Positions 1-64,000 of a stretch of 64,000 bases of DNA are shown in pieces (the stretch's first letter is position 1; each line of letters begins with the position of its first letter). The stretch comes from Escherichia coli (GTDB lineage Bacteria; Pseudomonadota; Gammaproteobacteria; Enterobacterales; Enterobacteriaceae). A model generated the notes under the pieces. That model was not told the origin of the DNA. It saw nothing but the letters and a program-made list of their open reading frames with translations, and made no database searches. The position numbers were made by a program, and so were the translations under genes. The DNA lies in NCBI RefSeq assembly GCF_003991155.1, contig NZ_CP031293.1. One strand, 5' to 3'.

Positions 1-1
1 A

Positions 2-163
2 GCATTAGGCGGAGAAATTAAGGAAGGAAGAGGTTCGCGTTGTAAGTTCATACTAAATATGAGCGTTGCGTGTTTCCATCGGCCTCATCCGTCGCCAGAT
101 ACCGATAAAGGCGCTGTAGAAAGCGTGCGTGACTGGTTACTAAGTATAGGGGTAAAACCATGA
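2..163 (+). CDS. HicA-family toxin-like protein, 5' end truncated by window edge (partial)
   Basis: Open frame running to TGA at 161..163, overlapping the downstream ATG as ATGA. Translation ...EGRGSRCKFILNMSVACFHRPHPSPDTDKGAVESVRDWLLSIGVKP resembles the HicA fold pattern (GS-x-x-x-F ... HP ... D ... G ... L..G). Hand translated; not in ORF track. Confidence 0.45.
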   Translation, partial: ALGGEIKEGRGSRCKFILNMSVACFHRPHPSPDTDKGAVESVRDWLLSIGVKP

Positions 164-519
164 TCAAACTGAAGACGCCAAACTCTATGGAGATTGCCGG
201 GCAACCTGCTGTTATCACTTACGTGCCAGAACTGAATGCATTTCGTGGCAAATTCCTGGGCTTGTCAGGTTATTGTGATTTTGTCTCTGACAGCATTCAG
301 GGGCTGCAAAAAGAAGGGGAGCTTTCCCTGCGAGAGTATCTTGAGGATTGTAAAGCTGCGGGTATTGAGCCGTATGCGCGTACAGAAAAGATTAAGACCT
401 TTACATTACGCTATCCAGAATCGCTGAGTGAACGCCTTAATAATGCGGCTGCGCAGCAACAAGTCTCTGTAAATACTTATATTATTGAAACGCTAAATGA
501 GCGTTTGAATCATTTATAA
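160..519 (+). CDS. HicB-family antitoxin-like protein with C-terminal ribbon-helix-helix-like segment
   Basis: ORF track 119 aa. N-terminal region YVPELNAFRGKFLGLSGYCDF and C-terminal KIKTFTLRYPESLSERLNNAAAQQQVSVNTYIIETLNERL look like a HicB antitoxin with an RHH DNA-binding tail. Start overlaps upstream stop (ATGA). Confidence 0.6.
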   Translation: MIKLKTPNSMEIAGQPAVITYVPELNAFRGKFLGLSGYCDFVSDSIQGLQKEGELSLREYLEDCKAAGIEPYARTEKIKTFTLRYPESLSERLNNAAAQQQVSVNTYIIETLNERLNHL

Positions 520-572
520 ATTTTAGCGGCGTGCATTACGCAGAGTATCTGCCTTTACAGGATCTATCTATG

Positions 573-607
573 TAACTGAACTTAATTTTATAAATTAAGT
601 TCAGTTA
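573..607. terminator. Near-perfect 16-bp-arm inverted repeat between convergent hicB-like gene and nikR; possible bidirectional terminator
   Basis: taactgaacttaattt / aaattaagttcagtta arms read directly from sequence; followed by T-rich tract on + strand. Confidence 0.4.
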
Positions 608-638
608 ATATCTTTTCTTTCCTCGTTTTAGAAATAAC

Positions 639-3441
<2,803 letters not shown>

Positions 3442-3445
<4 letters not shown>

Positions 3446-4386
3446 GCGTGGGCTCCTTCATGACGACGAATACGCGGGTCCAGCGCGGCGTTGAGCAAAT
3501 CGACAATCAAATTACAGACCACAAAAACCACCACCATCATCAGCGTAAAGCACTGGATCACCGGATAGTCACGGTTGAAAATCGCCGACACCGCATAGCG
3601 CCCGACGCCCGGCCAGGCAAAGATGTTTTCGATAATCATCGTCCCGCCAATCAGTTCGCCAATGTGCATCCCCACGGCGGTGATCATCGGCAGCGAGGCA
3701 TTGCGCAGGATGTGGCGGCGTTCGGTCTGTTTGTCGTTCAGGCCGCGCAGTCGCGCCCAGGTCACATGACGCTGACCGGCGACGTCCAGCATACTGGCGC
3801 GCAGCAGACGCGCGTTAATCGCCAGCGACATAAAAGCGATGGAAACCGCAGGCAAAATGATGTGCTGCCAGCCGCCGTAACCCATCGCGGGCAGCCATTG
3901 CAGATACACTGAAAATGCCATCACCAGTAAAAACGCCAACCAGAAGTTAGGCATCGACACGCCAAGAAACGCGATAAAACGCACGGCGAAATCCGGCAGG
4001 CGGTCGCGATGGCGCGCCGCCCAGATGCCGAGCGGCACGGAAGTGAGCAGAATTAATACCAGCGCCGCACCCGCCAGCTCCAGCGTGGCGGGCAGGAAGG
4101 TCAGCATATCGTCCAGCACCGGGCGTTGGCTGGCGAATGAGATACCAAAGTCAAGATGCAGCGCTTTCCACAACCAGGTTCCGTACTGCACGTACAACGG
4201 CTGATCCAGCCCCAGCATGGTGCGGGTAGAAGCCAGCATTTCCGGCGTCGGCGGCAGGTTAGACAGACGCAGATAATCGAGCGCCGGGTCGCCGGTGCCG
4301 AGGCGCAGCATCAGAAAAATGATCACCGAGGCGGCGAGCACCATCGGGATCAGCAGCAGAAAGCGGCGTAATACATAACGCAACAT
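3442..4386 (-). CDS. nikB: Nickel ABC transporter permease NikB
   Basis: ORF track 314 aa polytopic membrane protein; 4-nt overlap with nikC. Confidence 0.93.
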
Positions 4387-5960
4387 TAAGGTTTCACCGG
4401 TTTAATCTGTTCGAACGGGATTTCGGTGGCGATCGGCGCGTAGGGGATGTTACCCAGTTCCGGTTTTGAAACCACCATCATTGAGATATAGCTGATGGGC
4501 AGATAAACCGCCTCGTTATGCAGACGGGTCAGAATGTCGCGATACAGTGCCTGACGTTGTGTTTCGTCGTGTGTCGCCAGCACTTCGCCAATCTCTTTAT
4601 CAATCAGTGGCTTGTCGGCTAAACCTTGCTGTGCCTGGAAGTCAGCGTGCGACGGTACGCGCATTGAACTCAGGAAGGCGTGTGGATCGTATGGCGCGCC
4701 CCAGGTACGGTGGAAAATCATGCCAAAACGACCGTCGCGCTGACGAGCATAGATACTGCTCTCTTCTTCGCCGATCAGCGTGACATCCGCGCCAATCTGG
4801 CGCATATCAGCCTGAATGATTTCGGCCATTGATTTGCTTAACGCATCGGTGCCGATGAACGACAGTTCAATGCGCAGCGGCTGACCATTTTTCTCGCGGA
4901 TGTCTTTGCCTGCGGGCAGCGTCCAGCCTGCTTGTTCCAGCAACGCTTTCGCTTTCTGCGGATCGTACTGGCGCGGTTTCAGGCCGAGATTGGCATAGGG
5001 CACGGAAGGGGCAAACAGGGTGTCGGCGACCTGCTGGGTGCCATACAACGCGTTATCGATCAGCGATTTTTTGTTTACCGCGTAATTAAGAGCTTCACGG
5101 ACTGCCAGCTCGTTGGTGGGGGCTTTGGCAGTATTGAGCGCCAGCATCACGGTTTCGATCGGCTGTGACAGTTGGGTGTGGTAAGCCGGGTTCTGGCTAA
5201 AGCGGGCGAAGGTATCGAGCGGTAATAGCCCTTCATTACCGTATAGTAGATCGATATCGCCGGTTTCAAACGCTACTGCGCGGGTAGTCGGGTCCGGGAT
5301 CACGTTAAAGGTGATCTTTTTAATCGCCGGCTTTTCGCCCCAGTAGTTTTCGTTACGGACGAAGACATCGTACTGATTCAGTTTCGATTCCTGTAAAACC
5401 CACGGCCCGGTGCCAATCGGCGCTTTAATTCCGTTCATGGTTTCGTGGTTTTTAAACTGCGAGGGGGCGATAAAGCGGAAAGGACGGGGCAGGGCCAGTT
5501 CTTGCAGGAAAGGGTAGTAGGCGCTTTTCAGGGTGATTTGCAGCTCGGTTTTACTGAGAGCTTTGACATCAACAATCTGGTTTGCCAGCTCCAGCCAGGC
5601 GTGACGTTGACGGTTGTCGAGCACAGCGCGGAAGTTTTCTGCCGCGGCCTCTGCATCAAACGGTTCACCGTTAGAGAATTTCACATCATCACGCAGGGTG
5701 AAGGTCCAGGTTTTGCCATCTTCTGAATGGGTCCAGCTTTTTGCCAGCCACGGGATCACCGAACCGTCTGCCTGATATTTCACCAGTGGTTCATAAACCA
5801 TGCTCTGGGCGAACATTTGGTTAGGCGTGTAAAGGTGCGGGTTTAGTGGCCCGACATTCACCGGCCAGGCGGTGGTGATTTCATCTGGTGCAGCGGCATG
5901 GACGATAAAAGACGCACAAGCCAGCAGCGCAAATAGAGTGCGGCGGAGTGTAGAGAACAT
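4386..5960 (-). CDS. nikA: Periplasmic nickel-binding protein NikA
   Basis: ORF track 524 aa with signal peptide; family 5 substrate-binding protein; first gene of nik operon. Confidence 0.93.
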
Positions 5961-5998
5961 GGTAACCCCAATGGATTAAAATAGATGGCGGAAATAAG

Positions 5999-6026
5999 TA
6001 TGACGATTTTAAGTATTCGTCATACT
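5999..6026. promoter_or_regulatory. NikR operator (GTATGA-N16-TCATAC) in nikA promoter
   Basis: gtatgacgattttaagtattcgtcatac read directly upstream of nikA; matches the established NikR operator half-site spacing. Confidence 0.7.
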
Positions 6027-6070
6027 GATTACCTGTTCTGGATCAATAGATGGGCAGTCGGGTGGGCGGA

Positions 6071-6658
6071 TCAGTTAACTGAATCGATCCATTGCACACT
6101 GTCGGCGGTGAGCGTAAAGGGGGTAGGGGTGCAGATCGCCAGGCTTAAATTTTCTAGCTGACAATGGCTGACTGACAGCGAGGAGTTATAGGTGCTGTCT
6201 ACGCTGACGATTTGCCAGGCGCTGCCGCCACGCTGTTTAACGATGGCTTCTTTGCGCGTCCAGATGCGCCAGAACATTTCCAGTTGCTGATCAGGATGCA
6301 CGGCGTCCATCTCGGCATGTTCCCCAAGGCTGAATACGGCGTTCGCCAGCCAGCGCCAGTTGGCGCGCGGGCGAATCACTTCGATATCGCAGCCGACTTC
6401 GCCTTCATCGCTCAACAGCAGGGCGATATCGTCACCGCTATGGCTTAAGTTGAACCATAGCGGCGTTTCCGGCGCGAATGCAGGTTTGCCTTGTTCGCCA
6501 TAGATGATCTCCGGTAGCGGGGAAAGCGTGTGCGAAAGCAATGCACGCCCCGCCAGCCAGCGTTCGCGTCGTGGACCTTGCGGTGCTTGCTCGCGTAAAC
6601 CCGGTGGCAGAGGAGCTGCGCTTAAGGTCGAAACTTTCCCCAGAACTATCCGATACAT
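6071..6658 (-). CDS. acpT: Holo-ACP synthase-like phosphopantetheinyl transferase AcpT
   Basis: ORF track 195 aa; synteny between nikA and yhhT. Confidence 0.88.
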   Translation of the reverse strand: MYRIVLGKVSTLSAAPLPPGLREQAPQGPRRERWLAGRALLSHTLSPLPEIIYGEQGKPAFAPETPLWFNLSHSGDDIALLLSDEGEVGCDIEVIRPRANWRWLANAVFSLGEHAEMDAVHPDQQLEMFWRIWTRKEAIVKQRGGSAWQIVSVDSTYNSSLSVSHCQLENLSLAICTPTPFTLTADSVQWIDSVN

Positions 6659-6712
6659 ATCAGGGCCAACGTTTAATGGAAAATGAAAGTGCGTATCGTA
6701 ACACTTGTCGCC

Positions 6713-7762
6713 TCATCCCGGTAATCGACTTTTCGGTCTGCCCGGTCCCAGTAAAATCGCCAGTTTGCTACCGCCTTTGGTGGTTTCCATCCAGATTTTA
6801 CACACGCTGGTTAATGGTACCGAAAGTAGCATCCCTACCGGGCCGAGCAGCCATCCCCAAATTAACAATGAAAGAAATACCACCATGGTGGACATCCCCA
6901 GGCGATGGCCCATCATCCGTGGTTCTAAAATATTGCCGATGACCATATGGACCACTAAAAACAATGCGCCGACCAGAATACATTCGTAAACGCCATTAAA
7001 CAGCAGCACCTGAATCATTGGCGGTACGGCGGAAATTACCGCGCCGATATTGGGCACGTAGTTGAGCAAAAACGCCAGTACTGCCCACATCAGCGCAAAC
7101 TGTACGCCCATTAGCGCCAGCCCCAGCCAGACGATTACGCCTGTCCATAAACTTAGCAGTGTCTTCAATGCAAGATAGTGCGAAACACCTTTTAAGGCGC
7201 GGTGTAGTCCGGCGATGTGAATCTGTGGATTATTCAACGCAAAACGCATTTTGTAAGGGACGTGGCGCACTTCAAACAGCATGAAAACTACGGTCATCAC
7301 CAGCAAAAGCACGCTCGCCATTGCCCCGGAAAGCCCGGTCATTAGCGCCGTGGTGAAGGTAACCATTTTTTCCGAGTCCATCCGCTGCAGCATTCGCTCC
7401 GGCGACATATGCAAATTAAGAAAAGGCAACATCTCCTGCAATTTAAAAAGTTTGCGCGTCAGCTCCTTATTAAACTTCGGCAGCATAGAGATAAATTCGT
7501 TAAACGATGCCGCCAGTACGCCGACCAGCGCGGTTAGTGCGATCAGCATCACCACCACCACAATCGTAATGGCAACGGGGCGTTGTACTCCCCGACGAAT
7601 AAACCAGGTGACGAGCGGGTTGAGGACGATGGCAAAAAACAGCGCCAGTAACAGCTGCACAATGATATCTGCCGCTGCGTGAATTCCCGCGAGGATCACC
7701 ACCAGCGAGGCCAGCTTGAGCAGAATGTGCATGCCCGTTTTATCGGGTTGAGGGGTTTCCAT
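6713..7762 (-). CDS. yhhT: AI-2E family transporter YhhT
   Basis: ORF track 6713..7843; start moved to internal Met (METPQPDKTGMHILL...) giving 349 aa; polytopic membrane protein. Confidence 0.88.
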   Translation of the reverse strand: METPQPDKTGMHILLKLASLVVILAGIHAAADIIVQLLLALFFAIVLNPLVTWFIRRGVQRPVAITIVVVVMLIALTALVGVLAASFNEFISMLPKFNKELTRKLFKLQEMLPFLNLHMSPERMLQRMDSEKMVTFTTALMTGLSGAMASVLLLVMTVVFMLFEVRHVPYKMRFALNNPQIHIAGLHRALKGVSHYLALKTLLSLWTGVIVWLGLALMGVQFALMWAVLAFLLNYVPNIGAVISAVPPMIQVLLFNGVYECILVGALFLVVHMVIGNILEPRMMGHRLGMSTMVVFLSLLIWGWLLGPVGMLLSVPLTSVCKIWMETTKGGSKLAILLGPGRPKSRLPG

Positions 7763-7893
7763 TGGGGCTTCCTTGTGACTTTTTGTATTAAGTGTAGCGG
7801 GAGTCACGCCAGCAATATTCTGATTCTTACTGCTGATTTTCACGTCAGCACGTGGTAAAAATGAAACACTGTTGTAAAAATGTGGTGATCCTC

Positions 7894-9111
7894 ATGCCCG
7901 AACCCGTAGCCGAACCCGCGCTAAACGGATTGCGCCTGAATTTGCGCATTGTCTCCATTGTCATGTTTAACTTCGCCAGCTACCTCACCATCGGGTTGCC
8001 GCTCGCTGTATTACCGGGCTATGTCCATGATGTGATGGGCTTTAGCGCTTTTTGGGCAGGATTGGTTATCAGCCTGCAATATTTCGCCACCTTGCTGAGC
8101 CGCCCTCATGCCGGACGTTACGCCGATTTGCTGGGACCCAAAAAGATTGTCGTCTTTGGTTTATGCGGCTGCTTTTTGAGCGGTTTGGGGTATCTGACGG
8201 CAGGATTAACCGCCAGTCTGCCCGTCATCAGCCTGTTATTACTGTGCCTGGGGCGCGTGATCCTTGGGATTGGGCAAAGTTTTGCCGGAACGGGATCGAC
8301 CCTATGGGGCGTTGGCGTGGTTGGTTCGCTGCATATCGGGCGGGTGATTTCGTGGAACGGCATTGTCACTTACGGGGCGATGGCGATGGGTGCGCCGTTA
8401 GGTGTCGTGTTTTATCACTGGGGCGGCTTGCAGGCGTTAGCGTTAATCATTATGGGCGTGGCGCTGGTGGCCATTTTGTTGGCGATCCCGCGTCCGACGG
8501 TAAAAGCCAGTAAAGGCAAACCGCTGCCGTTTCGTGCGGTGCTTGGGCGCGTCTGGCTGTACGGTATGGCGCTGGCACTGGCTTCCGCCGGATTTGGCGT
8601 TATCGCCACCTTTATCACGCTGTTTTATGACGCTAAAGGTTGGGACGGTGCGGCTTTCGCGCTGACGCTGTTTAGCTGTGCGTTTGTCGGTACGCGTTTG
8701 TTATTTCCTAACGGCATTAACCGTATCGGCGGCTTAAACGTGGCGATGATTTGCTTTAGCGTTGAGATAATCGGCCTGCTACTGGTTGGCGTGGCGACTA
8801 TGCCGTGGATGGCGAAAATCGGCGTCTTACTCGCGGGGGCGGGGTTTTCGCTGGTGTTCCCGGCATTGGGCGTAGTGGCGGTAAAAGCGGTTCCGCAGCA
8901 AAATCAGGGGGCGGCGCTGGCAACTTACACCGTATTTATGGATTTATCGCTTGGCGTGACCGGACCACTGGCTGGGCTGGTGATGAGTTGGGCGGGCGTC
9001 CCGGTGATTTATCTGGCGGCGGCGGGACTGGTCGCAATCGCGTTATTACTGACGTGGCGATTAAAAAAACGGCCTCCGGTGGAAATACCTGAGGCCATCT
9101 CATCATCTTAA
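7894..9111 (+). CDS. yhhS: MFS transporter YhhS
   Basis: ORF track 7852..9111; start moved to ATG at 7894 (MPEPVAEP...) giving 405 aa; 12-TM MFS-like. Confidence 0.88.
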   Translation: MPEPVAEPALNGLRLNLRIVSIVMFNFASYLTIGLPLAVLPGYVHDVMGFSAFWAGLVISLQYFATLLSRPHAGRYADLLGPKKIVVFGLCGCFLSGLGYLTAGLTASLPVISLLLLCLGRVILGIGQSFAGTGSTLWGVGVVGSLHIGRVISWNGIVTYGAMAMGAPLGVVFYHWGGLQALALIIMGVALVAILLAIPRPTVKASKGKPLPFRAVLGRVWLYGMALALASAGFGVIATFITLFYDAKGWDGAAFALTLFSCAFVGTRLLFPNGINRIGGLNVAMICFSVEIIGLLLVGVATMPWMAKIGVLLAGAGFSLVFPALGVVAVKAVPQQNQGAALATYTVFMDLSLGVTGPLAGLVMSWAGVPVIYLAAAGLVAIALLLTWRLKKRPPVEIPEAISSS

Positions 9112-9114
9112 AAC

Positions 9115-9672
9115 TTACTGAATAACCAGCGTATTAATGATGTTTTCTGCGGTGGTCTGTGCTTTTTGCTGATCGTCAGCGGGCAGCGTAATTTGCATGG
9201 TTAGCAGTTGATTACCCACGTTACCCAGAATAACGGAAGAGTACGCCGTCTGGCCTTTCGCGGAGATAATGCTGTCTAACTGCTGCATTTTGTGACCTTT
9301 CAGCTCAATGGCTTTATTGGTTACCACTTGCAGCTGCGGATCGCGGCTACGTTGCTGATCTTCCAGGCGCTTCGCCAGCACCGCCAGATCTTCTTTCGGA
9401 TCATCGCCCATGATGACGATGACTGCTTTCTGCCCGGTGGCGTCGGACCAGACATGCATGTTATTAGCCTGCGTTCCCAGCTTACCGCTCTGGTCGGTCA
9501 TATCCGCTGGCAGCGAGAAACTTAACTTGCCATCAAGCAGGTTGACGGGATTCCCGGTAGCGTTACTTTCCGCGACCGAACCCTGCGCCGTAGCGTTAGT
9601 GTCTTTATCATCACAGGCCGCAAGCCCCATAACCAGCAGGCCAATTCCGACATATTTAACCAGATTGCGCAT
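9115..9672 (-). CDS. dcrB: Periplasmic lipoprotein DcrB
   Basis: ORF track 9115..9726; start moved to [20 protein letters not shown] (lipobox) giving 185 aa. Confidence 0.88.
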
Positions 9673-9744
9673 TGAATTCTTCCTTTCGATAAACGGCCAT
9701 AACGGCTCATTCATCCATCTTATCACAACTCTGATAACGAACCT

Positions 9745-10410
9745 TTAACTCGCCTGCAAAGCGTTGATTTCGGATTTATCTGCCAGTCTTTTCAACAGCA
9801 TATTGAGTAATACGCCATACATTGGCAGGAAGAAAACGATACTGATTAACACTTTGAAACAGTAATCGACCAGCGCGATTTCCATCCAGTGTTCAGCCAT
9901 AAAGGCATCCGGGCTACGCCAGAAGGCAATGAAGAAGAAGGCCAGCGTGTCGCTGACGTTACCAAACAGGGTGGAAGCCGTCGGTGCCAGCCACCAGTGA
10001 CGACTCTGACGCAGGCGGTTAAAAACGTGCACGTCGAGGATCTGCCCCAGCGCGTAGGCCATGAAACTGGCGGTGGCGATACGGGCGACAAACAGGTTGA
10101 AGTGGGCGAGCGCGCCGAATCCTTGCCATGACCCCATATAAAACAGCGATGAGATGATGTAGGAGATCAGCAATGCGGGGATCATTACCGCAAAGATGAT
10201 GCGACGAGCCAGCGGTGCGCCAAAAATACGCACAGTCAGGTCGGTAGCAAGGAAAATAAACGGAAAGCTAAACGCGCCCCAGGTGGTATGGAAACCAAAA
10301 ATGGATACGGGAAGCTGAACCAGATAGTTACTGGAGGTGATCACCAGAAGATGAAATAACGATAACCAGAACAACGCCTTATAGCGTTGAGTTTGCGAGA
10401 AAACGTTCAT
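9745..10410 (-). CDS. yhhQ: Queuosine-precursor transporter family inner membrane protein YhhQ
   Basis: ORF track 221 aa; polytopic membrane protein; synteny. Confidence 0.88.
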   Translation of the reverse strand: MNVFSQTQRYKALFWLSLFHLLVITSSNYLVQLPVSIFGFHTTWGAFSFPFIFLATDLTVRIFGAPLARRIIFAVMIPALLISYIISSLFYMGSWQGFGALAHFNLFVARIATASFMAYALGQILDVHVFNRLRQSRHWWLAPTASTLFGNVSDTLAFFFIAFWRSPDAFMAEHWMEIALVDYCFKVLISIVFFLPMYGVLLNMLLKRLADKSEINALQAS

Positions 10411-10630
10411 ATTGTACCTTTTTGATTAACCATTGGGGTGAGGGAACCCAATACGTACGACACGTCTGTTACCTTAACATAATAACGTGCTGACCCTTTT
10501 TTCGAGCCGCCGCATGATACTGCTTTACGTTAACAATGCAATGGTTAATTTTCACGCAATCGTTAACCTGGTTTGCTTACGGACTCACAGGGCGTAAACT
10601 AGCGCCGTTTTTTTATGTGATGAGAAGAAA

Positions 10631-10876
10631 ATGACCGATCTCTTTTCCAGCCCTGACCACACACTCGACGCACTTGGCCTGCGCTGCCCGGAACCAGTAA
10701 TGATGGTGCGCAAAACAGTGCGCAATATGCAGCCAGGTGAAACGTTGCTGATTATTGCTGACGATCCGGCGACGACACGCGATATTCCTGGGTTTTGTAC
10801 CTTTATGGAACACGAACTGGTTGCGAAAGAGACGGATGGACTGCCTTATCGTTATTTGATTCGCAAATCGGGGTAA
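10631..10876 (+). CDS. tusA: Sulfur carrier protein TusA
   Basis: ORF track 81 aa; conserved CPxP motif (LRCPEPVM). Confidence 0.95.
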
Positions 10877-10929
10877 GGTGGATCAGGCTAGCGGACCGAT
10901 CGCGCTCAATTTTGCGGCTTGCAACCGGT

Positions 10930-11070
10930 TTGTAGGACGGATAAAAAGTTCAAGCTGCATCTGGCGATACGGTGCGCAATGCCTGATGCGACGCTGTCGC
11001 GTCTTATCATGCCTACGAGTTCGATGCCCTGTGTAGGCCAGATAAGGCGTTTACGCCGCATCCGGCACGC
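10930..11070. repeat. BIME / REP element cluster
   Basis: REP-type palindromic units gcctgatgcgacgctgtcgcgtcttatcatgcctac and tgtaggccagataaggcgtttacgccgcatccggca read from sequence. Confidence 0.7.
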
Positions 11071-11090
11071 AAACGTAATGGAATGCACAA

Positions 11091-11399
11091 ATGGATTATT
11101 TAATTCCAGTTTGTCTGGCATTGCTGGGATTGCTCGCGATCTTCACCCCCAATTGGCTGATCCCTGTTTTTATCGTCGTGGGGGGATGGCTGGGGGTACT
11201 TGCCTGGGGTTGGCTCTGGCTAATGATTTTTTTACCTTTACTTAACGGTGTCGGGCTTGCTTATGCCCTGTGGTTGATGTTCAAAAGGCCATCCATAGCA
11301 TCCCGCCTGGTTGCTGCATGCTGTGTTATCTCCGTCATTCTGATGTTAGCGCTTTATTATGCTTTCCTGACTATGCCGCCGTTCCCGCCTCAGCACTAA
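11091..11399 (+). CDS. Hypothetical small Trp-rich membrane protein (about 3 TM segments)
   Basis: ORF track 102 aa in the convergent tusA/zntA gap, just downstream of the BIME; strongly hydrophobic, coding-like codon usage by eye; weak RBS. Not a gene I recognise. Confidence 0.35.
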   Translation: MDYLIPVCLALLGLLAIFTPNWLIPVFIVVGGWLGVLAWGWLWLMIFLPLLNGVGLAYALWLMFKRPSIASRLVAACCVISVILMLALYYAFLTMPPFPPQH

Positions 11400-11431
11400 G
11401 CCTGATAGCCAGAGGCTATCAGGCAACACTT

Positions 11432-13630
11432 TTACTTCCTGCGCAACAATCTTAACGCATTCGCCGTCACCAGCACCGTCGCACCCGTATCTGCCAGCAC
11501 CGCCAGCCATAGCCCGGTCATTCCTAACAGTGTGGTGACGAGGAAAACGCCTTTCAGCCCCAGCGCAATGGTGATGTTCTGGCGGATATTGGCGTGAGTG
11601 GCGCGTGCCAGTTCAATCATTTGCACCAGACCGCGCAGGTGGTTATGGGTTAATGCTGCATCGGCGGTTTCCAGCGCCACGTCTGTGCCACTGCCCATTG
11701 CAATCCCGATGGCGGCAGCTTTCATCGCTGGCGCGTCGTTAATACCATCACCGACCATCGCCAGCGGCGCATGTTGATTCAGCTCGGTCACCGCTTTGAC
11801 TTTATCTTCCGGCAACAGGCCCGCTTTAAATTCCAGCCCCAACTCCCCGGCAATTGCCGCCGCGGCGCGTGGATTATCGCCGGTGAGGATCACTCCTTTA
11901 ACCCCCAGCGCGTTCAGTTCACTGATAGCAGTTGCAGCATCGGCGCGCAGGGTATCCTGCAACGCAATGACACCCAGCACGTCATCATTACGTACTACCA
12001 GCACTACCGTTTGCCCGGCGCTTTCCAGTTCATTAATCAAACCAGCAAATGCATCAGCAGGATGTTTTCCGGCAGCGCATATCAACACGCGCTCACCGTT
12101 AACCTGCGCTTCAATGCCAGACCCGACCAGCGCCCGCTGTGATTGGGCGGTGGGAATGGCGAGTTCAGCAACCTGTGCTTCGCGCACAATGGCTTGTGCC
12201 AGTGGATGCGTCGCGCCTTGCTCGACCGCCGCCGCCAGTGTCAGCAGTTCAGATTCACTAATACCCGTTGCCGGATGAATCGCGGTAACGCGCGGTTTAC
12301 CGACGGTCAGCGTACCGGTTTTATCAAACGCCACCTGGGTAACACGACCCAGCTGCTCCAGCGCCGCGCCGCCTTTAATCAACGCCCCACGACGCGCTGC
12401 TGCCGCCAGCCCGGAGGTAATCGCCGCGGGCGTGGAGATAACTAACGCACACGGGCAACCAATCAGCAGCAGCGTCAGCCCTTTATAAATCCACTCTTGC
12501 CAGCTGGCGGCAAACAGCAGCGGCGGCACCAGCGTTACCAGCAGGGCGACGGCCATAATCGCTGGCGTATAAATACGGCTGAAGCGGTCGATAAACCGCT
12601 CAATGGGCGCGCGGCGCTCTTCGGCTTCTTCGATCAGTTTCAGAATCCGGTCAATGGCGCTGGCACCCGGTTCTGACAGCACTTCCAGCGTTACCAGACG
12701 GTCTACGCTGGTGGCTCCTGCAGGAACTTTATCGCCCGTTGCGCGCTCCACAGGAATGGATTCGCCGGTCAGGGCGCTTTCATCAAAACTGGCAAACGGT
12801 GAGAGCAGTTTACCGTCGGCAGGCAAACGCCCACCTGCGGCGACTTCAATCACATCGCCAGGGCGCAGGCTGTTAATCGCCACCTCTTCACGCTCACCGT
12901 TACGCAGACGCGTGGCGGTTTCCGGTTTCAGCGCCATTAACGCGCTAACGCCCTGACGCGCGCGGCTGGCGGCCCAGCCTTCCAGTCGTTCACCAATCAA
13001 AAACAGCAGCAACACCATCGCAGCTTCAGCCGTTGCGCCAATAAACAGCGCACCAATAGCGGCTACGCTCATTAACGTTTCAATGGCGAAGTAGCTGCCG
13101 GATTTGATCAGCCGTAATGCCTGACGAGCAATCGGGTACAGCCCAACCAGCGTGGTCGCGATAAACGCCAGTTGCCCGAACGGATGATTGAACTGCTCCA
13201 GACCCCAGCTGATTGCCATCATCACGATTAGCGTAATCAGCGGCAGATTCTCTTTCAGGCGTGATGCTTGTGGTTCGTCGGTAGCCTGTTCATCGCGCAG
13301 GGAATAGCCCGCTTTTTGCACCGCAGATTCAACTTGTGCACGGATGTCATTGTCGGCATCCACCACCAGTTTTTCGGTGGCGAACAACACCTGTACCTGA
13401 TTCACGCCTGCAAGCTGGCGCACGGCATTTTCTACCTTGCGCGCACAGGCGGCGCAGTCCATGCCGCTGACTTTCCAGCTATAGCGGGTGCCGGAGACGT
13501 TTTCAGAGAGCGTTGGCGTGCTGGAACATGCGCCGTCGCAGCAACAGTCGTTGGTGTTCTGTACCGTAGTTAGCGGTTTGAACGCAGCAAAGTGAGGGGC
13601 TTTCTTGCCGTGATTGTCAGGAGTCGACAT
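11432..13630 (-). CDS. zntA: Zn/Cd/Pb-exporting P-type ATPase ZntA
   Basis: ORF track 732 aa; N-terminal GMDCAAC metal-binding motif, CPC transmembrane motif, DKTGTLT phosphorylation site. Confidence 0.95.
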   Translation of the reverse strand: MSTPDNHGKKAPHFAAFKPLTTVQNTNDCCCDGACSSTPTLSENVSGTRYSWKVSGMDCAACARKVENAVRQLAGVNQVQVLFATEKLVVDADNDIRAQVESAVQKAGYSLRDEQATDEPQASRLKENLPLITLIVMMAISWGLEQFNHPFGQLAFIATTLVGLYPIARQALRLIKSGSYFAIETLMSVAAIGALFIGATAEAAMVLLLFLIGERLEGWAASRARQGVSALMALKPETATRLRNGEREEVAINSLRPGDVIEVAAGGRLPADGKLLSPFASFDESALTGESIPVERATGDKVPAGATSVDRLVTLEVLSEPGASAIDRILKLIEEAEERRAPIERFIDRFSRIYTPAIMAVALLVTLVPPLLFAASWQEWIYKGLTLLLIGCPCALVISTPAAITSGLAAAARRGALIKGGAALEQLGRVTQVAFDKTGTLTVGKPRVTAIHPATGISESELLTLAAAVEQGATHPLAQAIVREAQVAELAIPTAQSQRALVGSGIEAQVNGERVLICAAGKHPADAFAGLINELESAGQTVVLVVRNDDVLGVIALQDTLRADAATAISELNALGVKGVILTGDNPRAAAAIAGELGLEFKAGLLPEDKVKAVTELNQHAPLAMVGDGINDAPAMKAAAIGIAMGSGTDVALETADAALTHNHLRGLVQMIELARATHANIRQNITIALGLKGVFLVTTLLGMTGLWLAVLADTGATVLVTANALRLLRRK

Positions 13631-13703
13631 GGCATCCTCCGGTTAAGTTTTTTCTCATTAACCGAAGGATACACTCTGGAGTCGACTCCAGAGTCAAGTT
13701 TTA

Positions 13704-14330
13704 TCAGAGATACAGCGAGCGGACGATGAGGAAATGACCGGCAAAGTAGCAGGCCGCAGCAATCGCGTTATCTGCCCGGAAGCGGCGGCGATAGTGACTA
13801 CCCAGCCAGACAAAGTTACTGATAAATAGCAACGAAGCGCCGACAAACGCAGAGAGCGCCGGAGCGGTCGGACGGAAGAACCACAGTTCACCTGCCAGCC
13901 ACACCATCACCAGCGTCATGCCGATAAACGTGCAGATAGGCCAACGATACTCTTCCAGCCGCGTCCAGATAATCGCCAGTAACAGCGCACCCAGAACCAG
14001 CAACACCAGTGGCAGAGGCCAGAAGAAAGAGAGCGTCATCTGACTGGCGAAATAGATGGTGTACAGCAGGTGCGAGAGGAAAAACGCGCCGATGGCGTAC
14101 ATCAGACGTTGACGTGGCAACAGGGTTAGCGCATCGCCCAGCAGTGAGGCGCACAGTCCCGCCAGCACCAGATAGCTAATGGCGTCGAACATCGGCGCTT
14201 GCCAGGCCAGCAACAGCAGGAGAAGAAGGGTTAATGGTTTAAATACCCAGCGTTGCCAGGTTGGCCCACGATACGATGCATCCACAGATAGCCATGCGGA
14301 AAGACAGACAGCGATAAACGACCAAAGCAT
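13704..14330 (-). CDS. yhhN: Inner membrane protein YhhN
   Basis: ORF track 208 aa polytopic membrane protein; synteny. Confidence 0.88.
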
Positions 14331-14470
14331 CTTAGTTCCTTGAATTCGTTATTTTTTCGTAAGCGGAATGCCTACGGTCTTGCTTCCAGTTTAGTGGCGA
14401 GGGTGGACGGATGACAACACCATAACTGGCAGGGTATGCTTATTTCCGCATTTTCCGATGAGGGATAAAG

Positions 14471-14830
14471 ATGAGTAAACCACCTCTTTTCTTTATTGTT
14501 ATCATTGGCTTAATCATCGTCGCCGCATCGTTTCGTTTTATGCAACAACGACGGGAAAAAGCTGATAATGATATGGCACCGCTCCAGCAAAAGCTGGTGG
14601 TGGTGAGCAACAAGCGGGAAAAACCGATTAACGATCGCCGTTCGCGCCAGCAGGAAGTGACTCCGGCAGGCACCAGTATGCGCTATGAGGCAAGCTTCAA
14701 ACCGCAAAGCGGAGGAATGGAGCAGACGTTTCGCCTCGACGCCCAGCAGTACCACGCCCTGACAGTGGGCGATAAAGGTACGCTGAGCTATAAAGGAACG
14801 CGCTTTGTCAGCTTTGTTGGCGAACAATAA
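14471..14830 (+). CDS. yhhM: DUF2500-family protein YhhM
   Basis: ORF track 119 aa with N-terminal TM helix; synteny. Confidence 0.85.
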   Translation: MSKPPLFFIVIIGLIIVAASFRFMQQRREKADNDMAPLQQKLVVVSNKREKPINDRRSRQQEVTPAGTSMRYEASFKPQSGGMEQTFRLDAQQYHALTVGDKGTLSYKGTRFVSFVGEQ

Positions 14831-14832
14831 GG

Positions 14833-15102
14833 TTATTTTTTAACTTTAAATTTCTTCTGCCAGACCAGCAGTTCAAACACGCCGAAAAGGAAAATGCGCA
14901 CCTTTTCGGCGGTGGTCATCTGCGGGCCATCTTTCGGCAAAGTGGATTTCAATAGCGCCAGCTGCATACCATGCATCAGCACGGTAAAAATCAGCGCCAC
15001 GTTAACAAAAATATTCAGCGGACGTGGGAAGGGATGCACCAGGTTGAGGATTAAAAATCCCCAAACGCAGAGCATTAACAAACGTCCAATATTAATCAAC
15101 AT
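14833..15102 (-). CDS. yhhL: Small membrane protein YhhL (DUF1145)
   Basis: ORF track 14833..15225; start moved to internal Met (MLINIGRLL...) giving 89 aa; stop of rsmD overlaps this start. Confidence 0.78.
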   Translation of the reverse strand: MLINIGRLLMLCVWGFLILNLVHPFPRPLNIFVNVALIFTVLMHGMQLALLKSTLPKDGPQMTTAEKVRIFLFGVFELLVWQKKFKVKK

Positions 15103-15688
15103 CACTTTCTCCTTGTGCTTCGCGTCGATACAGCCGATAAGCCACCTGACCCGCCACTTTTTCCCGATGTAATGACCAGTTCGCCGGAACAGTGGGCAGA
15201 CCGTTTTCGACTTCGCTTTCGACATAAATCAGGGCTTCGTCAGCCAGCCAGCCGTTATCTTCCAGTAAATTTATCGTCTCTTCTAACAATCCACGGCGGA
15301 ACGGTGGATCGACAAACACGATATTATGCGGTGTGCCTTTTTGCGCCAGGAATGACATCGCGTTGCTGTTCACCACGCGTGCATTGCCTGCTTTTAGTGT
15401 CGCCAGATTCTTAATTAACTGCTGAGAAACCACGCGATCCATCTCAATCAACGTGGCCCCCGCAGCGTAGCGCGATAACGCTTCCAGCCCCAGCGCGCCG
15501 CTCCCGGCGAAGCAATCCAGACATTGGGCGTCAACAATGACCGGAGCCAGCCAGTTAAACAACGTTTCGCGTACGCGGTCGGTGGTGGGGCGCAGACCTG
15601 GACTATCAGGAACCGGGAGTTTACGGCCTCGCCACTGCCCGCCAATAATGCGGATTTGGCCGCTGCCGGAATGATTCGGTTTTTTCAT
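15092..15688 (-). CDS. rsmD: 16S rRNA m2G966 methyltransferase RsmD
   Basis: ORF track 198 aa; DPPF motif (VDPPF) typical of N6/N2 methyltransferases; synteny next to ftsY. Confidence 0.9.
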   Translation of the reverse strand: MKKPNHSGSGQIRIIGGQWRGRKLPVPDSPGLRPTTDRVRETLFNWLAPVIVDAQCLDCFAGSGALGLEALSRYAAGATLIEMDRVVSQQLIKNLATLKAGNARVVNSNAMSFLAQKGTPHNIVFVDPPFRRGLLEETINLLEDNGWLADEALIYVESEVENGLPTVPANWSLHREKVAGQVAYRLYRREAQGESDVD

Positions 15689-15837
15689 GATAAATTGCTC
15701 AATCCGCCAGATAACACATACTTGCAGGCGGTGATGTGAATTAAGTTAAGTGATAGACTATTTCATCATTTTTTTAGCTGCTATGTACATAGCGTTAACG
15801 CTGTGCCATGAAGCAACAGCGAGGAGTGTAGTCGCAA

Positions 15838-17325
15838 ATGGCGAAAGAAAAAAAACGTGGCTTTTTTTCCTGGCTGGGCTTTGGTCAAAAAGAGCAGACC
15901 CCGGAAAAAGAGACAGAAGTTCAGAATGAACAACCGGTTGTAGAAGAAATCGTTCAGGCGCAAGAGCCTGTGAAGGCTTCTGAACAAGCCGTTGAAGAGC
16001 AGCCGCAGGCGCATACTGAGGCCGAGGCGGAAACTTTTGCTGCCGACGTTGTGGAAGTCACTGAACAGGTTGCTGAAAGTGAAAAAGCGCAGCCTGAAGC
16101 GGAAGTCGTTGCACAGCCGGAACTGGTCGCAGAAGAAACGCCGGAGCCAGTGGCTATCGAGCGTGAAGAACTGCCGTTGCCGGAAGACGTCAACGCCGAA
16201 GATGTTTCGCCAGAAGAGTGGCAGGCCGAAGCGGAAACCGTAGAGATTGTCGAAGCGGCGGAAGAAGAAGCGGCTAAAGAAGAAATCACCGACGAAGAGC
16301 TGGAAGCACAGGCGCTGGCTGCCGAAGAGGCGGTGATAGTGGTTTCTCCGGCAGAAGAAGAGCAGCCGGTGGAAGAAATCGCTCAGGAGCAGGAAAAACC
16401 GACCAAAGAAGGTTTCTTCGCGCGCCTGAAACGCAGCCTGTTAAAAACCAAAGAAAATCTCGGTTCCGGATTTATCAGCCTGTTCCGCGGTAAAAAAATC
16501 GACGATGATCTGTTTGAAGAGCTGGAAGAACAGCTGTTGATCGCCGATGTGGGCGTGGAAACCACACGTAAAATTATCACCAATCTGACGGAAGGCGCAT
16601 CCCGCAAGCAGCTTCGTGATGCCGAGGCGCTCTATGGCCTGCTGAAAGAAGAGATGGGCGAGATTCTGGCGAAAGTCGATGAGCCGCTGAATGTTGAAGG
16701 TAAAACGCCGTTCGTGATCCTGATGGTGGGCGTCAACGGTGTGGGTAAAACCACGACGATTGGTAAGCTGGCGCGTCAGTTTGAGCAGCAGGGTAAATCG
16801 GTGATGCTGGCGGCAGGCGATACTTTCCGTGCGGCAGCGGTTGAACAGCTTCAGGTCTGGGGTCAGCGCAACAATATTCCGGTGATTGCCCAGCATACCG
16901 GTGCGGATTCCGCTTCTGTTATCTTCGACGCCATTCAGGCCGCTAAAGCGCGTAACATCGACGTCCTGATTGCCGATACCGCCGGACGCCTGCAAAACAA
17001 ATCGCACCTGATGGAAGAGTTGAAGAAAATCGTCCGCGTGATGAAGAAACTCGACGTTGAAGCTCCGCATGAAGTTATGCTGACTATTGATGCCAGCACC
17101 GGGCAGAATGCGGTAAGCCAGGCCAAACTGTTCCACGAAGCCGTTGGCTTAACCGGCATCACGCTAACGAAACTGGACGGCACGGCGAAAGGCGGGGTAA
17201 TTTTCTCGGTGGCTGACCAGTTTGGTATCCCTATCCGCTACATTGGTGTCGGCGAACGTATTGAGGATTTGCGTCCGTTTAAGGCGGACGACTTTATAGA
17301 GGCACTTTTTGCCCGAGAGGATTAA
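15838..17325 (+). CDS. ftsY: Signal recognition particle receptor FtsY
   Basis: ORF track 495 aa; long acidic N-terminal domain, NG domain with GVNGVGKTTT and DTAGR motifs. Confidence 0.95.
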   Translation: MAKEKKRGFFSWLGFGQKEQTPEKETEVQNEQPVVEEIVQAQEPVKASEQAVEEQPQAHTEAEAETFAADVVEVTEQVAESEKAQPEAEVVAQPELVAEETPEPVAIEREELPLPEDVNAEDVSPEEWQAEAETVEIVEAAEEEAAKEEITDEELEAQALAAEEAVIVVSPAEEEQPVEEIAQEQEKPTKEGFFARLKRSLLKTKENLGSGFISLFRGKKIDDDLFEELEEQLLIADVGVETTRKIITNLTEGASRKQLRDAEALYGLLKEEMGEILAKVDEPLNVEGKTPFVILMVGVNGVGKTTTIGKLARQFEQQGKSVMLAAGDTFRAAAVEQLQVWGQRNNIPVIAQHTGADSASVIFDAIQAAKARNIDVLIADTAGRLQNKSHLMEELKKIVRVMKKLDVEAPHEVMLTIDASTGQNAVSQAKLFHEAVGLTGITLTKLDGTAKGGVIFSVADQFGIPIRYIGVGERIEDLRPFKADDFIEALFARED

Positions 17326-17327
17326 CA

Positions 17328-17996
17328 ATGATTCGCTTTGAACATGTCAGCAAGGCTTATCTCGGTGGGAGACAGGCGCTGCAGGGCGTTACGTTCCATA
17401 TGCAGCCGGGTGAGATGGCGTTTCTGACCGGTCATTCCGGCGCAGGGAAAAGTACCCTCCTGAAGCTGATCTGTGGGATTGAGCGGCCCAGCGCCGGGAA
17501 AATCTGGTTTAGCGGCCATGACATCACGCGTCTGAAAAACCGTGAAGTTCCGTTTCTGCGCCGCCAGATTGGCATGATTTTCCAGGATCACCATCTACTG
17601 ATGGACCGTACTGTCTACGATAATGTGGCGATCCCGCTGATTATCGCCGGTGCCAGCGGTGACGATATTCGTCGCCGGGTGTCGGCGGCACTGGATAAAG
17701 TCGGGCTACTGGACAAAGCGAAGAACTTTCCTATTCAGCTTTCCGGCGGTGAACAACAACGTGTTGGCATTGCCCGCGCGGTGGTGAACAAGCCTGCGGT
17801 ACTGCTGGCGGATGAACCGACCGGTAACCTGGACGACGCGTTGTCGGAAGGCATTTTACGTCTGTTTGAAGAGTTTAACCGCGTTGGGGTAACCGTATTG
17901 ATGGCAACGCACGACATCAACCTGATCTCGCGGCGTTCCTATCGCATGCTCACCCTGAGCGATGGTCACTTGCATGGAGGCGTGGGCCATGAATAA
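17328..17996 (+). CDS. ftsE: Cell division ABC ATPase FtsE
   Basis: ORF track 222 aa; Walker [10 protein letters not shown], signature LSGGEQQR. Confidence 0.95.
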
Positions 17997-19047
17997 GCGC
18001 GATGCAATCAATCATATTCGGCAGTTTGGCGGGCGTCTGGATCGCTTCCGTAAATCGGTCGGCGGCTCTGGCGACGGCGGTCGTAACGCGCCAAAACGGG
18101 CGAAATCCTCGCCAAAACCGGTAAATCGCAAAACCAACGTTTTCAACGAACAGGTGCGCTATGCCTTCCACGGCGCATTGCAGGATCTGAAAAGCAAACC
18201 GTTCGCCACGTTTTTAACGGTGATGGTTATCGCCATCTCCCTGACGCTGCCCAGCGTCTGTTATATGGTGTACAAAAACGTTAACCAGGCGGCGACGCAA
18301 TATTATCCGTCACCGCAAATCACTGTTTATCTGCAAAAAACGCTGGACGATGACGCCGCTGCGGGCGTGGTGGCACAGTTGCAGGCCGAGCAAGGCGTGG
18401 AGAAAGTGAATTATCTTTCTCGTGAAGACGCACTGGGCGAGTTCCGTAACTGGTCTGGTTTTGGTGGTGCGCTGGATATGCTGGAAGAAAACCCGCTTCC
18501 GGCAGTGGCGGTGGTGATCCCGAAACTCGATTTTCAGGGGACGGAATCACTGAATACGCTGCGTGATCGTATCACCCAGATCAACGGCATTGACGAAGTG
18601 CGGATGGATGACAGCTGGTTTGCCCGTCTGGCGGCGTTAACCGGGCTGGTCGGGCGCGTTTCCGCGATGATCGGCGTGTTGATGGTGGCAGCAGTGTTCC
18701 TCGTCATCGGTAACAGTGTGCGCCTGAGTATCTTTGCTCGCCGTGACTCCATTAACGTGCAGAAACTGATTGGTGCGACGGATGGTTTCATCCTGCGCCC
18801 GTTCCTATACGGAGGCGCATTGCTGGGATTTTCTGGCGCATTGTTGTCATTAATTTTGTCAGAAATTCTGGTGCTGCGATTGTCATCGGCGGTTGCGGAA
18901 GTGGCGCAGGTTTTCGGAACGAAGTTTGATATCAATGGTTTATCGTTCGATGAATGCCTGCTATTGCTGCTGGTATGCTCGATGATTGGCTGGGTGGCAG
19001 CGTGGCTTGCCACGGTACAACATTTACGCCACTTTACGCCTGAATAA
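17989..19047 (+). CDS. ftsX: Cell division ABC permease-like protein FtsX
   Basis: ORF track 17962..19047; start moved to ATG at 17989 ([12 protein letters not shown]), overlapping the ftsE stop; 352 aa. Confidence 0.93.
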
Positions 19048-19063
19048 TAAAAGCGTGTTATAC

Positions 19064-19099
19064 TCTTTCCCTGCAATGGGTTCCGTAGCAGGGAAAGAG
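19064..19099 (+). terminator. Perfect 12-bp-stem hairpin downstream of ftsX (no T-tract)
   Basis: ctctttccctgc ... gcagggaaagag read directly; lacks a following U-run so termination efficiency is uncertain. Confidence 0.4.
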
Positions 19100-19149
19100 A
19101 CCCCGTTGTCTCTTCCCGGTATTTCATCTCTATGTCACATTTTGTGCGT

Positions 19150-19291
19150 AATTTATTCACAGCGTTGCATTGAACTTGTGGATAAAATCACTGTCTGATA
19201 AAACAGTGAATGATAACCTCGTTGCTCTTAAGCTCTGGCACAGTTGTTGCTACCACTGAAGCGCCAGAAGATATCGATTGAGAGGATTTGA
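19150..19291 (+). promoter_or_regulatory. rpoH upstream promoter region (multiple promoters expected)
   Basis: Established knowledge that rpoH is driven by several promoters upstream of the ORF; exact elements not resolved here. Confidence 0.45.
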
Positions 19292-20146
19292 ATGACTGAC
19301 AAAATGCAAAGTTTAGCTTTAGCCCCAGTTGGCAACCTGGATTCCTACATCCGGGCAGCTAACGCGTGGCCGATGTTGTCGGCTGACGAGGAGCGGGCGC
19401 TGGCTGAAAAGCTGCATTACCATGGCGATCTGGAAGCAGCTAAAACGCTGATCCTGTCTCACCTGCGGTTTGTTGTTCATATTGCTCGTAATTATGCGGG
19501 CTATGGCCTGCCACAGGCGGATTTGATTCAGGAAGGTAACATCGGCCTGATGAAAGCAGTGCGCCGTTTTAACCCGGAAGTGGGTGTGCGCCTGGTCTCC
19601 TTCGCCGTTCACTGGATCAAAGCAGAGATCCACGAATACGTTCTGCGCAACTGGCGTATCGTCAAAGTTGCGACCACCAAAGCGCAGCGCAAACTGTTCT
19701 TCAACCTGCGTAAAACCAAGCAGCGTCTGGGCTGGTTTAACCAGGATGAAGTCGAAATGGTGGCCCGTGAACTGGGTGTAACCAGCAAAGACGTACGTGA
19801 GATGGAATCACGTATGGCGGCACAGGACATGACCTTTGACCTGTCTTCCGACGACGATTCCGACAGCCAGCCGATGGCTCCGGTGCTCTATCTGCAGGAT
19901 AAATCATCTAACTTTGCCGACGGCATCGAAGATGATAACTGGGAAGAGCAGGCGGCAAACCGTCTGACCGACGCGATGCAAGGTCTGGACGAGCGTAGCC
20001 AGGATATCATCCGCGCGCGCTGGCTGGACGAAGACAACAAGTCCACGTTGCAGGAACTGGCTGACCGTTACGGCGTTTCCGCTGAGCGTGTGCGCCAGCT
20101 GGAAAAGAACGCGATGAAAAAATTGCGCGCTGCCATTGAAGCGTAA
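19292..20146 (+). CDS. rpoH: RNA polymerase sigma-32 factor RpoH
   Basis: ORF track 284 aa; sigma-70 family regions 2 and 4, RpoH box-like segment. Confidence 0.97.
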
Positions 20147-20162
20147 TTTCCGCTATTAAGCA

Positions 20163-20200
20163 GAGAACCCTGGATGAGAGTCCGGGGTTTTTGTTTTTTG
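20163..20200 (+). terminator. Rho-independent terminator after rpoH
   Basis: GC-rich imperfect hairpin (ccctgga...tccgggg) followed by tttttgttttttg. Confidence 0.6.
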
Positions 20201-20417
20201 GGCCTCTACAATAATCAGTTTCCCCCTCCGGCAAAACGCCAATCCCCACGCAGATTGTTAATAAACTGTCAAAATAGCTATTCCAATATCATAAAAATGG
20301 GGTATGTTTTAGCAGAGTATGCTGCTAAAGCACGGGTAGCTACGTATAAAACGAAATAAAGTGCTGCACAACAACATCACAACACACGTAATAACCAGAA
20401 GAGTGGGGATTCTCAGG

Positions 20418-21521
20418 ATGAACATAAAGGGTAAAGCGTTACTGGCAGGATGTATCGCGCTGGCATTCAGCAATATGGCTCTGGCAGAAGATATTAAAGT
20501 CGCGGTCGTGGGCGCAATGTCCGGTCCGGTAGCCCAGTACGGTGACCAGGAGTTTACTGGTGCTGAGCAGGCGGTTGCGGATATCAATGCTAAAGGCGGC
20601 ATTAAAGGCAACAAACTGCAAATCGTGAAATATGACGATGCCTGTGACCCGAAACAGGCGGTTGCGGTGGCGAACAAAGTCGTTAACGACGGCATTAAAT
20701 ACGTGATTGGTCACCTCTGCTCTTCATCAACGCAGCCAGCGTCTGACATCTACGAAGACGAAGGCATTTTAATGATCACCCCAGCGGCAACCGCACCAGA
20801 GCTGACCGCCCGTGGCTATCAGCTGATCCTGCGCACCACCGGCCTGGACTCCGACCAGGGGCCGACGGCGGCGAAATATATTCTTGAGAAAGTGAAACCG
20901 CAACGCATTGCTATCGTTCACGACAAACAGCAGTACGGCGAAGGTCTGGCGCGTGCAGTGCAGGACGGCCTGAAGAAAGGCAATGCTAACGTGGTGTTCT
21001 TTGATGGTATCACCGCTGGGGAAAAAGATTTCTCAACCCTGGTGGCGCGTCTGAAGAAAGAGAATATCGACTTCGTTTACTACGGTGGTTATCACCCGGA
21101 AATGGGGCAAATCCTGCGTCAGGCACGCGCGGCAGGGTTGAAAACTCAGTTTATGGGGCCGGAAGGTGTGGCTAACGTTTCGCTGTCTAACATTGCGGGC
21201 GAATCAGCGGAAGGGCTGCTGGTGACCAAGCCGAAGAACTACGATCAGGTTCCGGCGAACAAACCCATTGTTGATGCGATCAAAGCGAAAAAACAGGACC
21301 CAAGCGGCGCGTTCGTCTGGACCACCTACGCCGCGCTGCAATCTTTGCAAGCGGGGCTGAATCAGTCTGACGATCCGGCGGAGATCGCTAAATACCTGAA
21401 AGCGAACTCGGTTGATACGGTGATGGGGCCGCTTAGCTGGGATGAGAAAGGCGATCTGAAAGGCTTTGAGTTCGGTGTGTTTGACTGGCACGCCAACGGC
21501 ACGGCGACTGATGCGAAGTAA
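20418..21521 (+). CDS. livJ: Leu/Ile/Val-binding periplasmic protein LivJ
   Basis: ORF track 20361..21521; start moved to [11 protein letters not shown] giving 367 aa; paralog of downstream LivK. Confidence 0.95.
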
Positions 21522-21579
21522 TCATTAATCGGCAACTTTGGGTTGCCGCCAAATTGCTAATATCGAGTACGTTGCTTCA

Positions 21580-21682
<103 letters not shown>

Positions 21683-21720
21683 TTCTCGTTGGTCATCACT
21701 TTTGAAATCAAACTTGACGA

Positions 21721-22104
21721 TTAACGCTTCTCCCAGCCACCCTGTTGTGCCGTAAATCCCAGTGCTCGCATAAACGCCGTCATCACGCCGCGATCTTCCA
21801 CGCCAGCATCCGCCATCCACCAACATGAAACGCCAGGATTGTTACGCAAAACCTCTTCCAGCAGATATTGCCCCACACCGCGACGTCGGGTGACTTCCCG
21901 CACGCGTAGAGAATCCAGTGCCCCCTCGGTGCCGCTTAAGGTTACCCGCACGGCAGCGAGCAGGCGCTCGTTAAAACGCGCGGCGTAGATACGGTGGTTA
22001 TCGTCAACCTGTAAAGAGGAAGGGGAATACTCCGGCCAGATCTTTTGCAGGTCAATCCGGTCCTGGTCGCTAAAGTTTTCTAATCGAATGATGGTCAGCT
22101 TCAT
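21721..22104 (-). CDS. panM: PanD maturation factor PanM (GNAT fold)
   Basis: ORF track 127 aa; synteny between livJ and livK. Confidence 0.88.
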   Translation of the reverse strand: MKLTIIRLENFSDQDRIDLQKIWPEYSPSSLQVDDNHRIYAARFNERLLAAVRVTLSGTEGALDSLRVREVTRRRGVGQYLLEEVLRNNPGVSCWWMADAGVEDRGVMTAFMRALGFTAQQGGWEKR

Positions 22105-22527
22105 GGGGAACCCGTGTAAATCACAAAAGTGGAACCAGTGTAGCGAAATAATTTAATCGGAGGCTTTCTCTTTTTTATTTCTTTTGGCAGGTGATTAATT
22201 TTTTTTCAGCAATAATTACAAAGTTAAAACATTAGAGAATGAAAAATATCCAGCATAATCCCCTAAATGGTAGTGAATTATTCTGCCCTTTGTACCGTTA
22301 TTTTATGCTGACAACGGCGCTTTTTTCTGTTTATCTATCAATAAATTCAGAATATTATCTGTTCTTAATTGACTGAAAAATAGGGATTTTAATCGCTATC
22401 ATCACAAAATGCTGCGCTAAACCCTTAATCAGACAGGTAAAAACAGTGCAGTATAAAAAAAGAACAGTTTGATTTGTTAACACATAAAAACAAAGCAACA
22501 CAACATCACGAATGGGGATTTTTGACT

Positions 22528-23637
22528 ATGAAACGGAATGCGAAAACTATCATCGCAGGGATGATTGCACTGACAATTTCACACACCGCTATGGCTGACG
22601 ATATTAAAGTCGCCGTTGTCGGCGCGATGTCCGGCCCGATTGCCCAGTGGGGCGATATGGAATTTAACGGCGCGCGTCAGGCAATTAAAGACATTAATGC
22701 CAAAGGGGGAATTAAGGGCGATAAACTGGTTGGCGTGGAATATGACGACGCCTGCGACCCGAAACAAGCCGTTGCGGTCGCCAACAAAATCGTTAACGAC
22801 GGCATTAAATATGTTATTGGTCATCTGTGTTCCTCCTCTACCCAACCTGCATCAGATATCTATGAAGACGAAGGTATTCTGATGATCTCGCCGGGAGCGA
22901 CCAATCCGGAGCTGACCCAACGCGGTTATCAATACATCATGCGTACTGCCGGGCTGGACTCTTCCCAGGGGCCAACGGCGGCAAAATACATTCTTGAGAC
23001 GGTGAAGCCCCAGCGCATCGCCATCATTCACGACAAACAACAGTATGGCGAAGGACTGGCACGTTCGGTGCAGGACGGGCTGAAAGCGGCTAACGCCAAC
23101 GTCGTCTTCTTCGACGGCATTACCGCTGGAGAGAAAGATTTCTCCGCGCTGATCGCCCGCCTGAAAAAAGAAAACATCGACTTCGTTTACTACGGCGGTT
23201 ACTACCCGGAAATGGGGCAGATGCTGCGCCAGGCCCGTTCCGTTGGCCTGAAAACCCAGTTTATGGGGCCGGAAGGTGTGGGTAATGCGTCGTTGTCGAA
23301 TATTGCTGGCGATGCTGCCGAAGGCATGTTGGTCACTATGCCAAAACGCTATGACCAGGATCCGGCAAACCAGGGCATCGTTGATGCGCTGAAAGCAGAC
23401 AAGAAAGATCCATCCGGGCCATATGTCTGGATCACCTACGCGGCGGTGCAATCTCTGGCAACAGCCCTTGAGCGTATCGGCAGCGATGAGCCGCTGGCGC
23501 TGGTGAAAGATTTAAAAGCTAACGGTGCAAATACCGTGATTGGGCCGCTGAACTGGGATGAAAAAGGCGATCTTAAGGGATTTGATTTTGGTGTCTTCCA
23601 GTGGCACGCCGACGGTTCATCCACGGCAGCCAAGTGA
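22528..23637 (+). CDS. livK: Leucine-specific binding protein LivK
   Basis: ORF track 22474..23637; start moved to [11 protein letters not shown] giving 369 aa. Confidence 0.95.
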
Positions 23638-23684
23638 TCATCCCACCGCCCGTGAAAAACGGGCGGGTTTAGAAAGGTTACCTT

Positions 23685-24611
23685 ATGTCTGAGCAGTTTT
23701 TGTATTTCTTGCAGCAGATGTTTAACGGCGTCACGCTGGGCAGTACCTACGCGCTGATAGCCATCGGCTACACCATGGTTTACGGCATTATCGGCATGAT
23801 CAACTTCGCCCACGGTGAGGTTTATATGATCGGCAGCTACGTCTCCTTTATGATCATCGCTGCACTGATGATGCTGGGAATTGATACCGGCTGGCTGCTG
23901 GTGGCGGCGGGATTCGTTGGCGCAATCGTCATTGCCAGCGCCTACGGCTGGAGTATCGAACGGGTGGCCTATCGCCCGGTGCGTAACTCTAAGCGCCTGA
24001 TTGCGCTCATCTCGGCAATCGGCATGTCCATCTTCCTGCAAAACTACGTCAGCCTGACCGAAGGTTCGCGCGACGTGGCGCTACCCAGCCTGTTTAACGG
24101 TCAGTGGGTTGTGGGCCATAGTGAAAACTTCTCTGCCTCTATTACCACCATGCAGGCGGTGATCTGGATTGTTACTTTCCTCGCCATGCTGGCGCTGACG
24201 ATTTTCATTCGCTATTCCCGCATGGGGCGCGCCTGTCGTGCCTGCGCGGAAGATCTGAAAATGGCGAGCCTGCTTGGCATCAACACCGATCGGGTGATTG
24301 CGCTGACCTTTGTGATTGGCGCGGCGATGGCGGCGGTGGCGGGTGTGCTGCTCGGTCAGTTCTACGGCGTAATTAACCCCTACATCGGCTTTATGGCCGG
24401 GATGAAAGCCTTTACCGCTGCGGTGCTCGGTGGGATTGGCAGCATTCCGGGAGCGATGATTGGCGGCCTGATTCTGGGGATTGCGGAGGCGCTCTCTTCT
24501 GCCTATCTGAGTACGGAATATAAAGATGTGGTCTCATTCGCCCTGCTGATTCTGGTGTTGCTGGTGATGCCGACCGGTATTCTGGGTCGCCCGGAGGTAG
24601 AGAAAGTATGA
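23685..24611 (+). CDS. livH: Branched-chain amino acid ABC permease LivH
   Basis: ORF track 308 aa membrane protein. Confidence 0.95.
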
Positions 24612-25885
24612 AACCGATGCATATTGCAATGGCGCTGCTCTCTGCCGCTATGTTCTTTGTGCTGGCGGGCGTCTTTATGGGCGTGCAACTGGAGCTGGAT
24701 GGCACCAAACTGGTGGTCGACACGGCTTCAGAGATCCGTTGGCAGTGGGTGTTTATCGGCACGGCGGTGGTCTTTTTCTTCCAGCTTTTGCGACCGGCTT
24801 TCCAGAAAGGGCTAAAAAGCGTTTCCGGGCCGAAGTTTATTCTGCCCGCGATTGATGGCTCCACGGTGAAGCAGAAACTGTTCCTCGTGGCGCTGCTGGT
24901 GCTTGCGGTGGCGTGGCCGTTTATGGTGTCACGCGGGACGGTGGATATCGCCACCCTGACCATGATCTACATTATTCTTGGTCTCGGGCTGAACGTGGTG
25001 GTAGGGCTTTCTGGTCTGCTGGTGCTGGGATACGGCGGCTTTTACGCCATCGGCGCTTACACTTTTGCGCTGCTCAATCACTATTACGGTCTGGGCTTCT
25101 GGACCTGTCTGCCGATTGCCGGGTTGATGGCGGCGGCGGCGGGCTTCCTGCTCGGCTTCCCGGTGTTGCGTCTGCGCGGTGACTATCTGGCGATCGTTAC
25201 CCTCGGTTTCGGCGAAATTGTGCGCATATTGCTGCTCAATAACACTGAAATCACCGGCGGTCCGAACGGAATCAGTCAGATCCCCAAACCGACACTCTTC
25301 GGACTCGAGTTCAGTCGTACTGCCCGCGAAGGCGGCTGGGACACGTTCAGTAATTTCTTTGGCCTGAAATACGATCCCTCCGATCGCGTCATTTTCCTCT
25401 ACCTGGTGGCGTTGCTGCTGGTGGTGTTAAGCCTGTTTGTCATTAACCGCCTGCTGCGGATGCCGCTGGGCCGCGCGTGGGAAGCGTTGCGTGAAGATGA
25501 AATCGCTTGTCGTTCGCTGGGCTTAAGCCCGCGTCGTATCAAGCTGACTGCTTTTACCATCAGTGCCGCGTTTGCCGGTTTTGCCGGAACGCTGTTCGCG
25601 GCGCGTCAGGGCTTTGTCAGTCCGGAATCCTTCACCTTTGCCGAATCGGCGTTTGTGCTGGCGATAGTGGTGCTCGGCGGTATGGGCTCGCAATTTGCAG
25701 TGATTCTGGCGGCAGTTCTGCTGGTGGTATCGCGCGAGTTGATGCGTGATTTCAACGAATACAGCATGTTAATGCTCGGTGGTTTGATGGTGCTGATGAT
25801 GATCTGGCGTCCGCAGGGTTTGCTGCCCATGACGCGCCCGCAACTCAAGCTGAAAAACGGCGCAGCAAAAGGAGAGCAGGCATGA
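24608..25885 (+). CDS. livM: Branched-chain amino acid ABC permease LivM
   Basis: ORF track 425 aa membrane protein; 4-nt overlap with livH. Confidence 0.95.
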
Positions 25886-26649
25886 GTCAGCCATTATTAT
25901 CTGTTAACGGCCTGATGATGCGCTTCGGCGGCCTGCTGGCGGTGAACAACGTCAATCTCGAACTGTACCCGCAGGAGATCGTCTCGTTAATCGGCCCTAA
26001 CGGTGCCGGAAAAACCACGGTCTTCAACTGCCTGACCGGATTCTATAAACCCACCGGCGGCACCATTTTACTGCGCGATCAGCATCTGGAAGGTTTACCG
26101 GGGCAGCAAATTGCCCGCATGGGCGTGGTGCGCACCTTCCAGCATGTACGTCTGTTCCGTGAAATGACGGTGATTGAAAACCTGCTGGTGGCACAGCATC
26201 AGCAACTGAAAACCGGGCTGTTCTCCGGCCTGTTGAAAACACCCTCTTTCCGTCGCGCCCAGAGCGAAGCGCTCGACCGCGCCGCCACCTGGCTTGAGCG
26301 CATTGGTTTGCTGGAACATGCCAACCGTCAGGCGAGTAACCTGGCCTATGGTGACCAGCGCCGTCTGGAGATTGCCCGCTGTATGGTGACGCAGCCGGAG
26401 ATTTTAATGCTCGACGAACCGGCAGCAGGTCTTAACCCGAAAGAGACGAAAGAGCTGGATGAGCTGATTGCCGAACTGCGTAACCATCACAACACCACTA
26501 TCTTGTTGATTGAACATGATATGAAGCTGGTGATGGGGATTTCAGACAGAATTTACGTGGTCAATCAGGGGACGCCGCTGGCAAACGGTACACCGGAGCA
26601 GATCCGTAATAACCCGGACGTGATCCGTGCCTATTTAGGTGAGGCATAA
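25882..26649 (+). CDS. livG: Branched-chain amino acid ABC ATPase LivG
   Basis: ORF track 255 aa; Walker [10 protein letters not shown]. Confidence 0.95.
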
Positions 26650-26650
26650 G

Positions 26651-27364
26651 ATGGAAAAAGTCATATTGTCCTTTGACAAAGTCAGCGCCCACTACGGCAA
26701 AATCCAGGCGCTGCATGAGGTGAGCCTGCATATCAATCAGGGCGAGATTGTCACCCTCATTGGCGCGAACGGGGCGGGGAAAACCACCTTGCTCAGCACG
26801 TTATGCGGCGATCCGCGCGCCACCAGTGGGCGAATTGTGTTTGATGATAAAGACATTACCGACTGGCAGACAGCGAAAATCATGCGCGAAGCGGTGGCGA
26901 TTGTTCCGGAAGGGCGTCGTGTTTTCTCGCGGATGACGGTGGAAGAGAACCTGGCGATGGGCGGCTTTTTTGCCGAACGCGACCAGTTCCAGGAGCGCAT
27001 AAAGTGGGTCTATGAACTGTTTCCACGTCTGCATGAGCGCCGTATTCAGCGGGCGGGCACCATGTCCGGCGGTGAACAGCAGATGCTGGCGATTGGTCGC
27101 GCGCTGATGAGCAATCCGCGTTTGTTGTTACTTGATGAGCCATCGCTCGGTCTTGCGCCGATTATCATCCAGCAAATTTTCGACACCATCGAGCAGCTGC
27201 GCGAGCAGGGGATGACTATCTTCCTCGTCGAGCAGAACGCCAACCAGGCGCTAAAGCTGGCGGATCGCGGCTACGTGCTGGAAAACGGTCATGTTGTGCT
27301 CTCCGATACTGGTGATGCGCTGCTGGCGAACGAAGCGGTGAGAAATGCGTATTTAGGCGGGTAA
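26651..27364 (+). CDS. livF: Branched-chain amino acid ABC ATPase LivF
   Basis: ORF track 26639..27364; start moved to MEKVILSF giving 237 aa; Walker A GANGAGKTT. Confidence 0.95.
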   Translation: MEKVILSFDKVSAHYGKIQALHEVSLHINQGEIVTLIGANGAGKTTLLSTLCGDPRATSGRIVFDDKDITDWQTAKIMREAVAIVPEGRRVFSRMTVEENLAMGGFFAERDQFQERIKWVYELFPRLHERRIQRAGTMSGGEQQMLAIGRALMSNPRLLLLDEPSLGLAPIIIQQIFDTIEQLREQGMTIFLVEQNANQALKLADRGYVLENGHVVLSDTGDALLANEAVRNAYLGG

Positions 27365-27424
27365 TAACACGTTGATTGATAAGGAGTCAAAAGACTCCTT
27401 TGAGACAGGTTACAAATGTAAAAT

Positions 27425-27527
<103 letters not shown>

Positions 27528-27619
27528 AAACGATGAGCAATCTGTAGAGTTTGATTCAGACCTTCTATTTTTCCCGCTTATCCGTGCCCCATCTCCCATT
27601 TTCCCTCGCCCGCGCCGTC

Positions 27620-27730
27620 ACCGCCTTGTCATCTTTCTGACACCTTACTATCTTAAAAATGTAACAAAAAAGTTATTTTTCTGTAATTCGAGCATGTCAT
27701 GTTACCCCGCGAGCATAAAACGCGTGAATT
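27620..27730 (+). promoter_or_regulatory. ugpB promoter region with Pho-box-like repeats
   Basis: ttgtcat-cttt-ctgacac at 27626..27643 and ctgtaat...catgtcat around 27681..27705 resemble PhoB boxes; ugp is an established Pho regulon operon. Confidence 0.5.
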
Positions 27731-27761
27731 CGCGCATTCGGTACAACAAGAGAGATAAACG

Positions 27762-29078
27762 ATGAAACCGTTACATTATACAGCTTCAGCACTGGCGCTC
27801 GGACTGGCGTTAATGGGGAATGCACAGGCAGTGACGACCATTCCGTTCTGGCATTCTATGGAAGGGGAACTGGGTAAAGAGGTGGATTCTCTGGCCCAAC
27901 GTTTTAACGCCGAAAACCCGGATTACAAAATTGTACCGACCTATAAAGGCAACTACGAACAGAATTTAAGCGCGGGGATTGCCGCATTTCGTACCGGCAA
28001 CGCTCCGGCTATTTTGCAGGTTTATGAAGTTGGCACCGCCACCATGATGGCGTCGAAAGCCATTAAACCGGTGTATGACGTATTTAAAGAGGCGGGGATT
28101 CAATTCGATGAGTCGCAGTTTGTGCCGACGGTTTCCGGTTACTACTCCGACAGCAAAACTGGGCACTTACTTTCCCAGCCGTTCAACAGTTCGACCCCCG
28201 TTCTCTATTACAACAAAGACGCCTTCAAGAAAGCAGGATTAGACCCGGAACAACCGCCGAAAACCTGGCAGGATCTGGCGGACTATGCCGCAAAACTGAA
28301 AGCCTCCGGTATGAAGTGCGGCTACGCCAGCGGCTGGCAGGGATGGATCCAACTGGAAAACTTTAGCGCCTGGAACGGTTTGCCGTTTGCCAGCAAAAAC
28401 AACGGCTTTGACGGCACAGACGCGGTGCTTGAGTTCAACAAGCCGGAGCAGGTGAAACACATCGCCATGCTCGAAGAGATGAACAAGAAGGGCGATTTCA
28501 GCTACGTTGGGCGTAAGGATGAATCCACTGAGAAGTTCTATAACGGTGATTGCGCGATGACGACCGCCTCTTCCGGTTCTCTTGCCAACATTCGCGAGTA
28601 CGCCAAATTTAACTATGGCGTAGGCATGATGCCTTACGATGCCGATGCGAAAGACGCGCCGCAAAACGCCATTATCGGCGGAGCCAGTCTATGGGTAATG
28701 CAGGGTAAAGATAAAGAAACCTACACCGGCGTGGCGAAGTTCCTCGACTTCCTCGCAAAGCCAGAAAACGCTGCCGAGTGGCATCAGAAAACCGGCTATC
28801 TGCCAATCACTAAAGCGGCGTATGACCTGACCCGTGAGCAGGGCTTTTACGAGAAAAACCCAGGGGCGGATACCGCGACGCGTCAGATGCTGAACAAGCC
28901 GCCGTTGCCGTTCACCAAAGGGCTGCGTCTGGGCAACATGCCGCAGATCCGCGTGATTGTGGATGAAGAGCTGGAGAGCGTGTGGACCGGTAAGAAGACG
29001 CCACAGCAGGCGCTGGATACCGCCGTTGAGCGTGGGAATCAGTTACTGCGCCGCTTTGAGAAATCGACGAAGTCTTAA
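27762..29078 (+). CDS. ugpB: sn-glycerol-3-phosphate-binding periplasmic protein UgpB
   Basis: ORF track 438 aa with signal peptide. Confidence 0.95.
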
Positions 29079-29087
29079 TCAGTGTAA

Positions 29088-29157
29088 TGTCGGATGCGTT
29101 TCGCTTATCTGACCTGGCATCGCGTGTAGGCCGGATAAGCGAAGCGCATCCGGCACA
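29088..29157. repeat. REP element pair
   Basis: gtcggatgcgtttcgcttatctgacc and tgtaggccggataagcgaagcgcatccggca read from sequence. Confidence 0.65.
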
Positions 29158-29175
29158 GTTCAGGAATTAACTGTA

Positions 29176-30063
29176 ATGTCATCATCCCGTCCGGTGTTCC
29201 GCTCGCGCTGGCTGCCTTATCTGCTGGTCGCGCCGCAGCTCATCATCACCGTTATCTTTTTTATCTGGCCTGCGGGTGAAGCGTTGTGGTACTCGCTGCA
29301 AAGTGTCGATCCGTTTGGTTTTTCCAGCCAGTTTGTCGGCCTGGATAACTTCGTCACGCTGTTTCATGACAGCTATTATCTCGACTCCTTCTGGACGACG
29401 ATAAAATTCAGCACCTTTGTCACCGTCAGCGGTTTGCTGGTGTCACTGTTCTTCGCGGCGTTGGTGGAGTACATCGTGCGCGGCAGCCGTTTCTATCAAA
29501 CCTTAATGCTGCTGCCTTACGCTGTGGCTCCCGCCGTTGCCGCCGTATTATGGATCTTCCTGTTTAACCCTGGTCGCGGGCTGATCACCCATTTTCTCGC
29601 TGAGTTCGGCTACGACTGGAACCACGCGCAAAACAGCGGTCAGGCAATGTTTCTGGTGGTGTTTGCCTCAGTATGGAAGCAAATCAGCTACAACTTCCTG
29701 TTCTTCTATGCCGCGCTGCAATCCATTCCCCGTTCGTTGATCGAAGCCGCAGCCATCGACGGTGCAGGGCCGATTCGCCGCTTCTTTAAGATTGCGCTGC
29801 CGCTTATCGCCCCGGTGAGTTTCTTCCTGCTGGTAGTGAACCTGGTGTATGCCTTCTTCGACACCTTCCCGGTGATCGACGCCGCCACGTCCGGCGGGCC
29901 GGTTCAGGCCACCACGACGCTGATTTATAAGATCTACCGCGAAGGTTTTACCGGACTGGATCTGGCTTCGTCTGCCGCACAGTCGGTGGTGTTGATGTTC
30001 CTCGTCATCGTGCTGACGGTGGTGCAGTTCCGCTATGTTGAAAGCAAGGTGCGTTACCAATGA
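29176..30063 (+). CDS. ugpA: G3P ABC permease UgpA
   Basis: ORF track 295 aa membrane protein. Confidence 0.95.
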
Positions 30064-30905
30064 TTGAGAACCGTCCGTGGCTGACGATATTCAGCCATAC
30101 CATGCTGATCCTCGGGATCGCGGTGATCCTCTTCCCGCTGTACGTGGCGTTTGTCGCGGCGACGCTGGATAAACAGGCCGTCTATGCCGCGCCGATGACG
30201 CTCATCCCCGGCACACATCTGCTGGAAAACATCCACAACATCTGGGTGAACGGGGTAGGCACGAATAGCGCGCCGTTCTGGCGGATGTTGCTTAACAGCT
30301 TTGTGATGGCGTTCAGCATTACGCTCGGCAAAATTACCGTCTCGATGCTCTCGGCATTTGCCATTGTCTGGTTTCGTTTTCCGCTACGTAACCTCTTCTT
30401 CTGGATGATTTTTATCACCCTGATGCTGCCGGTTGAAGTACGTATCTTCCCGACGGTGGAAGTCATCGCCAACCTGCAGATGCTCGACAGCTACGCCGGT
30501 TTAACGCTGCCGCTGATGGCCTCGGCGACCGCTACTTTCCTGTTCCGCCAGTTCTTTATGACGCTGCCGGATGAGCTGGTGGAAGCCGCGCGGATCGACG
30601 GCGCATCGCCAATGCGCTTCTTTTGCGACATCGTTTTTCCGCTCTCCAAAACTAATCTGGCGGCGCTGTTTGTGATCACCTTTATCTACGGCTGGAATCA
30701 GTATTTGTGGCCGTTGTTGATTATTACCGACGTTGATCTCGGCACCACCGTGGCAGGGATCAAAGGGATGATCGCCACTGGCGAAGGCACCACGGAATGG
30801 AACTCGGTAATGGCGGCGATGTTGTTAACGCTTATCCCTCCGGTGGTGATTGTTTTAGTGATGCAGCGTGCCTTCGTGCGCGGCCTGGTCGATAGTGAGA
30901 AATAA
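30060..30905 (+). CDS. ugpE: G3P ABC permease UgpE
   Basis: ORF track 281 aa membrane protein; 4-nt overlap with ugpA. Confidence 0.95.
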
Positions 30906-30906
30906 G

Positions 30907-31977
30907 ATGGCAGGACTGAAATTACAGGCAGTAACCAAAAGCTGGGATGGCAAAACCCAGGTGATTAAACCACTGACCCTTGATGTGGCGGATGGCGAAT
31001 TTATCGTGATGGTCGGGCCGTCTGGCTGCGGAAAATCGACGCTGCTGCGCATGGTTGCCGGGCTGGAGCGGGTGACGGAAGGCGATATCTGGATCAACGA
31101 CCAGCGCGTGACCGAAATGGAGCCGAAAGATCGCGGGATTGCGATGGTGTTCCAGAACTACGCGCTTTATCCGCATATGAGCGTCGAAGAAAACATGGCG
31201 TGGGGGCTGAAAATTCGCGGCATGGGCAAGCAGCAAATAGCCGAGCGCGTTAAAGAAGCGGCGCGCATTCTGGAGCTGGATGGCCTGCTTAAGCGCCGCC
31301 CGCGCGAGCTATCCGGCGGTCAGCGTCAGCGTGTGGCGATGGGTCGCGCGATTGTGCGCGATCCGGCGGTGTTCCTGTTTGATGAGCCGCTCTCTAACCT
31401 CGATGCCAAGCTGCGCGTGCAGATGCGCCTTGAGCTGCAACAGCTGCACCGTCGCCTGAAAACGACTTCACTCTACGTTACTCACGATCAGGTTGAAGCG
31501 ATGACGCTCGCCCAGCGAGTAATGGTGATGAACGGCGGCGTTGCCGAACAGATTGGCACACCAGTTGAAGTCTACGAAAAGCCCGCCAGCCTGTTTGTAG
31601 CGAGTTTTATCGGCAGTCCGGCGATGAACCTGCTGACAGGCCGCGTGAATAACGAAGGCACGCATTTCGAACTGGACGGCGGTATTGAGCTGCCGCTAAA
31701 CGGTGGCTACCGTCAGTATGCCGGGCGTAAAATGACTCTCGGCATTCGCCCGGAACATATTGCGCTAAGCTCGCAGGCAGAAGGCGGCGTACCGCTGGTG
31801 ATGGACACGCTGGAGATCCTCGGCGCAGATAACCTGGCGCACGGACGCTGGGGCGAGCAGAAGCTGGTGGTGCGACTGGCGCATCAGGAGCGCCCGACGG
31901 CAGGCAGCACGCTGTGGCTGCATCTGGCGGAAAATCAGCTGCATCTTTTTGATGGTGAAACAGGACAACGAGTATGA
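30907..31977 (+). CDS. ugpC: G3P ABC ATPase UgpC
   Basis: ORF track 30868..31977; start moved to MAGLKLQAV giving 356 aa; Walker [10 protein letters not shown]. Confidence 0.95.
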
Positions 31978-32717
31978 GTAACTGGCCTTATCCCCGCATC
32001 GTCGCTCATCGTGGCGGCGGTAAGCTGGCCCCGGAAAACACCCTGGCGGCAATCGACGTCGGGGCAAAATACGGTCATAAAATGATCGAATTTGACGCGA
32101 AGTTATCGAAAGATGGCGAGATCTTCCTGCTCCATGACGACAATCTCGAACGCACCAGCAACGGCTGGGGCGTCGCGGGTGAACTGAACTGGCAGGATTT
32201 ACTGCGCGTGGATGCGGGCAGTTGGTACAGCAAAGCGTTTAAAGGTGAGCCGCTGCCGTTGCTTTCGCAGGTGGCGGAACGCTGTCGCGAACACGGGATG
32301 ATGGCGAATATCGAAATCAAACCCACCACTGGCACTGGACCATTAACGGGCAAAATGGTGGCGCTGGCGGCACGCCAACTGTGGGCCGGTATGACGCCGC
32401 CGCTGCTGTCATCGTTTGAGATTGATGCTTTAGAAGCTGCACAGCTGGCGGCACCGGAACTGCCGCGTGGTTTATTGCTTGATGAGTGGCGCGACGACTG
32501 GCGCGAACTGACCGCGCGGCTGGGCTGCGTCTCTATTCATCTCAATCATAAGTTACTCGATAAAGTGCGAGTGATGCAGTTGAAAGACGCCGGACTGCGG
32601 ATTCTGGTTTATACCGTCAATAAACCCCAGCGCGCGGCAGAGTTGCTGCGCTGGGGCGTGGATTGCATCTGTACCGATGCGATTGACGTGATTGGTCCGA
32701 ACTTTACGGCCCAATAG
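31974..32717 (+). CDS. ugpQ: Glycerophosphodiester phosphodiesterase UgpQ
   Basis: ORF track 247 aa; 4-nt overlap with ugpC. Confidence 0.93.
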
Positions 32718-33144
32718 TTTTCAACGGAATGTCAGGCTGCGGCGTGCTGGGCTGATTCAGCATGTCGCCGTTTCTCCTCTCCGGCAGCATATGCTGCTGA
32801 TTCAACGAACTATCCGGATTACGGTTGCTGTTTAACATCCCGCCGTTGGTGTTGGGCAGCATTTGCTGCCGGGCGGGATTTCGCTCCCCCGGCTGTGACT
32901 GCAACACCCGCTGAGAATTATTGTTTATCTGGTTTTCTAAATGCTGCTGTTGCAACTGAGTTTGCGTTTTCAGTTGCTGATTCAGCATCCCTTTTTGCTG
33001 GATTTGCTGAGTCTGCATCTGGGTTTGCATCCGCTGCTGGCTGGGTATCTGATACCCCGGCTGGTTAGGGTTGTTCAGAGTATTAATGGGCTGTGCAAAG
33101 CCGACAAACGGCAGGAGTGCCGTAAGAATCAGAAGTCGTTTCAT
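32704..33144 (-). CDS. yhhA: Gln-rich secreted protein YhhA (DUF2756)
   Basis: ORF track 146 aa; signal peptide, Q-rich low-complexity body; synteny. Confidence 0.85.
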
Positions 33145-33263
33145 CGCGTATCCTCCTCTGAAGATATCCTTTAAGTTTACTCGCTTCCCGACAAAACGAT
33201 GATTAATTCAGAGTTATATACCAGGCTTAGCTGGGGTTGCCCCTTAATCTCTGGAGAATAACG

Positions 33264-35006
33264 ATGATAAAACCGACGTTTTTACGCCGGGTGGCCATTG
33301 CTGCTCTGCTCTCAGGAAGTTGTTTTAGCGCCGCCGCCGCGCCTCCTGCGCCGCCCGTCTCGTATGGTGTGGAGGAAGATGTCTTCCACCCGGTACGCGC
33401 GAAACAGGGAATGGTAGCGTCTGTGGACGCCACTGCCACTCAGGTGGGGGTGGATATTCTCAAGGAGGGCGGGAATGCCGTTGATGCCGCCGTGGCGGTG
33501 GGCTACGCGCTGGCGGTAACGCATCCGCAGGCAGGGAATCTGGGCGGTGGTGGTTTTATGTTAATCCGCTCGAAAAATGGCAATACCACGGCTATCGATT
33601 TCCGCGAAATGGCACCCGCCAAAGCGACCCGCGATATGTTCCTCGATGATCAGGGCAACCCGGACAGCAAAAAATCACTCACTTCGCATCTGGCTTCCGG
33701 CACACCGGGTACGGTAGCAGGTTTCTCGCTGGCGCTGGATAAATACGGCACCATGCCGCTGAACAAAGTCGTGCAGCCCGCGTTTAAACTGGCACGCGAT
33801 GGTTTTATCGTTAACGACGCGCTGGCTGACGATCTCAAAACCTACGGTAGCGAAGTGTTGCCGAATCACGAAAACAGTAAAGCTATCTTCTGGAAAGAGG
33901 GCGAGCCGCTGAAAAAGGGCGACACGCTGGTGCAGGCGAACCTGGCAAAGAGCCTGGAGATGATTGCTGAAAACGGCCCGGACGAATTCTATAAAGGCAC
34001 GATTGCGGAACAGATCGCCCAGGAGATGCAGAAAAACGGTGGCTTGATCACTAAAGAAGATTTAGCAGCCTATAAAGCGGTCGAACGTACTCCGATAAGC
34101 GGCGATTATCGCGGGTATCAGGTTTACTCCATGCCACCGCCATCCTCCGGCGGGATCCATATCGTACAAATCCTCAATATTCTGGAAAACTTCGATATGA
34201 AGAAATACGGCTTTGGCAGCGCCGATGCGATGCAAATCATGGCAGAAGCGGAGAAATACGCCTACGCCGACCGCTCGGAATATCTTGGCGACCCGGATTT
34301 TGTCAAAGTACCGTGGCAGGCGCTGACCAATAAAGCCTATGCCAAATCTATTGCCGATCAAATTGATATCAATAAAGCGAAGCCATCCAGCGAAATTCGC
34401 CCCGGCAAGCTTGCGCCTTATGAGAGTAATCAAACTACCCATTACTCAGTGGTGGATAAAGACGGCAACGCGGTGGCGGTGACCTATACGCTGAACACCA
34501 CCTTCGGGACGGGCATTGTCGCGGGCGAGAGCGGTATTCTGCTTAATAACCAGATGGATGATTTCTCCGCCAAACCGGGCGTACCGAACGTTTACGGGCT
34601 GGTGGGCGGTGATGCCAACGCGGTTGGGCCGAACAAACGCCCGCTGTCGTCGATGTCACCAACCATTGTGGTGAAAGACGGTAAAACCTGGCTGGTTACC
34701 GGTAGCCCTGGCGGGAGTCGGATTATTACCACCGTGCTGCAAATGGTGGTGAATAGCATCGATTATGGCATGAATGTCGCCGAAGCGACCAATGCACCGC
34801 GTTTCCACCATCAGTGGTTGCCGGACGAGCTGCGTGTCGAAAAAGGGTTTAGCCCGGATACGCTCAAGCTGCTGGAAGCAAAAGGTCAGAAAGTGGCGCT
34901 GAAAGAGGCGATGGGCAGTACACAAAGCATTATGGTTGGGCCGGACGGTGAGTTGTACGGCGCATCTGACCCGCGCTCGGTGGATGATTTAACGGCGGGG
35001 TATTAA
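33264..35006 (+). CDS. ggt: Gamma-glutamyltranspeptidase
   Basis: ORF track 33237..35006; start moved to MIKPTFLRR giving 580 aa; signal peptide; autoprocessing Thr region (...QTTHYSV...). Confidence 0.95.
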   Translation: MIKPTFLRRVAIAALLSGSCFSAAAAPPAPPVSYGVEEDVFHPVRAKQGMVASVDATATQVGVDILKEGGNAVDAAVAVGYALAVTHPQAGNLGGGGFMLIRSKNGNTTAIDFREMAPAKATRDMFLDDQGNPDSKKSLTSHLASGTPGTVAGFSLALDKYGTMPLNKVVQPAFKLARDGFIVNDALADDLKTYGSEVLPNHENSKAIFWKEGEPLKKGDTLVQANLAKSLEMIAENGPDEFYKGTIAEQIAQEMQKNGGLITKEDLAAYKAVERTPISGDYRGYQVYSMPPPSSGGIHIVQILNILENFDMKKYGFGSADAMQIMAEAEKYAYADRSEYLGDPDFVKVPWQALTNKAYAKSIADQIDINKAKPSSEIRPGKLAPYESNQTTHYSVVDKDGNAVAVTYTLNTTFGTGIVAGESGILLNNQMDDFSAKPGVPNVYGLVGGDANAVGPNKRPLSSMSPTIVVKDGKTWLVTGSPGGSRIITTVLQMVVNSIDYGMNVAEATNAPRFHHQWLPDELRVEKGFSPDTLKLLEAKGQKVALKEAMGSTQSIMVGPDGELYGASDPRSVDDLTAGY

Positions 35007-35011
35007 GGTTA

Positions 35012-35040
35012 GCGGCCCTCTTAGTGGGAAGAGGGCCGTA
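35012..35040. terminator. Bidirectional hairpin between ggt and yrhB frame
   Basis: cggccctctt ... aagagggccg inverted repeat read from sequence. Confidence 0.5.
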
Positions 35041-35043
35041 TTG

Positions 35044-35328
35044 TCAGGGCAAGCCGAAGGTAGCCTTTTTTATTTCATAATCCTGTAGATATTCTTCCAG
35101 TGGCTTTGCCGTTCCCAGAGAATGAATTTCACCACTGCCTTTATCAATAATAAAAGGTGCGTTACCAGCTAAGCGCGCGGCCTCATCTCCAGATTCAAGA
35201 AATTATTGTGATTCGAAACAGAAATACCAGCCCTGGCTAAAACGTCCATGCAGAGTGATGACGACAGGGAGATCTGCATCATCAAGGTAATGGTTCGCTT
35301 TCGCGAATGCGTCGTGATAAGTAATCAT
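35044..35328 (-). pseudogene. yrhB: yrhB-like reading frame interrupted by in-frame TAA (41 aa N-terminal part plus 52 aa continuing frame)
   Basis: Hand translation of minus strand: MITYHDAFAKANHYLDDADLPVVITLHGRFSQGWYFCFESQ-stop(35203..35205)-FLESGDEAARLAGNAPFIIDKGSGEIHSLGTAKPLEEYLQDYEIKKATFGLP-stop(35044..35046). The continuous 94-codon frame matches my recollection of the length of K-12 YrhB. Confidence 0.55.
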
Positions 35329-35777
35329 AATTATAATAAATATTATTGTTGATCGTTATATTATTATTCTTGCGTTATACTTTGAGAAAAGACGCGTTCA
35401 TCTTCGTCAAAGATATTATTAAATGCTGGTTTTGAAAAAAGTTCATCGGGTAATATACAGTCACGAAATAAGTATCTGCTAATGTTTTGTGATTTCTTTT
35501 TCAGAACGTCGAACGGGATTTTCTTATTTAAGATATCAGAATCTTATGATTCGGGTGAAATTCTAACTAAATCAACATGTCACTAAAATCATCATAGCCA
35601 TTAGCTATTTCGGCTAAAATAGAGATTACATGTCTTCGGTCCATCTCACTTAAGGAGTGTAGTTCCGTTGTAAGTTTTTCCATAGCTTGCATTGCTAAGT
35701 TTCGAACAAGGAATTTTCTGCTGGTAATCTCTAAAAAGATGGCATGGTTTATAATGATTTTTGTTACCTTTTGATTA

Positions 35778-36272
35778 TTATGAACAACTGTCCATGATTT
35801 CGTTTAAGAATGAAGAGAAATCACTAAACGAACTGAATATATTTTCTGTGCCAATATTATCTCTAATTTCAAAAAAGTTATTTTTAATGTCATAAGTAAA
35901 TATTGAAATGCTATCATCCCCGATCACTAACCGTTCTTGTAGATCAGGGTTTATGAAATCATCATTATTTCTATAAAATTCATTTACGGCAAAAAGGTTT
36001 TTAACTGAAGGTTCTGGAATCGAGAGGCTGAATAATCGTAATCCATTAACTTCGAATCCATCCATTGCTCTTAAAAAAGTAAGATAATCAGGTTGATTAT
36101 TAAAGAGAATACTAACTTCATTACATAACTTCTCCAGGCAATTAGTTGGATTAGAATTAAATTTTATTTGGATTATACTTTCAATAAATGATTCCTTGAG
36201 CGGTGCTTCAAATGGATAGTCTAAATCATTCATCATTTTTTTTAATTTATTTATTTGGGTTTTAGTCATCAT
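35778..36272 (-). CDS. Putative immunity protein for the upstream Hcp-HNH effector (yrhA-type position)
   Basis: ORF track 164 aa, AT-rich, start overlaps effector stop (ATGA); position immediately downstream of a polymorphic toxin gene. No catalytic motif recognised. Confidence 0.55.
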   Translation of the reverse strand: MMTKTQINKLKKMMNDLDYPFEAPLKESFIESIIQIKFNSNPTNCLEKLCNEVSILFNNQPDYLTFLRAMDGFEVNGLRLFSLSIPEPSVKNLFAVNEFYRNNDDFINPDLQERLVIGDDSISIFTYDIKNNFFEIRDNIGTENIFSSFSDFSSFLNEIMDSCS

Positions 36273-37447
36273 TTTGTGGGTTCCATAATATTTTTCATGG
36301 GAGGATAAATTGAGCCAGATGGAATGGCCCAGGGAGTGATTTTGCTTTCACCTACTAATATTCCCTTAGCTATTCGTGATTGCATGTTAGTAAAAACTTT
36401 ATGATATGGTTCGTTTTCGATTAATACTAAATTTTCGAAATCATTAGTACCACCATCATCTAGAGATAGTTTATGGTGAACATTATAATTTAGAGGAACA
36501 TTGCCCTTTCTCATTCTTAAAAGGTCTTCGGCGTTGAATCTTCCAGATGCTTCGGAGGTTTTTGCAAGTTTGATAAGAAAATTTTTTCTTACAGTTTTAT
36601 TAAACTCCTTTCGTAAGTTAGCTAAGTCTTTTGAAGGTCTCTTAATGTATATTATTTCTATTATGTCTATACCATCAAGAAGTTTTTGTTGACCTCTAAG
36701 TTTGCCTAAGTAACTATTTATTTCTGTATATGTATCAACATTAGAACGCTTTGTTAAAAGAATAGATGCTGTTGCTATCGCTATGCCCGCTGTTTTTTCA
36801 TTTAGTATTTGATCATAGCCTTTTATTGCATCTCCACCCAGTTTTTCCGCAGTATCTCTGAATCCTTCAATGTTCCCATTGTATACGCCACCAGCAGCAA
36901 GTAGCCTGCCAATAGCTTTGCTGTTTAACGTTTTGAAACGATTATTTGTTTGGTTTTTTGAATTTGGTAAAAACAAACAGTTATAATTTTCAGGGAGTGC
37001 CAAATAGCTGAACTCGGTATTTGCGATAATCTGTTGACAGAGGATAAATTCATAACTAACAGTTATTGTTTCTGTATCCAGTTGATTTTCAATGATCTGA
37101 TGATGAATAGCCGATAAAAAAGCGCCTCTTAGTTGTATATAATAATACTTTTCCCATCTACCAAATCTATTTATTCGATAGAAGTCAAATCCCATAAATA
37201 ATTGTTCATTATTGTTAATGGAATTAATAAATAATGGAGTGCTTTTATCAATTAATTTACAAAATGTTATACCATGGAACTGTGAACCAAGCCCCGTATT
37301 AGTAATACTATTTAAGAGTGAGAATGTAAATATTTCATCCTCATGCCCGCTCTGCCAGCGATTACCTGTAGACTCAGAAGTCCCACAACCTGCGGAGATG
37401 CTTCCTTGTTGTTCTCCCGTTACTGTCAGGTAAACAATATTACTCAT
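36269..37447 (-). CDS. yhhZ: Hcp-domain protein with C-terminal HNH-type nuclease toxin domain (Hcp-ET type, yhhZ)
   Basis: ORF track 392 aa. N-terminus MSNIVYLTVTGEQQGSISAGCGTSESTGNRW...GHEDEI matches the Hcp fold signature; C-terminus NYNVHHKLSLDDGGTNDFENLVLIENEPYHKVF carries an HNH-like motif. Confidence 0.82.
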   Translation of the reverse strand: MSNIVYLTVTGEQQGSISAGCGTSESTGNRWQSGHEDEIFTFSLLNSITNTGLGSQFHGITFCKLIDKSTPLFINSINNNEQLFMGFDFYRINRFGRWEKYYYIQLRGAFLSAIHHQIIENQLDTETITVSYEFILCQQIIANTEFSYLALPENYNCLFLPNSKNQTNNRFKTLNSKAIGRLLAAGGVYNGNIEGFRDTAEKLGGDAIKGYDQILNEKTAGIAIATASILLTKRSNVDTYTEINSYLGKLRGQQKLLDGIDIIEIIYIKRPSKDLANLRKEFNKTVRKNFLIKLAKTSEASGRFNAEDLLRMRKGNVPLNYNVHHKLSLDDGGTNDFENLVLIENEPYHKVFTNMQSRIAKGILVGESKITPWAIPSGSIYPPMKNIMEPTK

Positions 37448-37682
37448 CCCTGAAAAGTCCTTTTATGGCATGCTATTTTATTAATGGCACTATTATGCTT
37501 GTTAATTGTTATTTATTTACTCCAGGAAATTGTAGGCGTATATATTAATAATAAAATATTACACTTTAGGACGTAATTATGAGGTAAATCTCAATATATT
37601 TATTGGGCAAATAAATACATTAAAGGAAGATATGCCGATTTTGAATGACGCCCTTTTTCCATCTCAGAAAAAGGGCACTATC

Positions 37683-38171
37683 TTATTTCACCCGCGCCAT
37701 ATAATACGCATCGACATATTCACCATTACGTAATGCGTACTTCTTGCCAGTCCCTTCAATCTCAAAGCCGAATTTTTTATAGACCTTAATTGCTGGCGCG
37801 TTATCGACGAACACCGTTAGCTCGATACGATCTACCCGCAACCAGTTGTCGCACATATCAATCATTTCGCGCATCAGGGCGCTGGCGACGCCGCGGTTCT
37901 TCCAGCGAGAGTCGACACAGATACCAAAATCGGCAACATGACTGCGGCGCGGGCGTTGCTGTACATCAATGGTGAGATGACCTACTACGGTTCCATCAAT
38001 ACAGGCGACGAGTTGCTTGATGCCGGGGCGTTCGGCGAGTCGCTCCTGCCACATATAGTCTGAAGGATGAGGCACCTGTAGCGTGTTGTAATACACCTCC
38101 GGCTGGGCGTGAATCTGCCTGATGGCCTCGTAATCCCGTGTTTCTGCGTGGCGTATCACTATCTCACTCAT
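37683..38171 (-). CDS. yhhY: GNAT-family N-acetyltransferase YhhY
   Basis: ORF track 37683..38264; start moved to MSEIVIRHAET giving 162 aa; GNAT acetyl-CoA motif region (RWKNRGVASALM). Confidence 0.88.
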   Translation of the reverse strand: MSEIVIRHAETRDYEAIRQIHAQPEVYYNTLQVPHPSDYMWQERLAERPGIKQLVACIDGTVVGHLTIDVQQRPRRSHVADFGICVDSRWKNRGVASALMREMIDMCDNWLRVDRIELTVFVDNAPAIKVYKKFGFEIEGTGKKYALRNGEYVDAYYMARVK

Positions 38172-38266
38172 TCCTTTGTCCTCTTTGGGGTAAATGTCCC
38201 TTTCAACATCATTGACTTTCAAATGCGAGTCAAATGCATTTTTTTTGCAAAAAGTGTTGGACAAGT

Positions 38267-38289
38267 GCGAATGAGAATGATTATTATTG
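38267..38289 (+). promoter_or_regulatory. Fur box in ryhB promoter
   Basis: gcgaatgagaatgattattattg immediately upstream of the ryhB 5' end; resembles Fur consensus gataatgataatcattatc. Confidence 0.6.
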
Positions 38290-38293
38290 TCTT

Positions 38294-38386
38294 GCGATCA
38301 GGAAGACCCTCGCGGAGAACCTGAAAGCACGACATTGCTCACATTGCTTCCAGTATTACTTAGCCAGCCGGGTGCTGGCTTTTTTT
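38294..38386 (+). ncRNA. ryhB: Fur-regulated small RNA RyhB
   Basis: gcgatcaggaagaccctcgcggagaacctgaaagcacgacattgctcacattgcttccagtattacttagccagccgggtgctggctttt matches the RyhB sequence as I recall it, ending in a GC hairpin plus U-run; lies between yhhY and yhhX as in K-12. Confidence 0.85.
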
Positions 38387-38505
38387 TTGATCTTTCGTTT
38401 TCAAATTATCCACGGGAAGTGCTTGTGTTCGTTATGCGCACTCCAGTAGGAACCACGTCCGCTTTGCGCTAAGGTGTAAATAACCCCCTTAAAAAGGACG
38501 AAATC

Positions 38506-39543
38506 ATGGTCATCAACTGCGCCTTTATTGGCTTCGGCAAAAGCACCACCCGTTACCATCTGCCGTATGTACTTAACCGCAAGGATAGCTGGCATGTCGC
38601 GCATATTTTTCGCCGCCATGCGAAGCCGGAAGAACAGGCTCCCATTTACTCTCATATCCATTTCACCAGCGATCTCGACGAAGTGCTAAACGATCCCGAT
38701 GTTAAGCTGGTTGTCGTCTGCACCCACGCGGATAGCCATTTCGAATACGCGAAGCGCGCGCTGGAAGCCGGGAAAAATGTGCTGGTCGAAAAACCGTTCA
38801 CCCCGACGCTTGCCCAGGCGAAGGAGCTGTTTGAGTTGGCGAAAAGCAAAGGGCTGACCGTCACGCCGTATCAGAATCGTCGCTTTGATTCCTGCTTCCT
38901 GACGGCGAAAAAAGCGATTGAAAGCGGTAAGCTGGGAGAGATTGTTGAAGTGGAAAGCCATTTTGACTATTACCGCCCGGTGGCAGAAACCAAACCTGGG
39001 CTGCCGCAGGATGGCGCGTTCTATGGCCTTGGTGTGCATACCCTCGACCAGATTATCTCGCTGTTCGGTCGCCCGGATCACGTCGCTTATGACATCCGCA
39101 GCCTGCGTAATAAAGCCAATCCTGACGACACCTTCGAAGCGCAGCTGTTTTATGGCGATCTAAAAGCCATCGTCAAAACCAGCCATCTGGTGAAAATCGA
39201 TTATCCGAAATTTATCGTTCACGGTAAGAAAGGTTCGTTTATTAAATACGGTATCGACCAGCAGGAAACCAGCCTGAAGGCTAATATTATGCCGGGCGAA
39301 CCGGGATTCGCAGCGGATGATTCGGTCGGTGTGCTGGAGTATGTCAATGACGAGGGCGTGACGGTCAGAGAAGAGATGAAGCCGGAGGTGGGCGATTACG
39401 GGCGCGTTTATGATGCGTTGCATCAAACCATCACCAACGGTGCGCCAAATTACGTCAAGGAATCTGAAGTTCTTACCAATCTGGAAATCCTTGAACGCGG
39501 TTTTGAGCAAGCTTCTCCCTCCACAGTGACTCTCGCGAAGTAA
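38506..39543 (+). CDS. yhhX: Gfo/Idh/MocA-family NAD(P)-dependent oxidoreductase YhhX
   Basis: ORF track 345 aa; N-terminal Rossmann motif AFIGFGKS. Confidence 0.9.
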   Translation: MVINCAFIGFGKSTTRYHLPYVLNRKDSWHVAHIFRRHAKPEEQAPIYSHIHFTSDLDEVLNDPDVKLVVVCTHADSHFEYAKRALEAGKNVLVEKPFTPTLAQAKELFELAKSKGLTVTPYQNRRFDSCFLTAKKAIESGKLGEIVEVESHFDYYRPVAETKPGLPQDGAFYGLGVHTLDQIISLFGRPDHVAYDIRSLRNKANPDDTFEAQLFYGDLKAIVKTSHLVKIDYPKFIVHGKKGSFIKYGIDQQETSLKANIMPGEPGFAADDSVGVLEYVNDEGVTVREEMKPEVGDYGRVYDALHQTITNGAPNYVKESEVLTNLEILERGFEQASPSTVTLAK

Positions 39544-39548
39544 GTTTG

Positions 39549-39596
39549 ATGACCCCTCGAATAGTTCAATTTTTTTGAACAGAGGGGTCAATTTTC
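39549..39596 (+). terminator. Nested hairpin terminator after yhhX
   Basis: tgacccctc ... gaggggtca outer stem with inner gttcaa/ttgaac stem and T-run. Confidence 0.5.
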
Positions 39597-39665
39597 ACCC
39601 TCTATCATCCCAGGCTGATCGGGTCCACACTAAGCCCATCGAAATCATTCAGGGGGCGAATACAA

Positions 39666-40361
39666 ATGATCTACTTACGCAAAGCAAATGAACGTGGTCA
39701 TGCAAATCATGGCTGGCTGGACTCCTGGCATACTTTCTCTTTTGCCAACTACTACGACCCGAACTTTATGGGTTTCTCCGCGCTGCGCGTGATTAACGAC
39801 GACGTGATTGAAGCAGGGCAGGGCTTTGGCACTCACCCGCATAAAGATATGGAAATTTTGACCTACGTGCTGGAAGGTACTGTTGAGCACCAGGACAGCA
39901 TGGGCAATAAAGAGCAGGTTCCGGCGGGTGAGTTCCAGATTATGAGTGCGGGTACGGGTATCCGTCACTCTGAGTACAACCCAAGCAGCACCGAGCGTCT
40001 GCATCTGTATCAAATCTGGATCATGCCGGAAGAAAACGGCATCACGCCTCGCTATGAGCAGCGCCGTTTCGATGCCGTACAGGGCAAACAGCTGGTGCTC
40101 TCGCCGGATGCGCGAGATGGTTCGCTGAAAGTGCATCAGGATATGGAACTGTATCGTTGGGCATTGCTGAAAGATGAGCAGTCGGTGCATCAGATTGCCG
40201 CTGAACGCCGCGTCTGGATCCAGGTGGTGAAAGGCAATGTCACCATTAACGGCGTGAAAGCCTCGACCAGCGATGGTCTGGCAATCTGGGATGAGCAGGC
40301 AATCTCCATTCATGCGGATAGCGACAGCGAAGTGTTACTGTTCGATCTGCCGCCGGTTTAA
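39666..40361 (+). CDS. yhhW: Pirin-like quercetin 2,3-dioxygenase YhhW
   Basis: ORF track 231 aa; cupin His motifs (HPHKDMEI). Confidence 0.9.
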   Translation: MIYLRKANERGHANHGWLDSWHTFSFANYYDPNFMGFSALRVINDDVIEAGQGFGTHPHKDMEILTYVLEGTVEHQDSMGNKEQVPAGEFQIMSAGTGIRHSEYNPSSTERLHLYQIWIMPEENGITPRYEQRRFDAVQGKQLVLSPDARDGSLKVHQDMELYRWALLKDEQSVHQIAAERRVWIQVVKGNVTINGVKASTSDGLAIWDEQAISIHADSDSEVLLFDLPPV

Positions 40362-40584
40362 AACTCAACGGCATCTTTGAAGCCTGCCTTTTTGCAGGCT
40401 TCCTCGCTCGCTCCGGTCGCGTGCTGATATACGCTTCCGGGGTTTTGCCGTGTCGTTAGCACAATGCGATGCAATTGATTTAGTGTATATCTAATAATTG
40501 TAAACAAGCACTGTTTTCCCCGGGAAGGTTCTGATGCGTCCGTGTTAAACTAAGAGAATCTATCTCTTTTGTACCTTCAGGACG

Positions 40585-41580
40585 ATGAAAAAGAAAAGAC
40601 CCGTACTTCAGGATGTGGCTGACCGTGTAGGCGTGACCAAAATGACGGTCAGCCGTTTTTTACGCAACCCGGAGCAGGTTTCCGTCGCTCTACGCGGCAA
40701 GATTGCCGCCGCTCTTGATGAACTGGGTTATATTCCCAATCGCGCGCCCGATATCCTCTCTAACGCCACCAGCCGGGCGATTGGCGTCCTGTTACCTTCT
40801 CTCACCAACCAGGTTTTTGCGGAAGTATTACGCGGAATCGAAAGCGTCACCGACGCGCACGGTTATCAGACCATGCTGGCCCACTACGGTTATAAACCGG
40901 AAATGGAGCAAGAACGCCTCGAATCCATGCTCTCCTGGAATATCGACGGCCTGATCCTCACTGAACGTACGCACACGCCGCGCACCTTAAAGATGATTGA
41001 AGTGGCGGGGATTCCAGTGGTGGAACTGATGGACAGCAAGTCGCCATGCCTCGATATCGCCGTCGGTTTTGATAACTTTGAAGCGGCACGCCAGATGACC
41101 ACCGCCATTATTGCTCGCGGGCATCGTCACATTGCCTATCTCGGCGCACGCCTCGACGAACGTACTATCATCAAACAGAAGGGATACGAACAGGCGATGC
41201 TGGATGCAGGCCTGGTGCCGTATAGCGTGATGGTCGAGCAATCTTCTTCTTACTCTTCCGGTATTGAACTGATTCGCCAGGCGCGGCGGGAATATCCGCA
41301 GCTGGATGGCGTGTTCTGTACTAATGATGATCTGGCGGTCGGCGCGGCGTTTGAATGTCAGCGTCTGGGGTTAAAAGTTCCTGACGATATGGCGATTGCC
41401 GGTTTCCATGGTCATGACATTGGTCAGGTGATGGAACCACGGTTGGCGAGCGTACTGACGCCGCGTGAGCGGATGGGCAGTATTGGCGCTGAACGCCTGC
41501 TGGCGCGTATTCGTGGCGAATCTGTGACACCGAAAATGTTAGATTTAGGTTTCACCTTGTCACCGGGCGGATCTATTTAA
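40585..41580 (+). CDS. gntR: Gluconate repressor GntR (LacI family)
   Basis: ORF track 331 aa; N-terminal HTH (VTKMTVSRFL). Confidence 0.95.
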   Translation: MKKKRPVLQDVADRVGVTKMTVSRFLRNPEQVSVALRGKIAAALDELGYIPNRAPDILSNATSRAIGVLLPSLTNQVFAEVLRGIESVTDAHGYQTMLAHYGYKPEMEQERLESMLSWNIDGLILTERTHTPRTLKMIEVAGIPVVELMDSKSPCLDIAVGFDNFEAARQMTTAIIARGHRHIAYLGARLDERTIIKQKGYEQAMLDAGLVPYSVMVEQSSSYSSGIELIRQARREYPQLDGVFCTNDDLAVGAAFECQRLGLKVPDDMAIAGFHGHDIGQVMEPRLASVLTPRERMGSIGAERLLARIRGESVTPKMLDLGFTLSPGGSI

Positions 41581-41659
41581 GCCCACAAATTTGAAGTAGC
41601 TCACACTTATACATTTAAGGCACGGATGGATATTGCTTCTGATATTGTCCGGCCGGACA

Positions 41660-41688
41660 ATGTTACCGATAACAGTTACCCGTAACAT
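41660..41688. promoter_or_regulatory. GntR operator palindrome upstream of gntK
   Basis: atgttaccgataacagttacccgtaacat read from sequence; imperfect palindrome of the atgttac...gtaacat type. Confidence 0.6.
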
Positions 41689-41718
41689 TTTTAATTCTTG
41701 TATTGTGGGGGCACCACT

Positions 41719-42246
41719 TTGAGCACGACTAACCATGATCACCACATTTACGTCTTGATGGGCGTATCGGGCAGCGGCAAATCTGCGGTCGCCAGTGAAG
41801 TGGCGCATCAACTTCATGCCGCGTTTCTTGATGGCGATTTCCTCCATCCGCGCTGCAATATCGAAAAAATGGCGTCTGGCGAACCGCTGAATGACGACGA
41901 TCGCAAACCGTGGTTGCAGGCGCTGAACGACGCCGCGTTTGCTATGCAGCGCACTAATAAAGTGTCGCTGATTGTCTGTTCTGCACTGAAAAAACACTAT
42001 CGTGACCTGCTACGCGCGGGTAATCCGAATCTCTCTTTCATCTACCTGAAAGGCGATTTTGATGTGATTGAAAGCCGCCTGAAAGCGCGCAAAGGCCATT
42101 TCTTTAAAACCCAAATGTTGGTGACGCAGTTTGAAACGCTGCAGGAGCCGGGTGCGGACGAAACCGATGTACTGGTGGTAGATATCGATCAACCGCTGGA
42201 AGGTGTTGTGGCAAGCACCATTGAGGTTATTAAAAAAGGCAAATAA
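41719..42246 (+). CDS. gntK: Gluconokinase GntK (TTG start)
   Basis: ORF track 41698..42246; start placed at TTG 41719 giving MSTTNHDHHIYVLMGVSGSGKS, 175 aa; P-loop present. Confidence 0.88.
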   Translation: MSTTNHDHHIYVLMGVSGSGKSAVASEVAHQLHAAFLDGDFLHPRCNIEKMASGEPLNDDDRKPWLQALNDAAFAMQRTNKVSLIVCSALKKHYRDLLRAGNPNLSFIYLKGDFDVIESRLKARKGHFFKTQMLVTQFETLQEPGADETDVLVVDIDQPLEGVVASTIEVIKKGK

Positions 42247-42249
42247 GTA

Positions 42250-43590
42250 GTGACTACATTAACGCTTGTTTTAACAGCAGTAGGGTCTGTTTTACTGCTG
42301 CTGTTTTTAGTCATGAAGGCGCGTATGCACGCTTTCCTGGCTTTGATGGTGGTGTCCATGGGGGCTGGCCTTTTTTCCGGTATGCCGCTCGATAAAATCG
42401 CAGCGACGATGGAAAAAGGGATGGGAGGCACCCTCGGCTTTCTGGCGGTGGTTGTCGCCCTGGGAGCCATGTTTGGCAAGATCTTACATGAAACCGGCGC
42501 AGTCGATCAGATTGCCGTCAAAATGCTCAAATCCTTCGGTCACAGCCGCGCGCATTATGCCATCGGCCTTGCGGGGCTGGTCTGTGCGCTACCGCTGTTC
42601 TTTGAAGTGGCGATTGTTCTGCTGATTAGCGTTGCTTTCTCAATGGCGCGCCACACCGGTACGAACCTGGTGAAGCTGGTAATCCCATTATTCGCAGGCG
42701 TGGCGGCCGCGGCTGCGTTCCTGGTGCCTGGACCAGCGCCAATGCTGCTGGCATCGCAGATGAACGCCGACTTTGGCTGGATGATCCTGATTGGCCTGTG
42801 TGCGGCAATTCCGGGAATGATTATTGCCGGGCCGCTGTGGGGTAATTTCATCAGCCGCTACGTGGAGCTGCATATTCCTGACGACATCAGCGAACCACAT
42901 CTCGGTGAAGGCAAAATGCCGTCCTTCGGATTCAGCCTGTCGCTGATCCTGTTGCCACTGGTGCTGGTGGGGCTGAAAACCATTGCCGCGCGTTTTGTGC
43001 CAGAAGGCTCTACCGCTTACGAATGGTTCGAGTTTATCGGCCATCCGTTTACCGCGATTCTGGTTGCTTGTCTGGTAGCAATTTATGGCCTGGCAATGCG
43101 TCAGGGTATGCCAAAAGACAAAGTGATGGAGATTTGTGGTCACGCGCTGCAACCGGCGGGGATCATTCTGCTGGTGATTGGTGCAGGCGGCGTGTTCAAA
43201 CAGGTGCTGGTTGACTCTGGTGTCGGTCCGGCACTGGGCGAAGCGTTAACCGGCATGGGCCTGCCGATTGCCATCACCTGCTTCGTGCTGGCAGCTGCAG
43301 TGCGCATCATTCAGGGTTCTGCCACTGTTGCCTGTTTAACGGCGGTGGGACTGGTAATGCCGGTCATTGAACAACTGAACTACTCCGGTGCGCAAATGGC
43401 GGCGCTGTCGATTTGTATCGCCGGTGGTTCGATTGTTGTCAGCCACGTTAACGACGCGGGTTTCTGGTTGTTCGGTAAATTTACCGGCGCGACCGAAGCC
43501 GAAACGCTTAAAACCTGGACCATGATGGAAACCATCCTCGGCACTGTTGGTGCCATCGTTGGGATGATTGCGTTCCAGCTGTTGAGTTAA
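42250..43590 (+). CDS. gntU: Low-affinity gluconate transporter GntU (GTG start)
   Basis: ORF track 446 aa GntP-family permease. Confidence 0.9.
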   Translation: MTTLTLVLTAVGSVLLLLFLVMKARMHAFLALMVVSMGAGLFSGMPLDKIAATMEKGMGGTLGFLAVVVALGAMFGKILHETGAVDQIAVKMLKSFGHSRAHYAIGLAGLVCALPLFFEVAIVLLISVAFSMARHTGTNLVKLVIPLFAGVAAAAAFLVPGPAPMLLASQMNADFGWMILIGLCAAIPGMIIAGPLWGNFISRYVELHIPDDISEPHLGEGKMPSFGFSLSLILLPLVLVGLKTIAARFVPEGSTAYEWFEFIGHPFTAILVACLVAIYGLAMRQGMPKDKVMEICGHALQPAGIILLVIGAGGVFKQVLVDSGVGPALGEALTGMGLPIAITCFVLAAAVRIIQGSATVACLTAVGLVMPVIEQLNYSGAQMAALSICIAGGSIVVSHVNDAGFWLFGKFTGATEAETLKTWTMMETILGTVGAIVGMIAFQLLS

Positions 43591-43601
43591 TTACTGCGAC
43601 A

Positions 43602-43640
43602 AATTACTGCGAGCTTGCTCGCAGTAATTCATTTCTCTTA
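43602..43640 (+). terminator. Palindromic terminator after gntU
   Basis: aattactgcgagc-ttg-ctcgcagtaatt perfect palindrome followed by T-rich tract. Confidence 0.55.
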
Positions 43641-43729
43641 TCTCCTCTCTTCATCTTTTTGATCTCTCTCGCAAATTTACCTGCTAATAATCCGTTCTAA
43701 TCACTGCCTAAAGATCGCAGGAGATAAAG

Positions 43730-45826
43730 ATGGAAAAGCACGGAGCTGAATTGCTTTTACAGCGGATGTTAGGAAATACCACCGCTACTTTCAGGGAAGG
43801 GCAATGGGAAGCCATAGATGCAGTGGTTAATCAGCGGCGAAAACTGCTGGTTGTACAGCGCACCGGCTGGGGGAAAAGTGCCGTGTACTTCATCGCCAGT
43901 AAAATCTTCCGCGATCGCGGCGCTGGCCCGACAATTATCATCTCTCCTTTGCTTGCCCTGATGCGTAACCAGGTTGCCGCCGCTGAACGGTTAGGTATTA
44001 CGGCTGAAACGTTGAATTCTACAAACAGGGAAGAATGGCAGCGCATTAGCGATAAGTTGCTGCAAGGTGAGGTCGATTGCTTGCTGGTTTCCCCGGAACG
44101 TTTGGCAAACCAGGACTTTATCGAAACGGTTTTATATCCTATAGCCGATCGTATTGGCTTGCTTGTGGTCGACGAGGCGCACTGCATCTCTGATTGGGGC
44201 CACGATTTTCGCCCGGATTACCGACGTATATTAGATATTTTGCGCCAACTGCCTGCGAATACCCCTGTTCTGGGTACAACCGCGACAGCGAATAACCGTG
44301 TTGTTGAGGATATCCGTCAGCAATTGGGTGACATTGTGATTCAGCGTGGAACGCTGGCTCGCGAAAGTTTGGCGCTTGATGCCTTAGTCTTAGGAGAACA
44401 GTCATCCCGTCTGGCATGGTTAGCAACGGTTATCCCTCAGTTTTCCAAATCGGGAATTGTTTATACCCTGACGACTCGCGATGCTGAACTTGTCGCCGAG
44501 TGGTTAAGGAAAAATGGTATCAGTGCATTTGCTTACTACAGCGGCGTGACTTGTGAAGGCGCGGAAGATTCTAATACTGCCAGGGAATATCTGGAGCAGG
44601 CACTGCTGGCAAATAAAATCAAAGTGCTGGTCGCGACGACGGCATTAGGTATGGGGTTTGATAAACCTGATTTAGGTTTCGTCATTCATTATCAGATGCC
44701 GGGGTCTATTGTCGGTTACTACCAACAGGTGGGGCGTGCCGGGCGTGCTATAGATTCCGCAGTTGGCATATTGCTTTGTGGTGGTGAAGACCGCGCTATT
44801 CATCAATTCTTCCGTGAAAGCGCCTTTCCTGCGGAGGCGCAAATTCATGAAATACTCAACGTACTTAGCGAGAATGACGGTCTTACCCTACGAGGCATTG
44901 AACAACGGACGAATCTTCGTTATGGGCAAATAGAAAAAGCACTGAAATTATTGGTAGCGGAAAATCCATCGCCTGTGGTGTATACCGAGAAATTATGGCG
45001 CAGAACTATCGTCAGTTTTTCTCCTGATCATGAACGAATTAACCATTTGATGAATCAGAGAAAAAGTGAGCTGGCAGACGTTGAAAGCTATATCACGACC
45101 AAGGAGTGCAAAATGCAATTTCTGCGCCGTGCACTCGATGAGCCAAGTGCCGAACGTTGTGGTAAATGTAGCAGTTGTCTTCAACATCCGTTATTGTCGC
45201 CCGACATTGATAGCGGCTTACTCCATGCGGCAAATTTATTTATTAAACACGCTGACCTGCCGTTAAATCTCAATAAACAGGTGGCAGCTGGGGCTTTTAC
45301 GCAATACGGATTTAAAGGGAACTTGCCTGCGGGTTTACAAGGATCTACGGGGCGAATCCTTTCTCGTTGGGGAGATTCCGGGTGGGGAAAGCAGGTAGCA
45401 CAGGAGAAAAAAACGGGGCGCTTAAGTGATGAGCTGGTAGAAGCATGTGCGGAAATGGTTTGCCAACGCTGGAATCCGCATCCTGAACCAACCTGGGTAT
45501 GCTGCGTTCCTTCATTAAGGCACCTCGACCTGGTTCCTGATTTTGCCCGGCGACTGGCGGCGAAACTTGGCTTACCTTTTATTGATGCCATTGAAAAAGT
45601 CGTGGACAATCCACCGCAGAAAATGCAGCAAAACCGTTTTCACCAGTGTCAAAATCTCGACGGGGCGTTTGTGATTACCCCTCCTTTGATGCCAGGTCCG
45701 GCGTTGCTGGTTGACGATATCGTGGATTCTGCATGGACGCTGACAGTTCTGACAGCACTGTTACGCAAGGCAGGTTGCCCGACGGTTTATCCTCTTGCCC
45801 TTGCTTCTACCTCGGTAAAAAATTGA
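43730..45826 (+). CDS. RecQ-family SF2 helicase fused to Cys-cluster and C-terminal ComFC-like phosphoribosyltransferase-type domain
   Basis: ORF track 698 aa. Walker A QRTGWGKS, DEAH box VVDEAHCISDWGHDFRPDY (RecQ-type), TATA motif, motif VI QQVGRAGRA, Cys cluster CGKCSSC, C-terminal PRT-like loop ALLVDDIVDSAWT preceded by ComF-like segment. By my recollection not present at this position in K-12. Confidence 0.8.
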   Translation: MEKHGAELLLQRMLGNTTATFREGQWEAIDAVVNQRRKLLVVQRTGWGKSAVYFIASKIFRDRGAGPTIIISPLLALMRNQVAAAERLGITAETLNSTNREEWQRISDKLLQGEVDCLLVSPERLANQDFIETVLYPIADRIGLLVVDEAHCISDWGHDFRPDYRRILDILRQLPANTPVLGTTATANNRVVEDIRQQLGDIVIQRGTLARESLALDALVLGEQSSRLAWLATVIPQFSKSGIVYTLTTRDAELVAEWLRKNGISAFAYYSGVTCEGAEDSNTAREYLEQALLANKIKVLVATTALGMGFDKPDLGFVIHYQMPGSIVGYYQQVGRAGRAIDSAVGILLCGGEDRAIHQFFRESAFPAEAQIHEILNVLSENDGLTLRGIEQRTNLRYGQIEKALKLLVAENPSPVVYTEKLWRRTIVSFSPDHERINHLMNQRKSELADVESYITTKECKMQFLRRALDEPSAERCGKCSSCLQHPLLSPDIDSGLLHAANLFIKHADLPLNLNKQVAAGAFTQYGFKGNLPAGLQGSTGRILSRWGDSGWGKQVAQEKKTGRLSDELVEACAEMVCQRWNPHPEPTWVCCVPSLRHLDLVPDFARRLAAKLGLPFIDAIEKVVDNPPQKMQQNRFHQCQNLDGAFVITPPLMPGPALLVDDIVDSAWTLTVLTALLRKAGCPTVYPLALASTSVKN

Positions 45827-47028
45827 TGAATCTTTCAGCCAATGCACAAGCGACCCTCCTGCTAACCAGCGATTTTTCTCGCGCGGCGGCGAGTGAGTAT
45901 AAACCTCTTAGTAATAGTGAATGGGGGAAGTTTGCATTATGGCTGAAGCACCAACGTATCAGTCCCGCCGATCTTCTGGTGCCGCAACCGCAAGAGAAAC
46001 TTACAGGCTGGAGCGATCCGCGTATTTCTCAGGAGCGTATTCTTGGCTTGCTGGCGCGTGGCCATAGTCTGGCGTTGGCGGTAGATAAGTGGCAACGCGC
46101 CGGTTTATGGATCTTAACCCGCGGAGATGCCGATTATCCCGTTCGCTTGAAAAACCGATTGCGAACGGATGCACCTCCCGTTTTATTTGGCTGCGGGAAT
46201 AAAGCATTACTGCAAGCGGAAGGTATGGCGATTGTTGGCTCGCGAGATGCTCCGACTGCCGATTTGCGCTATACCCAACAACTGGCAGCGAAACTGGCCC
46301 AACAGGGGATTTGCGTTATCTCTGGTGGTGCGCGAGGTATTGATGAATGTGCAATGGCGTCGGCACTGGAGGCCGGGGGAACTGCCGTTGGCGTATTAGC
46401 TGATAGCTTGTTAAAAACGAGTACGTTAGTGAAATGGCGTGAAGGGCTTATAGCAGGCAACCTGGTGTTGATTTCGCCGTTTTACCCAGAGGTACGTTTC
46501 ACCGTCGGCAATGCGATGGCGCGAAATAAATATATTTATTGCCTTGCTGAAAGCGCAATGGTTGTACGTGCGGGAATGACCGGTGGAACGATAACCGGAG
46601 CGATGGAGGCGTTAAAACATCAGTGGCTGCCTGTGCAGGTTAAACCAAATCAGGATGTGCAATCAGCCAATTCACGATTAGTAGAAAATGGGGCGTCATG
46701 GAGTGCTGAACAGGCTGAGAATGTGACGATCAGACTGCCAGACGTTCCTGGGCTGATGTATGACAGAGCACTCCGTAACGCTCAACCAGAATTGTTTTCG
46801 CTGCACGAAGATGACGCAAATTACGCAGTGATGCCCTCGCATACCCCTGTCGATTTTTATCAACTTTTTGTGGCGGAACTGGCGATCCTTGCAAAGGAAT
46901 CGATAAGTATTGAAAGGCTGGCGTCTTGTACTGGTTTAACCATCGAACAAATTAGTGTGTGGCTGAACCGCGCAGAAGAAGAGGGAAGGGTTATCCGATT
47001 GGGCGAAGGTCATTATCAGTTCAGGTAA
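45826..47028 (+). CDS. DprA/Smf-family (SLOG superfamily) protein, paralog of housekeeping DprA
   Basis: ORF track 45733..47028; likely start ATG 45826 overlapping the helicase stop as TGATG (400 aa). Rossmann-type DprA core AIVGSRDAPTADLRYTQQLAAKLAQQGICVISGGARGIDECAMASALEAGG, N-terminal SAM-like region, C-terminal winged-helix-like tail. Confidence 0.8.
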   Translation: MNLSANAQATLLLTSDFSRAAASEYKPLSNSEWGKFALWLKHQRISPADLLVPQPQEKLTGWSDPRISQERILGLLARGHSLALAVDKWQRAGLWILTRGDADYPVRLKNRLRTDAPPVLFGCGNKALLQAEGMAIVGSRDAPTADLRYTQQLAAKLAQQGICVISGGARGIDECAMASALEAGGTAVGVLADSLLKTSTLVKWREGLIAGNLVLISPFYPEVRFTVGNAMARNKYIYCLAESAMVVRAGMTGGTITGAMEALKHQWLPVQVKPNQDVQSANSRLVENGASWSAEQAENVTIRLPDVPGLMYDRALRNAQPELFSLHEDDANYAVMPSHTPVDFYQLFVAELAILAKESISIERLASCTGLTIEQISVWLNRAEEEGRVIRLGEGHYQFR

Positions 47029-47031
47029 TAA

Positions 47032-47067
47032 AACAGGTGCCGCCTCTGGTTGTGTGCAGCACCTGTT
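47032..47067. terminator. Bidirectional hairpin between DprA-like gene and yhgN
   Basis: aacaggtgccgc ... gcagcacctgtt stem (11 of 12 paired) read from sequence. Confidence 0.5.
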
Positions 47068-47073
47068 TGAACC

Positions 47074-47667
47074 TTACCCTTTCATCCACATTCGAATGCC
47101 GTCGAGGAACATCTGGGTTGCCATCATCACCAGAATCAATCCCATCAGGCGTTCAAGTGCATTCACCCCTTTCTCGCCCAGCAGACGTAAAAATAGCGAA
47201 GACTGTAGCAGGATAACAAAGGTGCCACCCCAGGCCAGCAGCAGAGCAATTACCAGATGTCCCATCTGATTCGGGTACTGATGAGACAACAACATCAGCG
47301 TGGCGAGAATAGTCGGCCCGGCGACTAACGGAATTGCCAACGGCACGATAAACGGCTCTTCACCTGCCGGAAGCCCGCTGCTATTTCCTGAAGCGCTGGG
47401 GAAAATCATCTTAATGGCGATCAGAAACAGAATGATGCCGCCAGAAATGGAGACGGTTTCTGCTCGCAGGCTGAGAAATGCCAGAATTTTCTCACCCGCA
47501 AACAGGAACACCAGCATCACCAGGAGAGCAATAAGCAACTCCCGCACCATGATTGCCCGCCGTCTTTTCGGTTCAGTATGTTTCAGTACGGACATGAAAA
47601 TAGGTAGGTTTCCGAGCGGATCCATAATCAGGATCAATAAAACTGCTGCAGAAATGATTTCATTCAT
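47074..47667 (-). CDS. yhgN: MarC-family inner membrane protein YhgN
   Basis: ORF track 197 aa polytopic membrane protein; synteny next to asd. Confidence 0.9.
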   Translation of the reverse strand: MNEIISAAVLLILIMDPLGNLPIFMSVLKHTEPKRRRAIMVRELLIALLVMLVFLFAGEKILAFLSLRAETVSISGGIILFLIAIKMIFPSASGNSSGLPAGEEPFIVPLAIPLVAGPTILATLMLLSHQYPNQMGHLVIALLLAWGGTFVILLQSSLFLRLLGEKGVNALERLMGLILVMMATQMFLDGIRMWMKG

Positions 47668-47858
47668 AACTCAAATTCCCTGATAATTGCCGCGGACTTT
47701 CTGCGTGCTAACAAAGCAGGATAAGTCGCATTACTGATGGCTTCGCTATCATTGATTAATTTCACTTGCGACTTTGGCTGCTTTTTGTATGGTGAAAGAT
47801 GTGCCAGGAGGAGACCGGCACATTTATACAGCACACATCTTTGCAGGAAAAAACGCTT

Positions 47859-48962
47859 ATGAAAAATGTTGGTTTTATCGGCTGGCGCGGTATGGTCGGC
47901 TCCGTTCTCATGCAACGCATGGTTGAAGAGCGCGACTTCGACGCCATTCGCCCTGTCTTCTTTTCTACTTCTCAGCTTGGTCAGGCTGCGCCGTCTTTTG
48001 GCGGAACCACTGACACACTTCAGGATGCCTTTGATCTGGAGGCGCTAAAGGCCCTCGATATCATTGTGACCTGTCAGGGCGGCGATTATACCAACGAAAT
48101 CTATCCAAAGCTTCGTGAAAGCGGATGGCAAGGTTACTGGATTGACGCAGCATCATCTCTGCGCATGAAAGATGACGCCATCATCATTCTTGACCCCGTC
48201 AATCAGGACGTCATTACCGACGGATTAAATAATGGCATCAGGACTTTTGTTGGCGGTAACTGTACCGTAAGCCTGATGTTGATGTCGTTGGGTGGTTTAT
48301 TCGCCAATGATCTTGTTGATTGGGTGTCCGTTGCAACCTACCAGGCCGCTTCCGGCGGTGGTGCGCGACATATGCGTGAGTTATTAACCCAGATGGGCCA
48401 TCTGTATGGCCATGTGGCAGATGAACTCGCGACCCCGTCCTCTGCTATTCTCGATATCGAACGCAAAGTCACAACCTTAACCCGTAGCGGTGAGCTGCCG
48501 GTAGATAACTTTGGCGTGCCGCTGGCGGGTAGCCTGATTCCGTGGATCGACAAACAGCTTGATAACGGTCAGAGCCGCGAAGAGTGGAAAGGGCAGGCGG
48601 AAACCAACAAGATCCTCAACACATCTTCCGTAATTCCGGTAGATGGTTTATGTGTGCGTGTCGGGGCATTGCGCTGCCACAGCCAGGCATTCACTATTAA
48701 ATTGAAAAAAGATGTGTCTATTCCGACCGTGGAAGAACTGCTGGCTGCGCACAATCCGTGGGCGAAAGTTGTTCCAAACGATCGGGAAATCACTATGCGT
48801 GAGCTAACCCCAGCTGCCGTTACCGGCACGCTGACCACGCCGGTAGGCCGTCTGCGTAAGCTGAATATGGGACCGGAGTTCCTGTCAGCCTTTACCGTAG
48901 GCGACCAGCTGCTGTGGGGGGCCGCGGAGCCGCTGCGTCGGATGCTTCGTCAACTGGCGTAA
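47859..48962 (+). CDS. asd: Aspartate-semialdehyde dehydrogenase
   Basis: ORF track 47799..48962; start moved to [15 protein letters not shown] giving 367 aa. Confidence 0.95.
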
Positions 48963-49234
48963 TCTTTATTCATTAAATCTGGGGCGCGATGCCGCCCCTG
49001 CTAGTGCGTAATACAGGAGTAAGCGCAGATGTTTCATGATTTACCGGGAGTTAAATAGAGCATTGGCTATTCTTTAAGGGTGGCGGAATACACGAGTATT
49101 CACAGCCTTACCTGAAGTGAGGACGACGCAGAGAGGATGCACAGAGTGCTGCGCCGTTCAGGTCAAAAAAATGTCACAACCAGAAGTCAAAAATTCAGTT
49201 GGATGGGGTGACACAATAAAACAGGAAGACAAGC

Positions 49235-51421
49235 ATGTCCGATCGTATCGATAGAGACGTGATTAACGCGCTAATTGCAGGCCATTTTGCGGATCCTTTT
49301 TCCGTACTGGGGATGCATAAAACCACCGCGGGACTGGAAGTCCGTGCCCTTTTACCCGACGCTACCGATGTGTGGGTGATTGAACCGAAAACCGGGCGCA
49401 AACTCGCAAAACTGGAGTGTCTCGACTCCCGTGGATTCTTTAGCGGTGTCATTCCGCGACGTAAGAATTTTTTCCGCTATCAACTGGCTGTTGTCTGGCA
49501 TGGTCAGCAAAACCTGATAGATGATCCTTACCGTTTTGGTCCGCTAATCCAGGAAATGGATGCCTGGCTATTATCTGAAGGTACTCACCTGCGCCCGTAT
49601 GAAACCTTAGGCGCGCATGCAGATACTATGGATGGCGTCACAGGTACGCGTTTTTCTGTCTGGGCTCCAAACGCCCGTCGGGTCTCGGTGGTTGGGCAAT
49701 TCAACTACTGGGACGGTCGCCGTCATCCGATGCGCCTGCGTAAAGAGAGCGGCATCTGGGAACTGTTTATCCCTGGGGCGCATAACGGTCAGCTCTATAA
49801 ATATGAGATGATTGATGCCAATGGCAACTTGCGTCTGAAGTCCGACCCTTATGCCTTCGAAGCGCAAATGCGCCCGGAAACCGCGTCTCTTATTTGCGGG
49901 CTGCCGGAAAAGGTTGTGCAGACTGAAGAGCGCAAAAAAGCGAATCAGTTTGATGCGCCAATCTCTATTTATGAAGTTCACCTGGGCTCCTGGCGTCGCC
50001 ACACCGACAACAATTTCTGGTTGAGCTACCGCGAGCTGGCCGATCAACTGGTGCCTTATGCTAAATGGATGGGCTTTACCCATCTCGAGCTACTGCCCAT
50101 TAACGAGCATCCCTTCGATGGCAGTTGGGGTTATCAGCCAACCGGCCTGTATGCACCGACCCGCCGTTTTGGTACCCGCGACGACTTCCGTTATTTCATT
50201 GATGCCGCACACGCAGCTGGTCTGAACGTGATTCTCGACTGGGTGCCAGGCCACTTCCCGACCGATGACTTTGCGCTTGCCGAATTTGATGGCACGAACT
50301 TGTATGAACACAGCGATCCGCGCGAAGGCTATCATCAGGACTGGAACACGCTGATCTACAACTATGGTCGCCGTGAAGTTAGTAACTTCCTTGTCGGTAA
50401 CGCGCTTTACTGGATCGAACGTTTTGGTATTGATGCGCTGCGCGTCGATGCGGTGGCGTCAATGATTTATCGCGACTACAGCCGTAAAGAGGGGGAGTGG
50501 ATCCCGAACGAATTTGGCGGGCGCGAGAATCTTGAAGCGATTGAATTCTTGCGTAATACCAACCGTATTCTTGGTGAGCAGGTTTCCGGTGCGGTGACAA
50601 TGGCGGAGGAGTCTACCGATTTCCCTGGCGTTTCTCGTCCGCAGGACATGGGCGGTCTGGGCTTCTGGTACAAGTGGAACCTCGGCTGGATGCATGACAC
50701 CCTGGACTACATGAAGCTCGACCCGGTTTATCGTCAGTATCATCACGATAAACTGACCTTCGGGATGCTCTACAACTACACTGAAAACTTCGTCCTGCCG
50801 TTGTCGCATGATGAAGTGGTCCACGGTAAAAAATCGATTCTCGATCGGATGCCGGGCGACGCATGGCAGAAATTCGCTAACCTGCGCGCCTACTACGGCT
50901 GGATGTGGGCATTCCCGGGCAAGAAATTGCTGTTCATGGGGAACGAATTTGCCCAGGGCCGCGAGTGGAACCATGACGCCAGCCTCGACTGGCATCTGTT
51001 GGAAGGCGGCGATAACTGGCACCACGGTGTCCAGCGTCTGGTGCGCGATCTGAACCTCACCTACCGCCACCATAAAGCAATGCATGAACTGGATTTTGAC
51101 CCGTACGGCTTTGAATGGCTGGTGGTGGATGACAAAGAACGCTCGGTGCTGATCTTTGTGCGTCGCGATAAAGAGGGTAACGAAATCATCGTTGCCAGTA
51201 ACTTTACTCCGGTGCCGCGTCATGATTATCGCTTCGGCATTAACCAGCCGGGCAAATGGCGTGAAATCCTCAATACCGATTCCATGCACTATCACGGCAG
51301 TAATGCCGGCAATGGCGGCACGGTACACAGCGATGAGATTGCCAGCCACGGTCGTCAGCATTCACTAAGCCTGACACTACCACCGCTGGCCACTATCTGG
51401 CTGGTTCGGGAGGCAGAATGA
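49235..51421 (+). CDS. glgB: 1,4-alpha-glucan branching enzyme GlgB
   Basis: ORF track 728 aa; GH13 motifs. Confidence 0.95.
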
Positions 51422-53391
51422 CACAACTCGCCATTGGCAAACCCGCACCCCTCGGCGCGCATTACGACGGTCAGGGCGTCAACTTCACACTTTTCTCCGC
51501 TCATGCCGAGCGGGTAGAACTGTGTATCTTTGACGCCAATGGCCAGGAACATCGCTATGACTTGCCAGGGCACAGTGGCGACATTTGGCACGGTTATCTG
51601 CCGGATGCGCGTCCGGGTTTGCGTTATGGTTATCGCGTTCATGGCCCCTGGCAACCCGCCGAGGGGCATCGCTTTAACCCGGCGAAGTTGTTGATTGATC
51701 CTTGCGCGCGGCAAATTGACGGGGAGTTTAAAGATAACCCGCTGCTGCACGCCGGTCATAATGAACCTGACTATCGCGACAACGCCGCCATTGCGCCGAA
51801 ATGCGTAGTGGTGGTTGATCACTATGACTGGGAAGATGATGCCCCGCCGCGCACGCCGTGGGGCAGCACCATCATTTATGAAGCCCATGTCAAAGGATTA
51901 ACGTACCTGCACCCGGAGATCCCGGTCGAGATCCGTGGCACTTATAAAGCCCTGGGGCATCCGGTGATGATCAACTATTTGAAACAGTTGGGCATTACCG
52001 CGCTGGAACTGCTGCCGGTGGCGCAGTTTGCCAGTGAACCACGTCTGCAACGCATGGGGCTAAGTAACTACTGGGGTTACAACCCGGTGGCGATGTTTGC
52101 GCTGCATCCGGCGTATGCCTGCTCCCCAGAAACGGCGCTGCATGAGTTTCGCGATGCAATCAAAGCACTGCATAAAGCGGGTATCGAAGTCATTCTTGAT
52201 ATCGTGCTCAACCATAGCGCGGAACTGGACCTCGACGGCCCGTTATTCTCTCTGCGTGGGATCGACAACCGTAGCTATTATTGGATAAGAGAAGACGGCG
52301 ATTATCACAACTGGACCGGTTGTGGCAACACGCTCAATTTGAGTCATCCGGCGGTAGTGGATTATGCCAGCGCTTGCCTGCGTTATTGGGTAGAAACCTG
52401 CCACGTCGATGGTTTCCGCTTTGATCTGGCGGCAGTCATGGGCCGTACGCCAGAGTTCCGTCAGGATGCGCCGTTGTTTACCGCTATCCAGAACTGCCCC
52501 GTGCTCTCACAGGTGAAGTTAATTGCTGAACCGTGGGATATTGCGCCTGGTGGTTATCAGGTGGGAAATTTCCCGCCACTGTTTGCTGAGTGGAACGATC
52601 ATTTCCGCGATGCTGCCCGTCGTTTCTGGCTGCATTATGATTTGCCTCTGGGGGCGTTTGCCGGGCGTTTTGCTGCCTCCAGCGATGTTTTTAAACGTAA
52701 TGGTCGTCTGCCGAGTGCCGCGATTAATCTCGTCACCGCGCATGACGGTTTTACGCTTCGCGACTGCGTTTGCTTCAACCATAAACACAATGAAGCAAAC
52801 GGAGAAGAAAATCGCGACGGGACCAACAACAATTACAGTAACAATCATGGTAAAGAAGGGTTAGGCGGTACTCTTGATCTGGTTGAACGGCGGCGCGACA
52901 GCATTCACGCCCTGTTAACAACGTTGTTGCTCTCCCAGGGTACGCCGATGTTACTGGCCGGTGACGAACATGGTCACAGCCAGCATGGCAATAACAATGC
53001 CTACTGTCAGGATAACCAATTAACCTGGTTGGACTGGTCGCAGGCAAGCAGTGGTTTAACCGCATTTACCGCCGCGTTAATCCATCTGCGCAAGCGCATT
53101 CCCGCTTTGATGGAGAATCGCTGGTGGGAAGAAGGCGACGGCAATGTCCGTTGGCTAAATCGATATGCTCAACCTTTAAGCACGGATGAGTGGCAAAACG
53201 GGCCGAAACAGCTGCAAATTCTGCTTTCGGATCGCTTTTTGATCGCAATTAACGCCACGCTTGAGGTAACAGAGATTGTTTTACCTGCTGGGGAGTGGCA
53301 CGCCATTCCCCCATTCGCTGGAGAGGATAACCCAGTGATTACGGCTGTCTGGCAGGGACCTGCACACGGATTGTGTGTGTTCCAGAGATGA
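51418..53391 (+). CDS. glgX: Glycogen debranching enzyme GlgX
   Basis: ORF track 657 aa; 4-nt overlap with glgB. Confidence 0.95.
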
Positions 53392-53408
53392 TAAAAAAGG
53401 AGTTAGTC

Positions 53409-54704
53409 ATGGTTAGTTTAGAGAAGAACGATCACTTAATGTTGGCGCGCCAGCTGCCATTGAAATCTGTTGCCCTGATACTGGCGGGAGGACGTGGTAC
53501 CCGCCTGAAGGATTTAACCAATAAGCGAGCAAAACCGGCCGTACACTTCGGCGGTAAGTTCCGCATTATCGACTTTGCGCTGTCTAACTGCATCAACTCC
53601 GGGATCCGTCGTATGGGCGTGATCACCCAGTACCAGTCCCACACTCTGGTGCAGCACATTCAGCGCGGCTGGTCATTCTTCAATGAAGAAATGAACGAGT
53701 TTGTCGATCTGCTGCCAGCACAGCAGAGAATGAAAGGGGAAAACTGGTATCGCGGCACCGCAGATGCAGTTACCCAAAACCTCGACATTATCCGCCGTTA
53801 TAAAGCGGAATACGTGGTGATCCTGGCGGGCGACCATATCTACAAGCAAGACTACTCGCGTATGCTTATCGACCACGTCGAAAAAGGCGCACGTTGCACC
53901 GTTGCTTGTATGCCAGTACCGATTGAAGAAGCCTCCGCATTTGGCGTTATGGCGGTTGATGAGAACGATAAAATTATCGAATTCGTTGAAAAACCAGCTA
54001 ACCCGCCGTCAATGCCGAACGATCCGAGCAAATCTCTGGCGAGTATGGGTATTTACGTCTTTGACGCCGACTATCTGTATGAACTGCTGGAAGAAGACGA
54101 TCGCGATGAGAACTCCAGCCACGACTTTGGCAAAGATTTGATTCCCAAGATCACCGAAGCCGGTCTGGCCTATGCGCACCCGTTCCCGCTCTCTTGCGTA
54201 CAATCCGACCCGGATGCCGAGCCGTACTGGCGCGATGTGGGTACGCTGGAAGCTTACTGGAAAGCGAACCTCGATCTGGCCTCTGTGGTGCCGGAACTGG
54301 ATATGTACGATCGCAATTGGCCAATTCGCACCTACAATGAATCATTACCGCCAGCGAAATTCGTGCAGGATCGCTCCGGTAGCCACGGGATGACCCTTAA
54401 CTCACTGGTATCCGGCGGTTGTGTGATCTCCGGTTCGGTGGTGGTGCAGTCCGTTCTGTTCTCGCGCGTTCGCGTGAATTCATTCTGCAACATTGATTCC
54501 GCCGTATTGTTACCGGAAGTATGGGTAGGTCGCTCGTGCCGTCTGCGCCGCTGCGTCATCGATCGTGCTTGTGTTATTCCGGAAGGCATGGTGATTGGTG
54601 AAAACGCAGAGGAAGATGCACGTCGTTTCTATCGTTCAGAAGAAGGCATCGTGCTGGTAACGCGCGAAATGCTACGGAAGTTAGGGCATAAACAGGAGCG
54701 ATAA
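53409..54704 (+). CDS. glgC: Glucose-1-phosphate adenylyltransferase GlgC
   Basis: ORF track 53373..54704; start moved to [20 protein letters not shown] giving 431 aa. Confidence 0.95.
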
Positions 54705-56137
54705 TGCAGGTTTTACATGTATGTTCAGAGATGTTCCCGCTGCTTAAAACCGGCGGTCTGGCTGATGTTATTGGGGCATTACCCGCAGCACAAATCGCAG
54801 ACGGCGTTGACGCTCGCGTACTGTTGCCTGCATTTCCCGATATTCGCCGTGGCGTGACCGATGCGCAGGTAGTATCCCGTCGTGATACCTTCGCCGGACA
54901 TATCACGCTGTTGTTCGGTCATTACAACGGGGTTGGCATTTACCTGATTGACGCGCCGCATCTCTATGATCGTCCGGGAAGCCCGTATCACGATACCAAC
55001 TTATTTGCCTATACCGACAACGTGTTGCGTTTTGCGCTGCTGGGGTGGGTTGGGGCAGAAATGGCCAGCGGGCTTGACCCATTCTGGCGTCCTGATGTGG
55101 TGCATGCGCACGACTGGCATGCAGGCCTTGCGCCTGCGTATCTGGCGGCGCGCGGGCGTCCGGCGAAGTCGGTGTTTACTGTGCACAACCTGGCCTATCA
55201 AGGCATGTTTTATGCACATCACATGAATGACATCCAATTGCCATGGTCATTCTTTAATATTCATGGGCTGGAATTCAACGGACAAATCTCTTTTCTGAAG
55301 GCCGGTCTGTACTATGCCGATCACATTACGGCAGTCAGCCCAACCTACGCTCGCGAGATCACCGAACCGCAGTTTGCCTACGGTATGGAAGGTCTGTTGC
55401 AACAGCGTCACCGTGAAGGGCGTCTTTCCGGCGTACTGAACGGCGTGGACGAGAAAATCTGGAGTCCAGAGACGGACTTACTGTTGGCCTCGCGTTACAC
55501 CCGCGATACGTTGGAAGATAAAGCGGAAAATAAGCGCCAGTTACAAATCGCAATGGGGCTTAAGGTTGACGATAAAGTGCCGCTTTTTGCAGTGGTGAGC
55601 CGTCTGACCAGCCAGAAAGGTCTCGACCTGGTGCTGGAAGCCTTACCGGGCCTTCTGGAGCAGGGCGGGCAGCTGGCGCTACTCGGCGCGGGCGATCCGG
55701 TGCTGCAGGAAGGTTTCCTTGCGGCGGCAGCGGAATACCCCGGCCAGGTGGGCGTTCAGATTGGCTATCACGAAGCATTTTCGCATCGCATTATGGGCGG
55801 CGCGGACGTCATTCTGGTGCCCAGCCGTTTTGAACCGTGCGGCTTAACGCAACTTTATGGATTGAAGTACGGTACGCTGCCGTTAGTGCGGCGCACCGGT
55901 GGGCTTGCTGATACGGTTTCTGACTGTTCTCTTGAGAACCTTGCAGATGGCGTCGCCAGTGGGTTTGTCTTTGAAGATAGTAATGCCTGGTCGCTATTAC
56001 GGGCTATTCGACGTGCTTTTGTACTGTGGTCCCGTCCTTCACTGTGGCGGTTTGTGCAACGTCAGGCTATGGCAATGGATTTTAGCTGGCAGGTCGCGGC
56101 GAAGTCGTACCGTGAGCTTTACTATCGCTTGAAATAG
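54704..56137 (+). CDS. glgA: Glycogen synthase GlgA
   Basis: ORF track 477 aa; KTGGL motif. Confidence 0.95.
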
Positions 56138-58603
<2,466 letters not shown>

Positions 58604-58610
58604 GTTCGCT

Positions 58611-58648
58611 AAAAAACAGAACGGGGCCAAAAGGTCCCGTTTTTTTTC
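58611..58648 (+). terminator. Rho-independent terminator after glgP
   Basis: aacggggcc-aaaa-ggtcccgtt stem followed by tttttttt. Confidence 0.6.
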
Positions 58649-58719
58649 GCCTTTATTTAGGAAAAGTGTCCAGAGGGGGCGAGGGTTATCGGGGAGTATA
58701 ATTTCGCCATTCAGCAAGA

Positions 58720-60237
58720 ATGGAAAGAATAATGCAAAACGGAAAATGGATTTTGACCTCGCTGGTAATGACTTTTTTTGGCATCCCCATACTGGCGCAA
58801 TTTTTGGCAGCGGTTGTTGCCATGCTGGGGGCCGGGCTTGCCGCTATTCTTGAGGTTTGCAATTTACTCTTTACGCCAACAATTTATCTTCTACTCAACG
58901 TCTTTATGCTGACGCTGGGGGCGATAATCATATTTTTCTCTGGTCGCGTGTGGACTGGTGATAGCGCACCAGAAAAAAGAGAAATAGCCGCCTGGCGACA
59001 ATGCTTTTTTCTCTTACCCGCGCTATTAACCCTGATTGGCTGGATAATCGCGCTACATCTGGCAGATTATCAACTTCGCCAGATGGGAGCCGGTTGGTTG
59101 GCAAACCTTATGCTTCCCTGGTTGGGCGTTTTTACAGTCTCATTCGTCGGTGGTGAGTACTGGTGGATAGTCATTATTCCCGTTGGCGCGCATATCAGTT
59201 TTTCACTGGGATACGGCTGGCCGACCAGACACCCTTTAACCGGCACCTCCGGTCTACGTTGCCGTAATTTACTTCTGTTCATTCTTCTCTTACTGGGTAT
59301 TGTCGCTGGTTATCAGGCTTATTTATATAAACAGCTTAATCCCGGCGTCGGTGTGCGTGAAAATATTGATACCTGGGCCTGGCGACCCGATAAACTTAAT
59401 AATCAACTGACGCCACTGCGTGGTAAACCACAAATTCAATTTACGCAAAACTGGCCGCGACTCGATGGCGCTACGGCGGCGTACCCCATTTATGCCTCTG
59501 CATTTTATGCATTAAGTGTAATACCAGAGGATTTTCACGTTTGGGATTATCTGGATAACTCTCGTACGCCAGAAGCATATAACAAAATCGTTAACGGTGA
59601 TGCCGATATTATTTTCGTGGCGCAACCTTCCGATGGGCAAAAAAAACGCGCTGAGAAATCGGGCGTCACTTTGCTGTACACGCCATTTGCCCGTGAAGCG
59701 TTTGTTTTCATCGTCAATGCGGATAATCCGGTTAATTCCCTGACTGAACAACAAGTGCGTGACATTTTTAGTGGCGAAATTACCAACTGGCGCACGGTTG
59801 GCGGTAAGGATCAGGAGATCCAGACCTGGCAACGCCCGGAAGACTCTGGCAGCCAGACAGTGATGCAATCACAGGTCATGAAAAATGTCCGCATGATCTC
59901 GCCGCAGGAAACCGAAGTGGCAAGCATGATGGAGGGAATGATTAAAGTCGTTGCCGAATACCGTAATACAAACAACGCAATAGGCTACACCTTCCGCTAT
60001 TACGCAACACAAATGAATGCCGATAAAAATATAAAACTGCTAGCGATTAACGGTATTGCACCGACTGCGGAAAATATTCGTAACGGCAAATATCCGTATA
60101 TCATCGATGCCTTTATGGTAACGCGGGAAAATACTACGTCAGAAACACAAAAACTGGTCGAATGGTTTTTAACGCCGCAGGGACAGAGTCTGGTGGAAGA
60201 TGTGGGCTATGTGCCGCTGTATCCAACAATGAAATAA
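58720..60237 (+). CDS. Membrane-anchored PstS-like (PBP type 2) binding-domain protein: N-terminal polytopic domain fused to periplasmic binding domain
   Basis: ORF track 505 aa; about 200 aa hydrophobic N-terminus then PstS-like motifs GATAAYPIYASAF, VAQPSDGQKKRAE, INGIAPTAENIRNGKYPY. The region corresponds to the yzgL pseudogene position of K-12 as I recall it. Confidence 0.7.
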   Translation: MERIMQNGKWILTSLVMTFFGIPILAQFLAAVVAMLGAGLAAILEVCNLLFTPTIYLLLNVFMLTLGAIIIFFSGRVWTGDSAPEKREIAAWRQCFFLLPALLTLIGWIIALHLADYQLRQMGAGWLANLMLPWLGVFTVSFVGGEYWWIVIIPVGAHISFSLGYGWPTRHPLTGTSGLRCRNLLLFILLLLGIVAGYQAYLYKQLNPGVGVRENIDTWAWRPDKLNNQLTPLRGKPQIQFTQNWPRLDGATAAYPIYASAFYALSVIPEDFHVWDYLDNSRTPEAYNKIVNGDADIIFVAQPSDGQKKRAEKSGVTLLYTPFAREAFVFIVNADNPVNSLTEQQVRDIFSGEITNWRTVGGKDQEIQTWQRPEDSGSQTVMQSQVMKNVRMISPQETEVASMMEGMIKVVAEYRNTNNAIGYTFRYYATQMNADKNIKLLAINGIAPTAENIRNGKYPYIIDAFMVTRENTTSETQKLVEWFLTPQGQSLVEDVGYVPLYPTMK

Positions 60238-60262
60238 CGCTCGAGAGAAAGGAATCAGCGCA

Positions 60263-61255
60263 ATGAATAAATTCACCGGTGTTTTACTATTAGGTACGGC
60301 GCTACTGGCGGGATGTGTCGACCGGGAAGGGTACTATAACAGCGTCAGGGAAGAAGACAGCCATGGACTGACGTCTCTGCGGGGGCAACCTGAATTACGT
60401 TACAACGATGATTGGTCAAGATGGCCGAGAGTGTACGGCGCTACAGCCTTATACCCGCTGTATGCCTCCGCGTATTATGAATTAGTACCCGAGCCAAAAG
60501 ATAAGGATCGAACCTCGCTGGCCTGGCAGGCGTATGGTTTGCAACAAACCCGAACAGCTGAAGCCTACGATAGTCTGATTAAGGGTACCGCGACGGTTAT
60601 TTTTGTTGCACAACCGTCGGAAGGACAGAAAAAACGTGCAGAAGAAGCAGGTGTTAAACTCAAATATACCGCTTTCGCCCGCGAAGCCTTTGTCTTTATC
60701 GTTGATATCAAAAACCCGGTTAATTCACTTAGCGAACAGCAGGTCAAAGACATTTTTAGCGGTAAAGTGAGTCGCTGGAATAAAGTGGGCGGCGGTGACG
60801 AAAGTATAAAAGTCTGGCAGCGGCCAGAAGATTCTGGAAGCCAAACGGTTATGAAGGGACTGGTTATGCAAGATACTCCAATGCTGCCAGCCAAAAAATC
60901 CACTGTTATCGATCTTATGGGCGGTTTAATTACCGAAGTCGCCGACTACCAAAATACACCATCTTCTATTGGATACACCTTCTACTATTACGTCACACGT
61001 ATGAATGACAATATGCTCAAAATGCGCAAACAGATCAAACTGCTGGCTATAAATGGCGTTGCACCTACAGAGGAAAATATCCGTAACGGCACTTATCCGT
61101 ACATAATTCATGCTTATATGGTGACGCACGAAAACCCTACGCTGGAAACACAGAAATTCGTCGACTGGTTTTTAAGCCCGCAGGGACAGCAATTGGTAGA
61201 GGATGTGGGCTATGTGCCGATTTATGACGCATCATCCGAATCATCAGGACAATAA
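60263..61255 (+). CDS. PstS-like (PBP type 2) lipoprotein, paralog of the upstream binding domain
   Basis: ORF track 330 aa; lipobox LLAGC; same PstS-like motifs (GATALYPLYASAY, VAQPSEGQKKRAE, INGVAPTEENIRNGTYPY). Confidence 0.7.
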   Translation: MNKFTGVLLLGTALLAGCVDREGYYNSVREEDSHGLTSLRGQPELRYNDDWSRWPRVYGATALYPLYASAYYELVPEPKDKDRTSLAWQAYGLQQTRTAEAYDSLIKGTATVIFVAQPSEGQKKRAEEAGVKLKYTAFAREAFVFIVDIKNPVNSLSEQQVKDIFSGKVSRWNKVGGGDESIKVWQRPEDSGSQTVMKGLVMQDTPMLPAKKSTVIDLMGGLITEVADYQNTPSSIGYTFYYYVTRMNDNMLKMRKQIKLLAINGVAPTEENIRNGTYPYIIHAYMVTHENPTLETQKFVDWFLSPQGQQLVEDVGYVPIYDASSESSGQ

Positions 61256-61257
61256 AG

Positions 61258-61863
61258 ATGAATAAAATCAGACTTTATATTCCTCCGTTAATTCTTGGTT
61301 TTGTTATTGTGCCGTTGTTGGTGTGGCCGACGGTGGTTGCGCTGGCTGCTTGTGTTATCACGCTGAGTTTTATGGGAGAAATACTGTTCTCTATCCCGCT
61401 CATGTTCAGGAGTATTTCACTTCTGGAATTCCAACTTGGGTTATTGGCTGAATATGCACTTTTTTTCTGTGCCATGTGTTGCGTTGGTTGGCAATTTTCT
61501 TGCAGAACTCAATCTGAACTGAAAAGCAGACTCCATTGTTGGTTGGTATTTGCACCAGTTTATTTCTGGTTGCTCCTGTGGAATATCATTTTCTATGTCG
61601 CGCCAGCGCAAATTGCTTTGCTGGAAAATATGCGCAATTTCTTTCTGACCATTGTCTGGTTACCCCTGAATTTTTTTCAATTTGGGTCTCAGCCGTGGAC
61701 TGACTTTATCGGTCCGATAAGCGCCCAGCTTGGTTTTGCATTGGGATATTATTGCCAGTGGCGTAGCAAAAATAGAAGTCAGAGGAAGAAGTGGGGCGAG
61801 TGGGTAACGTGCTTAAGTTTGGCGATTTTAGCTCAGGGGCCGTTATTCAATTATTTACAATGA
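61258..61863 (+). CDS. Polytopic membrane protein resembling the N-terminal membrane domain of the 58720..60237 product
   Basis: ORF track 201 aa; hydrophobic; shares a short motif (GFALGYY vs SFSLGYGW) and size with the N-terminal domain of the first gene. Start 3 nt after the upstream stop. Confidence 0.6.
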   Translation: MNKIRLYIPPLILGFVIVPLLVWPTVVALAACVITLSFMGEILFSIPLMFRSISLLEFQLGLLAEYALFFCAMCCVGWQFSCRTQSELKSRLHCWLVFAPVYFWLLLWNIIFYVAPAQIALLENMRNFFLTIVWLPLNFFQFGSQPWTDFIGPISAQLGFALGYYCQWRSKNRSQRKKWGEWVTCLSLAILAQGPLFNYLQ

Positions 61864-61883
61864 ATAGTCTAAGAATCCAAATA

Positions 61884-61908
61884 GCCCGGTTGCACTTCAC
61901 AACCGGGC
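61884..61908. terminator. Bidirectional hairpin between membrane-protein gene and glpD
   Basis: gcccggttg ... caaccgggc inverted repeat read from sequence. Confidence 0.45.
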
Positions 61909-61915
61909 ATCATCC

Positions 61916-63421
61916 TTACGACGCCAGCGATAACCTCTGCTGCGTATACTCCACCAGCCACTGACTCACACGAGATTGTTGATCCGCATTCAGCCACATG
62001 CCTTGTTTTGTGCGACGCCACAGGGCATCGTCGGCGCGACGGACCCATTCGTGATCCACCAGGTATTTCAGTTCCGCTTCGTAGAACTCATGACCGAAAT
62101 CTTCCCCGAGGTCGCTTATCGCTCCCGCGTTGCCGAGCAGCAGTTCGCTGTTGCTGCCGTAAGTGCGCGCGTAGTGACGTGCCAGCGATTCGGTCAGGAA
62201 CGGGTAACGGCGGCGCAGGCGGGCGGCGTAATCGTCACGGTCGCCTTCAATGGCACCACCCGGCAGCACGCTCTCTTTCGTCCACGTCGGACCAATGCCC
62301 TGATAATATGGCGTCAGTTTTTCCAGCGCATGTTCTGCCAGTTTTCGGTAGGTGGTCAGCTTACCGCCGAATACCGACAGCAGCGGTGCTTTGCCGTTTT
62401 CATCATGGATATCAAGGGTGTAATCACGGGTAATAGCCTGCGGCGAGTCGGACTCATCATCACACAGCGGACGCACACCGGAATAGGTCCAGACGATATC
62501 GTCACGGCTAAGCTGTTTTTTAAAGTGCGCGTTATACACTTTCAGCAGGTAATTGATTTCACTCTCTTCAATCTTCACCGCTTTCGGATCGCCTTTGTAT
62601 TCCACATCGGTGGTGCCGATGATGGAAAACTCGTCCATCCACGGGATCACGAACACAATACGTTTATCTTCGTTTTGCAGAATGTAGGCTTGCTTCTGGG
62701 TATGCACGCGTGGCACCACAATATGGCTGCCTTTGATCAGGCGAATGCCATAAGGCGAAGGCAGATGCATCCCCTCGTCGAAGAACTGTTTCACCCACGG
62801 GCCGGTGGCGTTCACCAGGCCGCGCGCCTGCCAGGTGCATTTTTTGCCGGTATCGATATCTTCTGCTTCCACAATCCACAGGCCGTTTTCGCGGCGAGCA
62901 GAAGTGGCACGAGTACGAGTAAGCACTTCACCGCCTTTACGTACCACCATCTGGGCGTTGGCGAGTACCAGACGGGCGTCGTCTACCCAACAGTCAGAAT
63001 ATTCGAATCCGCGCTTAATTTCCGGTTTTAACACTGAGTTTGCGCCAAAACGCAAACCGGTTGATCCCGGCAGGCTGGTGCGTTTACCCAGATGATCGTA
63101 CATAAACAGACCAATGCGAATCATCCACGCCGGGCGCAGATGCGGACGATGTGGCAGGCGAAAACGCATCGGGAAGGCGATATGCGGAGCCATTTTCAGC
63201 AACACTTCACGTTCAGCCAGCGCCTCGCTGACCAGGCGGAATTCATAGTGCTCAAGGTAGCGCAGGCCACCGTGAATGAGTTTTGAACTGGCGGAAGAGG
63301 TCGCGCAAGCGAGATCCTGCGCCTCCAGCATCAGCACGGATAAACCGCGTCCAGCGGCGTCTGCCGCGATACCAGCACCATTGATGCCGCCACCTATCAC
63401 AATCAGATCTTTGGTTTCCAT
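61916..63421 (-). CDS. glpD: Aerobic glycerol-3-phosphate dehydrogenase GlpD
   Basis: ORF track 61916..63436; start moved to METKDLIVIGGGINGAGIA giving 501 aa; FAD-binding GxGxxG. Confidence 0.95.
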   Translation of the reverse strand: METKDLIVIGGGINGAGIAADAAGRGLSVLMLEAQDLACATSSASSKLIHGGLRYLEHYEFRLVSEALAEREVLLKMAPHIAFPMRFRLPHRPHLRPAWMIRIGLFMYDHLGKRTSLPGSTGLRFGANSVLKPEIKRGFEYSDCWVDDARLVLANAQMVVRKGGEVLTRTRATSARRENGLWIVEAEDIDTGKKCTWQARGLVNATGPWVKQFFDEGMHLPSPYGIRLIKGSHIVVPRVHTQKQAYILQNEDKRIVFVIPWMDEFSIIGTTDVEYKGDPKAVKIEESEINYLLKVYNAHFKKQLSRDDIVWTYSGVRPLCDDESDSPQAITRDYTLDIHDENGKAPLLSVFGGKLTTYRKLAEHALEKLTPYYQGIGPTWTKESVLPGGAIEGDRDDYAARLRRRYPFLTESLARHYARTYGSNSELLLGNAGAISDLGEDFGHEFYEAELKYLVDHEWVRRADDALWRRTKQGMWLNADQQSRVSQWLVEYTQQRLSLAS

Positions 63422-63439
63422 GCTGCCCTCATTCACTTT

Positions 63440-63500
63440 CGTTAAAGTTCATAAATGTTCGTTATCGAACATATTAGCAAAGAATCGCGCTTTGGGTAAC
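63440..63500. promoter_or_regulatory. glpD/glpE divergent control region with GlpR operator palindrome
   Basis: atgttcgttatcgaacat at 63455..63472 is a near-perfect palindrome of the GlpR operator type. Confidence 0.55.
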
Positions 63501-63532
63501 ATTGAAAAAACATTTTAGAGTGATATGTATAA

Positions 63533-63937
<405 letters not shown>

Positions 63938-63981
63938 CGCTTTATACTGTCCCCTTTTGTGTGGAATAAGCGACAGCAACG

Positions 63982-64000
63982 ATGTTGATGATTACCTCTT
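63982..64000 (+). CDS. glpG: Rhomboid protease GlpG, first codons only (partial at window edge)
   Basis: atgttgatgattacctct = MLMITS, the GlpG N-terminus as I recall it; synteny after glpE. Only 19 nt visible. Confidence 0.45.

Follow-up and report, generated by a model that had tools for sequence, protein, structure and literature searches.

Textbooks place PstS-type proteins at the front end of high-affinity phosphate import and of PhoR/PhoB phosphate signalling, and the eight residues through which Escherichia coli PstS contacts phosphate (T10, F11, S38, D56, R135, S139, G140 and T141) are known from established structural work. One of them, Asp56, reportedly takes the proton of phosphate and keeps sulfate out, as structures from the Quiocho laboratory are said to show. 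All PstS relatives characterised to date are, to our knowledge, partners of an ABC importer, and orphan genes for binding proteins that work with a distant transporter are common. Here we describe a branch of the PstS lineage that is built into the membrane, is without the residue for protonated-phosphate specificity, and is never found with a transporter. Its E. coli representative lies between glgP and glpD, whereas the pstSCAB-phoU operon of this species is located elsewhere in the genome.

In the 64,000-nucleotide stretch of E. coli DNA analysed here (the window), the list of open reading frames shows the glgP-glpD gap to be filled by three intact, co-oriented and tightly spaced genes (Table 1). 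This three-gene locus had been recognised in an earlier note made from the letters alone, and its reading frames are confirmed exactly where that note placed them. The RefSeq annotation of the identical strain 2016C-3878 contains the same three CDS, with glgX, glgC, glgA and glgP on one side and glpD, glpE, glpG and glpR on the other. Gene 1 has alternative starts at 58729 (the RefSeq start) and at a second ATG (58732).

Table 1. Features of the glgP-glpD gap and its flanks, in window coordinates.
Feature	Position	Strand	Description
glgP	56156-58603	+	flank, 5' of gene 1
Hairpin with T8 run	58620..58648	+	just 3' of glgP stop; aacggggcc-aaaa-ggtcccgtt then tttttttt; read by eye, unlisted by simple scan
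TATAAT hexamer	58697..58702	+	perfect hexamer, candidate -10; ~20-35 nt 5' of possible gene 1 starts
Gene 1	58720..60237	+	505 aa from ATG 58720; polytopic membrane domain and PstS-like binding domain
Gene 1 membrane domain	58732..59346	+	residues 1-205 counted from ATG 58732
Juxtamembrane linker	59347..59448	+	conserved motif E-N-I-D-x3-W-x-P-x4-N-x-L
Gene 1 PstS-like domain	59449..60237	+	type-2 periplasmic binding domain (Pfam, Foldseek, hhalign)
Gene 2 Shine-Dalgarno	60250..60254	+	AAGGA, 8 nt 5' of gene 2 ATG
Gene 2	60263..61255	+	330 aa; lipoprotein paralogue of gene 1 binding domain
Gene 3 Shine-Dalgarno	61246..61249	+	AGGA, inside last gene 2 codons
Gene 3	61258..61863	+	201 aa; stand-alone membrane-domain paralogue
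G+C-rich hairpin	61884..61908	-	between convergent ends of gene 3 and glpD; terminator-like on glpD strand (hairpin scan)
glpD	61916-63436	-	flank, convergent with gene 3

The hairpin and T run behind glgP are probably the terminator of that gene, in which case the locus would be a separate transcription unit. No good -35 element was seen for the candidate -10 hexamer, and a promoter scan of the region found promoter-like sites no more numerous than in shuffled sequence. Since the Shine-Dalgarno of gene 3 lies within the end of gene 2, and the gene 2 stop codon (61253-61255) adjoins the gene 3 ATG (61258), translational coupling of genes 2 and 3 is suggested. The hairpin at the convergent gene 3 and glpD ends may act in both directions. 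A crude consensus test found no Pho box in the window at three or fewer mismatches, and the same kind of test 5' of 17 enterobacterial orthologues gave best matches at about the level of shuffled sequence, with one exception. An Rfam search returned a sub-threshold match only.

The PstS-like nature of the soluble domains, which the earlier note had proposed to check by profile search, is borne out: Pfam PBP_like_2 hits are obtained for gene 1 (residues 249-485, 2e-31) and for gene 2 (1.6e-29). Both fall below the cut-off of the TIGR02136 model (129.5 and 125.1 bits against 206.6), and gene 2 scores 19.1 bits against a cut-off of 205 bits for TIGR00975. In Foldseek comparisons the top matches are all PstS structures, with the small PstS proteins reached at E values of about 1e-15 and target-normalised TM-scores of about 0.8, and a profile of the family matches 4Q8R at 3e-28. 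Aligned with E. coli PstS by hhalign (probability 85.6%, E 5.6e-6, about 22% identity), the gene 1 domain places T248, A249, T279, R368, S372, G373 and S374 opposite T10, F11, S38, R135, S139, G140 and T141, respectively, and E370 opposite D137. Of the eight positions that contact phosphate, seven keep the same kind of residue, so a PstS-like anion pocket is largely conserved. The eighth, D56, falls on A297, and every one of the 37 family members has A, G, L or F in this column. Because the position at which PstS reads the proton is non-polar throughout the family, plain Pi may not be the ligand, which could instead be an oxyanion in its fully ionised state or a phosphate carrying a substituent (an ester or a diphosphate). 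Members of the family probably bind or sense some phosphate-like ligand.

Ahead of this domain, the N-terminal 205 or so residues of gene 1 are predicted to form six long helices (2-42, 49-75, 80-110, 120-140 with a break at 127, 145-165 and 173-202; pLDDT 80-95) joined by loops of 4-18 residues, in keeping with the first reading of a roughly 200-residue polytopic membrane domain fused to a PstS-like domain. The membrane-domain family carries the motif IPVGAHISFSLGY, and an N-terminal motif, K-[KY]-W/Y-x-L-T-S-L, is kept across phyla in the family alignment. The linker that follows has the family form [VI][ND]xxxYxPFxxxNxL in the alignment and is also found in relatives from other phyla that have one to three helices. 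An alignment of 31 membrane domains contains no invariant column and five nearly invariant ones (P19, W104, P129 and Q195 are nearly invariant positions), and conserved polar residues are almost absent from the helices. No Pfam family was found for this domain in gene 1 or in the 31 family members, and NCBIfam has none for it either; fold searches with its model returned generic helical bundles or its own family, and nothing else. Homologue searches with the membrane domain, gene 3 and the membrane-domain alignment found Escherichia sequences and fragments only, with no alternative architectures. Neither a Pfam family nor a known fold thus corresponds to the domain as modelled, and gene 1, judged by sequence comparison, belongs to an uncharacterised family in which a membrane domain made of helices is joined by a conserved juxtamembrane linker to a PstS-type domain of divergent sequence.

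Such a domain could be the core of a new kind of transporter, free of an ATPase and dependent on a binding protein, in which a homo-oligomer of membrane domains, or membrane domain plus gene 3, would form a pore or carrier fed by the fused binding domain. Its confident prediction (pTM 0.83) without likeness to anything known, its homology across phyla and the retention of a stand-alone paralogue beside it all fit this idea, as does the broken helix 120-140, which the charge counts of the loops suggest is no simple crossing and which is compatible with a re-entrant element. However, a pore or carrier is hard to reconcile with helices nearly devoid of conserved polar residues and with relatives that retain the binding domain and linker on one to three helices. 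Moreover, the gene 3 allele tracks the middle cassette of the locus and not the membrane-domain allele of gene 1. We regard a transporter of this kind as improbable, and likewise see little chance that the membrane domain has a new fold and, by itself or with its gene 3 paralogue, works without an ATPase as a conduit or as a signalling partner, under the gating of the PstS-like domain.

Gene 2 was first described as a lipoprotein with a paralogous PstS-like domain, and both parts of that description stand, since its domain is 59% identical to that of gene 1 (E 3e-118) and its N-terminus, MNKFTGVLLLGTALLAGC, holds the lipobox L-A-G-C ending at Cys18, as read from the letters with the pattern [LVI][ASTVI][GAS]C. 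An Asp directly after the lipid-bearing Cys is the signal for inner-membrane retention (the +2 rule). In gene 2 the residue after Cys18 is Val, and without Asp(+2) the product is probably anchored at the outer membrane. In the alignment, its signal peptide corresponds to the last membrane helix of gene 1.

Gene 3, with the motif GPISAQLGFALGYY, ends where the linker and binding domain would start. That it is a 201-residue relative of the gene 1 membrane domain, as the earlier note had it, is shown by profile comparison and not by pairwise BLASTP, which gave no link (E 1.4), nor by hhalign of shallow, Escherichia-only alignments, which gave none either. The link emerged only after distant members had been added: a diverse membrane-domain alignment then matched the gene 3 family over 172 columns (hhalign probability 96.8%, E 2.2e-10). 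Transitive BLAST links agree with this distant paralogy, including a direct match of gene 3 to a Phytobacter-like full-length protein (E 1e-5), and the gene 1 membrane-domain model matches in Foldseek an uncharacterised 174-aa Escherichia albertii protein (30% identity, target-normalised TM-score 0.79) that we take to be a gene 3 relative. Gene 3 has no Pfam or NCBIfam family. A hit to a "septation inhibitor" model was dismissed (19.9 bits against a cut-off of 120).

Family-specific peptide motifs taken from the full-length alignment recovered 53 related loci. Most encode proteins of 470-570 residues without a conserved neighbour, and the membrane-anchored forms are solitary genes in Enterobacteriaceae, Betaproteobacteria, Firmicutes, Coriobacteriia and Kiritimatiellae. 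Most relatives have a similarly long N-terminal membrane region; some have one to three helices only. The recovered loci are mostly of gut origin, from Enterobacteriaceae and from genome assemblies of gut samples taken from termites, ruminants and humans. In the glgP-glpD gap, gene 1 is the sole occupant in Phytobacter and some E. coli. Intestinirhabdus has tandem full-length copies, and Klebsiella spallanzanii has a second copy that is split into two reading frames. On these comparisons gene 1 alone is the ancient, conserved and ancestral unit, a long-standing resident of the gap in Enterobacteriaceae, and genes 2 and 3 are partial duplicates of it that are confined to a lineage and kept by purifying selection. 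Of the duplicated, domain-shuffled module envisaged at first, the duplication is thus supported by the paralogy of genes 2 and 3 and by the tandem and split copies elsewhere, but the three genes are not one invented module.

The lack of ABC permease and ATPase genes beside the locus, which had been remarked on in the earlier note, holds in the window and in the RefSeq neighbourhood and extends to the relatives in several phyla. Neither other E. coli nor any of the 53 loci showed linkage to PstC, PstA or PstB genes, and no ABC partner is conserved among these loci. One recurrent cluster of neighbours was considered as an ABC partner and rejected, being a mix of unrelated ABC ATPase types, and the remaining neighbours shared across phyla are housekeeping genes. 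One may argue that genes 1 and 2 nevertheless encode accessory binding proteins that pass phosphate or an organophosphate on to an ABC importer encoded elsewhere, PstCAB or another, with the membrane domain a mere anchor and gene 3 a leftover. The fold and the closest solved relatives, all of them binding proteins of phosphate ABC importers, speak for this, as do the retained contact positions (seven of eight) and the forms with one to three helices, which suggest that anchoring is what counts; in Phascolarctobacterium, the gene even adjoins a PotA/PhnT-like importer operon, in divergent orientation. Yet none of the other 50 or so loci has a linked permease or ATPase, and no Pho box was found. 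Furthermore, the binding domain belongs to the small, TIGR02136-like branch and aligns at about 22% identity with E. coli PstS, a TIGR00975 protein, which would make docking on E. coli PstCA doubtful. Gene 2, probably anchored at the outer membrane, would sit away from any permease, and a mere leftover would hardly be expected to show the purifying selection seen on gene 3, which 71% of genomes carry. An accessory role of this kind seems rather unlikely to us, though not negligibly so.

Within E. coli the locus, which is O-island 133 of the enterohaemorrhagic strain EDL933, is polymorphic and has deeply diverged alleles. K-12, as stated in the earlier note, carries a remnant alone, the 222-nt yzgL pseudogene at the same position. 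The comparison of intactness that the note had called for shows gene 1 reduced to a stub in about one-quarter of complete E. coli genomes and without any match in about 15%, so that the locus is dispensable. Gene 2 is carried by 16% of complete genomes, and gene 3 is found in 3876 of 5426 E. coli genomes (71%). In many other strains the middle slot is taken by unrelated proteins without a signal peptide (a YbbD-like protein or a 255-aa protein). One middle-slot protein weakly matches the YbbD model, and neither the 255-aa protein nor the YbbD-like one has a Pfam or NCBIfam family apart from a weak PRK09781 match. The C-terminal tail of gene 2 (...YDASSES[SP]G[QKH]) also ends the unrelated middle genes of other strains, and the gene 3 allele that an E. 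coli strain carries goes with its middle cassette. Synonymous divergence between alleles is two to six times that of the flanking genes (0.3-0.8 for genes 2 and 3), and E. coli O157 and a cryptic Escherichia clade have swapped alleles. Over all three genes dN/dS is 0.06-0.36, well below 1, which indicates functional genes under purifying selection. The earlier note had named, as grounds for rejecting its reading, binding domains that lack a conserved anion pocket and a locus interrupted in most strains without phenotype; here most of the pocket is kept, and purifying selection acts on each of the three genes.

The excess divergence and the exchange of alleles, together with the swapping of the middle slot, may also be read as signs of a recombination hot spot whose cargo, genes 2 and 3 like the YbbD-like and 255-aa cassettes elsewhere, would serve in conflict (phage entry, contact-dependent toxin entry or immunity) and not in phosphate biology. 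In Superficieibacter the gap contains an SF1 helicase-like gene that matches the anti-phage ProA/Hhe models at scores below their cut-offs. In contrast, PADLOC had no match for any protein of the locus, the average dN/dS lies well below 1, and gene 1 is kept vertically at this site across genera and is solitary across phyla; we therefore see only a slim chance that conflict explains the locus. It is more improbable still that genes 2 and 3 are decaying, functionless fragments of extra gene 1 copies. Many database entries for the locus are truncated or apparently frameshifted fragments, K-12 has lost it, and one Klebsiella spallanzanii copy is split, all of which decay would explain. However, both reading frames are intact, with dN/dS values of about 0.11 (gene 2) and 0.19-0.30 (gene 3). 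A lipobox has also been acquired by gene 2, and gene 3 has a coupled ribosome-binding site and is widely kept.

Given that no permease or ATPase accompanies the gene in any lineage and that a Pho box is lacking, we favour, tentatively and at somewhat short of an even chance, a transporter-independent, membrane-tethered receptor for a phosphoryl-type ligand. In this model, the gene 1 protein would not be the front end of an ABC importer of its own. The binding domains would face the periplasm, that of gene 1 tethered to the inner membrane and that of gene 2 lipid-anchored, probably at the outer membrane, and would close on a tetrahedral phosphoryl-type oxyanion through the conserved Thr, Thr, Arg and Ser-Gly-Ser. 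Binding might then be relayed, by way of the conserved linker and the membrane domain, to partner proteins in the membrane, or the protein might do no more than hold the ligand there. Gene 2 has kept the binding domain, with a signal peptide that aligns with the last gene 1 helix and now bears a lipobox, and gene 3 the membrane domain only. Several observations weigh against such a receptor. No cytoplasmic output domain of the histidine kinase, chemoreceptor or cyclase style was found, the gene 1 chain ending with the binding domain, so that signalling needs purely hypothetical contacts with membrane proteins. The forms with one to three helices and the absence of an invariant column mean that the membrane domain may be little more than an anchor. 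PstS relatives serve ABC importers and orphan binding proteins often rely on distant ones, and the locus is dispensable in E. coli.

Literature searches on the locus and on PstS-like membrane proteins found two array tables and one whole-island deletion screen, in which deletion of O-island 133 lowered type III secretion (PMC3378721). This phenotype counts in favour of a receptor, although it amounts to one gel lane, and it offers an immediate, testable handle on virulence in enterohaemorrhagic E. coli. The names now given to these genes, "PstS family ABC transporter substrate-binding protein" or, in strain Sakai, even "ABC transporter ATP-binding protein", are misleading. Should the family sense or retain a phosphoryl ligand, envelope or phosphate signalling would gain a new input; if the new-fold conduit were true, an unrecognised class of binding-protein-dependent systems for phosphoryl compounds would exist in gut bacteria of several phyla.

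Among described systems, the nearest are the small PstS proteins (TIGR02136; 4Q8R/4GD5, Clostridium perfringens PBP-1; 9L8J, Synechocystis Sll0540; 1TWY, Vibrio cholerae), which have the same type-2 fold and with which the family shares the Thr residues of the N-lobe and, in the C-lobe, the loop R-x3-S-G-S/T. Genes 1 and 2 nevertheless score below the curated cut-off of this group, and the N-lobe motifs G-S-G and S-[SD]-R of small PstS are replaced by S-x-T-P-x-A-Y and A-Q-P-S in the gene 1 family. In addition, a conserved linker connects the binding domain of gene 1 to a polytopic membrane domain, and the gene is never linked to pstCAB. E. coli PstS (PstSCAB-PhoU; 1IXH/2ABH) is a distant homologue with seven of the eight contacts in common, but in gene 1 its Asp56 is an Ala, there is neither a Pho box nor a permease operon, and the protein is embedded in the membrane and not free in the periplasm. 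Permease-fused ABC binding domains of the GlnPQ and OpuA types likewise combine a solute-binding domain and a polytopic membrane domain in one chain, whereas in gene 1 the membrane domain comes first, matches no ABC permease family and has no ATPase gene with it. TRAP (DctPQM) and TTT (TctABC) systems also pair a binding protein with membrane components and are ATPase-free, and their DctQ and TctB subunits are small, helical, poorly conserved and of similar size. Sequence and fold searches showed no likeness of the gene 1 membrane domain to DctQ/M or TctA/B; in contrast to both systems, the gene 1 family lacks the large carrier subunit, and its binding domain belongs to the PstS lineage and not to that of DctP or TctC.

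The three open reading frames lie between glgP and glpD at the positions that the earlier note had given them (table), and RefSeq has the same three genes in strain 2016C-3878, which is 100% identical, with one of them named hypothetical protein. In strain Sakai they are ECs_4270 to ECs_4272, and ECs_4271, the lipoprotein paralogue, is misnamed "ABC transporter ATP-binding protein". The RefSeq start of gene 1 is an ATA codon (58729), despite ATG codons at 58720 and 58732. Directly 3' of the glgP stop is a hairpin followed by eight T, and a TATAAT hexamer precedes gene 1. The ATG of gene 2 is preceded by AAGGA at 8 nt, only two bases separate the gene 2 stop from the gene 3 ATG, and the AGGA of gene 3 sits within the final codons of gene 2. 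The G+C content of the locus is 0.42-0.49, compared with 0.51-0.57 in the flanks. The only Rfam match on the locus is sub-threshold, to the ylbH leader (22.9 bits where the gathering score is 50, E 0.068); it shares sequence with the glgP terminator hairpin and most likely arose by chance. A Pho-box search of the whole window (CTGTCATAWAWCTGTCAY, with up to 3 mismatches allowed) found none, and in 17 enterobacterial loci the best two-repeat Pho-box matches upstream of gene 1 were, with one exception, no better than those in shuffled sequence.

Features of the locus and of related loci (L-numbers) in other genomes. dN/dS is by Nei-Gojobori on alleles from E. coli and close Escherichia; genomes are those with the gene at a coverage of at least 80% among 5426 complete E. 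coli genomes.
Feature	Sequence	Position	Strand	Length	dN/dS	Genomes
glgP, upstream flank	window	56156-58603	+		0.01-0.06 (with glpD)
ylbH-leader match, sub-threshold	window	58610-58714	+
TATAAT hexamer	window	58697-58702
Gene 1	window	58720-60237	+	505 aa	0.17-0.36 (membrane domain); 0.06-0.33 (binding domain)	3346 (62%)
Gene 2 (middle slot)	window	60263-61255	+	330 aa	~0.11	884 (16%)
Gene 3	window	61258-61863	+	201 aa	0.19-0.30	3876 (71%)
glpD, convergent flank	window	61916-63436	-		0.01-0.06 (with glgP)
Cassette ORF, other E. coli	L002	3239-4006
Cassette ORFs, other E. coli	L003	3152-3862, 3865-4632
ECs_4271, Sakai	L062	17412-18404
Tandem copies, Intestinirhabdus alba	L021	208-1779, 1772-3382
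Copies, Klebsiella spallanzanii	L023	5911-7512, 7528-8487, 8544-9050
Gene 1 orthologue, Superficieibacter electus	L022	6022-7062		346 aa
Helicase-like protein, Superficieibacter sp.	L015	8183-10987		935 aa
Small secreted proteins	L007	6810-7367, 7437-7868

The C-terminal half of gene 1 matches Pfam PBP_like_2 (2e-31), as does gene 2 (1.6e-29), whose N-terminus is a signal peptide with the lipobox LAGC, and the two binding domains share 59% identity (E 3e-118). The resemblance of gene 3 to the gene 1 membrane domain, also claimed in the earlier note, is far more distant: Pfam gives gene 3 no family, BLASTP against the membrane domain returns E 1.4, and a profile comparison restricted to Escherichia gives 1% probability. 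An exhaustive phmmer search with the membrane domain over 1.84 billion cluster representatives turned up a few relatives (29-42% identical), and the alignment of these relatives matches that of the gene 3 family in hhalign at 96.8% (E 2.2e-10, 172 columns), with P-[VI]-[GCS]-[AS]-Q-x-x-F-[TA]-L-G-Y as a common motif of gene 3 and the membrane domain. In addition, BLAST leads from gene 3 to the stand-alone membrane protein of a Superficieibacter locus (E 1e-25) and from there to membrane domains of full-length proteins, one of which gene 3 also matches directly (E 1e-5). The kinship is thus borne out by profile comparison and BLAST chains alike. A Foldseek search with the membrane-domain model led to an uncharacterised 174-aa protein of E. 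albertii (30% identical, target-normalised TM-score 0.79), which is taken to be a putative gene 3 relative.

To place the locus in a wider context, one genome per species was scanned with two family-specific peptide motifs, F[RY]YY[AV]T[QR]M and [YLM]T[PA][FI]A[RQ]EAF, which yielded 53 loci. These occur on the enterobacterial side in Escherichia, Pseudocitrobacter, Superficieibacter, Phytobacter, Intestinirhabdus, Klebsiella spallanzanii, Limnobaculum and Rahnella, and elsewhere in Betaproteobacteria (termite-gut assemblies), Clostridia, Oscillospiraceae, Lacticaseibacillus, Phascolarctobacterium, Coriobacteriia and Kiritimatiellae. By ORF calling and clustering across these loci, the typical protein has 470-570 aa and, like gene 1, joins the binding domain to an N-terminal membrane region of comparable length. 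In the Enterobacteriaceae genera other than Limnobaculum and Rahnella the family gene is at or beside the glgP-glpD gap, of which it is the sole occupant in Phytobacter and some E. coli; the upstream neighbours in Klebsiella spallanzanii are not glg genes. Intestinirhabdus alba has two full-length tandem copies and in Klebsiella spallanzanii the second copy is split into ORFs of 319 aa and 168 aa, arrangements that resemble intermediate stages of the duplication and splitting in E. coli. Another enterobacterium has a stand-alone membrane-domain gene in the same gap. Moreover, when gene 2 is aligned to gene 1, the last membrane helix of gene 1 falls on the signal peptide of gene 2, and gene 3 ends exactly where the juxtamembrane linker would start. 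Gene 1 is the ancient unit and genes 2 and 3 are partial duplicates, for which the simplest history would be a tandem duplication after which the copies lost complementary halves. Whichever enterobacterial genus is compared, its gene 1 binding domain is about equally far from gene 2 (55-59%), which would make the duplication old or the copy imported. The Superficieibacter electus orthologue of gene 1 is apparently N-terminally truncated (N-terminus MLAGNVILLILVLSGC) and has gained a lipobox-like LSGC in its last membrane helix, which may be an independent conversion into a lipoprotein signal like that of E. coli gene 2.

Within E. coli the locus is polymorphic. All three genes occur together in 881 of the genomes surveyed, and K-12-type genomes retain only the first ~220 nt, which is yzgL. 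In the ST131 strain EC958 an unrelated protein of 255 aa fills the middle slot; strain PT109 has a YbbD-like protein of 236 aa there and, after it, the 255-aa protein. Both proteins lack a signal peptide and match no Pfam family. These cassette proteins and gene 2 end in a common tail (...YDASSES[SP]G[QKH]), which encodes the gene 3 ribosome-binding site and thus places the swap boundary just upstream of it. Relatives of both cassette proteins are found again at the locus in Pseudocitrobacter, Superficieibacter and Klebsiella spallanzanii. The gap of a Superficieibacter sp. holds an SF1 helicase-like protein of 935 aa whose matches to the anti-phage models ProA and Hhe fall below cut-off, and the site apparently gathers defence-type cargo as well. 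In several enterobacteria two small secreted proteins of no recognised family, one with Ser/Gly/Asn-rich repeats (SSGxxTYRDxNGN), lie in the gap (L007 and also L013, L019 and L022). We consider a conflict-related role for the variable part of the locus improbable.

Comparison of window 58732-61863 with L002, L003, L011, L012 and L062 shows a synonymous divergence among E. coli strains of 0.3-0.8 within the locus and 0.05-0.15 in the glgP/glpD flanks. O157 Sakai and the cryptic-clade Escherichia sp. E1V33 differ in glgP at dS 0.49, but at only 0.0045 in gene 2 and 0.02 in the gene 1 membrane domain. Together, these divergences point to the gap as a recombination hot spot with old allele lineages and exchange between clades. 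The genes of the locus are clearly under purifying selection, weaker than that on the housekeeping flanks, and decay, for which the K-12 remnant might be cited, is a highly improbable account of genes 2 and 3.

The membrane domain of gene 1 is an orphan. Pfam has no family for any of 31 membrane domains, and Foldseek against AFDB50 returns only its own family (Escherichia, Shigella, Salmonella, Leminorella, Budvicia) before noise. AlphaFold2 models the whole protein with a mean pLDDT of 86.9 (37-sequence family alignment) and the membrane domain alone with a pLDDT of 88.2 and pTM of 0.83, with predicted helices at 2-42, 49-75, 80-110, 120-126 plus 128-140, 145-165 and 173-202. Lys/Arg residues are concentrated across the family at the N-terminus (1.7 per sequence) and in the loops after helix 2 (3.1) and helix 5 (3.5), whereas the remaining loops are neutral or acidic. 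Under the positive-inside rule, the N-terminus would thus be inside and an odd number of crossings would be needed to put the binding domain outside, so helix 120-140, which is broken, probably does not simply cross the membrane. The 31-sequence alignment has no invariant column, with only P19, W104, P129, Q195 and linker L226 nearly so, and relatives of 347-403 aa (Polaromonas, Oscillospiraceae, Defluviitaleaceae, Kiritimatiellae) have only 1-3 helices while retaining the binding domain and the juxtamembrane motif [VI][ND]xxxYxPFxxxNxL. Both observations disfavour a role in catalysis or as a pore. A new ATPase-independent transporter is an unlikely reading. At the N-terminus, the motif K-[KY]-[WY]-x-L-T-S-L-x-x-F-x-x-x-P can be traced from E. 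coli to termite-gut Clostridiales.

Neighbour clustering across the 53 loci found no conserved neighbour of the family gene. The sole multi-phylum neighbour cluster was considered as an ABC partner and rejected as a mixture of unrelated ABC ATPase types; the remaining shared neighbours are housekeeping genes. Our tentative preference is for a receptor that is tethered to the membrane, works independently of a transporter and takes a phosphoryl-type ligand, because nothing permease- or ATPase-like ever travels with the gene, E. coli is without a permease of the matching PstS subtype, the gene 2 product is probably anchored in the outer membrane, the Pho box is missing, and the conserved linker and membrane domain suggest that in most lineages they are not just a tether. 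The main rival, an accessory binding protein that serves a distant ABC importer, we hold to be somewhat unlikely. EHEC offers a ready experimental handle on the locus. In an O-island deletion screen, type III secretion was reported to be reduced by deletion of O-island 133, to which the locus corresponds, in TUV93-0, a result without follow-up (PMC3378721) that a review restates (PMC10877973); our literature search turned up no paper devoted to the protein family.

The pocket bears on the ligand of such a receptor. In the hhalign alignment of E. coli PstS to the family profile, with the mature PstS numbering used in published structures, the contact T10 corresponds to T248 of gene 1, F11 (a backbone contact) to A249, S38 to T279, D56 to A297, R135 to R368, D137 to E370, S139 to S372, G140 to G373 and T141 to S374. 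R368, S372 and S374 are invariant across the family and T279 and G373 nearly so, and position 248 is mostly Thr, but some Firmicutes and Betaproteobacteria have Glu, Val, Ile or Ser there. Opposite D56, all 37 sequences have A, G, L or F and none a polar residue; three residues past this column is a family-specific invariant Ser, S300 (in A-Q-P-S). Asp56 of PstS takes up the proton of phosphate and disfavours sulfate. Its consistent loss suggests that the family ligand may be related to, yet different from, that of PstS, either an oxyanion in fully ionised form or a phosphoryl group with a substituent.

In summary, what is new is the fusion to a membrane domain without a Pfam family, a solved relative or an AlphaFold-database relative beyond its own family, together with the consistent Asp56 loss, the absence of a transporter and the split paralogues in E. 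coli. The binding domain itself, though divergent, is of a very well-known kind. Both gene 1 (129.5 bits) and gene 2 (125.1 bits) match the small-PstS model TIGR02136, each far under its curated cut-off of 206.6. The family profile matches Clostridium perfringens PstS (4Q8R/4GD5) at 3e-28 and E. coli PstS at 85.6% in hhalign (E 5.6e-6), and the full gene 1 model superposes on small PstS structures with a target-normalised TM-score of ~0.8.
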